From NCBI GenBank assembly GCA_043756765.1, contig JAYUQO010000033.1:1-46229 (forward strand): 46,229 bases of DNA, given 5' to 3'. The DNA comes from Bdellovibrio sp. GTDB lineage: Bacteria > Bdellovibrionota > Bdellovibrionia > Bdellovibrionales > Bdellovibrionaceae. The notes below the pieces were generated by a model. The model was not told the origin of the DNA and ran no database searches. It saw only the letters and a list, made by a program, of their open reading frames with translations. The first letter of the stretch is position 1. Every line of letters begins with the position of its first letter. Below are positions 1-46,229 of this stretch, in pieces. Both the position numbers and the translations under genes were made by a program.

Positions 1-436
1 GGCGGTTTAAACCAGATTTATTAGAAGTTTCTAAATCATTTGTAAGTTCAGTATTCAATTGCACAAAAGGTTTAGCTGGTAATACAGGAGCTCTTTTAAC
101 AGCTTGTTGTTTTTTCTGAGCACTTCCAGAAACTGATTTAGCGGTTTGAGTTGTTGCAGAAACACCTGCAGCACCAGAAACAGTTACAGCTTTAGCAATC
201 ACATCTTTATTTTTAAGAGCTTCATATTCACGGTCAATACCGCGACCACTTAAATCATAACCAACACCTGTTTCATCAACAGCTTTACCCATTTTATAAT
301 TGATTTGAGAAACTTCAGTATTTTGTAATTTAATTTTCGGAGAATTTAATCGACTCATAAATGTAGTAAAACTGATAAGGCAAATACCTAAGCCAGTTAA
401 CACTAATTTTTCGTTTCTTGATAAGTTAGTTTTCAT
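1..436 (-). CDS. Hypothetical membrane-anchored/exported protein (partial; runs off the window start)
   Basis: ATG at 436-434 with AAGGAG upstream; reads MKTNLSRNEKLVLTGLGICLISF..., open to base 1; N-terminal hydrophobic stretch. Not in the ORF track. Confidence 0.75.
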   Translation of the reverse strand, partial: MKTNLSRNEKLVLTGLGICLISFTTFMSRLNSPKIKLQNTEVSQINYKMGKAVDETGVGYDLSGRGIDREYEALKNKDVIAKAVTVSGAAGVSATTQTAKSVSGSAQKKQQAVKRAPVLPAKPFVQLNTELTNDLETSNKSGLNR

Positions 437-464
437 AACAGATCTCCTTGATACCTACTTAGAG

Positions 465-481
465 AGCATCAATGAGACCAA
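465..481 (-). promoter_or_regulatory. Possible sigma54 -24/-12 promoter
   Basis: Minus strand TTGGTCTCATTGATGCT = GG-N10-GC, about 30 bp upstream of the ATG at 436. Confidence 0.4.
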
Positions 482-625
482 GTTATTGTTTTTATGACGT
501 TTATAGTGCAACTGACCCTATCAACAAGAGACACTTTAGCTGAATAGACATTTTTTGCTAACACTTCTGTGTAATGGAGCAACCGTCGTCTCAGGATGAG
601 ACGGGTTTATAAGGATTAGATAGTA

Positions 626-1006
626 CTACTTCTTGATAGCCGGGCAATAGCCCACACGAGTGCCTATTTTATCAGGGAAGGATCTGCAGGTTTCAGGACG
701 GATGTCGTACACAGTACACCCCCGCGTGACCGAATCTTGGAAGATGCAATCGCTGTTGGATTTTTGTTGTAGCATAAATAGCTCTGTGGATTCACGGTAG
801 CTTTGCAAGAAGCCTTCTTTTTTTAGCCGCTTCACAGATTTTTTTAATGAATGATCCACTTCGTCTTGGCTTAAAAGTTTTAAGCGAATTAGATCTGAAA
901 CTTTGACTTCGACAGGCATGGCGCAACAGTGGGCTTTACATTGGGTGCAGAAATCTTTTTCGTATTTTCGCCATGTCGATGGGCGATCTTTATCGACAAA
1001 AGCCAT
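626..1006 (-). CDS. YkgJ/FliB-like cysteine-cluster (CxxCxxxCC) Fe-S/Zn-binding protein
   Basis: CTQCKAHCC ... CIF ... CTVYDIRPETCRSFP motifs typical of the family. Confidence 0.85.
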   Translation of the reverse strand: MAFVDKDRPSTWRKYEKDFCTQCKAHCCAMPVEVKVSDLIRLKLLSQDEVDHSLKKSVKRLKKEGFLQSYRESTELFMLQQKSNSDCIFQDSVTRGCTVYDIRPETCRSFPDKIGTRVGYCPAIKK

Positions 1007-1008
1007 GA

Positions 1009-2463
1009 CTAGACATTTTTATCTTTAGTTGTGAAATCAAAACCTAATCGCTTTGTTTTTCCGTTTTCAGGATCATCGGTGATTGAACTGCTTTTTAATC
1101 TAAATTTGATTTTTGAATTTTCAATAATGACACGTGGATCTAATGAATGACTATCAATCACAACCACATTACGTGTTGATTGTGCCGTGATTAATCGTGT
1201 ATCCCAGATAGCCCGTAAGTAAATAATAAGGCTGCCTAAAAGTTGCGATAAAATAAAACTTAAAAATAAAACAACTATTAGTGAAACAACCGGTGTGACT
1301 TTATCTAGTCGTGATTTTTCATAAATTTCAAATTTGTTAATTAGGCTTAATTTTAAAGCTTCAACTTTAGCTAAAGCAGCTGAAATATCTTTGTAGCGTG
1401 AAACTTGCTGATCTGATCTTTTTTGTAATTCGTTATACATTTGCGCCGCCATAGGCATAGCTTTAGCTTCGTTAGATACACGGTCAATTGCTGTTTGAAT
1501 CTGTCCTAGCTTAGCACGTAGTAAATCATTTTCTAGTTTAAGACTTTGGGCTTTACCGCTGTTACCATAAAGTTGGCTTTCACGCTTTACTGTTGCAGTT
1601 GGGTTTCCAGTAAGTGCAGTCACAATCTTATTGTTTTCTGAAATTTTCATCAGTGTTTCATTTTTTCTAACCATTAGTTCAGATAAGTATTCCCCAACTT
1701 TTTCACGAGAACTTAAAGAAATTAAATTTTCAGGCTTTTCGTTAAATGCTTGCATTTTTTTATTAAGATCAAGAATTTCAGTATCAACCGATTTTTTTTC
1801 AGTTTGCAAAAAATCATTCATTTGCTGAATGTCTTTGGATTCGATCTCTTTAAATGATTCTAAAGCAACAGTCGCTGCGACATTTGAAATATATAGCGCT
1901 AATTCTTTTGAATCCGATTGGACTAACACATCAATTGAATAATCACTTTTGATTTTAAAAGACAGCATGCCGTCAATTTTTTTGTAGATCTGAATTTGTT
2001 CGTCTTCAGTTAATTTGTCAATTGGCTGGTTGTATTCAGTCTGCCAAATTTTTAAACCTTGTTTTTCACCTAAACTAATTTGTGAATTATAAGCTGTATT
2101 GGTTGTTTTGTTTGAAATCTTTTGTAGAAAATCGATGGACTTAAAATATTCAAGACTTTTTTGAACTGATGAATTATTTTTTTTAGCTTCATTAACTTGA
2201 GCGCCAGAACCCAGAATATTTTTTGTAAAAGCTTGTAAATGAGAATTTTGTGCGTCGTTAATAATGATTGTGGTTTTAGAAACGTAAGGATTTTTAATTG
2301 TGTAGATCACTAATCCCACACTAGAAATCATTAAAGTCAGGACTAAAAACAGTGGCCAATTCATAACCATCAGCGAAGTGATATCTTTGAGTGACATCTC
2401 TTGCATTAACTCTTGCGATCTATTTTCAAATTCAATAGATTTCGAATCTTCAATATTGTTCAT
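1009..2463 (-). CDS. GumC/Wzz/Wzc-like polysaccharide co-polymerase-type membrane protein without a kinase domain
   Basis: N-terminal TM helix followed by PYVSKTTIII, long periplasmic coiled coil, second TM near the C-terminus; no Walker A motif. Confidence 0.6.
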   Translation of the reverse strand: MNNIEDSKSIEFENRSQELMQEMSLKDITSLMVMNWPLFLVLTLMISSVGLVIYTIKNPYVSKTTIIINDAQNSHLQAFTKNILGSGAQVNEAKKNNSSVQKSLEYFKSIDFLQKISNKTTNTAYNSQISLGEKQGLKIWQTEYNQPIDKLTEDEQIQIYKKIDGMLSFKIKSDYSIDVLVQSDSKELALYISNVAATVALESFKEIESKDIQQMNDFLQTEKKSVDTEILDLNKKMQAFNEKPENLISLSSREKVGEYLSELMVRKNETLMKISENNKIVTALTGNPTATVKRESQLYGNSGKAQSLKLENDLLRAKLGQIQTAIDRVSNEAKAMPMAAQMYNELQKRSDQQVSRYKDISAALAKVEALKLSLINKFEIYEKSRLDKVTPVVSLIVVLFLSFILSQLLGSLIIYLRAIWDTRLITAQSTRNVVVIDSHSLDPRVIIENSKIKFRLKSSSITDDPENGKTKRLGFDFTTKDKNV

Positions 2464-2749
2464 ATGCTATCCCCGTTTAGGTGTTGGTTTACACGAAATA
2501 GCCGAGTTTGAATACAGACTGATTTTTTAAAGATTTATTGATGTATTTAATACAAAATAAAGTGTCAAAAATGTGTACACTCGTAACAATAACTTCACTT
2601 ATCAGCAGATCATAAATAAGCCCTAAATTTTAAAAATCAATATAGCTGCCTTCATAACTGCTTTAAATTTTATTGTAAAAAACAGGGCTAAGTTCTTATT
2701 TCAGGGCTCAATTAAGCCGATAGTCTAGGTAGAACTAAGGAGGACTTAG

Positions 2750-3052
2750 ATGAGTTCAATATACGACGGCGGACTTTTACATCAATTTTTATGTAACACA
2801 CCAGAGGGCGCCTTAAGAAAAATGCTTATCATCGACAAAATGACCGATGTGCACTTTAATATGTTAATGAAGTTTGCTCGAGGCTGTTCAGAAGCTGACT
2901 TCTGCACACACTTTGATGCGGGCACGTTTCCTAAATTAAAGTACAATGCGAAAGAAATCGTTTTAAAGGAAAAATTTTGGGAAATTTGCACACAGGTCTT
3001 AAATAAACATGGGCTACTCTCTCCTGCACCAGCTCAAAAAGCTGCCGCATAA
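2750..3052 (+). CDS. Hypothetical protein
   Basis: Strong AAGGAGG RBS before ATG; 100-aa ORF. Confidence 0.75.
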   Translation: MSSIYDGGLLHQFLCNTPEGALRKMLIIDKMTDVHFNMLMKFARGCSEADFCTHFDAGTFPKLKYNAKEIVLKEKFWEICTQVLNKHGLLSPAPAQKAAA

Positions 3053-3965
3053 TTTTACTGTCCTTATTCCTTTTCAAAACTTTGCGCTTGAGCTTGAAAA
3101 AGAGCTCGAGCGTAAAAATATTAAAATCATATTTAAACATTCACAAATCGTTGTCGTTGCGGCCAGCGCTAATACTTGCGCAGATACGTATTTGTGGGCC
3201 CAAGATGTTTGGTCCGAATGCCAGTGCGTTCAAGGCTACGATAACAGTTTATTAGCTTTAAAAAATTTAGATCAATTAGGCTATTACTATTCGACTGAAA
3301 AAAACCCGATGGCGACTAAATTAATTCATAAACTTAAATTGATTCCGGAAAAAAGAATTAAGTTTCCTGTTAAAAAAGAATTCTCTTTTAAATACTACAT
3401 ATGGACTGCAGTTGAAGGTTTTATTATTTACAGCGCTGATCCCCGATCCCGCTACCCTGTTGGCTGGCATGAGTTCGAAGAAGACAAAAACCATCCCCCA
3501 AATCGAGCTTATTTAAAGCTTTGGGAAGTTCTAACAACCCAAAACTTAATTATTAACCCTAATGAAAGCGCTATTGAAATAGGTGCAAGTCCTGGCGGCT
3601 GGAGTTGGGTTCTCAGTCAGTATTTTAAAACAGTTTACACCTTCGACCGGGCCGATTTAGACCCTAAAATTCAAAAAATACCGAACATCGTTCATTTCAA
3701 AACTGATGCTTTTAAAATTGATCCAAAGGATTACACCAATTGCAGTTGGTTTTTTTCAGACCTCATTTGTAGTCCTGAAAAAATACATGAAACTATTCAA
3801 TATTGGCTAGACCACAGCCAGATAAGAAATTTCGTGTGCACGATTAAATTTAAAGGGCAAACTGATTACGAAGTGATTGATAAATTAAGAAAAATACCTG
3901 ATTCTAAACTTGTGAGACTTTATCAGAATAAACACGAGATCACTTGGATAAAATATGTCAAATAA
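3009..3965 (+). CDS. SAM-dependent 2'-O-ribose RNA methyltransferase, FtsJ/RlmM-like (start uncertain)
   Basis: PPNRAYLKLWE, EIGASPGGWS SAM motif, SDL, TIKF and NKHEIT give the K-D-K-E tetrad. Confidence 0.8.
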   Translation: MGYSLLHQLKKLPHNFTVLIPFQNFALELEKELERKNIKIIFKHSQIVVVAASANTCADTYLWAQDVWSECQCVQGYDNSLLALKNLDQLGYYYSTEKNPMATKLIHKLKLIPEKRIKFPVKKEFSFKYYIWTAVEGFIIYSADPRSRYPVGWHEFEEDKNHPPNRAYLKLWEVLTTQNLIINPNESAIEIGASPGGWSWVLSQYFKTVYTFDRADLDPKIQKIPNIVHFKTDAFKIDPKDYTNCSWFFSDLICSPEKIHETIQYWLDHSQIRNFVCTIKFKGQTDYEVIDKLRKIPDSKLVRLYQNKHEITWIKYVK

Positions 3966-4638
3966 TCAAGTCAATCTTAACACGGCTAACTTTTATACTC
4001 CGGTGAGCAATCTTGATTTTAGCGAGATCTATCAACATATAAAATCTCATAAAATGGCCGTGGCCTATAAAATTCTTGATCAACATTCTAAATCAATCTT
4101 TTTACCTATCAGCGGTGACAAACTTTACATTTCGAAAACTTTTCCGCATAAGTATATTAATCAAGAAATTATTTGCTGTTTTGATTACAACGGTGAAACT
4201 CATTTATTTAAGTCTGTTGTTAATAACGGTGAAACTAATTATATTATTGATCGCCCTACTGAAATTTGTAAAATGCAAAGACGTGATAATTTTAGGGTCA
4301 GTATACCAACGACATTAAAACACAATTTTAAAATCACAAAAGAAGCCAGTTTGAAGTGTGAATTACGTGACCTCAGTTTGGGAGGCTGTAAAATTTCGGT
4401 AGCAAGTGCCTTCCCACTTGAATTTAAAATCGGTGATGAACTTAACTGTACAATGGCTTTGTTAGATGCTGATCCGTTAATACTTAGAACTGAAATCGTC
4501 TTTGCAGAATTTATCAAAGAAACTAAAGCGCAAATTTATGGATTAAAATTCAGTGATCTTGATTCAGCAGCAACGTCAGAATTACAAACTTCCATGGTAC
4601 GCGTTGATCGTATTATTCGTGGAAAGAACTTAGAATAG
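3955..4638 (+). CDS. Flagellar brake protein, YcgR-like PilZ c-di-GMP receptor
   Basis: QRRDNFR (RxxxR) and DLSLGG (DxSxxG) PilZ motifs after an N-terminal YcgR-like domain. Confidence 0.85.
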   Translation: MSNNQVNLNTANFYTPVSNLDFSEIYQHIKSHKMAVAYKILDQHSKSIFLPISGDKLYISKTFPHKYINQEIICCFDYNGETHLFKSVVNNGETNYIIDRPTEICKMQRRDNFRVSIPTTLKHNFKITKEASLKCELRDLSLGGCKISVASAFPLEFKIGDELNCTMALLDADPLILRTEIVFAEFIKETKAQIYGLKFSDLDSAATSELQTSMVRVDRIIRGKNLE

Positions 4639-4639
4639 C

Positions 4640-5407
4640 TTATACATCACAGCTTTGAAATAGCGGGATCTCTAACAATCTTCCCTTAAATCCGTGCAGT
4701 TTTAATTTTTCTTTAAAAATATCGACAGATATATCTTGGCTTAATGGTGGGTAAAAGTCATCGTGATGATGTGGTATAACTACTTTCGGATTGATAAAAG
4801 CCACTTGTTTAGCAACTAAATCTTGAATCTGAGTATGCCCTTGTAGCGGGGCCAATAAAAAATCAATTTGTAAATCTTTATAAGTCAGAAGTTCTTTATG
4901 CGTACACCCTGCAGAACTAATAAATAAAACTTTTTTATTTTTAATCTCAAACATGTAAGTTTGCACAAGTCCTTTAGGATAGCCAAAACCGACGTGGCAT
5001 AAATTCAAACAATCAGAAACTTGGCATCTTTTCAAAGTTGAATAAACTAATGGCCAATCAAAAGTAACATGTGAACTTTTAAAAGCACGCATTTTGTATT
5101 TTTTAAAAATAAGTTCTGTATTTGATGTATGAATAATTTTCGAGGCCTGCACCCCGCGAAGTCTCAGCATATAACTTGTTAAACCTGGGGCGTAAACTTG
5201 GGCATCACTTGAATTTAAAATTTGAGGAACATCGTAGGTATGATCGAAGTGGCCATGCCCAATGAATAAAGCCTCAGTGTTTGCAAAAGACTGCGCCGTA
5301 AATGGTGAAGGTTGGCCTTTGCCACGACTAATAAACGGGTCAAAAGCGATATCCCCGCTTGAGCTTTTAACAATAAATCCTGCAGTGCCTAACCACGTTA
5401 AATCCAT
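4640..5407 (-). CDS. Metallo-beta-lactamase-fold hydrolase (UlaG-like)
   Basis: LTWLGTAGF start, DPF, HGHFDH (HxHxDH), C-terminal PHHHD. Confidence 0.85.
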   Translation of the reverse strand: MDLTWLGTAGFIVKSSSGDIAFDPFISRGKGQPSPFTAQSFANTEALFIGHGHFDHTYDVPQILNSSDAQVYAPGLTSYMLRLRGVQASKIIHTSNTELIFKKYKMRAFKSSHVTFDWPLVYSTLKRCQVSDCLNLCHVGFGYPKGLVQTYMFEIKNKKVLFISSAGCTHKELLTYKDLQIDFLLAPLQGHTQIQDLVAKQVAFINPKVVIPHHHDDFYPPLSQDISVDIFKEKLKLHGFKGRLLEIPLFQSCDV

Positions 5408-5413
5408 GAACTC

Positions 5414-5442
5414 ACGCTAGCATGAGTGACTATTTATGACAA
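5414..5442 (-). promoter_or_regulatory. sigma70-like promoter, probably leaderless transcript
   Basis: Minus strand TTGTCA-N17-TAGCGT-N6-ATG; no SD; overlaps the imperfect palindrome CTCACGCTAGCATGAG. Confidence 0.5.
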
Positions 5443-5498
5443 ATGTTAAGCCTTTTAACAGATAACTCTGTTTAATTGATTTAAAGACACTTTAGGTC

Positions 5499-5514
5499 TG
5501 GTGAGCCTTTTGCT
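5499..5514 (+). promoter_or_regulatory. Possible sigma54 -24/-12 promoter
   Basis: TGGTGAGCCTTTTGCT = GG-N10-GC with TTGCT, about 50 bp upstream of the ATG at 5567. Confidence 0.5.
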
Positions 5515-5566
5515 TTAAATATCTCTGTTACAGAAATCTTAAAAAGACTTAATCACAGGAGATCTC

Positions 5567-6472
5567 ATGAACTTCATCAAAAACCCCGCTAAATTGATCG
5601 TTCTAGCTGCTCTAACTTTAATGGCTGCAACAAGCCATGCGACTTTGCCTGAAGGCTCTTACAAAGGCGATAGCAGTCAAATCCGTGGTTTATTAAATTC
5701 AAACATCATGTCATTACTTATTAAAAAAGATCCAAACAGTTCAGACTACTATGCCATACTAGCAGAATATAAAGTCAGCAATGTAGCTAGTTTAATTCAG
5801 TCATCACGAATCACTAATTGGATTAACAGAATTTATTCTTACAAAATCGTGGAAACTTCGAAACTAAATTATGATTTATTACCACTTGAAGTCACTGCAG
5901 CCGGAGACATTCAAGCTAACACGAATGTAGTTGCATCAACTTTGACTTTAGCCAAAGAGGGTTCGTTTAAAGGAGCTGTCCTTTCAAGAAACCGTTCGCA
6001 AGTGAGTTCTACAAATGAAGTGATGCGTTTTGATGGAACATCATCTGGTTCAACTTGGGAAAACTATATTCCGTCTAAATACTTAGGAACAACTCTTTCG
6101 AACGGATTAGATTATTTCAATGATTATTCTTATAATTTAGTGATCAATGCTGATATGACTGCTGATTTTCATCAAAATGATATTAAAGGTCAATTTGATG
6201 TTCGTGAAAATATCCAAGGTTTATTTTTTACAATGACACCAAGAAGTGACAACGTAAAAGGTCAAAATAAAGTTGTTGGTCGTATTGCATATTTTACTGA
6301 TATCGTGAATCAAAAGCCTAAGAAAACAAATGATGAAATCTTATTTATCAATCCTGAAAATGGAAGTGACATTGGTTTTTATTACGAGCGTGAGTTGTGC
6401 AACGAAGCAAAAGTACAATGTCGCACGCCAGACGATGTTAAAAACGCTTCAAATCCAATAACTGGAAAATAG
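5567..6472 (+). CDS. Secreted hypothetical protein
   Basis: AGGAG RBS; Sec signal peptide ending ATSHA; beta-rich mature region with no recognised motif. Confidence 0.75.
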   Translation: MNFIKNPAKLIVLAALTLMAATSHATLPEGSYKGDSSQIRGLLNSNIMSLLIKKDPNSSDYYAILAEYKVSNVASLIQSSRITNWINRIYSYKIVETSKLNYDLLPLEVTAAGDIQANTNVVASTLTLAKEGSFKGAVLSRNRSQVSSTNEVMRFDGTSSGSTWENYIPSKYLGTTLSNGLDYFNDYSYNLVINADMTADFHQNDIKGQFDVRENIQGLFFTMTPRSDNVKGQNKVVGRIAYFTDIVNQKPKKTNDEILFINPENGSDIGFYYERELCNEAKVQCRTPDDVKNASNPITGK

Positions 6473-6474
6473 GA

Positions 6475-8535
6475 CTATTCTTTCCACGGCACAAAAGCTG
6501 TTTCTAAGCCGCTCATGTGCGGCTTAAGTTCCGGCATATGACGACCAATGACTTGTGCCAACGTACCCTGCTGATCAATCCACTGAAGGCCTGCACTGGT
6601 ATAGTGTTCACTGTTGTAGTAATCAGTAAAGTAAGGATCCGCCATTAAACGGCGCGATGCCATCAAGATGAAAATTTGAAACATTGTTTCACCAAAACCA
6701 AAGTTTTTAGGACGCACATCTTCTGCTAAAGTTCCAACTAATAAATCGATCATTTCGACATTGTCGTTACCGCTAGTATCAAAACCATAAACTTGTTCAA
6801 ATTTTTTGATCACACCTTTTTGTTTTTCATCCAGTTCTTTATTAGGATGAAAAAAATCACGGTAATTGTTAATTGGTTTTAAACCAATTGCACGACGAAA
6901 CTGATTATATCGTGGTGTTGCACGTTCGCGATCACGGATAATATCAACCATACCCAAATCCATTGAACCATGTCCTGGAATTTTTAAATCGCGCATGAAT
7001 TCAGGAAAATTATTAAGCACTAACTGACCTGGCATTTGCGTTCCAAAAGAGTAAAATAAATCTTTTGTACTGTAGTTTTCCATAATTGAATAAGATTTTT
7101 CATTTCTTGTCTCAATAAAGGGAACCTCTTCAACTATTGATTTATTAGATTGATCTTTAAAAATCAATTTTTCCGGCAATAGTGAATGCAGACGGTAAAC
7201 TGATGTGAATTCTTCAGTAATACTGTATGGAACTCCGAAATCATTTTTCTTATCGCCGACGATTCCGCCTAATAAATATCCTGACTTAATTGCAGAAAAG
7301 AAATCTGTTTTAGCCGCTAATTTACTAACAACTGGAATTTTTTGAAATGTTTTTGTATGGGTGTTTGGATTTAAGGCTCCGTACCAGTTGATTTTCATCC
7401 CTTTTTTCAAAGTTTCATTGGCTAAAATAGCCGGAGTCCACTCAACAGTGTGAATTTTGGCTAAAATCGCCGCATTCACTAAACGTGCTGTTTGAAAAAT
7501 TTCTTCGTCAAGTTGCTTTTTCGTCATGACCACGTTTTTATCTTGACCATTCCATGACCACAAATCTGTTGCCGGATTATACTTCGCATATTTTTGAAAC
7601 AACATATCTGCAATAGCATTATGTTCTCTTACGAATAAAGTGTGAAGTAAACTTAAACCAACCCACCAGTTGTCTTTAAAACCAGTTTCTTCAAAGCCTT
7701 GATTTTGTCTATTATTAGTTGGGTTTAAAGTAGAACTTTTTGGTAGTAGTTCTTTTCCGTTAGCCATGACAGTTGTCATTTTACCTTTTGAGTATTCTCT
7801 AAGTTCTGCTTGTTCTTTTTGACTGCTTCCATAAATTTGTGAAGCATCCCACCAATGAGTCACATCATTTGCAGACACTTTACCATAAATATTTTTGAAA
7901 TTTTTGGTACCTTCAGGAATTATTTTAGTACGATCAATAGATTGCTGATTGCCTTTGCTATCAACAATAACATGCGGATTTGATGTTTGATTCGGTCCGT
8001 GTGTTAACCAGTCATGATTCATAAATTGAATCCAAACAGCAGCTAACATATTTAAAAAAGGAACAGGCTTGAATTCATCTCGCTCAAAGAATACTTTTGA
8101 AACGACTGCAGGATTTGGTGTCATTAAATTTTGTGAAGCTTGCTGATCAATAAACTCTGGGTCTACATTGCGACCAAAAGCGACTCCGGCAGCACCGACC
8201 ATCGGATATTTAGGATCATAACAAGTCCCATCAGCAGAACGAAATTTTGTATCAATTTTTGAACAGTCTATTTGTCTGTAACCTGTGTAATTGATATGTG
8301 GATCATGAAGATTATTTTTTAAAAGACTTTTACGAATATCGCTAAGAACAATTAATCCACCAAGTTCTGTACTTTTATCTGACCAAGTTGTCCATGGCGT
8401 ATCAGCTAATTCAGAACTAGGAACTCTTTCAACCCCGTTACTTTTAGAATGAACTGCGGCAGTTGGCATCGAACCACACGAAGTGACCAATTGAACAAAT
8501 GTGATCAAATAAACTAAATGTTGACGGCAAATCAT
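6475..8535 (-). CDS. Heme peroxidase-cyclooxygenase family protein, fatty-acid alpha-dioxygenase (PIOX/alpha-DOX)-like lipoprotein
   Basis: FRSADG, FGRN, WIQFMNHDW (distal Q/H), THWWDASQIYG, FVREHN, AKIHTVEWT, GVPYSITEEFTSVYRLHSLLP (catalytic Tyr and proximal His), RDRERATPRYNQFRR, ASRRL; lipobox LVTSC. Confidence 0.9.
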   Translation of the reverse strand: MICRQHLVYLITFVQLVTSCGSMPTAAVHSKSNGVERVPSSELADTPWTTWSDKSTELGGLIVLSDIRKSLLKNNLHDPHINYTGYRQIDCSKIDTKFRSADGTCYDPKYPMVGAAGVAFGRNVDPEFIDQQASQNLMTPNPAVVSKVFFERDEFKPVPFLNMLAAVWIQFMNHDWLTHGPNQTSNPHVIVDSKGNQQSIDRTKIIPEGTKNFKNIYGKVSANDVTHWWDASQIYGSSQKEQAELREYSKGKMTTVMANGKELLPKSSTLNPTNNRQNQGFEETGFKDNWWVGLSLLHTLFVREHNAIADMLFQKYAKYNPATDLWSWNGQDKNVVMTKKQLDEEIFQTARLVNAAILAKIHTVEWTPAILANETLKKGMKINWYGALNPNTHTKTFQKIPVVSKLAAKTDFFSAIKSGYLLGGIVGDKKNDFGVPYSITEEFTSVYRLHSLLPEKLIFKDQSNKSIVEEVPFIETRNEKSYSIMENYSTKDLFYSFGTQMPGQLVLNNFPEFMRDLKIPGHGSMDLGMVDIIRDRERATPRYNQFRRAIGLKPINNYRDFFHPNKELDEKQKGVIKKFEQVYGFDTSGNDNVEMIDLLVGTLAEDVRPKNFGFGETMFQIFILMASRRLMADPYFTDYYNSEHYTSAGLQWIDQQGTLAQVIGRHMPELKPHMSGLETAFVPWKE

Positions 8536-8698
8536 GAAAAACTCCTTCTTTTAATGACATTCATTATTTTACTAGAACTCGTGTTATGTTTCAAATTTAT
8601 GCTTGTTTACTGCTAGACCAAAGTTGTGCTTTAGATCAAGGTCTAGGTGCTTAACTGCATCCACTGGAGTTATTTGCAGAATAATATAAAATAAAATC

Positions 8699-9625
8699 AT
8701 GATTAATCGAAAAATGTTTTTCAAAATAGTGTTTGGTTTTTTTGCGCTTTGTGTGGGCGGTTATTTCTTCGTCGGTCTTTTGATCGAACCGCCAGGGCTA
8801 AGATCACCAGCTTCACAGCCAGAAAACTATGAATCATTCAGTGCTTGCGAAAAACAAAATATTTTATGGAGCGAAATTAGAAAAACAACTTATACAGCAT
8901 TGCCAGAATTAGATGCTTTTGGTTTTCTACAATTTGTAGCCATGAGCCGCCAAGAAATATCTTTAAAAGGCTATTATCAATCTGATTTTGCACCCACTGG
9001 TTGGAAGAAATATATTCACGGTCGTGGTGCAGTTGCACAAGTTAAATTTATCGCTAAACCAAATTCTTATACAGGCATTTTTACCGGAGCAGACTGTGCA
9101 TTAATTCGTTTATCAGTAACTTATAAGCCCGGTGGAAGCAAAGCTGTTGCCCCAGGTTTAGCCCTAAAAATTTTAAGAGACAAAGTCAGCAGTGCTAATA
9201 TATCAGCTTTAGTTTCTATTGATGGACAAGAGAAAGATTTTAATATTTTTAAAAATACAATGTCAAATATAGTTCCAGAAGGGACTGGCGTAGGTGCAAA
9301 ATTAGTTCAACGAGTTTTCAAAAAAGTTTCAGCTTATCCTGAAGAAATCGTTTTAGATCATATGGCTCAAATCGATGTTCGAGGATTAACAAGCGAACAA
9401 CCCAAGGCCCCAAGACAAGTTTTTTTCGTGCCTAATGAAAAACTGAATTTTTCATCTGAAGAACACGACTTTCGCGAAGACTTACTAAAAATTTCTGCAA
9501 GTACAAAGCTTTATTCTGTCTATGCAGACAAAGAACATATTGGCGATTTGGTGACGACATCAGAATTTCTGTCTTCAGAATTCGGTGATGATGGTTTATT
9601 TTTTAAACATCAGTTTAAAAAATAA
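8699..9625 (+). CDS. Catalase-fold (catalase-related) protein with N-terminal membrane anchor
   Basis: KYIHGRG (distal His), IRLS, PGLALKI and a downstream Asn match the catalase core; ends at LFFKHQ without the RxxxY proximal-Tyr motif. Confidence 0.65.
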   Translation: MINRKMFFKIVFGFFALCVGGYFFVGLLIEPPGLRSPASQPENYESFSACEKQNILWSEIRKTTYTALPELDAFGFLQFVAMSRQEISLKGYYQSDFAPTGWKKYIHGRGAVAQVKFIAKPNSYTGIFTGADCALIRLSVTYKPGGSKAVAPGLALKILRDKVSSANISALVSIDGQEKDFNIFKNTMSNIVPEGTGVGAKLVQRVFKKVSAYPEEIVLDHMAQIDVRGLTSEQPKAPRQVFFVPNEKLNFSSEEHDFREDLLKISASTKLYSVYADKEHIGDLVTTSEFLSSEFGDDGLFFKHQFKK

Positions 9626-9628
9626 TTG

Positions 9629-10045
9629 TTATTTAAAAAGTTCTCTGTAAATCCAATATGGTCCGATGAGTAAATGATAGAAATTTGTTAAAAAAGCAGG
9701 TGATTTTTTTTCATATTTATAATGGCCAATGGCCTGAAAAACCCAGCCCACAATAAAAATCAAAGCGTGTGTAGTGGTAGACAAATACAGCGAAGCAACA
9801 TATACCCCAAAAGACATAATGCAAAAAGGAATAGCGTATTTAAGTAAATCTAACTTGATATAATAGATACTAGTCAGTATCCAAAATAATAAGCCTAAGT
9901 TTAAAACTTCATTAATGCCAACTTTAGAAAATAAACCAAATGTTCCAAAAACAATTAACGGAATACCAATATAATGAGTTAGCTTATTCCCTTTTGTTTG
10001 ATGATACCCTGAATAACTTTCGAAGTGCTGTTCGATTGTCTTCAT
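9629..10045 (-). CDS. DUF962/Mpo1-like membrane protein (2-hydroxy fatty acid dioxygenase family)
   Basis: YxxYHQxxGNxxxHYIGIP and GWVFQAIGHxxYEKKSPAF motifs. Confidence 0.85.
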   Translation of the reverse strand: MKTIEQHFESYSGYHQTKGNKLTHYIGIPLIVFGTFGLFSKVGINEVLNLGLLFWILTSIYYIKLDLLKYAIPFCIMSFGVYVASLYLSTTTHALIFIVGWVFQAIGHYKYEKKSPAFLTNFYHLLIGPYWIYRELFK

Positions 10046-10693
10046 TTATTTGCCTTTTTTGTTATCGTTATACTGTGCCGTGTATTCTTTAAGATCACTA
10101 TTAAATTCATCACGTTTTTCTTTAATGTATTCTTCAAAATCTTTTCTTTTTTCTCTGTAATCAGATTCAAAGTTATCGCGCCCAGTTTTAATTTCGATAA
10201 AGAAGTTTTTTCTTTTTGAATCTATTTCATTATATAGTTCTGTTTTTCTTTCACGTGTTGTTTTCATGTTTTTGATGGATTCACGTTCTTGGCTTAGTTC
10301 ATCAGTGAAAGTTTTTTTGCGCTGACCTTCGAAGGTAGAAAATTCTTCGCGAATTTTATTCATATCGTTATTAAATTTTTCTCGTTTGCGATTAATAAGA
10401 TCATTGTATTTACTACGAATTTCTGAAGGCTCTTTTCTAAAACCTAACATCCACTCTGTGTAAACGGCTTTCTCGTCGTTTTTAAGTTGCTGTGACTGAG
10501 GTATATCACGTCTCAACTGTTCGAACTGCGAACGATCTTCACTGAGGCTGTATTTTTGACGAACGTTGGTGTCGGCAAGTTTTTGGCTAGTTTCAGTTAA
10601 TGCCGCAGTCTGAACATTGTCTTCTGATCTTGTGAAGGTTTCACAAGATGATAAAACCAATGTGAAAATTAAAATTATATTTTTTGGATGCAC
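10046..10693 (-). CDS. Coiled-coil lipoprotein, hypothetical
   Basis: Likely GTG start at 10693 just after the smpB stop; lipobox LSSC; highly charged helical repeats. Confidence 0.7.
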   Translation of the reverse strand: MHPKNIILIFTLVLSSCETFTRSEDNVQTAALTETSQKLADTNVRQKYSLSEDRSQFEQLRRDIPQSQQLKNDEKAVYTEWMLGFRKEPSEIRSKYNDLINRKREKFNNDMNKIREEFSTFEGQRKKTFTDELSQERESIKNMKTTRERKTELYNEIDSKRKNFFIEIKTGRDNFESDYREKRKDFEEYIKEKRDEFNSDLKEYTAQYNDNKKGK

Positions 10694-10700
10694 AAAACAC

Positions 10701-11153
10701 CTACCTGTTTTTAGATTTGGCTTGTCGAATTTCCATATCGACATCTCTTTTTTTAATACTATCACGTTTATCGTAAATTTTCTTACCTTTTGCTAAACCG
10801 ATTTCCAGCTTAACAAAACCATTTTTAAAATAAATTTTTAATGGCACACATGTTAAACCTTTTTCCTTAATCGATGATAAAATATCCACAAGTTCGTTTT
10901 GGTTCAACAAAAGTTTACGTAACCTTTCTGGGACATGGTTGTTATAACTGCTGGCTGTGTATTCAGAAATATGTGCATTCTGCAAATATGCTTCATTATT
11001 TTTAAAAGCGATGTATGAATCCTTAAACTGAATATTTTTTTTACGCAGCGATTTGACTTCGCTACCCGTTAAAACTAGACCCGCTTCGTAAGTATCAGTT
11101 ATGAAGTAATTAAATCGAGCCTGTTTATTTTCCTGAATAATTAAAATACTCAT
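10701..11153 (-). CDS. smpB: SsrA-binding protein
   Basis: NKQARFNY, EAGLVLTGSEVKSLR, RKLLL, GKKIYDKR. Confidence 0.97.
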   Translation of the reverse strand: MSILIIQENKQARFNYFITDTYEAGLVLTGSEVKSLRKKNIQFKDSYIAFKNNEAYLQNAHISEYTASSYNNHVPERLRKLLLNQNELVDILSSIKEKGLTCVPLKIYFKNGFVKLEIGLAKGKKIYDKRDSIKKRDVDMEIRQAKSKNR

Positions 11154-11962
11154 TTTTCACTTTCTAAATAAAAATAAAGATTTTTAATCTGCAGTGGTGA
11201 CAGTTCTTCGACTCTGACCTTGTCTGAAACTTTGTTGATTTCCACCCATTTTAAAAAAGCCTCAGTTTGGCTAGGCTGTAAATTGGATTTAAGTATTCGA
11301 CGACGTTGTTTAAAACAATTTTTTACAAACGCTAAATATTTGTCTTTAAATCGAATATCTGATTCTTTTTTATGAAATTTTAGAACCCGACTGGCAACTT
11401 TCGGAGCAGGTGAAAAATCCCGTGGGCCCGCATCACACACTGTTTTAATTGTCCAAAATTCTTGGGCAATCACTGAAAGCATACCGTAGTCTTCTGTTTT
11501 AGGTAGGGCTCTAATTCTTTGTGCGACTTCTTTTTGAAACATTAAAATCATTGAGCGGCATTGTGCATGGTCAAGACTGCGATCGATCACAATCGATGAC
11601 GAGATCTGATATGGTAAATTACTAACTAAAACATCATATTTAATTTTTTCCCAATCAATTTGAAGAGCATCACCTTCAACAACATTCATCTGTTGATTGG
11701 TCCAATATTCAACGAGTGCTTTGTCTAATTCAATTAATGTGTATTGTTTGTACTTTTCTTTTAATAAGTCTGTAAGAGCCCCAAGACCAGGGCCGATTTC
11801 TAAAAGTTCTGTTGGATTTTCTACATTCACAGCTTGAATAATTTTATCGATGACTCCGTCAGAAATTAAAAAGTTTTGTCCTAAAGATCTTTTTGTTCTG
11901 TGAAATAATTCACTTTGCCGTTCGATCAGTCTTTCTTTTGATGATTTATGGGTTGATGTCAT
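11150..11962 (-). CDS. rsmA: 16S rRNA m6(2)A1518/1519 dimethyltransferase
   Basis: KRSLGQNFL, EIGPGLGALT, SNLPYQISS, MFQKEVAQR, FSPAPKVAS. Confidence 0.96.
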   Translation of the reverse strand: MTSTHKSSKERLIERQSELFHRTKRSLGQNFLISDGVIDKIIQAVNVENPTELLEIGPGLGALTDLLKEKYKQYTLIELDKALVEYWTNQQMNVVEGDALQIDWEKIKYDVLVSNLPYQISSSIVIDRSLDHAQCRSMILMFQKEVAQRIRALPKTEDYGMLSVIAQEFWTIKTVCDAGPRDFSPAPKVASRVLKFHKKESDIRFKDKYLAFVKNCFKQRRRILKSNLQPSQTEAFLKWVEINKVSDKVRVEELSPLQIKNLYFYLESEK

Positions 11963-13014
11963 AAGTTTTCAACCAACTTTATTTTAAAATCATTTTCATA
12001 AGATGATGACGATGGCCCTAAATCTAATTTCGCATTTTCATTGTTCATTAATTTTTTAATTCCAACATAGCCTATCATGGCTGCATTGTCAGTACAGTAC
12101 CGAATCGGCGGAATAATCACAGAATAGCCTTTAGCTTTCAAGCTTTCAGCCATTTCGCGAAGTCGTGAATTTGCACTGACTCCGCCAGTGATCACTAACT
12201 GTTTTGTTTTGTAATTTTTTAAGGCCGTAGTAGCTTTGTGAATTAAAACATCCACGATAGCTTCTTGAAACGAAGCACATAAATCATTTTTATTTTTTTC
12301 TATATCTTCTGGCAACATTTGTGAAAGCAATCTGTGTGCTGATGATTTAAGTCCGCTAAAGCTCATCATTAAATTTTTTTCATTGATCAAACTTCGCGGA
12401 AAATCGTAAGCTTTTCTGTTTCCAGTTTTTGCTAACTGATCGACTTGAACCCCGCCCGGATAACCAAGTCCCATCATTTTTGCAAACTTATCAAAAGCTT
12501 CGCCAGCTGCATCGTCCTTTGTAGTCCCGACAATCGTGTATTTCCCGAAGTCTTCAACCCAATAAAGACTTGTATGACCGCCGCTGACAGCTAAGGCAAT
12601 ATAGGGATAATTAAAATTTTCGTTCGGTTGATAATCTGAATCCTTTAAAAACGGAGCTAGCAGATGACCTTCTAAATGATTTACGCCTACAAACGGTTTT
12701 TTATAAGCTTGAGCTAAAGCTTTCACAGTCATCAATCCCACAATCAGTGATCCGATAAGTCCGGGTCTATTTGTGACTGAAAAGCCAACTAGATCAGTGA
12801 TTTTTAAATTGGCTTTTTTCAACGTGTCTTCGATCAATGGCAAAATAGCTACAGAATGATTACGACTCGCGATTTCAGGAACCACGCCGCCATACGGTGC
12901 ATGCTGCAAATCCTGACTGGCCGATGATTGAGCTAAAACAAAACCATCACTTTGCACAATGGCAACAGATGTATCGTCACAGCTTGTTTCGACCGAAAGG
13001 ATTTTTTTTAGCAA
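11959..13014 (-). CDS. tsaD: tRNA N6-adenosine threonylcarbamoyltransferase
   Basis: ETSCDDT, GGVVPEIASRNH, NHLEGH, VSGGHT, DDAAGEAFDK, TDNAAMI. Confidence 0.97.
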   Translation of the reverse strand: MLKKILSVETSCDDTSVAIVQSDGFVLAQSSASQDLQHAPYGGVVPEIASRNHSVAILPLIEDTLKKANLKITDLVGFSVTNRPGLIGSLIVGLMTVKALAQAYKKPFVGVNHLEGHLLAPFLKDSDYQPNENFNYPYIALAVSGGHTSLYWVEDFGKYTIVGTTKDDAAGEAFDKFAKMMGLGYPGGVQVDQLAKTGNRKAYDFPRSLINEKNLMMSFSGLKSSAHRLLSQMLPEDIEKNKNDLCASFQEAIVDVLIHKATTALKNYKTKQLVITGGVSANSRLREMAESLKAKGYSVIIPPIRYCTDNAAMIGYVGIKKLMNNENAKLDLGPSSSSYENDFKIKLVENL

Positions 13015-13032
13015 TAGGTCTTCCCAACTTAA

Positions 13033-13677
13033 TTATTTTTTTAAAACTTTTTGTTTTGCTTTTTTGCCGTACGTTGATCCGCTGTAAAGAGATGCGACTT
13101 CTTCGTAGAACGAAAAGGCTTCATCTTTCATGCCCATCGCTTCAAAGCATGCGCCTATTTTGTATTTAGCTTCAGGAACATTTTTATTTTTAGGATTAGC
13201 ACTGACAAATTTTTCATATTCTAAAATCGCTTTTTTAAAATCTTTACTTGCATAAAGTTCTTGGGCCACATCAAAAGTTGTTTTTTTATCGCTGTTCTCT
13301 TTAACCGGAGCAGGCATGATTACTCTTGAATCGGACGGTTTTAAAGCTGCTTCATTTTCTAGTTTCTGAAGTTGTGCTTCCATTTTAACTAAAGAATCTT
13401 GCAATAATTGAATTTTTTCTGCATCAACGCTTTGGTTCTTAGACAGCTGAACGTCAGTAAGTTGTTTTTCAAGCGATTCAACACGGCCATTTAATTGACG
13501 AATCAATTCATCACGTTCATCAATTTTTGGCTCTGGTCCGCTGTTTGGTAAATTCTGATTATCAGCTTGTTTTTGAGTGTAGACTTGAGATTGATACTGA
13601 GATCCTAATTCGCTTCTTGTTTTTAAACAGCTTGTTAGACCGAAAACCAAAGAGATCATAAAAATTATTTTGATCAT
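13033..13677 (-). CDS. cpoB: Tol-Pal system TPR protein CpoB/YbgF-like lipoprotein
   Basis: Lipobox LTSC, coiled coil, C-terminal TPR; downstream of pal. Confidence 0.75.
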   Translation of the reverse strand: MIKIIFMISLVFGLTSCLKTRSELGSQYQSQVYTQKQADNQNLPNSGPEPKIDERDELIRQLNGRVESLEKQLTDVQLSKNQSVDAEKIQLLQDSLVKMEAQLQKLENEAALKPSDSRVIMPAPVKENSDKKTTFDVAQELYASKDFKKAILEYEKFVSANPKNKNVPEAKYKIGACFEAMGMKDEAFSFYEEVASLYSGSTYGKKAKQKVLKK

Positions 13678-13985
13678 AGGACGTCTCCATTTTTTTGTCG
13701 AATCAACCGTGCTGAGTTTTCTGCTTTCTCTGCCGAGATCCGTGCATTTTCAAATAACTGCCTTGCCTGTACATATTCTCTTTCAGAATAAAGGATTTTA
13801 GCACGTCGGTAGCTTTCTTCAGCTTGATGCCAAAATCCCGGAGAATATCTAGCTGCCTGTACAGCTTTCGCCGCATCAATAGCTATTTTCGCTAAGACAT
13901 ATTCAGATTTAGGTTGTGGAGTTGTGACACAACCACAAAACAAAAAAATGAATAGACACAAGCTACTTAAAAAAAACTTCATCAT
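13674..13985 (-). CDS. DUF4398-like small helical lipoprotein
   Basis: Lipobox FCGC; Ala-rich helices (AIDAAKAVQAARYSP ... A..SAEKAE). Confidence 0.7.
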   Translation of the reverse strand: MMKFFLSSLCLFIFLFCGCVTTPQPKSEYVLAKIAIDAAKAVQAARYSPGFWHQAEESYRRAKILYSEREYVQARQLFENARISAEKAENSARLIRQKNGDVL

Positions 13986-14525
13986 CTACTGAACTGGAAC
14001 AAAGTTAGCACGTCGATTGCGTGACATCGCTTCATCTGTGTCAGTATCAACTAAAGGTTTTTCTTTACCAAAGCTAACTGTCGCCAACCGAGCTGTTGGA
14101 ACACCTGCTGATGATAACATTTGTTTAACAGTATTGGCGCGTCTTTCACCTAAAGCTAAATTGTATTCACTTGATCCACGCTGATCACAGTGGCCTTCGA
14201 TTGTTAATTTTGCGCTTGAGTTTTTCTTCATCCAAGCCGCATTAGCTGTAATTTTTTCTTTTTCTGAAGCTGATAAAGTCGCGCTATCATATTCAAAGAA
14301 AACACTGGATAGACCAGCAACACTACCCGAATCACTGCCCGTTGCACCCATATTTAGTGGTGAACCGTCTAACTTTTCAGAACTGCCGCTAATAGTTGTT
14401 TCATTTTTAATTTGTGAATCATCAGTGCCTTTTTTTCTAAAAAGTGAGCAGCTTGATACTAAAGTTAGAATTAAAGCCATTTTTAAAATATTTCTTAGAC
14501 TGTCTTTTCCCTGTTTGTTTTTCAT
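13986..14525 (-). CDS. pal: Peptidoglycan-associated lipoprotein (OmpA-like domain)
   Basis: VFFEYDS, IEGHCDQRGSSEYNLALGERRA, SFGKEKP, NRRA; lipobox VSSC; GAGGAG RBS before ATG 14525. Confidence 0.92.
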   Translation of the reverse strand: MKNKQGKDSLRNILKMALILTLVSSCSLFRKKGTDDSQIKNETTISGSSEKLDGSPLNMGATGSDSGSVAGLSSVFFEYDSATLSASEKEKITANAAWMKKNSSAKLTIEGHCDQRGSSEYNLALGERRANTVKQMLSSAGVPTARLATVSFGKEKPLVDTDTDEAMSRNRRANFVPVQ

Positions 14526-14585
14526 TGTATTCTCCTCGTTGTTAATCATTCTTATAACACCATTAATTTAGACCATTGTAAAACC

Positions 14586-14614
14586 TTGTCAAACTCCGAT
14601 TGGACATGAACAAT
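14586..14614 (+). promoter_or_regulatory. sigma70-like promoter, probably leaderless
   Basis: TTGTCA-N17-AACAAT-N5-ATG(14620); no SD. Confidence 0.4.
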
Positions 14615-14619
14615 TAATC

Positions 14620-17484
14620 ATGTTTAAAAATCTTATTATTATTTGTGTCTTTCTCACTGTAAGTCTGCACTCTGCTCATGCTCAAAGAATTGGGGCCCCC
14701 CATGAAAGTTGGAAAACTTTAGAAACGCCTCATTTTTCAATATTTTATTCTGCTCAGCATCAAGACCTTGGTCTGTATTATGCGGGGGTTGCTGAAAACT
14801 CATACGGTATTTTAGAGCCCCTTTTTACTGACCGCCCTACAGACAAGATCGTTGTAATCATTAATGATTCCACAGATGTTTCAAATGGTTTCGCCACAAT
14901 GATTCCCTATGCCCACATTATGGTTTATCCCGTTCAAATCGGTAAAGGTGAAACCCTTTCTGAAGCCGGTGAATGGGCCCATGAGCTTTTTATCCACGAA
15001 TTGACCCACATTTTTCAAATGTATCCAGCTAATAATTTCTACAAATTTTTAAAACCTATTTTTGGAAATATTGTCGCACCAAACATGCTGATGCCGTCGT
15101 GGTGGAAGGAAGGTATGGCCGTTGAGGTGGAAACTCACTTTTCTCATCAAGGTCGTAACCGATCTTATTCTCAAGATGCCACGCTGAGAGCCTTAGTTTT
15201 AGATAAAAAATTATTCAATTATTCATTAGCAGAAATCAATGAGGCCTTACCTTCTTGGCCTTATGGTGGAAGACCATATTTATTCGGGTCTATTTTTATG
15301 GGTCATATAGCTGAAATTAAAACGATCGATGTTTTCAATGACTTGGTTATTCGTCAATCAGAAAAGCCGCCTTATGCTGTTGAAGATGCTCACTTGCAAT
15401 CATTTGGAATAGGCTACCAACTCAACTATCTAAACACTTTACAAAAACATCAAAACATTGCTCAGAAACAAATTGAGACGATTCAAACCAGTTCTGCCAC
15501 ACAAATTACTTTAATAGATCAAAAATTAGCTTCCAGTGAAAATCCACGCTGGAGCCACTTGCAAAATGTTTTAGGGTTGATTTCATTTGATAAATCAGGT
15601 CGCAAATTAAATTTCTATAAAAAAACAGAACCACTAAAATGGGAAAAAGTCACATTTCCGAAGCAACCATCCGGAGAAATTTCAAGTTTTGAATTTCACC
15701 CTACTGAAAATAAAATACTCTATGCTAAAGTTAAACCTATCAATTTCAGAGAAAGTTTTTCTGATCTATACTATTATGATTTCAATGCTGAAAAAAATGA
15801 ACAACTTACTTTCAGTGCCCGTGCCCGGGCACCTGTTTTTGGCTTGAATCCAAATTTCATTTTTTATATTTCAACTTTTTATGGAAAAACACAAATCAAC
15901 CGTTTAGATGTCAACACTAAAGAAATTACAAAGTTAATAGAAATCCCATTTAATCAACGTGTTGTTGAAATTCAAAATAAATCAACTGATGAACTTTTAG
16001 TTGTTATTAAAACTGAAAAAGGCGAATCCCAAGTTTTTTCATTTTCAATAGAAAAACGCAGTTTGATCCCGTTTAAATTAGCTTTTCAAAACGTTGAAAA
16101 TATGAAAAATGTTAATCAAACTTTTTATTTCACGGCGACTGACAACGGTGTGAATAATATCTATCAGATGACCGGCAGTAAAATCAAACCCGTGACCAAT
16201 TTAATTACGGGTGGCTACGATTTTGATATTGCTACTGTTTCGAGTACAATTTACGCCACTGTCATGACATCAAACGGCTTACAGGTTCATGAGCTGCAGG
16301 TAACGAATGTTAAAAAACTACCTGAAGTTAAAAATCCGATTCGCGAAAAATATAAAAATATTAAATATGATGAACCTATAACTTTTACTTGCCAAAATAT
16401 CTGTGAAGATAATGACTCATCGGTCTTAAAATACATTTATCCGCAGTACTTTATTCCTTTTATTTCCACATCAAGCCGTAATCAAAGTTTGTATATTCAG
16501 ATCATCACATCTGGGCAAGATCCACTGATGAAGCACCGCTATGACTTAAGCGTGGATTATGACACCGGCATAAAGAAAACGGGATATAACTTAAATTATT
16601 TGAATTCGACACAAAGTTGGCCGATCAATATGACATCGGCTAAAACGTTTAAACTTTTCGGACAAAATAGCCAGTTGATTTATGAAAATGATCAACACAG
16701 TTTAGGTTTTATACTTGACACAGTATCCTTAAGCCCGAATTTAATCTTAAATTTTGGAATCATCTATTCAGCTTTAAAAGACACTGTTTTAACGACAGAA
16801 CATACAGGTCTTTATGGACAGGCACTGTATTCATCTTTTGAAAAAAATATTTTACAACTGTATCCAATGTCGGGATTTTCGTTTTTTTTAAGGCATGAAT
16901 CAAATAAAGCCAACAAAAAGCAAATTGCTGATCTTTTCAATGATTACGAGCAGACGTTAGGATCTTTAAATTTTTATTTTTCTAAATGGATGCCTGAAGA
17001 CCATTCCTTCGCTAATAAAATTAACTTTATTCATACGTATCAAAACGTTTCTAATCGTTACGGTGCTAGTAACGCTGCTTTTAGTAGTTCAAGTGATACG
17101 TACGTTCCTGAATTTACTTTACGCGGTTATGCCCAAGGACAATTTTTTGGAACACGCATGATTACATTAAACACAGAGTATCGTTTTCCCCTCATGGTTT
17201 TAAATTCAGGTTCTGGCACCGATCCCTATTTTTTAAAGCGACTTAATGGTGCTGTTATTTATGACGGGTTAATTCATCGAGGGTTATCTATCGACAAAGA
17301 TTCAGTACTCACCAGTCATGATATGAATGAGTTTTTTTCAACTGCTGGCTTAGAAGTCAGGTTAGAAACAACTTTGGGTTATTTTTTACCAGTTAACTTT
17401 ATTTTAGGCGCTTACAATCCGTTCGCTTTAAAATACGCGGATTCGCCCCAAATAGCCCTCAGTCTACAAATTGGTGGTCTTTAG
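14620..17484 (+). CDS. Exported multidomain protein: gluzincin-type peptidase + TolB/WD40 beta-propeller + Omp85/BamA-like barrel
   Basis: Signal peptide (AHA); HELTH plus PSWWKEGMA; PD40-like repeats (ENPRWS, ARAPVFG); C-terminal LRGY and EYRFPL. Confidence 0.7.
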   Translation: MFKNLIIICVFLTVSLHSAHAQRIGAPHESWKTLETPHFSIFYSAQHQDLGLYYAGVAENSYGILEPLFTDRPTDKIVVIINDSTDVSNGFATMIPYAHIMVYPVQIGKGETLSEAGEWAHELFIHELTHIFQMYPANNFYKFLKPIFGNIVAPNMLMPSWWKEGMAVEVETHFSHQGRNRSYSQDATLRALVLDKKLFNYSLAEINEALPSWPYGGRPYLFGSIFMGHIAEIKTIDVFNDLVIRQSEKPPYAVEDAHLQSFGIGYQLNYLNTLQKHQNIAQKQIETIQTSSATQITLIDQKLASSENPRWSHLQNVLGLISFDKSGRKLNFYKKTEPLKWEKVTFPKQPSGEISSFEFHPTENKILYAKVKPINFRESFSDLYYYDFNAEKNEQLTFSARARAPVFGLNPNFIFYISTFYGKTQINRLDVNTKEITKLIEIPFNQRVVEIQNKSTDELLVVIKTEKGESQVFSFSIEKRSLIPFKLAFQNVENMKNVNQTFYFTATDNGVNNIYQMTGSKIKPVTNLITGGYDFDIATVSSTIYATVMTSNGLQVHELQVTNVKKLPEVKNPIREKYKNIKYDEPITFTCQNICEDNDSSVLKYIYPQYFIPFISTSSRNQSLYIQIITSGQDPLMKHRYDLSVDYDTGIKKTGYNLNYLNSTQSWPINMTSAKTFKLFGQNSQLIYENDQHSLGFILDTVSLSPNLILNFGIIYSALKDTVLTTEHTGLYGQALYSSFEKNILQLYPMSGFSFFLRHESNKANKKQIADLFNDYEQTLGSLNFYFSKWMPEDHSFANKINFIHTYQNVSNRYGASNAAFSSSSDTYVPEFTLRGYAQGQFFGTRMITLNTEYRFPLMVLNSGSGTDPYFLKRLNGAVIYDGLIHRGLSIDKDSVLTSHDMNEFFSTAGLEVRLETTLGYFLPVNFILGAYNPFALKYADSPQIALSLQIGGL

Positions 17485-17489
17485 CCTCC

Positions 17490-17522
17490 ATTAACCACTG
17501 ATTAACCACTGATTAACCATTG
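17490..17522 (+). repeat. Three tandem 11-bp direct repeats (ATTAACCACTG) abutting a TTGACA -35
   Basis: ATTAACCACTG ATTAACCACTG ATTAACCATTG, with TTGACA at 17520-17525. Confidence 0.85.
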
Positions 17523-17567
17523 ACAAGACACAGTGTGTCCTTGAAAACTAAAGGTGGAGTGTGAATT

Positions 17568-18083
17568 ATGGAAACAAATAAAGTCAATCCAATATGGGTC
17601 CGAGAACTTGTTTCAGCTGATGAGCAACTTGAAAAGTCAGTGATGATCGATATGAATTTGGGGTTAGATACTCAAAGAATTTTAGTGAACGAATCGATTC
17701 AATTTTTATTACAACTTAAAGCTGATTTTGCTGAAGCCTGTGCACAGTTCAACGAATTAAAGCCTTCTGTTTTGGGTCGAATTAAAATTTATGGGATCGC
17801 AAAAACTCATGCTGATTTCATGCTATTCCGTAATGGTTATAAAATGATTTTCTCAATTAAGTCAGCTGGTGTTGTCAGTATTCGATTCCACTATGTGGGA
17901 AGCATGTCTATTCCACAACCGCAAGTTAAAGAACAAGTCACTATCGTTATGGATGAAGAACTTATTGAGTCTAAATGGGGTGCTTTTGAAGAAGTTATTT
18001 GGTCATACAAAGGCCAAAATTTTCAACCGCAATTTCTTGTGCGTCATTATTTAACTTTATTTATCAAAGACAGCGCTCGCTAA
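17568..18083 (+). CDS. Hypothetical protein
   Basis: GGTGGAG RBS, 171-aa ORF followed by a terminator. Confidence 0.75.
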   Translation: METNKVNPIWVRELVSADEQLEKSVMIDMNLGLDTQRILVNESIQFLLQLKADFAEACAQFNELKPSVLGRIKIYGIAKTHADFMLFRNGYKMIFSIKSAGVVSIRFHYVGSMSIPQPQVKEQVTIVMDEELIESKWGAFEEVIWSYKGQNFQPQFLVRHYLTLFIKDSAR

Positions 18084-18130
18084 GATCTAGCGAGCTTCTT
18101 TTATTTGGGATCTTTCGATCCCAAATTTTT
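18075..18130. terminator. Two hairpins between convergent genes (intrinsic terminators)
   Basis: GCTCGCTA-AGATC-TAGCGAGC-TTCTTTT and TTTGGGATC-TTTC-GATCCCAAA-TTTTT. Confidence 0.7.
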
Positions 18131-18138
18131 GATCCTGA

Positions 18139-20439
18139 TTAATTACTTGGACAATTATAATTTAAATTAATTTTGTAGCCCACAGGCACTGCCGGTGTGA
18201 AAACCAAAGTGTTATTCTGAATCGTCGTGCTGACATTTGTTAATGATGGCACGAATGTCACATCAATCGATCCTACAGGACTACATTCTAAAGGAATCGA
18301 TGACAATGAGCTGACAATACGATCTTTGAAATAATTTAAATTTTGAGAATAATCATTTTCACAAATACTTGATGAGAAGCCATTCGTTAATTGTGATAAC
18401 TCATGATATTTAAATCCGTACTGACTTTTTGCTCCACCCGCATCTTGCTGCGCCATACAAGTTGTGTCGCCAGGGCGAACAATAATTGAATTCACTGACA
18501 AACGTTTATCTGCACCAAATTTTTGTTTTATTTTATTTACGTAATTCTGTGGAAGATCTTCAGCTTCCAAAGGAAATAATTCATTTCCGTAATGAACTCG
18601 GGTAGCATCTCCGCCGACTGATCTTACATCTTCATCAGAAATAATAATGACAGCCAAAGATGCATCATCTCTGTAACATGAATTCGATGCTGCGTATTCC
18701 GCATGCCAGAAAGCAGCTTTAATACCGCGTTCGTCATCTGAATCAGCCCATCCTGCGCCAATCGCTTCAATTGTACTGGTGAAAATACTATAAGGGTTTG
18801 TTGCTCCTGCATTCAGGATCCATTTCGGTGAACCGACATAATTCATCCAATTTCTAGAAGCTCCCCAATAAAAATATGTACCAATTTTTTGAGCTCTTGT
18901 AACTGTCGCACACATTTTCCAGTCAATTTGTGATGTCGATAAACCAGTAACAAATCCTTGTAATTTTTCAGCTAATTTTCGATTGTCTGGCAACATTGAA
19001 TTAGAATCATCAACGACTAATAATAAATCAACTTTGTTATCTGATGCTTGAACAGTTTTTGTAAAACTGACTGGGCGCACATCGCTAACCACATTAGCCA
19101 CTGTCACTTGCAGTGGTGTCGGTATTACGTAAGAATTAAATCCATTTTGGCTTGCTGTTAAATAAATAGAGTAAGTCCCAAGACCCGCTGATATAAAATT
19201 CGGTGTAGAGCTAGCTCCTGATAAACCTGGAATAGTCACTGGAGCATCATTTCTATAAACAGTCCAAGTGTATTGAATATTTGCTGGGTTACAATTTGCA
19301 GACAACATAGTTTGTGGTGACTGCGCATTAATCGTAATCGCTACAGAATCTGCATTTAAACGCGGTGAACATTGAATTGTTGTCGCATTTGTATTCGAAC
19401 CTTCAACAGTAATAATTAAAGGCTGAGCTGAACTGAAGCTTGTAAAATTATTTTTAGTTGAAGTTAAGTATATAAGATATGTTCCATCACCTTGTTGTAT
19501 AAAGTTCGGATTTGATTGAGCCCCATTTAATGATGGTAAGTTAATCAGCTGTCCATTCTTATAAACAGTCCATTCGTAAGCAACTTCTGATGGGTTACAA
19601 TTTGCTGATATCAACGGATGCGCTGATGTTCCTGATAAATTCAGACTTGTTAGTGATCCATTGATTCGCGGATTACATGAAATCACATCATTTGATTGGT
19701 TCGCTGAATTCACATTGATTGTTAATGGTGTTGATGATTCCCAATGTGCTGAACCTGTTAGTGTTGCATAAAGAGTGATCTGATATGTTCCAACACCGTA
19801 ACTTTTAATATCTGGTGTTGATTGTTCACCAATAAGACCTGGTAGGTTCATACTCACACCATCTTTAGTGACAGACCAAATATAACCTTCTGCTTGCGGA
19901 GAACAATTAGCTTTAATAGTTGGATTGTTATCGTTTGCTTCAACAATCACACTTGTAAAAGATGTATTTAGCTTTGGATCACAATTTAAATTATTAGTTA
20001 CTGATGGGCCAGGGACAATCAATTCAAGTGGTGAATCTTGAATGTAAGGTAATTTATTTCCAGAAGGATCAGTCGCAACAAGTGCAACGTAGTACACTCC
20101 TTCACCTAAAGAACGAATATCAACTTGAGTTGGGTTTTGACCAGTCAAAGATGGGATTGCTGAATTAATTGTGGTGCCATTAGCGCGAACAACAGTCCAT
20201 TCATAATTCAGTGGACTTGTGTCACAATTAGAAAAAATACTTGGACCTGAGTTACCTTGAGAATACGTGAATGTTCGAGTGCTATTATCAAACTTTGGAT
20301 CACAAGCGACTGTGTTTGCAACACCGCCAACACCTACACCTGGATCAACTTTTAAACTGTTAGATCTTGTAAATCTAACAGGAGCGCACGAAGTTAAAAT
20401 AACCATTGTCAGGCTTAAAAATAGAAGCAGAATTTTCAT
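18139..20439 (-). CDS. Surface lipoprotein with four Cys-containing Ig/PKD-like repeats and a C-terminal vWA domain
   Basis: Lipobox LTSC; four ~100-aa repeats (C-x-P ... NC ... Y-x-W-[TS]-V ... G-x-Y ... PL); VDLLLVVDDSNSM MIDAS motif, VIIISDED. Confidence 0.8.
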   Translation of the reverse strand: MKILLLFLSLTMVILTSCAPVRFTRSNSLKVDPGVGVGGVANTVACDPKFDNSTRTFTYSQGNSGPSIFSNCDTSPLNYEWTVVRANGTTINSAIPSLTGQNPTQVDIRSLGEGVYYVALVATDPSGNKLPYIQDSPLELIVPGPSVTNNLNCDPKLNTSFTSVIVEANDNNPTIKANCSPQAEGYIWSVTKDGVSMNLPGLIGEQSTPDIKSYGVGTYQITLYATLTGSAHWESSTPLTINVNSANQSNDVISCNPRINGSLTSLNLSGTSAHPLISANCNPSEVAYEWTVYKNGQLINLPSLNGAQSNPNFIQQGDGTYLIYLTSTKNNFTSFSSAQPLIITVEGSNTNATTIQCSPRLNADSVAITINAQSPQTMLSANCNPANIQYTWTVYRNDAPVTIPGLSGASSTPNFISAGLGTYSIYLTASQNGFNSYVIPTPLQVTVANVVSDVRPVSFTKTVQASDNKVDLLLVVDDSNSMLPDNRKLAEKLQGFVTGLSTSQIDWKMCATVTRAQKIGTYFYWGASRNWMNYVGSPKWILNAGATNPYSIFTSTIEAIGAGWADSDDERGIKAAFWHAEYAASNSCYRDDASLAVIIISDEDVRSVGGDATRVHYGNELFPLEAEDLPQNYVNKIKQKFGADKRLSVNSIIVRPGDTTCMAQQDAGGAKSQYGFKYHELSQLTNGFSSSICENDYSQNLNYFKDRIVSSLSSIPLECSPVGSIDVTFVPSLTNVSTTIQNNTLVFTPAVPVGYKINLNYNCPSN

Positions 20440-20589
20440 ATAAGTTCCCCTACAATCAATATCTTAAATGATTTTTTTGGAATAAGTAATAGGTCTTTAG
20501 TCTTGAACTTAAGGCTATCTATTGTGACAGCCCCGTTACAGTCATAAAATAAACAGAGGTAAGATTTTTTTAGGCTTATCGGTAGATCT

Positions 20590-21375
20590 TTGGAGGCCCC
20601 TTTGAATATTTGGTTAATTCTTATTACGTCTTTAAATATATTACTCCTTGCTGGATTAGTTCTTAGTTTATTTCTTAAAATTAAAGAAAAACAGGAAGAT
20701 CAACGGATCACCAAGGGTCTACAGCTTTTACAAAATAAATTATCAATACTTGAAGATCTCTCTGATAAAACGGATGAACAAGTCAGAAAATTGATTCATC
20801 TTTTAGATCAAAAAGCCCAAGAAGTCAGACAAGCATTAAACGCTGCTGATCAAAAAATTCATCAGCTGGATCAAACTGCACTGATAATGACAACCCCTCA
20901 ACCACAGACTCAATCTACGCATTACACTGATAAAACAAGTCTCTATGTTCAAGCAGCCAAACTAGCGAATCAGGGTTTCACAGCAGATCAAATCGCACAA
21001 CAGGTCGACCTAAGTCCTGCTGAATTAACTATGATTATCAAAGTTAACCGTGATCAACTTCAGTTTGCAGCTAATAAATTGCCGCAATGGCTTGAAGCCC
21101 GAGTTGAAAATAAAACAATGGCCGAAGATGACGATATCAACCAGTTTGCTCTGGCCATTACAAATCAAAATAATTTAAGTCAGAAAATTGCCAACACAGC
21201 ATTTGACACTATGTCACAGGATTTATCAGCCCACCAGAGTCTAACAGAAGATTTTAAAAAAACTGTTCAGCAAATGCCACAGACTTTCACTGAAACAAAA
21301 AATCAATCTTTTATAAAGGATGGCAAATTAATAAAACCTTTTGAGTTTAAAAAAATCACGTCATTGAAGTCATAA
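20590..21375 (+). CDS. DUF2802-like membrane-anchored coiled-coil protein
   Basis: N-terminal TM, coiled coil, YVQAAKLANQGFTADQIAQQVDLSPAEL HTH-like motif; TTG start uncertain. Confidence 0.65.
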   Translation: MEAPLNIWLILITSLNILLLAGLVLSLFLKIKEKQEDQRITKGLQLLQNKLSILEDLSDKTDEQVRKLIHLLDQKAQEVRQALNAADQKIHQLDQTALIMTTPQPQTQSTHYTDKTSLYVQAAKLANQGFTADQIAQQVDLSPAELTMIIKVNRDQLQFAANKLPQWLEARVENKTMAEDDDINQFALAITNQNNLSQKIANTAFDTMSQDLSAHQSLTEDFKKTVQQMPQTFTETKNQSFIKDGKLIKPFEFKKITSLKS

Positions 21376-22555
21376 AACTTTGAAGTCGGTCAATGGCTTC
21401 AACAAATCGTTTTGAATCAATTGCAAAACTTAATCTCAAATATCCAGGTGCGCCAAATTCTTCTCCTGGAACTGTCGCAACAAAGTAGTCTTCTAAATAA
21501 ATTTGACCAAATTTTTGTGATGTATCGACCAATTTTTCTTTATATTTTTTACCCAAAGCTTTTTCGACATTAATCCATAAATAAAAAGCGCCATCTGGTT
21601 TGTAGACTTTGAACTGTTTAATTTTTGATAAAGTTTCCATAGCGACCATTAATCTTTGTTTCAATAAAACATTTGTTTTTTCGATGTCTGGTTCAGCATG
21701 CAGCAGGGCTTGTTCTGCCGCTGCTTGTGCTATCGATGATGGCGCACCTGTGGCCTGTGAGGCATAATCACCTATGGCTTTAATGATTTGACTTGGTCCC
21801 ATCGCCCAACCGATTCTCCAGCCAGTCATGGCATAAGCTTTTGACCCGCCATTAATAACCACAGTTCTACTTTTTAGTTCAGGGGCTACATCTAATAAGT
21901 GAGCAGCCACTGACGTTCCATCTAACATTAATCGGTTATACATATCATCCGATATGATAACCACATCTGGATTTTTAATTAAAACTTGAGCTAAAGCTTT
22001 TAATTCTGATTTTGAATAAGCAAAACCAGTTGGGTTTGAAGGTGAACAAAATAAAAATATTTTTGTTTTTGGGTTAATCGCTTTTTCAAGTTGTACAGAG
22101 CTGATTTTAAAATTTTCACTTTCCCCGCAAGTCACAATGTGCGGGACTGCTCCTGCTAATTCAGCCATGGCTGGGTAACTGACCCAATACGGCGAATGAA
22201 TAATAACTTCTTGGCCTTGATCGCACAAAACTTGCAAAGCTGCAAAGATTGCAAATTTGGCACCACCTGTGACCGCAACTTCGTTTGCAGGATTATAATC
22301 TAAACCCAGATCAGCTTTAGTTCGTAAAGCGATGGCTTTACGAAGTTCAATTGTTCCAGATGCAGCGGTGTATTTTGTAAAACCTGTTTTGATCGCCACT
22401 ATTCCAGCTTCAGCAGCGATGGGATATGTTGGCCAATCGGGTTCACCCACTGTCAATGAAATCACATCGTGGCCTTTAGCCTGTAATTCTTTGGCCTTTG
22501 CAACAAGAGCTAACGTGGGCGATGATTTTAATGTAAGAGCTCTTTGTGACAACAT
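21356..22555 (-). CDS. aspC: PLP-dependent class I aminotransferase (aspartate aminotransferase-like)
   Basis: LTVGEPD, SPSNPTG, SDDMY, SKAYAMTGWRIG (PLP lysine), YLRLSFA. Confidence 0.88.
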   Translation of the reverse strand: MLSQRALTLKSSPTLALVAKAKELQAKGHDVISLTVGEPDWPTYPIAAEAGIVAIKTGFTKYTAASGTIELRKAIALRTKADLGLDYNPANEVAVTGGAKFAIFAALQVLCDQGQEVIIHSPYWVSYPAMAELAGAVPHIVTCGESENFKISSVQLEKAINPKTKIFLFCSPSNPTGFAYSKSELKALAQVLIKNPDVVIISDDMYNRLMLDGTSVAAHLLDVAPELKSRTVVINGGSKAYAMTGWRIGWAMGPSQIIKAIGDYASQATGAPSSIAQAAAEQALLHAEPDIEKTNVLLKQRLMVAMETLSKIKQFKVYKPDGAFYLWINVEKALGKKYKEKLVDTSQKFGQIYLEDYFVATVPGEEFGAPGYLRLSFAIDSKRFVEAIDRLQSFMTSMT

Positions 22556-22576
22556 AATAAATCCTATTTTTAGGTT

Positions 22577-23065
22577 TTAATTTTTCAAGTTTATTTTTTT
22601 AATTAAATGATCAATAACTCGGTCTGGAACTAATCCGACTAAGCGTCCGCCGTTATGTGCAACTTCTTTAACCCCACGCGATGAAATAAAATAAAATTCA
22701 GGTCGAGAAAAAATCATGAAAGTTTCTATATCCGGAGCCAATGTTTTATTCATACTGGCCAAAGTCCCTTCGTATTCGAAGTCAGCCACGGCACGCATCC
22801 CGCGAACGATCACCTGTGCATTTTTATTTTTCATGTAATCGACAGTTAAACCATGAAATGAATCGACTTCAATGTTTTTAAAATTTTTAAATTCATCTTT
22901 TAAAAACTGAATTCGTTCTTCGACATTAAATAAATATTTTTTATCCGATGATTGTGAAACTAAAATAATAACATGATCAAAAATTTTAGCAATTCGTTGA
23001 ATGATGTCAACGTGCCCTACAGTGATTGGATCAAAGCTTCCAGGGTAAACGGCTATTTTAGTCAT
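22577..23065 (-). CDS. coaD: Phosphopantetheine adenylyltransferase
   Basis: AVYPGSFDPITVGH, VRGMRAVADFEYE, FISS. Confidence 0.97.
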   Translation of the reverse strand: MTKIAVYPGSFDPITVGHVDIIQRIAKIFDHVIILVSQSSDKKYLFNVEERIQFLKDEFKNFKNIEVDSFHGLTVDYMKNKNAQVIVRGMRAVADFEYEGTLASMNKTLAPDIETFMIFSRPEFYFISSRGVKEVAHNGGRLVGLVPDRVIDHLIKKINLKN

Positions 23066-23625
23066 GCCTCATCTTGCGATGATTTTTTAAATAAAGAAAG
23101 ACTTTTGTCTCCGTAATCTTGTTTGTCATAACAAGTCAAAACGCCGTACTGCATTTCAATTTTTTCCTGCTTGATGGCCTCAATAGCAATTAGTGTTTCT
23201 GGATGAAATAATGATTGGAGCGAAAGCTCTAACATCACTCGATCTGCTAATTTCTCTGTGAACGGTGGGTCAATAAGTATTAAATCGAAGGGCTGACTTG
23301 ACGCCGACTTTATGAAAGCAAAAACATCTTTAGTGATGATCGTGTATTCCTGCGGTGAAATTTTTAAGGCCTGAATATTATCTTTAATAATTTGCACTGA
23401 TTTTATATTTTTTTCGACAAATGTAACATGCTTAGCCCCGCGGGATAAGGCCTCTAAACCCAGATTCCCTGTTCCTGCAAACAAATCCAGAACACGAGCC
23501 TCTTCAATTTGGCCCATCCACTTGTTAAATAAAGTTTCTTTAACGCGATCCATAGTCGGTCTAATATGGTCAGCTTTAAATGAAACCAAATGTCGGCCTT
23601 TATATTTTCCTGATATGATTCTCAT
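23062..23625 (-). CDS. rsmD: 16S rRNA m2G966 methyltransferase
   Basis: MRIISGKYKGR, RPTMDRVKETLFN, LDLFAGTG, EALSRGA, DPPF. Confidence 0.95.
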   Translation of the reverse strand: MRIISGKYKGRHLVSFKADHIRPTMDRVKETLFNKWMGQIEEARVLDLFAGTGNLGLEALSRGAKHVTFVEKNIKSVQIIKDNIQALKISPQEYTIITKDVFAFIKSASSQPFDLILIDPPFTEKLADRVMLELSLQSLFHPETLIAIEAIKQEKIEMQYGVLTCYDKQDYGDKSLSLFKKSSQDEA

Positions 23626-23971
23626 AAATTTGAACGATCTCACTGGTTAGTTTAAATATTTCATCAAAAGGCTTTTTAATATAAGTAATGACCTGTGGGT
23701 ATTTTGCAGCATCAAACTGCCCCTGCTGCTGGCCAGAAAAAGCTGATATAATAACAACCGGCAGTTGAGATTTCATTTCATCCAGAACATCAAAACCATT
23801 TTTTTCTGGCATCAATAAATCGAGTATCAATAAATCAATAATTTCTGTTTTTAAAAGTTCTAAAGCTTTTGTTCCGTTTTCAGCTTCGAAGACGTCATGA
23901 CCGGTGACTTTAAAAGCCCGTGCTAAAGATCTGCGTATAAGGTCTTCATCATCACATATTAATATCTTCAT
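23600..23971 (-). CDS. Single-domain response regulator (REC)
   Basis: ILICDDE, DLLMP phospho-Asp, ISA, KKPF. Confidence 0.92.
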   Translation of the reverse strand: MKILICDDEDLIRRSLARAFKVTGHDVFEAENGTKALELLKTEIIDLLILDLLMPEKNGFDVLDEMKSQLPVVIISAFSGQQQGQFDAAKYPQVITYIKKPFDEIFKLTSEIVQIYENHIRKI

Positions 23972-25725
23972 CGATTAAACCTCAGAATAAACCGTGTCCC
24001 TTGTTTGAATTGATCATCATAAATCAACTGAGAATTCATCCGCAAAGCCAATTGTTGTGAAATATATAAACCAAGCCCCGTACCGACACCAATATCTTTT
24101 GTTGTCGTAAAAGGTTGAAATAAATTTTCTTTGATCACAGCAGGTAACCCTGGCCCGTTGTCTTCGACGATAAGATCATAATATCGGTCATGAGCGTGAT
24201 CATATATTTTAATAAAACTTTTCTCGGGCAAGGCCTGACAGGCATTTTTAATTAAATTAAATAAAATTTGCTGAACATAATTAGACGAGCCACGAACAGA
24301 AACTGGTTTGATATCAGAATAAATATGGTGCGGTCTAGTGATAGCTTTTAAGAGTGGCAATGTCTTTTTAAGAACATCATCGACAAAAACAGCTTCGTCA
24401 GTGTTTTTAGCTTCTCCGCTGTAATCTAATAAATCTGATATAATACCTTGGCAGCGGCCGGTCGCTTTAAGAACTTCATTTAAATCAAGCTTCACAGTTT
24501 GTTGTGTATCTGGTAAGGAAATTAAAAATTCACTAGCTAATTTTAAGCCCGTCAGTGGATTATTTAATTCGTGGGCCAAATGATTTGCCAGCTGACCGAT
24601 CACATTCATTTTTTCATTCTGAATGACCTTTGATTTTAGCTCGTCAATTTCAGTTTGATCTGAATAAAACAAAATAGAATATTCTTTATCGATCATGAAT
24701 CGTGTCTCAGTTATTCTATATCTTCTTTGATCAACACTAACGTGATTTGATATTAATATATTATTATCTCGATCGACCACAATAACTGGGTCTTTGTGTG
24801 CTTGCACAATTTTATTCCACTTATTTAGATAATATTGTGATTGGGTTTGTAAGATATGCCTTTGTACAGCTAGACCCATAAGACTTAATCGATCAGTGAA
24901 GTAGCTATTTAGTTCTGCTTCATTAGACACAGTTTTAGTTTCTAAAAAAACACCTTGATTCAGTTTATCGCTTTGTAAAAACCAATTTTTTAATAGGCCG
25001 ACTGGTCTTTGCAGTAAATTAGCAAAATAGTTTTGAGCGGATGTGACTAGATCATCACTAATGTTGTCGACATTTCTAATATTTAAGCTGTGACCATTAA
25101 AACTGATAATAGCGTAGTCCTTCATTTTAAGCTGAATCGCATAGATAAATGTTTGAAAAGATCCCATTTTTTTAAGATCCGTCCAAATCAGACGACAAAA
25201 TGAATCTAAGAAATCAGACTTTTCATATTCGGAATTTAAAAAATCTAAAAAATAAAGTAATTTTTTTTCGCGATTTTTTTTAATATTTTCATCGTTAACA
25301 AATAATTGAATGGCCTCAGACTTTTCAGAGGACTCTCCCTGAAGAAAATGATTTAATCTTTCTAAATGACTTCTTTTTTTAAAGAAATCTTCTTTAATTT
25401 GATTCAAGTTTTTTTGCTGACGCAAAGTCGTTGCGATTTGATCAACAGACTGTTTTAAAGCTGAAATGTCATTTTGTAATATAATTTGACTAAAATTGAA
25501 CTGAGCTAAATCCGAAAGCTGAATTGTTGGACTAGCTTTGGAAAACAAAATGTTTATATTTGTTTTAATATCAGAACTGGCTTTGTAGAAATCAATATCA
25601 CCAATCCTGATATCATATTTATCGTGGATCAAATGACTTAAGTCATTTTTATGACAGAATAATTCGAAATTATGACCTGCGGGCTGCAGTATTAAGTACG
25701 TTTTTTCATCACATATTACTTTCAC
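23968..25725 (-). CDS. Cytoplasmic sensor histidine kinase (NtrB-like)
   Basis: LAHELNNPL H-box, NLIKNA N-box, DNGPG, FQPFTTTK, GTGLGL; no TM segment. Confidence 0.92.
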   Translation of the reverse strand: MKVICDEKTYLILQPAGHNFELFCHKNDLSHLIHDKYDIRIGDIDFYKASSDIKTNINILFSKASPTIQLSDLAQFNFSQIILQNDISALKQSVDQIATTLRQQKNLNQIKEDFFKKRSHLERLNHFLQGESSEKSEAIQLFVNDENIKKNREKKLLYFLDFLNSEYEKSDFLDSFCRLIWTDLKKMGSFQTFIYAIQLKMKDYAIISFNGHSLNIRNVDNISDDLVTSAQNYFANLLQRPVGLLKNWFLQSDKLNQGVFLETKTVSNEAELNSYFTDRLSLMGLAVQRHILQTQSQYYLNKWNKIVQAHKDPVIVVDRDNNILISNHVSVDQRRYRITETRFMIDKEYSILFYSDQTEIDELKSKVIQNEKMNVIGQLANHLAHELNNPLTGLKLASEFLISLPDTQQTVKLDLNEVLKATGRCQGIISDLLDYSGEAKNTDEAVFVDDVLKKTLPLLKAITRPHHIYSDIKPVSVRGSSNYVQQILFNLIKNACQALPEKSFIKIYDHAHDRYYDLIVEDNGPGLPAVIKENLFQPFTTTKDIGVGTGLGLYISQQLALRMNSQLIYDDQFKQGTRFILRFNR

Positions 25726-25734
25726 CCGATCAGA

Positions 25735-26580
25735 CTATACCATTTGGGCTGTTTTGCCAAAATAATAACTCAATTTATTCATTTCTGCTTGTGCTAATTG
25801 TGTGTGACCATTTCTAACTAACAACTTTGCATGACACTCAGAGATATCTTCATCAAAATTGTACTCTTGTAGATAAAAATTAATTTTTTCTAGTGATGAT
25901 TCAACATCTGACGGTGTTTCAGACCACGCTGCCAGATACTTAATTGCTGTTGAATTTTTTGAATTAATATCTAAAGCTTTTTGTAAATTGGCTTTACCAA
26001 GTTCTAAATCACCCATTTGTTGGTGACACAAAGCTAATGCAACCCATGCTTTATCAAAGGCTGGGTACTGATTGATAATACTTCTAAGCTGATCAAGAGC
26101 TGTGTCATATTGGCCTCTGGAAATATTAACTATAGATTCACAGTATTGTGTTTCTGCATCACTATAGTTAATATTTTTTAGCTTTAGACAAACTTCGTTT
26201 AGACCTTCAAAGTCATTTTCTAATGCATAAATATTCAGTAAACAGTGTTGAAGCTGAACAAATTGATTTTGCGCAAGCTGCGTGTTTTCCAAATCTAAAA
26301 GCAAATCAAGAGCTTGATTTCTTTCACCTGTGCTAATCAATGCATTGATATATTTCATTTGGTCATGCACATGATTGCTTTTTACTGAAATCGTTTTAAG
26401 TGTCTTGATCCATGCTATTTGATCATTCAATTTATATTGAACTTCAGACAATAAGCTTAAGAAAATAAGATCGTTTGAGAATTCATTTGAAATAGAAATC
26501 AGTTTTAAAAATGATTTTTTAAATTGTTTCTGTTTGAAAAAACGATACGCATCCTGAAAAACTAGATTTTTAGCCAGCAT
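25735..26580 (-). CDS. Tetratricopeptide repeat protein
   Basis: TPR pattern (KAWVALALCHQQMGD..LQKALDIN); likely start ATG 26580. Confidence 0.8.
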   Translation of the reverse strand: MLAKNLVFQDAYRFFKQKQFKKSFLKLISISNEFSNDLIFLSLLSEVQYKLNDQIAWIKTLKTISVKSNHVHDQMKYINALISTGERNQALDLLLDLENTQLAQNQFVQLQHCLLNIYALENDFEGLNEVCLKLKNINYSDAETQYCESIVNISRGQYDTALDQLRSIINQYPAFDKAWVALALCHQQMGDLELGKANLQKALDINSKNSTAIKYLAAWSETPSDVESSLEKINFYLQEYNFDEDISECHAKLLVRNGHTQLAQAEMNKLSYYFGKTAQMV

Positions 26581-26630
26581 CCTGCCCCCATTAAATAAAC
26601 AACACATTCTATGTTGTCATCTATTTAGAT

Positions 26631-26648
26631 TTGCAAGCGAGGTGCCAA
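26631..26648 (-). promoter_or_regulatory. sigma54 (RpoN) -24/-12 promoter
   Basis: Minus strand TTGGCACCTCGCTTGCAA matches TGGCAC-N5-TTGCA, about 50 bp upstream of the TPR gene. Confidence 0.8.
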
Positions 26649-26747
26649 CCAAAACCCTTAATATACGGGCTTTTTAGGCTAAAGTTTTCTCCGACTGTCG
26701 AATTTTTATGACTCTTCAGTCAGAGAATTGACTTAAATTACGAAAGA

Positions 26748-27152
26748 CTAGGCAACATTTGTTTTATAACCATGCATTGCTTTTTTTGCTAACCGAACAT
26801 CCTGAAGCTCTCTAATAATTTTAGATTTGGCTTCATCAATCAGCGAAAGCACTTGCATGTCTTGATCTATGATCTTTTCAACAAACATCTCTTTAACACG
26901 CATACATTCATTAAATGCTGCTTTGTCAGTTGCTGTAAACACGCCGCCAATCTCTTTATGCAGCATATGAGCACGATTAACTTCAGCGTCTATGTGTTTA
27001 AGAATTTTTAGAATGTCTTCTCTTTGATTATAAAATTTTTCAATTTTATCAAAATGGCCATTTTCTAATTCTGCGATTTGTGTTTCATTTAATGTATAAA
27101 ATTTTTCCAAAAAATGAGTTTTCTCTGTTAACAATTGGACTAAGCGAATCAT
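26748..27152 (-). CDS. Flagellar chaperone FliT/FlgN-like
   Basis: All-helical 134 aa directly after fliS; ends with GY motif. Confidence 0.6.
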   Translation of the reverse strand: MIRLVQLLTEKTHFLEKFYTLNETQIAELENGHFDKIEKFYNQREDILKILKHIDAEVNRAHMLHKEIGGVFTATDKAAFNECMRVKEMFVEKIIDQDMQVLSLIDEAKSKIIRELQDVRLAKKAMHGYKTNVA

Positions 27153-27550
27153 GCGGTTCCCCCTTTTGGTTCCGTTTCTTTTTTATATTTATCAACTGCC
27201 ACTTTCCAGCCGTCATATAGGTTCTCTATCACTTTTAAAGCATTTTTTATCGCGTCGATATCACCGGATATATTTGCTTTTGTGTATTGCTCTAATACAT
27301 AGGTGTAAAGCTGATCTAATTGCTTAGCGATTTCACCCCCAACTTTGTGGTCCAGCGAAACTTGCAGTTCCATTATGATGTCATAAGCTCTCATTAAATT
27401 TTGCCCGCGATCAGCAACTTTTTTCTGTTCGGCTGCTTGCAAAGCTAATTTTGTGAATTTTATAGCACCTTCATAAAGCATCAATAAAATTTGCTCTCGT
27501 GAAGCACTTAATATCGATGTCTCTTTATACTTTTGATATGGGTTTGCCAT
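27149..27550 (-). CDS. fliS: Flagellin export chaperone
   Basis: YQKY..TSILSAS.EQILLMLYEGAIKF, LDHKVGGEIAKQL..LYTY, W. Confidence 0.95.
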   Translation of the reverse strand: MANPYQKYKETSILSASREQILLMLYEGAIKFTKLALQAAEQKKVADRGQNLMRAYDIIMELQVSLDHKVGGEIAKQLDQLYTYVLEQYTKANISGDIDAIKNALKVIENLYDGWKVAVDKYKKETEPKGGTA

Positions 27551-27552
27551 AA

Positions 27553-28905
27553 TTAACTACCTCCTCCACCAATTGCTGCTCCTTGTGTTTTTATTTTTGA
27601 CACTGCTTCCTCCATTTTGGCAAACTGCCGACGTAACATTTCTTCTCTTTTTTCTAGATTCTTTTCTTTTCGTTCAATTTTTTGATCTATATTTGAAACT
27701 TGTCGTTGTAGGTTGTTTTTACGATTACCCACAACACCCGCTTGCGGGTCAGTGATTTCACGAATTTTAGTTCGCATATTTGTCACAAAACCTGTGTCCA
27801 CTAAATTACCGCGCATAAATTCAACAACATCTTTTGGATTTTGTGCGACGGCTTTTTTAAATTTTTCAGGACTAAAATTTAATGTTCCTGTTCGGTTGAA
27901 CTCAACACCAAGTTCTAAAATTCTTTCAAATGAACTATTTGTATTTTGAACGTTTTGGATAATTCCGCGTAACCGCGATTCGGTCATTCGCAGCATGCTA
28001 TCGCCACCCAAAGGCCCTAATCTTGGGCTGCCTGTTTTGTCATTGGTTAATTTATTTTGAGTTTGAATAAAACCTAAGGCACCGTTGTAAGCATCAACGA
28101 AAGATTTCATTTTCTCGCCGATGGCTTCATAGTTTTCAGTGACCGATAATTTAATTGGGGTTCCATCACGAGCTTGTTTTAAATCTAAGGTCACACCAGG
28201 TATTAAATCAGTCACTTTATTATCTGATGTTTCAAATTCATGACCATTTAGTTTAAACTTTGCATTTAAAGCTGGCAATCGGTTGTCCAAACTAAAATCT
28301 GTGTCACCATCAATTAAATACACTGTTGGAAATTGAACTTCATTGTCATCACCAGTTTTAGCGCCAGTGATTTGTAATTTAAAACTTTCATCTTTATCTT
28401 TTCTGTCGTTAATTATAGTCGCTTTGACTCCGACATCAGATTGATTAATCAAAGATACAATGCCTTCTAAAGTTGAGTTTTCTTTATCGATATAAACTTC
28501 TTGTTCGCCCTCTGGCGTGTCGAAACGGATATATCCCACACCTAATGATGTTGTGTCTCTGTCAGGAATACCCGAAGAAACGATTGCGGGCTTCGTTGCT
28601 AATTGTTGGACTTCTAAGGTCCAATCACCAGCTTCTGCTATTGAAGGATCTACTTCACCGTCAACGATGTCAGGAAACCCTGAACTAAATTTCATATCAC
28701 TGAAGCCCCTGGCACTAATAATTGTACTTAAGTTTTTAAGAACATCATTTATTTTAGTTTCAAATTCTGAAACAAGTTTGACCTTGTCTTCAATTTTCAG
28801 TTTATCATCCTGCATTTTTTTAACGGGCATACGCTCAGCTTCGATCACTTGATCGACTAAGTTGGGTGGTAATCCGCTTGCAAGTCCGCCTATGCGAATG
28901 GCCAT
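27553..28905 (-). CDS. fliD: Flagellar filament cap protein
   Basis: GLASGL...AER, V.QLA, IPGVTLDL, FVDAYN, LRRQFAKME; GGAGG RBS before ATG 28905. Confidence 0.95.
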   Translation of the reverse strand: MAIRIGGLASGLPPNLVDQVIEAERMPVKKMQDDKLKIEDKVKLVSEFETKINDVLKNLSTIISARGFSDMKFSSGFPDIVDGEVDPSIAEAGDWTLEVQQLATKPAIVSSGIPDRDTTSLGVGYIRFDTPEGEQEVYIDKENSTLEGIVSLINQSDVGVKATIINDRKDKDESFKLQITGAKTGDDNEVQFPTVYLIDGDTDFSLDNRLPALNAKFKLNGHEFETSDNKVTDLIPGVTLDLKQARDGTPIKLSVTENYEAIGEKMKSFVDAYNGALGFIQTQNKLTNDKTGSPRLGPLGGDSMLRMTESRLRGIIQNVQNTNSSFERILELGVEFNRTGTLNFSPEKFKKAVAQNPKDVVEFMRGNLVDTGFVTNMRTKIREITDPQAGVVGNRKNNLQRQVSNIDQKIERKEKNLEKREEMLRRQFAKMEEAVSKIKTQGAAIGGGGS

Positions 28906-29107
28906 TGTTTTCCTCCATGAAATACAATAACTAACCTTCATAGTATGACAGATTTTTTTTAATTTCTGTGAGTCAATTGATTGTCTATGGACTTACTACG
29001 AGTAGGTAAAAAATGCCTCTGATACAAATCAGCTTCACACACTAGACTTGTCACGACGATCAGCTTGTTTATACAATAAAATATTAAAAATAAAAGGACC
29101 TTGATCT

Positions 29108-29389
29108 ATGAAGAATAAAAAAGCATCCAAAAAAAAATTCAGTTCTCTGGGCGGATATCTAAAGGGAAAACGTGAAAGTACCCGCTACACCCAAAGTGAT
29201 GTTGCAAAGACTTGTCAGTGCAAAGCCCAATTTGTTTCGAACTGGGAGCGTGGGTTATGTTCGCCACCATGGCCGATACTTAAAAAATTAATTAAAATTT
29301 ATGATTTACCCCAGAAACAACTATTTTTATTTTTAATGAAGGAACATGAATTGTTAATAAAAAATGAACTGGGAATTAGTAAGAAATAG
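29108..29389 (+). CDS. XRE-family helix-turn-helix regulator
   Basis: LGGYLK..R....TQSDVA......QFVSNWERGLCSPP. Confidence 0.85.
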   Translation: MKNKKASKKKFSSLGGYLKGKRESTRYTQSDVAKTCQCKAQFVSNWERGLCSPPWPILKKLIKIYDLPQKQLFLFLMKEHELLIKNELGISKK

Positions 29390-29397
29390 GTCTAAAA

Positions 29398-30390
29398 CTA
29401 GACCTCTTTTATAACTTCGAAACCTTTTAGACTTCCCACTATGGCATAGCCAACAGCAACAACTTTTGGATTTATTTTCTTTAATTTACCTGCAATAGCT
29501 TGAAGCGTAGCGCCTGATCCAACAGCATCATCAATAATAAGTATTTTTTTATAGCTCGATTTATTTTCCTTTGGATAAATAGTATTTTCTGCATTATCAA
29601 TTCGCTCTTCTAGCTTAGTCAGTGATTTTTGTGCAATTGGCACCTTTCCCGAATAGGCTTTTAAAAAAACAACCTCCGGCAAACTCAGTTTTAAACTTTT
29701 TTTGACTTGGTTTAGAAACGGAATTTTCCTAGGTAGCGAATGTGGAGCCCATGCAATAGCATCTATTTTATGAATTTTAATCAATCTAGCTATAGAATCC
29801 GAAACCTGATGCGCAACTTCATTGATAAGCTTTACATTCTGAGATTGTTTTGCGTAGAGAACTAAATTGCCAAGCTTTGTTTTACCAAATTTCGGCAAAC
29901 TATAAAAATCAGAATAATAGACATGATCTAACTGACAATCAGCAAATGTGTCTTGAAATTTTTTTGATGCTTCAATCATTTTTATTTTAGTATCAAAGTA
30001 GTCATCATATTTTTTTCGCACCTCTGAATATTCGTCAGCTAGTTTTCGAATAAGGTGTATTTGCTTATTTGTTTCAACCCAAGATTTGAAACCTTCTACT
30101 CCATATAAAATTTCTCCTTGGGGGCTTATGTATAGGTAGTTTTTTTCAAACAGGGCCTTTTCAACAGCCGATAAATCTAATTCAACTTTGTATTTTTTAT
30201 TTTCAGATATTTTGTAATAAACGTTAGGCGCTGATCCAATTTTTATTATTTTATTTTCTTCGATTAATTTTTTAAGCTGTCTGTGAACTGCCTGAGCTGA
30301 TATTTTGAAGAAATCAGTTATTTGCCGCGGGCTTGATTGATCATTTTCTTTAATATAATCAAGTATTTGTGATTTTGTAGCTGTTTTCAT
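29398..30390 (-). CDS. Winged-HTH + type I phosphoribosyltransferase (ComF-like) fusion
   Basis: N-terminal wHTH (QILDYIK...ISAQAVHRQLKKL); PRPP-binding loop ILIIDDAVGSGATL. Confidence 0.8.
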   Translation of the reverse strand: MKTATKSQILDYIKENDQSSPRQITDFFKISAQAVHRQLKKLIEENKIIKIGSAPNVYYKISENKKYKVELDLSAVEKALFEKNYLYISPQGEILYGVEGFKSWVETNKQIHLIRKLADEYSEVRKKYDDYFDTKIKMIEASKKFQDTFADCQLDHVYYSDFYSLPKFGKTKLGNLVLYAKQSQNVKLINEVAHQVSDSIARLIKIHKIDAIAWAPHSLPRKIPFLNQVKKSLKLSLPEVVFLKAYSGKVPIAQKSLTKLEERIDNAENTIYPKENKSSYKKILIIDDAVGSGATLQAIAGKLKKINPKVVAVGYAIVGSLKGFEVIKEV

Positions 30391-30421
30391 AGTTTATAGT
30401 TTACTATAAACTATAAACTAT
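30389..30421. promoter_or_regulatory. Perfect inverted repeat / heptamer array over a leaderless promoter (putative operator)
   Basis: ATAGTTTATAGT-TT-ACTATAAACTAT plus an extra AAACTAT; minus strand TTGTTA-N17-TAAACT-N7-ATG. Confidence 0.7.
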
Positions 30422-30486
30422 AACAACATTAATGATTATCGTCTAAAAATCGACTAGTAATTGTCTAATTTTATCGGATTCGAATG

Positions 30487-31666
30487 CTAATCGTAGGCTT
30501 TGCCTTCAGTAGCTAATTGTTCTAAAGATTTGTTGTCACAGTCTCCTGTCCCGACTTCGCCTCCATCAGCCGGAGTGCCATCTAGTTTGAAGGTGTTCAT
30601 ATGAAACCCAGTACTACTATATCTGACTACACCATTTATAATCTGATTAAGCACGTAGATGTTTGATCTACTAGTAGATCCTGTTCCATTGCATTTTAAA
30701 TAATTTTTAAATTTCGGCGCTAAACCTAACTTATTTCTAAACGGATCCAATGTTGATTGTGCCTTTTCCCAAGCTCCAGTTTGACAACTAAGCAATACAC
30801 TATTTGTATCACGAGCCACTAATCCGTTAGGTGAACAAGCCGCACTTTCAACAACAATATCATTCAACTGAACTTTTCCCAATCTAGCAGATCCTGACGT
30901 TATTAAATCATTATTTCCTAATTTTAAATCACCAGTCATCGCATTCGTTCCATCCAATTTTAAATATTTTGTATCTAAATTTTCACAGGCAATACTACCG
31001 TCAGAATTATATCCATTCATGACTTCATTCGCTGCACACTTTTGAACAAATGCATTACCACCGCCACCAGTGCCATTTCCCATACAAGCAACTATTTTCG
31101 TTGCAGTTGGAATAGTACTATCAACAGTTAATACTGCAGTCACAGTAACAGGTTTGTGTGGTCTAACTGATTTTGTTTCATCAAAATCAACGATCCAATC
31201 GCCTTTGTAAGTTGATCCGGAACCGTTCGTGATATTTAATTTAATTGATTTAATAACCATCGATGATGAATACACTGATGCTGATTGTCCGACTTGTGCA
31301 ACAACCACACTTGGCGTGCCTGACATGACACTTGCATAAATTGGCAACGACGGAGTCAACGTTTGCGGAAGCGCACTTGAATTAAAAGTCAGTTGTGTCG
31401 GATTATTTAAAATATGATTACAGACTGAACCTTCAGCTAAAACACTAATTAGATTTTTTTGTAGATCAAGGCCGGCTAAAATTTCAGAAACTGATTTTGT
31501 TTCTTTTTGTTGGTTTAAAATCATTGAAGAAAACCCAACCATGATAATTGCCATAATTCCTATGGCAATTAATGTTTCGATAATAGTTACACCATTGTTA
31601 TTGCTGAGTTGCTGAGTTGCTGAGTTGCTGAGTTGCTGAGTTTATTAATTTCTTATCTTTAAACAT
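30487..31666 (-). CDS. Type IV prepilin-like fibre adhesin with PilV-like motif; frameshifted in an 8-bp repeat tract (putative phase-OFF)
   Basis: Frame upstream of ORF 30487-31554 reads NNNG|VTIIETLIAIGIMAIIMVGF (prepilin cleavage site, E5) but hits TAA at 31644-31642. RBS GGGAG + ATG at 31666 is out of frame (112 bp to ATG 31554). Later YLKLDGTNAMTGDLKLG fibre motif and ACSPNGLVARDTNSVLLSCQTGAW. Confidence 0.8.
31601..31640 (-). repeat. Simple sequence repeat (CTCAGCAA)x5 in the prepilin leader
   Basis: Five perfect TTGCTGAG units on the + strand. Confidence 0.97.
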
Positions 31667-31683
31667 GTCAACTCCCAGTTAAA

Positions 31684-32073
31684 CTACGCTACACGCTTTA
31701 ATAGATTACCTTTGTGAGGATCAGATGAAACTTGATCGAAGACTTCCCATAGACCCATTTCTGAAATACGTCGAATTAATTCACCAGTCGGATTTTTTAC
31801 TTCGGCAAAATAATAGCTGTCTTCTTCAACTAATGTAGCAATCCAAGACATTTCTTTCATGAAGGTTTTTTCGTTTAATAAGTGAATAGCTTTTTCAGCT
31901 TGTTCACGGCTCATTTTTTCTTTTTTAACTTGTCGTTGAAATAAGGCCTGCCCGTTGGCATCGCGATCGTTTGACTGATCAGCTTTAATTGATTTTTCTA
32001 CAGGACGAGCTGAGTCCTTTGAATTGACCCCACTTAGTATTTGATTGGTCCCTGTTAGATTTTTGATGTTCAT
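31684..32073 (-). CDS. FlaG-like flagellar-locus protein
   Basis: C-terminal ...LNE... EVKNPTGELIRRIS resembles FlaG; lies between fliC and fliD with a sigma28-like promoter. Confidence 0.55.
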   Translation of the reverse strand: MNIKNLTGTNQILSGVNSKDSARPVEKSIKADQSNDRDANGQALFQRQVKKEKMSREQAEKAIHLLNEKTFMKEMSWIATLVEEDSYYFAEVKNPTGELIRRISEMGLWEVFDQVSSDPHKGNLLKRVA

Positions 32074-32082
32074 ACCTAGTAC

Positions 32083-32109
32083 TTTTCGGACGAATTTTTG
32101 TTTACTTAA
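32083..32109 (-). promoter_or_regulatory. sigma28 (FliA)-like promoter
   Basis: Minus strand TTAA-N15-TCCGAAAA. Confidence 0.55.
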
Positions 32110-32165
32110 ATTTTTGGATTGATTTGAGACAAAGATCTGGGGCTATAGCCAATACTTATCACTAT

Positions 32166-32231
32166 TTGACCATTTCGGCACTAACTCCAAAATGGTCTTG
32201 ACTATTTGGGATTACAGTCCAAAATGGTCAA
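32166..32231 (+). repeat. Two tandem ~32-bp imperfect palindromes directly before the ATPase ATG (operator + leaderless promoter)
   Basis: TTGACCATTTCGG-N7-TCCAAAATGGTC and TTGACTATTTGGG-N7-TCCAAAATGGTCAA, then ATG at 32232. Confidence 0.8.
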
Positions 32232-33380
32232 ATGAAGACTTTCCCACGTTTATTAAGTGTTGATATAAAAAAAGACCTTGAAAAGAAACTTGTCTTACTG
32301 GCCGGTCCCAGACAATGTGGCAAAACAACTTTTGCAAAAACATTATTTGCTCATTTCGATTATTTAAATTTTGATAACTTTGATGACAAACAAATTATTC
32401 TTAAACAAATGTGGAATCGAAAAAAAGATTTTATTATTCTTGATGAAATTCACAAAATGCCCCGTTGGAAATCATTTTTAAAAGGAATCTATGATAATGA
32501 AGGCGTTAATCCTAAAATGCTTGTTACAGGCAGTGCTCAATTTGATACTTTTCGAAAATTTGGTGACTCATTGGCAGGTCGACATTTTTACTATCGCTTA
32601 CACCCCCTTGATATAAAAGAACTTGTTACCTTAGGTTTTAAAGACAGTCCGCAAAATATTCTTGAACGCCTTATAAAAGTAAGTAGTTTTCCAGATCCTT
32701 TTTTCAACGGTGAAATTGAGTATTATAGAAAATGGCGACAAACACATCTAGATGTTATTATTAAGCAAGATTTAATTGATCTTGAAGCTGTAAAAGATAT
32801 TCAATCCGTTTCATTACTTGTGCAAATGTTACGCTCAAAAGTAGGTTCTGCTTTATCAATTAATTCATTAGCAACTGTACTACACAAAGATCCTAAAACA
32901 ATTCAACGCTGGTTAAACTTGCTCGAAGAACTTTTCGTCATTTTCAAAGTTACACCTTTTTCAAAAAATATTGCAAGGTCTGTCAAAAAAGAACCTAAAT
33001 ATTATTTTTATGACACTGCATTTGTTGAAGGAAGTTATTCTCAAAAAATTGAAAATGTTGTTGCTTGTGCTTTACTTAAAGAGGCTCATTTTCAAACTGA
33101 TGCAAAAGGCAACCCCTACAAGTTGTATTTTTTAAAAGTTAAGGGTGGGCGCGAAATCGATTTTTTCCTTCACGCTGAAGATGCTGATTCAAAATCTTTC
33201 AGTATTGAAGTCAAAGAATCTGATCAAGATCCTTCTGCAAATTTTAAATTATTTAAAGGTGTAGTCAAAAATAATCAACAAATTCAATTAGTAGCCAATA
33301 TAAAAAAAGATTTAACAACAGCAGCGGGTCTTGAGGTTAGAAACTTGGCAGACTGGCTAACTGAAATAAATCTTAAATAG
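32232..33380 (+). CDS. AAA_14 ATPase with DUF4143 (HTH + PD-(D/E)XK-like C-terminus)
   Basis: GPRQCGKTT Walker A, ILDEIH Walker B, VTGS, SLAGR, KYYFYDT, EIDF..IEVK. Confidence 0.88.
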   Translation: MKTFPRLLSVDIKKDLEKKLVLLAGPRQCGKTTFAKTLFAHFDYLNFDNFDDKQIILKQMWNRKKDFIILDEIHKMPRWKSFLKGIYDNEGVNPKMLVTGSAQFDTFRKFGDSLAGRHFYYRLHPLDIKELVTLGFKDSPQNILERLIKVSSFPDPFFNGEIEYYRKWRQTHLDVIIKQDLIDLEAVKDIQSVSLLVQMLRSKVGSALSINSLATVLHKDPKTIQRWLNLLEELFVIFKVTPFSKNIARSVKKEPKYYFYDTAFVEGSYSQKIENVVACALLKEAHFQTDAKGNPYKLYFLKVKGGREIDFFLHAEDADSKSFSIEVKESDQDPSANFKLFKGVVKNNQQIQLVANIKKDLTTAAGLEVRNLADWLTEINLK

Positions 33381-33403
33381 AATATTGAATGTACTTATTA
33401 GAC

Positions 33404-33441
33404 AAAAAGAAAAACCCAGCATGACGTTGGTCGTGCTGGGT
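33404..33441 (-). terminator. Intrinsic terminator after flagellin
   Basis: ACCCAGCATGAC-GTTG-GTCGTGCTGGGT hairpin with an A-tract (U-tract on minus). Confidence 0.7.
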
Positions 33442-33517
33442 AGAGAAAATATTTATTTAAATTGTTTGAGCAGGGCGGAGGTCAAACACACCCCGCCCAA
33501 AAATTTAAACAATTTAA

Positions 33518-34351
33518 TTAACCGATTAATTTTAAAGCCATTTGCGGCAATTGATTAGCTTGTGCTAGTACAGAAGTAGTTCCGTTTAAAAGAACACTGT
33601 TACGAGCTAATTCTGAAGTCGAAGTTGCAACATCTGTATCACGGATACGAGAATTTGCAGCACTGATACTTTCAGACATTGTACCGATCACATCAACCGC
33701 TGATGTTAATCTGTTTTGCATAGCTCCTAAATTTGCACGAGAACCATTTACAGTTAACTGTGCAGAATCTAAAGAAACTAAACCTGCTCTTGCGCCTTCT
33801 TTTGTATTGAAATCAAGATCATCGATTCCCAATGCATCTTTTGTAATATTTGTTTCTGCTGCGTTGTAAGAAATCCAGTCAGTACCTTCATTAGCTGTTG
33901 TTCCAACATGAATGTCGTAGACTCCACCAGTACCATCTAATAATTTTTTAGAACCGAAAGTTGTTGATTCAGCAACACGTTGAATCTCTGATTTCATAGC
34001 ATCAACTTCTTTTTGGATAAATCCACGCTCTTGATCTCCAACTGTATCAGAAGAAGCTTGGATACCTAATTCACGAACACGTGTTAGAATGTTAGAAACT
34101 TCACCCATACTTTGTTCAGCTGTCTGAATCATTGATATACCGTCATTCGCATTTCGTGAAGCCTGTGCGTATGATCTAATTGTTGATTTTAAGTTTTCAC
34201 TGATTGCTAAACCGGCAGCATCATCACCTGCTTTAGTAATTCTTGAACCAGTTGATAATTGCGCCATTGATTTTTGCATTTCACGAGTATTTGTATTCAT
34301 AACTCTTTGTGCATTAATAGCTGCTACGTTTGTTGTAATTCTTAATCCCAT
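33518..34351 (-). CDS. fliC: Flagellin (277 aa)
   Basis: MGLRITTN, LSTGSRI..AGDDAAGLAI, NANDGISMIQTAE, RANLGAMQNRL, SRIRDTD, LAQANQ.P..ALKLIG. Confidence 0.96.
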   Translation of the reverse strand: MGLRITTNVAAINAQRVMNTNTREMQKSMAQLSTGSRITKAGDDAAGLAISENLKSTIRSYAQASRNANDGISMIQTAEQSMGEVSNILTRVRELGIQASSDTVGDQERGFIQKEVDAMKSEIQRVAESTTFGSKKLLDGTGGVYDIHVGTTANEGTDWISYNAAETNITKDALGIDDLDFNTKEGARAGLVSLDSAQLTVNGSRANLGAMQNRLTSAVDVIGTMSESISAANSRIRDTDVATSTSELARNSVLLNGTTSVLAQANQLPQMALKLIG

Positions 34352-34509
34352 GTTCGACCTCTTCTTATATATGTAGGAATCTTCATTCCTGTTTGTACGT
34401 TTGGTGACCTGCACTCTGCTATCTGGACTTTCATCAAAATTCTGCGACAGTCACATCATCAGAATTTCTCAGTCTATCTAGTCGAGTCTGAGTCGTTTTG
34501 TTGATATAC

Positions 34510-34536
34510 CTTTCGGCGAGTCTGTGTTGAGCTTTA
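34510..34536 (-). promoter_or_regulatory. sigma28 (FliA) promoter
   Basis: Minus strand TAAA-N15-GCCGAAAG upstream of flagellin. Confidence 0.8.
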
Positions 34537-34722
34537 GTCGCGTCCTGCATTTCTGGACCAATGACTAGCCGAAACTAGACTAAGGTTTTGAAAAATAGAC
34601 CTTCAACAAGTACTTTTCCAAACTAAAGTCTAGGTATTATGTTGGTCTTATCTAGTCCTACACAGACCAACAACGATCAGACTTCAGTCTTCACAGACTA
34701 AAGAGTCATCTAGTCTTGAAAT

Positions 34723-34752
34723 AAAAAAAGGCCGCACATTTGTGCAGCCTTT
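34723..34752 (-). terminator. Intrinsic terminator
   Basis: AAAGGCCGCACA-TT-TGTGCAGCCTTT with an A7 tract, downstream of 34812-35201. Confidence 0.65.
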
Positions 34753-34811
34753 AACTCAACAAAATTTGTTGATATTTGATTGTATAGCTAATTATAAAAC
34801 TAAATTTATTA

Positions 34812-35201
34812 TTATTTTTTCTTTAAAATAAATGGAGTTGGCTCTGTTCCAAAAGCGTCAATTATTACTGGCACAACTACACCAGATTCAGATCTTACTG
34901 ATTCTGGAGTCACATCTGTGATATCGATTTCAACACGAACATTTGGCAAGAACGACAAAGGACATGCTAATTCAGCAGTTAATTTGTTTTCAACAACGGT
35001 GTATGTGCCTTCGCAACCAGGTTCAGGCATTGCAAAGTCAGGAGTCGATACTGTATAGTTTACAGTTTTATCAGCGCGTAAAAGAATAGTCGACGCGACC
35101 GTGCCTGTTTCTACATCAACAGCTGTGTAGCTACCTAATTCGATGTCTTTAGCTAAACCAAACTGGCAAATAAATAATACCGATAAAAAAATCTTTTTCA
35201 T
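34812..35201 (-). CDS. Small secreted hypothetical protein
   Basis: GAGG RBS, signal peptide MKKIFLSVLFICQFGLA, two Cys in the mature part. Confidence 0.75.
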   Translation of the reverse strand: MKKIFLSVLFICQFGLAKDIELGSYTAVDVETGTVASTILLRADKTVNYTVSTPDFAMPEPGCEGTYTVVENKLTAELACPLSFLPNVRVEIDITDVTPESVRSESGVVVPVIIDAFGTEPTPFILKKK

Positions 35202-35291
35202 AGTGCACCTCTTTGTGGCTAGTCATACCAAATCCAAAGGTATTGCCAAACAAAAAAGGCGTTATTAACGAGATCTTAAAATTACTACACG

Positions 35292-35323
35292 AAAAATGGC
35301 CCTAGCGAACAACCGCTAGAGCC
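35292..35323 (-). terminator. Probable intrinsic terminator after the second flagellin
   Basis: GGCCCTAGCG-AACAAC-CGCTAGAGCC preceded by an A-tract. Confidence 0.55.
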
Positions 35324-35382
35324 TGGGTTTAAGAAGCTATCTATAGGGAGACAACCTCATAAATCTTTTAAATCATTAAGAA

Positions 35383-36210
35383 TTATCCTAGCAATTTCAT
35401 TGCTGAATAGGGCTGTTGGTTTGCTTGAGTCAATACCGAGATTGCTGCATTTTGTAGCATACTTGATGACGCAAGCTCTGCCGATTCTTTAGCAATATCC
35501 GCATCCATCAGACGAGATTTCGCAGATTGTAAGTTTTCATACTTTACATCAAGGACGCTAACCGTAGAATCTAATCGCGACTGAACCGCACCGAAACCAG
35601 ATCGCATGCGTGATACTTTTTCTAAAGCCTCACTCACATTACCCAACAATTCACGGGCTCCTTCTTTCGAACTGATATCAACACCTGTTAACTCTAATCC
35701 ATCAAGTGTCGCATCAGCGTTTGAATTAAATGTAATAATATTTTCTTTGGTATTTTCTGATCCCACATGGAAATCAAATACTGGATTCGAACCATCTAAT
35801 AATAGACGATCACCAAACTTAGTTGTTTTAGAAATACGTTCGATCTCTGCAGATATACTTGAAGCTTCTTGTTGTAAGTAAACACGCTCGTTATCACCGA
35901 TCGTATCTGATGCAGATTGTACACCTAATTCACGTAAACGTGTGATTAAGTTAGCTTGCTCTGATAAGCCACCTTCTGCGACCTGAATTGTTGATACGGC
36001 ATTGAAGGCATTTGATCTAGCCTGTGCTGTACCACGAATTTCTGATTTCATTGTTTCACCGATCGCAAGACCTGCCGAATCGACTGATGCACTGGTAATA
36101 CGATTACCAGTTGCTAAAGCTTGCGAAGCGTTTTGTTGACGCTTCGTCTGCATTGCCATTGCTCTTTGTGCAGAAATCGATGCCATGTTTGTTGTTATTC
36201 TTAAACCCAT
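35383..36210 (-). CDS. fliC: Flagellin (275 aa)
   Basis: MGLRITTN, LATGNRI, IQVAEGGL, RSGFGAVQSRL, DADIAKE, QANQQP. Confidence 0.94.
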   Translation of the reverse strand: MGLRITTNMASISAQRAMAMQTKRQQNASQALATGNRITSASVDSAGLAIGETMKSEIRGTAQARSNAFNAVSTIQVAEGGLSEQANLITRLRELGVQSASDTIGDNERVYLQQEASSISAEIERISKTTKFGDRLLLDGSNPVFDFHVGSENTKENIITFNSNADATLDGLELTGVDISSKEGARELLGNVSEALEKVSRMRSGFGAVQSRLDSTVSVLDVKYENLQSAKSRLMDADIAKESAELASSSMLQNAAISVLTQANQQPYSAMKLLG

Positions 36211-36425
36211 ATAGACGTCCCCCTATTTACATAGTTGTTGTTGTTAATTTTTTGCAAAACGCAAAAATTTTAATAAAAACTCATATTTTTTGTTTTGGGA
36301 GAGAACCCACGAAGTTTTCATAGTGACTGCTAAAAAACTTCATGAGCCTATTGGAGGATCCGACTTGCCTAGTGACTGCCAAGCTTGTCTTAACTCTTTC
36401 GCGTCTCACCAACCGTACAAGAAAT

Positions 36426-36453
36426 ATTTCGGACTAAGGTCCAGAGAACTTTA
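36426..36453 (-). promoter_or_regulatory. sigma28 (FliA) promoter
   Basis: Minus strand TAAAGTT...TCCGAAAT (TAAA-N16-TCCGAAAT). Confidence 0.65.
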
Positions 36454-36540
36454 GCCCTTAGTCGAGTTTTTATTTAACGCGGTACGTTAAGTATGTGATT
36501 TGATTTATTTTGGGGATTAAATTTTTTTTAGGACTAAGGT

Positions 36541-36570
36541 CTGGGCGCGCCTCGACTGAGGTCGCGCCTA
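36541..36570. terminator. GC-rich hairpin downstream of the third flagellin
   Basis: CTGGGCGCGCCTC-GACT-GAGGTCGCGCCTAG; the T-tract lies on the + strand, so direction is unclear. Confidence 0.45.
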
Positions 36571-36592
36571 GCCTTTTCTTCTTTAATTTTGA

Positions 36593-37420
36593 TTATCCAA
36601 TAAGTCTTAATGCTGAACCGGTTCTTTCATTAGCCTGCTGTAACAATACGGTTTGATATTGTTCTAGGATTTGACCACGACGAAGAGCGGAAACCTCTTG
36701 GGCCACATCAGCATCATTAATCTGCGATCTAGCTGCAGATGTATTTTCAATTGATGATCCCAAACTATTTTGCGCTGACTCTAAACGCGATTGAAGGGCG
36801 CCAAATTTAGATCTCTCTAAAGAAATTTGCGTCAATGCTGTGTCTAATGAATCCAGTGATTCACGAGCACCCTCTTTATCAAGAACTCCAGATGATTCCA
36901 GCTGAAGCGCTGACAGCGTTGTATCTGTCTCTGAATTAAATGACACTCGTGAATTTTTATCACCACGAATACCCACTTGAATATCAACAGCACCACCTGA
37001 TCCATCTAATAGTTTTTTAGAACCAAACGATGATGTCTTTGCAATACGATCTAGTTCTAACTGTAAATTATTGTATTCATTCTGCATGAACGATCTTTCA
37101 CGGTCTGAATAAGTATCACTGGCCGACTGAACAGCAAGCTCTCTCATTCTCACAATAATGTTGGATTGTTCACTTAACCCGCCTTCCGCAATCTGCGCAA
37201 AGCTTACGCCCTGTTCAGCATTCCGTTTGGCTACTTCCATACCTTTAATTTCAGAATTCATTTGTTCTGAAATAGCCAACCCCGCAACGTCAGCACTGGG
37301 GTCTGCTAGGCGCGATCCTGAGGCTAAGTTTTTCGAGGCCCTTTCGGTGTCCTTCTGACTTGAACTCATCGCATTTTGGACATTTAATGATGCGAGGTTC
37401 GTGTTTATTCTGAGTGACAT
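36593..37420 (-). CDS. fliC: Flagellin, divergent paralog (275 aa)
   Basis: MSLRINTN, LASGSRL, QIAEGGL, RSKFGALQSRL, DADVAQE, ALRLIG. Confidence 0.92.
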   Translation of the reverse strand: MSLRINTNLASLNVQNAMSSSQKDTERASKNLASGSRLADPSADVAGLAISEQMNSEIKGMEVAKRNAEQGVSFAQIAEGGLSEQSNIIVRMRELAVQSASDTYSDRERSFMQNEYNNLQLELDRIAKTSSFGSKKLLDGSGGAVDIQVGIRGDKNSRVSFNSETDTTLSALQLESSGVLDKEGARESLDSLDTALTQISLERSKFGALQSRLESAQNSLGSSIENTSAARSQINDADVAQEVSALRRGQILEQYQTVLLQQANERTGSALRLIG

Positions 37421-37506
37421 ACGTACAACCTTCTTTCGTGTTAAGAGCACCAAGAGGTCTTATTCACCATGATTAAGACGTAGGTCTAGCTCGGCAGTCA
37501 CACACT

Positions 37507-37533
37507 ATATCGACTCAACGCGTTAAAACTTTA
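37507..37533 (-). promoter_or_regulatory. sigma28 (FliA) promoter
   Basis: Minus strand TAAAGTTT / TAAA-N15-GTCGATAT. Confidence 0.75.
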
Positions 37534-37704
37534 ATATATAATGGGTTTTATTAAACTCTGGTGAAATAAATGAGAGGGCGAAGCGTGATCTTCTCAAGCT
37601 GAAACATAAAAGTCTGAATATATGCTTAGATCACACAATCACAGCGAGAATAGGCTATCTGTAGAATGAAGCTGGGCATTTAAGGGCGGATGAACTGCTA
37701 TTAA

Positions 37705-38511
37705 TTAGGCTGGTGCTAATTCGGTTTGACCGATTTTGGCTTTGTTTTTTTGTTCTTTAAGAAGACGTGATTTTTGCAGATCCAAATCGACTATTTTTTT
37801 AAGATACTCAAACCCATTAAGATGAATTTCAACAGGTTTTTTAATATGTAATTCTTTATTTTCTTGTTCTGAATTATAGAGATCAATACGTTGAATCAAA
37901 TATAGATTCGATTCAATGATTTCTTTGATAATATACATATTACCTTTGTCATATTTTAGCAGATTAAGCCACTTATCAAAATGTGGATCAAACTTAGGGG
38001 CCTCGTTAACAACCTTTGCCTGAGCTTCTTCTGCTATTGCATCAGTTTTGTTTTTATATTGTGGCCGCTTAAATTCATCAGCGCTTTCTACAGATAAACG
38101 CATTAAATCGTCTCGTCTTTCATTCATGTGCTTAACCATTGTCAGATACACAGTCGGAGATTTTTTCATTTCATAATCATCAACTTGTTCCGCGATACTG
38201 ACTAGTATATCGATCAGGTCTTCGTAATCACTTGGGCGACTTAAGTTATAAGTCACAAGCATTTCTAACTTTGAAACTACACGGGTTAAGAATTCTTTAT
38301 CATTTTTATACTGATCCATCATTCGCGAACCTTTTCGCTTTAATTTGGTCTTCAACAGCATTCTAAGAACGGCGATTCGAGCTTCCATTTTATGGATATT
38401 TTCTTTTTGTCTTCGGTAATACCACAAAACATAAAAATACTTCGACACCCATAAAAACATAATGAGTGATAACAAGATCGAAAAATATTGAGAGATAACA
38501 TTAATTTGCAT
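37705..38511 (-). CDS. Hypothetical single-pass membrane protein
   Basis: N-terminal TM, helical soluble region; TCAA-N16-TCCGAAAA sigma28-like element upstream (about 38521-38548). Confidence 0.7.
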   Translation of the reverse strand: MQINVISQYFSILLSLIMFLWVSKYFYVLWYYRRQKENIHKMEARIAVLRMLLKTKLKRKGSRMMDQYKNDKEFLTRVVSKLEMLVTYNLSRPSDYEDLIDILVSIAEQVDDYEMKKSPTVYLTMVKHMNERRDDLMRLSVESADEFKRPQYKNKTDAIAEEAQAKVVNEAPKFDPHFDKWLNLLKYDKGNMYIIKEIIESNLYLIQRIDLYNSEQENKELHIKKPVEIHLNGFEYLKKIVDLDLQKSRLLKEQKNKAKIGQTELAPA

Positions 38512-38586
38512 GACAACTCGTTTTCGGATCTAACTAGGCAAAAGTTGAGGTTTTTTTTAAAACTGCAAAAGCTCGTTTTGAATAAA

Positions 38587-39342
38587 CTATTGAATCACTG
38601 GAAATTGATGCTGTTGTCTTATTCTGAGACTAATCGAATGATCAAAACTATAATGTTCGTAATTTAAAAAACCGCCGCCACCCAAACCTAAACGTGCAAA
38701 CGGATTTATTTTTTTAGATGTATTTTGAAAACCTGTAAAAAAATCAAACCGACCTACGCCTTTAATACTGCCACCAGAATCACGCACTATCAGATAACCA
38801 TCATGCACTAATCCATTTGGTAGAGCTATGCCGACTAATTCTGGCATATAAATCACGTCACCTAATCTGTAGATTGATAAATCAGCGGCCACTGATCTAT
38901 AAGGATCTAAACACATTATTTTATAACTCACAAAACTGTCTGTTGAATCACCTAAACCATACGGGCAGACCGATGTATTCACAGTTTTAAAATAAAATTC
39001 GTTGTTGTATTTTTTGTGATAATTGATCAAAACTTTGTTCTGGGCAACTTGTACAATACATGAACCTTGCATCTTGCAGCCGTTTACGGCTTTTTCGCAA
39101 AGACTGTATGATTTAGTATGATTCTTAGAATCTGAAATATTAATATTTTTTTTATCAGCACACGAACCTGAGTCAAGATCACTGTAATCTGGCGTATAAT
39201 AAATTGTAGCTGTGACTAACCGAGTTTTCTCTTCAACTGTTAAAATTCTTTTGGCTGGGCCACGGCCGTTGTTCACAGAATCGTCTGATCCCGCACAACC
39301 CGTCAGTAAGAAAATAAAAGCTAGTCCTAAAGTAAATTTCAT
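38587..39342 (-). CDS. 3D-domain lipoprotein (MltA-like peptidoglycan hydrolase)
   Basis: Lipobox LTGC; SVAAD, DSGGSIKG, RFDFFTG three-Asp motif. Confidence 0.85.
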   Translation of the reverse strand: MKFTLGLAFIFLLTGCAGSDDSVNNGRGPAKRILTVEEKTRLVTATIYYTPDYSDLDSGSCADKKNINISDSKNHTKSYSLCEKAVNGCKMQGSCIVQVAQNKVLINYHKKYNNEFYFKTVNTSVCPYGLGDSTDSFVSYKIMCLDPYRSVAADLSIYRLGDVIYMPELVGIALPNGLVHDGYLIVRDSGGSIKGVGRFDFFTGFQNTSKKINPFARLGLGGGGFLNYEHYSFDHSISLRIRQQHQFPVIQ

Positions 39343-39370
39343 TTTGATCTTATATCACATTGAAAGCGAT

Positions 39371-40003
39371 TTAGATATACAAATCGCCTCTCACTTCAAC
39401 GGTCACAGGCTTTAAAAAAGCCACATCCTGTGGTTGGTGCGAAGCAATCAAAGTTGTCAGTTTATGTTCTGCCAAATAATCCATTATTATTTTCTGTGCA
39501 GCCAGCTTGTTAGCCTGGTCTAAAGCTGAAAAAGGCTCATCTAGTATCAATACACGTGGTTTAGATAGAATAGCTCTTAATAGTGCTACCCTTTGTTTTT
39601 CACCACCCGACAGCTTCAGCGCAGTTGTTTGAAGGCAAGACTGCAGATCCAATTTTTCTATAAAACTTTGTAATTTTTGACGGCTTTCAGAAGACCAATT
39701 ATTTCTGGCTTTCATGACTATTTCTATATTTTCAAACGCTGTCAGATTGTTAAATAAATCGTGGCTTTGAAAAACCACTCCTAATTGCCTGTCTTCGACT
39801 GATAATTTCGCTAAATCAGTACTACCATCAAGCCACTGCCAGTCTTTTAATTCAATTATTCCACATAAAATATTAAAAAATGTTGTTTTACCTGAGCCCG
39901 ACACGCCGTTTATATAATAAACTTGCCCTGTTTGATATTCAAAATAAGGGATTGCATAATGAATATTATCTTCTCGGTAATTTATGTTTTTTAAATAAGA
40001 CAT
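39371..40003 (-). CDS. thiQ: ABC transporter ATP-binding subunit (ThiQ-like)
   Basis: GVSGSGKTT, LSGGEKQRVAL, LDEPFSALD; follows thiP/thiB-like genes. Confidence 0.75.
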   Translation of the reverse strand: MSYLKNINYREDNIHYAIPYFEYQTGQVYYINGVSGSGKTTFFNILCGIIELKDWQWLDGSTDLAKLSVEDRQLGVVFQSHDLFNNLTAFENIEIVMKARNNWSSESRQKLQSFIEKLDLQSCLQTTALKLSGGEKQRVALLRAILSKPRVLILDEPFSALDQANKLAAQKIIMDYLAEHKLTTLIASHQPQDVAFLKPVTVEVRGDLYI

Positions 40004-41435
40004 ATATTTTCTCCGATGCAATAAAAATTAAAATCCAAAACAAAATCACGAGTGCACTTAAGGCATAAGCATAGTCAATACGATAACTTGATAAAAACTC
40101 ATACATTATAACTCCAGTTGTTTTGATTGGGCTTCCGGAAACTTCAAAAACACTGAATTCAAAAAAACAAATTAGAAATGAAAAGCTTAAAAAACTGACT
40201 ATATTTTTTTTCAATGCGTGAAGCATAATGTTTAACACATAGGATGGAAAGCTAATTTTATAAATTCTAGCTGTGTTCATTGATCTCTGTAGGTTAAATA
40301 AATCATTTGAGAAGAAATTTAAGACCAAAGATACAAAATAACTGACCAAAAACAAATAACCGACTTTGCTTGTTTCAATCCAAATATTTTGTGTAGAAGT
40401 AAAATATAAAAATATGAAAAAACCAGTTAAACCAACTGATGGGCTAGCAAAGGTCGTTAGCCACTGCACATTTTTCTTTTTGTAAATCAAATACGCATAT
40501 ATTGAAAACAAGACAGAAAATCCAACAACAATAAAAAAATAAAAAATCACTGTATTTGCTAAAATCTGCAAATAATCAGCATTTAGAAAAGTAGCCATTC
40601 TTGATAGTGTTTTTACATCCAGAATATGAAAAATAAAGGTTCCAAAATAGGCTATTAAATAAAAAATAATCATAGCTGCTCCTAAATTTGAAGCAATTTT
40701 TTTCTGATTAAATGTTTCTACGCGGTAGTTTTGATTATAAGCTTTTAAAAAATGACTCAGGCTATACAGCATTAAAATCTGGATTAATGCTGTGACAACC
40801 ACCGTTGACCAATCTTGCTGGATATAAATTTTTTCATAAATAAAGACTTCAAGGTTTCCCCCGGTTTTTCCACCTAACATGAAGGGAATCGTAAAACTTG
40901 AAAAGCAGCCTAAAAAAACAATCAATCCAACAAATAAAATTTGTCGTTTCATATTTGGCAAAATAATTTCAGTTATAATAACAAACTTTTTAATTGAATA
41001 AATTTCTGACGTTTTAATATACGAACTTAAGTTCTGATGAATCGCTAAGTAGAAACTACAAGCCGCAAAACCTAGATAGACTAAATTAAATACTAAAATG
41101 ACACCGCCATGCCCAAAAGGAAAAGGAGACATCATCTGCAATACGATCATAACAGAAATCAATGACGGAATCAGTACAGGGGCAAAACAAAGTTTTATCA
41201 AATAAGTTGTCCACTTTTGATTGAATCGAAATAAACCTAAAGCCATAATGAAACCGAAAATAACTACTGTAATGGCTGATGCTGAACTTTGCAAAACAGA
41301 ATTCAAAAAATATTTTTGGATTCCATCAAAGTCTAAAATTTTGATATTGAAAAATGAATAGCTTACAAAAAGAATTGGAATTATGAAAAATAAGCCTATT
41401 AAAATTTGTAATGATGTAGCAAATTTAGTTTGCAC
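39966..41435 (-). CDS. thiP: ABC transporter permease (ThiP-like, duplicated TM domain)
   Basis: About 12 TM segments, CFSSFTIPFMLGG, LEVFIYE. Confidence 0.7.
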   Translation of the reverse strand: MQTKFATSLQILIGLFFIIPILFVSYSFFNIKILDFDGIQKYFLNSVLQSSASAITVVIFGFIMALGLFRFNQKWTTYLIKLCFAPVLIPSLISVMIVLQMMSPFPFGHGGVILVFNLVYLGFAACSFYLAIHQNLSSYIKTSEIYSIKKFVIITEIILPNMKRQILFVGLIVFLGCFSSFTIPFMLGGKTGGNLEVFIYEKIYIQQDWSTVVVTALIQILMLYSLSHFLKAYNQNYRVETFNQKKIASNLGAAMIIFYLIAYFGTFIFHILDVKTLSRMATFLNADYLQILANTVIFYFFIVVGFSVLFSIYAYLIYKKKNVQWLTTFASPSVGLTGFFIFLYFTSTQNIWIETSKVGYLFLVSYFVSLVLNFFSNDLFNLQRSMNTARIYKISFPSYVLNIMLHALKKNIVSFLSFSFLICFFEFSVFEVSGSPIKTTGVIMYEFLSSYRIDYAYALSALVILFWILIFIASEKIYVLFKKHKLPRR

Positions 41436-42459
41436 TATTTCTAAGCTCAGTCCAAGTGTCTATTTGTTTCTGCAAATTTTCTTTAGACTGAACAGTATGT
41501 GGTAATATTTTGAAAATTTTCACGTGATCAAATGGCGTGCCTTCTTGCGCTGATCGATCAATAGGAAACATATAGTTTTTTTCCATGATAATTTTTTGAG
41601 CTTCATAGGATTGTAAAAACTTAACAAATTGTTTAGCACCTTCGCAATTCTTACAAACTGCAGGTACTCCGGCGAATTCAACTTGTAGTGGATGTTTATT
41701 GTCGAATTCAACAGCTGTGAATTGATCATTTTTTTCTTCAATCAACTGATATAACGGCGAAGTCGCATAAGATAAAACTATATCAACTTGCTGAGTTTTA
41801 AATAATCCATAAGAGGCTGACCAACTTGGTGAAAAACTATGGGCTTGGTTCATCAGCTTTTTTAAAAATTGTTCGGCCTCGTCTGGCGAACTATACTGCG
41901 AATAAATCCAGTTAATAAAAATTAAACCAGGTGAACTGGTTCTTGGATCTTGCAAAGCAATTCTATTTTTTAATTCAGGTTTTAGTAAATCATTTAAATT
42001 TTTAATAGATACAGAAAAGTCTTTTCGAACAATAAATGCCAACGGCGCCCAATCGTAGGCTGAAAATTGTTTTAAGGTAGTGATATGACTTAAATAATCT
42101 GGAATATTTTCTATTTCTGTTGGATAAGTGCTTTCCCATTTAATTTTATCGACAATTTTAATTAAATCATATTGATCAAGACTTAACACCACATCAGCAA
42201 TGGCTTTATCGCCATCAAAAGAAATTTTTTGCAAAAGTAAAGTTGGATCTGTCATTTCTAAATAAGTGATTTTCAAACCTGTTTGCTTTTCAAATAGTTC
42301 TTTTAACTTAGGCCCTGGCCCCCAAGAACCAACGAACGAGTTGCTGCCATAAACTTTAAGGCTGGCGCGATCTTTTAAAATTTGACCATCGTCTTTATAA
42401 AAATAAAACACAGTTAGAAATAAAAATATAGCTGATGTAAAACCTAAAAAATGTTTCAT
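41425..42459 (-). CDS. thiB: Thiamine ABC transporter substrate-binding protein
   Basis: SFVGSWGPGP, QDPRTSSPGL, WSASYGLF, VLSYATSP, QVEFAG, NYMFP. Confidence 0.85.
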   Translation of the reverse strand: MKHFLGFTSAIFLFLTVFYFYKDDGQILKDRASLKVYGSNSFVGSWGPGPKLKELFEKQTGLKITYLEMTDPTLLLQKISFDGDKAIADVVLSLDQYDLIKIVDKIKWESTYPTEIENIPDYLSHITTLKQFSAYDWAPLAFIVRKDFSVSIKNLNDLLKPELKNRIALQDPRTSSPGLIFINWIYSQYSSPDEAEQFLKKLMNQAHSFSPSWSASYGLFKTQQVDIVLSYATSPLYQLIEEKNDQFTAVEFDNKHPLQVEFAGVPAVCKNCEGAKQFVKFLQSYEAQKIIMEKNYMFPIDRSAQEGTPFDHVKIFKILPHTVQSKENLQKQIDTWTELRNSAN

Positions 42460-42460
42460 G

Positions 42461-42943
42461 TTACCACCAGATGCCGCGGTAACGTTTGTAAAAATAATAA
42501 TCTAAACCAAGACAACGGCCAGCGCCAACCCACGCCATTAAAATATGTGCCGCAATCATCAATTTAAAAAAGTACTCTTGCGAAAGACCAGATACAGCCA
42601 AATAATTTAAACAAAGAAAAAAACCTAAAATCGATGCGGGACGAACAACGTAACCAACTAAATATGAAATTCCAATAATGGCTTGAATGCCCACCAATAA
42701 AAAAGCATAAAAAGTCCAGTGACTCATTAGATGTTCTGTTAAAAAAAGTCGATACCAAAACGGCATTTGAGTCTTATTTAAAGCTTCAACCAATAGATCA
42801 CTGACAACTGAATTACCTATTATATGAATTTTCCAATCATGAATAGATTGCTGAAGATAAAAATATCCTAAGAATATTCTTAAAAAAGAAATGGGTAATA
42901 AGTGCCCAACATATTTTAAACTTTCAAAATAAGCTTGTAACAT
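42461..42943 (-). CDS. DoxX family membrane protein
   Basis: LRIFLG, four TMs, GAGRCLGLD. Confidence 0.8.
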   Translation of the reverse strand: MLQAYFESLKYVGHLLPISFLRIFLGYFYLQQSIHDWKIHIIGNSVVSDLLVEALNKTQMPFWYRLFLTEHLMSHWTFYAFLLVGIQAIIGISYLVGYVVRPASILGFFLCLNYLAVSGLSQEYFFKLMIAAHILMAWVGAGRCLGLDYYFYKRYRGIWW

Positions 42944-42956
42944 AGGTTTATGTTAA

Positions 42957-43595
42957 TCAAAGTCCACGGCGCGGACAACTGCTAGATAAAAAACAGGTCG
43001 TGCATTGTGGCGATCGCGCTTTACAAGCAGCTCGACCATGAGCAATTAAATAGTGCGACAACATAATCCATTCATCAGATTTAAACATTTTATTCAATTT
43101 TTCTTCAATTTTAACAGCATTATCGGTTTTTACCCACCCAAAGCGCTGACACAGTCTGGTGACATGAGTATCGACAACAACTCCGCTAGAAATGTTGTAA
43201 GCATTACCCAAAACCACATTAGCAGTCTTGCGACCAACACCAGGCAATTCAATTAGATGTTCTAAAACTGCCGGCACCGTGTTGTTATATTTTTCGACTA
43301 AAATTTCACAGCATTTTTTAATATTTTTGGCTTTATTTTTATAGAAGCCTGTTGATCTTACAGCGGTCTCAATGTTTTCGACTTTTTCACGCGCTAAATC
43401 TGAAGGACTTTTGTAGTTCTTAAATAAATCCTTAGTCACAATATTAACCCGCTCGTCAGTGCACTGGGCTGATAATATAGTCGCGACTAATAACTGAAAT
43501 GGATTTTCATAATTTAAAGCGCAGTGGGCATTTGGGTAGTTTTTCTTAAGACTTTTTAAAACGATTTCAGGACTAACCTTTTTCACCAAAATCAC
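42957..43595 (-). CDS. nth: Endonuclease III
   Basis: LLVATILSAQCTD, LPGVGRKTANVV, VDTHV, C-terminal 4Fe-4S motif CKARSPQCTTCFLSSSC. Confidence 0.96.
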   Translation of the reverse strand: MILVKKVSPEIVLKSLKKNYPNAHCALNYENPFQLLVATILSAQCTDERVNIVTKDLFKNYKSPSDLAREKVENIETAVRSTGFYKNKAKNIKKCCEILVEKYNNTVPAVLEHLIELPGVGRKTANVVLGNAYNISSGVVVDTHVTRLCQRFGWVKTDNAVKIEEKLNKMFKSDEWIMLSHYLIAHGRAACKARSPQCTTCFLSSSCPRRGL

Positions 43596-43812
43596 CTATG
43601 GCTTCAACAGGACAGCCTTCCATTGCCTCTTTACAAAGGGCTTGTTCTTCAGGTGAATCAGGTTGCTTAGATATGAAAGCATGACCATCGTCCTCATGCA
43701 TTGCGAAATTTTTAGGAGCAGTAAGGACGCAAGCGTCACAAGCGATACATGACTGATCAACAAACATTTTGCCAGGCTTATTTTCTTTCCATTTTTGACC
43801 TAGATCAGCCAT
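43573..43812 (-). CDS. Ferredoxin
   Basis: CIACDAC ... CPVEAIG. Confidence 0.9.
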   Translation of the reverse strand: MADLGQKWKENKPGKMFVDQSCIACDACVLTAPKNFAMHEDDGHAFISKQPDSPEEQALCKEAMEGCPVEAIGDFGEKG

Positions 43813-43983
43813 AAAACCCCCAAGAAGCTTACAAACACAATGCGTGCTGCTTTAGACTTTAACAAGTGCCCAATGTAAAAAAGATCTGGCCTTAAGTCAA
43901 TTTCATAGAACTGGTCATCACGAAATGAGGATTAAACGCTATAATATTTGTATGATTTACGCTTCAAAACAAAGGGGTATACT

Positions 43984-45075
43984 ATGTTAAAACCAAGATC
44001 TCCAGAAAAACATGAATTTGAACATGTTCTAAGTTTTCTTAATCAGCAATTACGTGCTGATTCAACTTGGCCAATCAATCTGGAATACCCTACAGCTGTG
44101 ACTCCACAAAACATTCATAACATGAGCATCATTGAATCAAATGATAAAATTGTATCGCATGCTTTAATCAAACCTTTAATAACAAAGACACCGTCAGCGA
44201 TATATAAAATCGGTGCTATTGGGTCTGTGGTGACTGACCCCTCATTCCGACAACAGGGTCTAAGCACACTTAATATGCAAAACTGTCTAAACAAAGCTAC
44301 TGAACAAAACTGTGATCTCGTGGTGCTTTGGTCTGACAATCAAGAATTTTATAGAAAATTTGGTTTTGAGTTGGCTGGTATCGAATACACTTACGTTTTC
44401 GATCAACCTTTTAGACAACAAAATGTAAATTTAAAATTTATTAAAGGCACAGCGATTGATCCAAACGCTATCCTTAAATTGTATTCTCAGCACACTGTGA
44501 ACACAGTCAGAACTGTTGAAGAAATTCAGCAGTTTTTAAAAATTCCAAACTCACAAGTTTTCACAGCATGGAGCGAATCAAATCAATTATTAGCTTATGC
44601 TGTTGAAGGTAAAGGAGCTGATCTACAAAGTTTTATTCACGAATGGGGTGGACAAGTGCCTGCACTGACTGATTTATTTAGTCATATTGTAAAAACAGAA
44701 CAAAAAAACTATCATATTATGGTTCCAACTCATTCAGTAAATATGCGAAATGCATTAAACAAATTAGAACTTTTTTGTCATCAAGGTTTTATGGGTATGG
44801 TTCGTATTCATAATTTTGATGCTGTCGCCTTAAAAGTCAAACGGGCATTCAGAGCTGAAGGCTATGATCAGTTTGTGTTAGAGAAAACTAATGGCCAAGT
44901 CGTTTTCGGATACGGCACTGATCTGTACACTTTAGATCATGAAACGGATCTGGTTAAAATACTTTTTGGACCAGCCCATGTTGATGACATGACATTTATC
45001 AAAGCTGAAACACGACAAATATTAAAACAAATTTTACCTTTACCACTATGGATTTGGGGCTGGGATTCTATATGA
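43984..45075 (+). CDS. GNAT family acetyltransferase (Eis-like)
   Basis: IGSVVTDPSFRQQGLS acetyl-CoA motif, FYRKFGF; AAGGGG RBS before ATG 43984. Confidence 0.8.
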   Translation: MLKPRSPEKHEFEHVLSFLNQQLRADSTWPINLEYPTAVTPQNIHNMSIIESNDKIVSHALIKPLITKTPSAIYKIGAIGSVVTDPSFRQQGLSTLNMQNCLNKATEQNCDLVVLWSDNQEFYRKFGFELAGIEYTYVFDQPFRQQNVNLKFIKGTAIDPNAILKLYSQHTVNTVRTVEEIQQFLKIPNSQVFTAWSESNQLLAYAVEGKGADLQSFIHEWGGQVPALTDLFSHIVKTEQKNYHIMVPTHSVNMRNALNKLELFCHQGFMGMVRIHNFDAVALKVKRAFRAEGYDQFVLEKTNGQVVFGYGTDLYTLDHETDLVKILFGPAHVDDMTFIKAETRQILKQILPLPLWIWGWDSI

Positions 45076-45914
45076 AATTATTAATTATAATCACCGCATT
45101 GTTTGTTATTACGACGCAGACTTCATGCATCGAAAAACAAAACTTGGAAGAATCAAGTCTTGGACCTGCTGCTGATGCGAATCAAGTTGAAGAAGCTATG
45201 GCTGATGGTGTTGGCAGTCTTGATTTTTATGATGTTAAAGTCAACGAAGCTAGCTCTTTAACGTATACAATCACTTACGAAGAATCACAGACTATAAAAT
45301 TTCTTAATCAAACACTCTATGTAGATTCTATTTCTGATGCTACTGACAAGCTGACTATAAATTTAAATTTTTCGCATGAGTATTTACAAAATTCAAACAG
45401 TTCATTTTCAGATGTACGATACCCGATGGTTATTGAAAAAAACCAGACTTTAAAAAGCTTGGCTTCAAAGGATCAAATTGTACATCAACTGCAAGAACAA
45501 GATAAGCCTAAGTCACCGCTATTTTTATATCAATTCTACGCAAACTTAGCTATTTTTGCTTGTCGTGAAGACAAAGTCACTTGTCATAATTTCAAATTCA
45601 AAGATTTTGAGTCTAAGCTAGATTCCCAATTGGCTCATCCCAGTATTTGCGCGAACGCCCAGAATTGTATTATCCCGATACGTGAAATTACATTTGATTT
45701 AATAGATCGCAAGATTATGGAAGATAATGGTAAACCCAAGAGAACTTTCTTCACTTTAATAGTTTCATCTAAATTGCCATTTTTTTCAAAAGTTTTAAGT
45801 TATTGTGAACGTGGTCTTGAAGAAATGACTGGAAGAAAAGTTTTGACTGAACACTGCCTAAATGTAAATAACTTTTCTGCAGGTGCTGCTACAGCGAATC
45901 AGACTACAAACTAA
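45072..45914 (+). CDS. Hypothetical lipoprotein
   Basis: ATGA overlap with the upstream stop; signal ending TSC; paired Cys. Confidence 0.7.
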   Translation: MKLLIIITALFVITTQTSCIEKQNLEESSLGPAADANQVEEAMADGVGSLDFYDVKVNEASSLTYTITYEESQTIKFLNQTLYVDSISDATDKLTINLNFSHEYLQNSNSSFSDVRYPMVIEKNQTLKSLASKDQIVHQLQEQDKPKSPLFLYQFYANLAIFACREDKVTCHNFKFKDFESKLDSQLAHPSICANAQNCIIPIREITFDLIDRKIMEDNGKPKRTFFTLIVSSKLPFFSKVLSYCERGLEEMTGRKVLTEHCLNVNNFSAGAATANQTTN

Positions 45915-45955
45915 AAAAACTTGTCGAACTGCCCGGCCGAAGCTAACATAATAGT

Positions 45956-46229
45956 ATGAAAAAACATATTGCACTTATTTTTGGTGGGCAATCTTCTGAG
46001 CATGAAGTTTCTATTAATTCTGCAAAAAATATCTTTAAAGCTTTGGATAAAAGCCTTTTTACAGTTTCATTATTAGGAATCTCTAAAGAAGGGTCATGGT
46101 ATTTGTTTTCAGAAACAGAAATCGAAAATTTAAAATCAATTCGTGATGCAGATACCAACCAAGAAAAACACGCTGCCCTTGTTGCAAAAAAATCTAAGCC
46201 TTATATTTTACAATTACAGAATGCGCAGT
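45956..46229 (+). CDS. ddl: D-alanine--D-alanine ligase (partial; runs off the window end)
   Basis: MKKHIALIFGGQSSEHEVSINSA...GISKEGSW; TTGTCG-N17-TAACAT-N6-ATG upstream. Not in the ORF track. Confidence 0.92.
   Translation, partial: MKKHIALIFGGQSSEHEVSINSAKNIFKALDKSLFTVSLLGISKEGSWYLFSETEIENLKSIRDADTNQEKHAALVAKKSKPYILQLQNAQ

What the first reader, a model, noticed from the sequence alone, without database searches (positions are those of the whole stretch)
30487..31680. Octanucleotide-repeat phase switch in the leader of a pilin/fibre adhesin (currently OFF)
Seen in sequence: RBS GGGAG + ATG(31666) encodes MFKDKKLIN, then five perfect CTCAGCAA units. With 5 units the frame ends at TAA after 22 aa (MFKDKKLINSATQQLSNSATQQ*). 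With 0, 3 or 6 units it reads through into NNNG|VTIIETLIAIGIMAII, an intact prepilin cleavage site with E5. The rest of the gene is undamaged. Established: SSRs in cleaved leaders give ON/OFF slipped-strand phase variation without altering the mature protein (as in Neisseria opa pentamers). Inference: this is a contingency locus that switches a surface adhesin, possibly for prey-range bet-hedging or phage-receptor escape. I do not recall such a switch being described in predatory Bdellovibrionota.
Basis: partly seen in the sequence, partly recalled or inferred. Interest (0 to 1): 0.88.

Follow-up and report, generated by a model that had tools for sequence, protein, structure and literature searches.

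The report
Repeat on/off switch in predator pilins
A pilus-protein gene of an uncultured, likely predatory bacterium is thrown out of frame by five copies of an 8-letter DNA repeat in the front end that would be cut off the protein, and relatives carry such repeats in both in-frame and out-of-frame lengths, so it is likely a random on/off switch for a surface attachment protein, a trick mostly known from pathogens.

Summary
Observation confirmed. A perfect (CTCAGCAA)x5 tract (31601-31642) sits between RBS/ATG 31666 and the prepilin cleavage site of an otherwise open 367-codon pilin. Five units stop after 22 aa; 3 or 6 read through. It is the only such tract in the 2.3-Mb genome (Pseudobdellovibrionaceae).

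Two homologous proteins carry the in-frame three-unit peptide. Other genomes of the genus have different leader repeats: GACA x3/4/8, and a heptamer x9/5/2 in three paralogues of one genome (one in frame, two out, bodies intact; a fourth lacks its start). The same octamer (x10) lies in a lipoprotein signal peptide in a sister genus. Gene bodies show purifying selection.

Best reading: opa-style slipped-strand phase variation of accessory, variable-tip pilins (about 0.7). Switching itself is not shown: only contigs were available, they cannot count units, and no three-unit allele was listed. Leader repeats are rare (6 of 198 other prepilins), and the family has true pseudogenes, so drift plus recent decay remains a rival. 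Prey or phage role is untested.

No paper on this in Bdellovibrionota surfaced in eight searches. This scan noted similar pilin-leader repeats in CPR bacteria, all in frame.

The parts
31672..31676 (-). Shine-Dalgarno-like GGGAG, 5 nt before the ATG
   Evidence: sequence
31598..31666 (-). Leader reading frame as assembled: 22-aa peptide from ATG 31666 ending at TAA (OFF state)
31601..31642 (-). Perfect octanucleotide tandem repeat, 5.25 copies; 3n units put ATG 31666 in frame with the pilin
31576..31593 (-). Class III (prepilin) cleavage site G|VTIIE with E5
   Evidence: (N_methyl 20.5 bits, cut-off 21.2); homologues P0005 and P0007 pass the cut-off
31084..31590 (-). Conserved N-terminal pilin domain (about 170 aa): long helix plus beta sheet, confident in the model
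   Evidence: dN/dS 0.11-0.12 against syntenic orthologues
30487..31083 (-). Variable C-terminal part (putative tip), different between syntenic orthologues; holds a 34-aa match to the end of Shufflon_N
   Evidence: low model confidence
31552..31554 (-). Internal ATG used by gene callers (355-aa product); lies inside the hydrophobic helix, past the cleavage site and E5
   Evidence: (P0002)
31684..32073 (-). Upstream flaG-like gene, ending 17 nt before the pilin ATG; marks the syntenic site between flagellin and fliD
   Evidence: weak FlaG match, E 0.0035

Best explanation
The five-copy 8-base repeat lies between the start codon and the cleavage site of an otherwise intact type IV pilin gene and puts it out of frame, and it likely acts as a slipped-strand on/off switch: gain of one unit or loss of two would restore a full pilin whose mature part is unchanged, because the repeat-coded stretch is predicted to be cut off by prepilin peptidase. 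The gene is one of several accessory pilins with a conserved N-terminal domain and an exchangeable C-terminal part. The C-terminal part likely decides what the pilus binds (prey or surface), so a population would be a mix of cells showing or hiding this tip. Shown: tract, frames, intact body, in-frame and out-of-frame relatives, purifying selection. Inferred: slippage rate and reversibility, processing and pilus assembly, binding role, selective driver.
For: (1) Unique, perfect, non-triplet tract in the one part of the gene where length change leaves the mature protein alone. (2) P0008 begins MTKDKKLRN-SATQQLS-NKDG and P0003 begins MN-SATQQLS-NKKG. Both are the in-frame three-unit translation, in proteins 74% and 78% identical over the aligned part. 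(3) Syntenic orthologues L031 and L032 have a short repeat-free leader, so the tract is likely a derived insert. (4) Two other repeat units in related pilin leaders. GACA x4.25 is in frame (L055/L070), x3.25 is out of frame in its orthologue (L053/L284) and x8.25 is out of frame in a paralogue (L058). In genome G002 a heptamer follows RBS+ATG in three paralogues: x9.4 in frame (555 aa mature), x5.3 out (635 aa open), x2 out (490 aa open); a fourth has x3.7 with no start codon (731 aa open). Of these 8 DNA-level cases with the query, 2 are in frame, close to the one third expected of freely moving tracts. (5) Excluding the query, 9 of 198 prepilin 5' ends carry a non-triplet repeat, against 11 of 1690 ORF starts in the own genome (one being this gene); 6 of 72 long pilins against 0 of 83 short complete ones. 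(6) A second allele in runs X1/X2 joins the same tract and differs by 19 synonymous and 2 replacement codons. dN/dS is 0.02-0.21 for pairs that include OFF genes. (7) The genome has a prepilin peptidase and secretins. (8) Same logic as opa leader repeats (PMC3745409, passages).
Against: No switching was seen: the contigs break at the tract, and no deletion, joint or bridging piece, which a three-unit allele should give, was listed. DNA of P0003 and P0008 was not seen, and protein databases show only in-frame alleles. Leader repeats are rare: 6 of 198 other prepilins at the threshold, in three genomes. Each repeat pattern was found in only 1-2 of 182 family genomes. None of 68 parsed leaders of the wider family was periodic (82 of 150 were not parsed). 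The family also holds plainly broken members without repeats: L037/L059, own C239, and an orphan tip on own C228. L284 has an in-frame GTG after its tract that could bypass the frameshift. Low dN/dS cannot exclude a recent inactivation. The enrichment counts are over kin and paralogues and over a subset chosen for long ORFs.
Confidence: 0.7

Rival explanations
1. Tolerated accident followed by decay. Cleaved leaders accept insertions, so repeats are born there by chance. A three-unit leader slipped once to five units and the gene is now a young pseudogene in an expendable, fast-turnover family, with no selection for switching.
For: Broken members without repeats exist (L037/L059, own C239, orphan tip on C228). 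L279 has a repeat and lacks its start codon. Most relatives lack any repeat. No ON allele was listed in the source runs.
Against: Repeats are perfect and reach 8-10 copies. They occur in long accessory pilins and in none of 83 short complete pilins, which also have cleaved leaders. Three paralogues of one genome keep the same unit at 9, 5 and 2 copies, with fully open 490-635 codon bodies, although the paralogues are only about 41-48% identical. A divergent second allele shares the tract and shows almost only synonymous change.
Confidence: 0.2
2. Assembly miscount: the real chromosome has 3 or 6 units and the gene is on.
For: At word length 31 the tract forms a loop and the contigs break there, so the unit number could not be checked.
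Against: No bridging piece of a three-unit allele was listed. A 42-bp tract is shorter than ordinary reads (general knowledge). Four other leaders in two other assemblies are also out of frame from their ATG. A miscount would still leave a repeat in the leader.
Confidence: 0.05
3. No true OFF state: translation restarts at ATG 31554 (AGGA lies 3 nt before it) or shifts frame, so tract length tunes amount or does nothing.
For: A 355-aa ORF starts there. P0025, from another assembly, is called from the same internal Met.
Against: That product lacks the cleavage site, E5 and half of the hydrophobic helix, so it could not be built into a pilus by the known type IV pathway (established knowledge). 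The AGGA is a Gly codon and is changed in the second allele (positions 31558 and 31561).
Confidence: 0.05

Closest known systems
Neisseria opa genes, (CTCTT)n in the leader-peptide coding sequence (PMC3745409, passages seen)
   Same: Non-triplet repeat in a cleaved leader; unit number sets the reading frame; several paralogues each with its own tract (as in genome G002).
   Different: Octamer here (tetramer and heptamer in relatives) instead of pentamer; class III prepilin leader instead of an outer-membrane protein leader; free-living sediment bacterium instead of a human pathogen; switching measured for opa (about 1e-3), not here.
Shufflon PilV adhesins of IncI plasmids (TP114, R64; PMC9045228, passages seen)
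   Same: Minor type IV pilin with a constant N-terminal part and a variable C-terminal part; short match to the end of Pfam Shufflon_N. In PilV the tip sets which bacterial cells are bound.
   Different: No invertible cassettes or recombinase beside this gene. Tips differ between genomes and paralogues instead, and the switch is on/off by repeat, not tip exchange by inversion. Binding is untested here.
Bdellovibrio bacteriovorus prey-attachment apparatus: type IV pili (PMC4237445, passages) and MAT fibre proteins (PMC10769870, passages)
   Same: Same broad lineage; pili needed for prey attachment; a repertoire of diverse adhesin ends.
   Different: No repeat-driven switching in the passages seen; MAT proteins are described as phage-tail-fibre-like, while this protein has a prepilin N-terminus.
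Heptamer repeats in pilin leaders of CPR bacteria
   Same: Non-triplet repeats in cleaved pilin leaders of bacteria that likely live by attaching to other cells.
   Different: Those notes report only in-frame alleles or no switching; here both in-frame and out-of-frame states are seen among homologues.

Membership tests
SSR-mediated translational phase variation (opa type) | Perfect repeat with unit length not a multiple of three in the 5' coding region | tested here: met
SSR-mediated translational phase variation (opa type) | Gene otherwise intact, with frame set by unit number | tested here: met
   purifying selection
SSR-mediated translational phase variation (opa type) | Different unit numbers, in frame and out of frame, among homologues | tested here: met
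   P0003 and P0008, protein level only; GACA and heptamer leaders at DNA level
SSR-mediated translational phase variation (opa type) | High-frequency reversible switching within a clone or population | not testable with these tools
   Only Logan contigs were served; they loop at the tract and drop rare variants
SSR-mediated translational phase variation (opa type) | ON/OFF expression of the protein follows tract length | not testable with these tools
   needs expression data
Type IV pilin / pilin-like protein | Class III signal peptide: basic leader, Gly at -1, hydrophobic helix, Glu at +5 | tested here: met
   sequence; N_methyl 20.5 bits against cut-off 21.2 for P0001, which lacks its leader, 24-25 bits for homologues
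Type IV pilin / pilin-like protein | Pilin fold (long helix packed on a beta sheet) | tested here: inconclusive
   Model has helix 7-56 and strands to residue 173 at pLDDT mostly 75-93. Foldseek gave nothing at E<=0.001. VIA-align lists several pilins at Z 3.6-4.3 (for example 7b7p Z 4.3, rmsd 4.1, 103 aligned), tied with unrelated chains.
Type IV pilin / pilin-like protein | Prepilin peptidase and secretin in the genome | tested here: met
Shufflon PilV system | Constant N-terminal and variable C-terminal region of a minor pilin | tested here: met
Shufflon PilV system | Adjacent invertible tip cassettes with recombination sites and a tyrosine recombinase | tested here: not met
   No cassette array or repeated sites in 28900-33600; the genome's two tyrosine recombinases are on other contigs
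Bdellovibrio MAT fibre proteins | Phage-tail-fibre-like trimeric body | tested here: inconclusive
   No fibre family in the Pfam scan; the C-terminal half was not modelled with confidence and was not folded alone

The most novel reading that the evidence does not exclude
Bdellovibrionota predators have repeatedly evolved a multi-gene, opa-like phase-variable repertoire of prey-binding pilus tips: three unrelated repeat units (4, 7 and 8 bases) invaded prepilin leaders, and the octamer also a lipoprotein leader in front of a fibre-like gene in a sister genus. Each cell would display a random subset of tips and the population would hedge its prey range. This would be pathogen-style multi-locus phase variation used for hunting.
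Probability: 0.35. Interest if true: 0.85.

Novelty: new variant of a known kind. Interest (0 to 1): 0.66.

Why it matters
[quoted passage not shown] A 2026 review notes that closely related predators can differ in prey range (PMC12927660, passage). Repeat switches in accessory pilins of a free-living, likely predatory lineage speak to both. They give countable loci where tract length predicts which tip is displayed, and a mechanism by which prey range could change within a population without new genes. The mechanism itself is old; the host lineage, the prepilin-leader setting with both states seen, and its appearance with three different units are what is new.

Tried and rejected
Allele counting: four runs of one study hold the stretch, all as contigs, two possibly the source of this DNA; no RNA holder listed. 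Laying them gave no indel, joint or bridging piece, so unit numbers of four and above could not be told apart.

JGI metagenome scans with the alignment (0 confirmed of 490 candidates) and with a repeat-plus-flank pattern (0 matches) were blank. The DNA of P0003, P0008 and P0025 was not found in the 52 genus genomes and was not seen.

Foldseek gave no match at E<=0.001. VIA-align gave no Z of 5 or more. The Atlas look-up returned nothing usable. A periodic-peptide test on the best 150 of 1290 wider relatives found none in 68 parsed leaders; it is too blunt to detect even P0008. A shufflon beside the gene was looked for and not found. The promoter/terminator scan was at chance level.

The 11-mer x3 before a Fic gene was considered as a second switch and rejected: it has about three units in all three loci seen. 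The scan's index held no look-alike stretch.

Literature: eight searches listed no title or abstract opening on repeat-driven phase variation in Bdellovibrionota. Two reviews had zero hits for phase variation. Subscription papers and supplements were not searched.

Full report
1. The observation. On the minus strand, GGGAG (31676-31672) precedes ATG 31666. The frame reads MFKDKKLINSATQQLSNSATQQ and stops at TAA. Tandem Repeats Finder gives a perfect 8-mer, 5.2 copies, at 31601-31642, the top-scoring array of the 24 rows for the window. Varying the unit number in silico gives 379, 387, 395, 403 and 411 aa for 0, 3, 6, 9 and 12 units, and 14-39 aa otherwise. The downstream frame is open for 371 codons and starts NNNG|VTIIETLIAIGIMAII. 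The window is contig C33 of a 2.32-Mb, 88% complete assembly. Two or more units of this octamer in a row occur nowhere else in it. Of 85 simple repeats found genome-wide, this is the only one with a non-triplet unit of four or more bases in four or more copies.

2. The organism and the gene. The nearest titled records are 'Bdellovibrio sp.' and related assemblies, placed by the tree tool in Pseudobdellovibrionaceae, Bdellovibrionota. A predatory lifestyle is inferred from that placement, not tested. The gene lies between a flaG-like gene and fliD in a flagellar region, flanked by an AAA_14/DUF4143 gene and an HTH-phosphoribosyltransferase gene. Pfam gives N_methyl at residues 1-23, just under the cut-off (homologues pass), and the last 34 positions of Shufflon_N at 243-276. 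An alignment of 19 homologues shows a conserved N-terminal block of about 175 residues and unrelated C-terminal parts. The AlphaFold model is confident to residue 173 (long helix, then sheet) and poor beyond. Fold searches were inconclusive: pilins at Z 3.6-4.3, tied with unrelated chains. The genome has a prepilin peptidase and two secretins. I read the product as an accessory minor type IV pilin with a variable tip; the binding role is inferred from PilV (PMC9045228, passages).

3. The same repeat in frame. Among 23 homologues, P0008 starts MTKDKKLRNSATQQLSNKDG|ITILE and P0003 starts MNSATQQLSNKKG|LSILE. NSATQQLSN is what three units give in frame. P0008 has a different C-terminal tip from the window's gene. 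Their DNA was not seen, so perfect repeats are inferred, and protein collections can show only in-frame alleles. P0025, on a 49-kb contig, is called from the same internal Met as the window's own gene, which may be another out-of-frame allele; unchecked. Syntenic orthologues L031 and L032 have the same upstream gene, a six-residue repeat-free leader and other tips, so the tract is likely derived.

4. Other repeats in the same position. This is a subset: alone found about 400 N_methyl matches in 52 genus genomes, and I favoured long ORFs and pilin-rich genomes. Excluding the query, 9 of 198 have a non-triplet repeat within 120 nt before the cleavage glycine: six inside the leader and three upstream of the start. 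The control is 11 of 1690 ORF starts in the own genome, one of them this gene. By length: 6 of 72 long, 0 of 83 short complete, 3 of 43 cut by a locus end (Fisher p 0.009 for long against short; kin and paralogues are not independent).

The leader cases are as follows. GACA x4.25 in frame in G019, x3.25 out of frame from the ATG in the orthologue in G006 (an in-frame GTG follows and may rescue it), and x8.25 out of frame in a G006 paralogue; these three run off contig ends. In G002, five paralogues of one subfamily: heptamer x9.4 in frame (555 aa mature), x5.3 out of frame (635 aa open), x2 out of frame (490 aa open, below the survey threshold), x3.7 with TAG where ATG is expected (731 aa open), and one without repeat. 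With the query, 2 of 8 are in frame, 5 out, 1 lacks a start. On the tree the heptamer group is a separate, fully supported clade; the GACA and octamer genes sit in different, less supported groups. The units are unrelated in sequence, which suggests separate origins; no formal clade test was run.

In a sister genus, G093 carries the same octamer x10.1, in frame, in the signal peptide of a small lipoprotein directly upstream of a long gene I take for a fibre-like adhesin (recalled resemblance, untested). 2 of 31 such lipoprotein leaders have a repeat.

5. Is the gene still maintained? In runs X1 and X2 (possibly the source of the assembly) a second allele of 31417-31615 has depth 4.4 and 3.9 against 7.3 and 6.9, with 22 differences. 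It merges with the main allele into one piece that runs 30 bases into the tract. Twenty differences are at third codon positions: 19 synonymous and 2 replacement codons, over 32 synonymous and 109 replacement sites. The tool warns that contigs under depth 5 may hold errors; this pattern is not error-like. dN/dS over the first 137-170 codons is 0.11-0.12 for the window against L031, L032 and L033, 0.02-0.06 in the GACA group and 0.14-0.21 in the heptamer group. This shows long-term selection, not that the gene works today.

6. What speaks against. No switching was observed. The contigs loop at the tract, so four, five, six or more units look alike. A three-unit allele is short enough to give a bridging piece, and none was listed (contigs drop rare variants). 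The feature is patchy: the three patterns hit 2, 2 and 1 of 182 family genomes. No periodic leader showed among 68 parsed of 150 wider relatives. The family turns over fast and has broken members without repeats. Both JGI scans were blank.

7. Mechanism. Slippage during replication adds or removes 8-base units (established for such repeats; not measured here). One state in three is in frame. Then the repeat adds SATQQLSN-type residues to the cytoplasmic leader, which prepilin peptidase would remove, leaving the same mature pilin. Other states give a 14-39 aa peptide. The internal ATG 31554 would give a protein without cleavage site, E5 and half the helix, and its AGGA is not kept in the second allele. 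I put 0.7 on a real switch, 0.2 on tolerated repeat plus recent decay, and 0.05 each on assembly miscount and on bypass by restart. For the driver I favour choice of prey or surface through the variable tip, since pili mediate prey attachment in B. bacteriovorus and are present on the epibiotic B. exovorus (PMC4237445, passages). Escape from pilus-binding phages is equally open.

8. Comparison and novelty. It works like Neisseria opa (PMC3745409, passages) and meets the sequence criteria of that kind; the switching criterion could not be tested. It resembles shufflon PilV in layout but fails the cassette-and-recombinase test. Eight literature searches (listings only) showed no report of repeat-driven phase variation in Bdellovibrionota. 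Term searches in two reviews found no mention of phase variation (PMC13689555; PMC12927660). Of PMC10769870 I saw 12 of 26 matching passages. Of PMC11868660 I saw passages and section 8. Closed-access papers and supplements were not seen. The scan's own notes describe in-frame heptamer repeats in CPR pilin leaders (unchecked). Verdict: new variant of a known kind, interest 0.66.

Noticed in passing
G002: L278-L282: Five paralogous long prepilins; four carry a heptamer tract at the start (9.4, 5.3, 3.7 and 2 units; one in frame, two out, one without start codon). The best locus set for a direct test of an opa-like repertoire.
   Followed up: yes
L285:1132-1554 (G093) and L094/L286 (G118): Octamer tracts (x10.1, same unit as the window; x3.1, another unit) in leaders of a small lipoprotein that precedes long fibre-like genes in a sister genus.
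   Followed up: partly
L004/L043 (G006); L012/L033 and L013/L047: Repeats upstream of pilin start codons: (AGATAT)x6.2 and (AT)x7, the latter with the same length in two genomes; possible promoter-spacing switches.
   Followed up: no
window 32232-33380; L033, L278-L281, L283, L284: Accessory pilin genes very often sit beside an AAA_14/DUF4143-type ATPase gene, mostly divergent, or a Fic gene, which suggests small mobile or exchanged islands.
   Followed up: no
own genome C228 (L022); window 30382-30460: An orphan pilin C-terminal piece (46-56% identical to the tips of P0001 and P0003) faces a Fic gene, the same layout as L031/L032. The Fic gene is preceded by an 11-mer x3 in all three loci. 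The window seems to keep one such unit and a 22-bp inverted repeat before the HTH-PRTase gene.
   Followed up: partly
window 31417-31615 and 31786-31896, runs X1/X2: Patches of about 11% divergence between identical flanks in co-occurring alleles, suggesting recombination in the pilin N-terminal region; runs X3/X4 hold a P0003-like allele.
   Followed up: partly
own genome C239 near 661; L037/L059: Truncated pilin-family genes without a long repeat (C239 has an A8 run in the leader and no ATG); plain pseudogenes of the same family.
   Followed up: partly
window 33518-37453: Three flagellin-like ORFs in a row; the first was confirmed as flagellin.
   Followed up: no
window 32164-32233: A 34-bp imperfect inverted repeat, also a 32-bp direct repeat, just before the AAA_14/DUF4143 gene; possible operator.
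   Followed up: no
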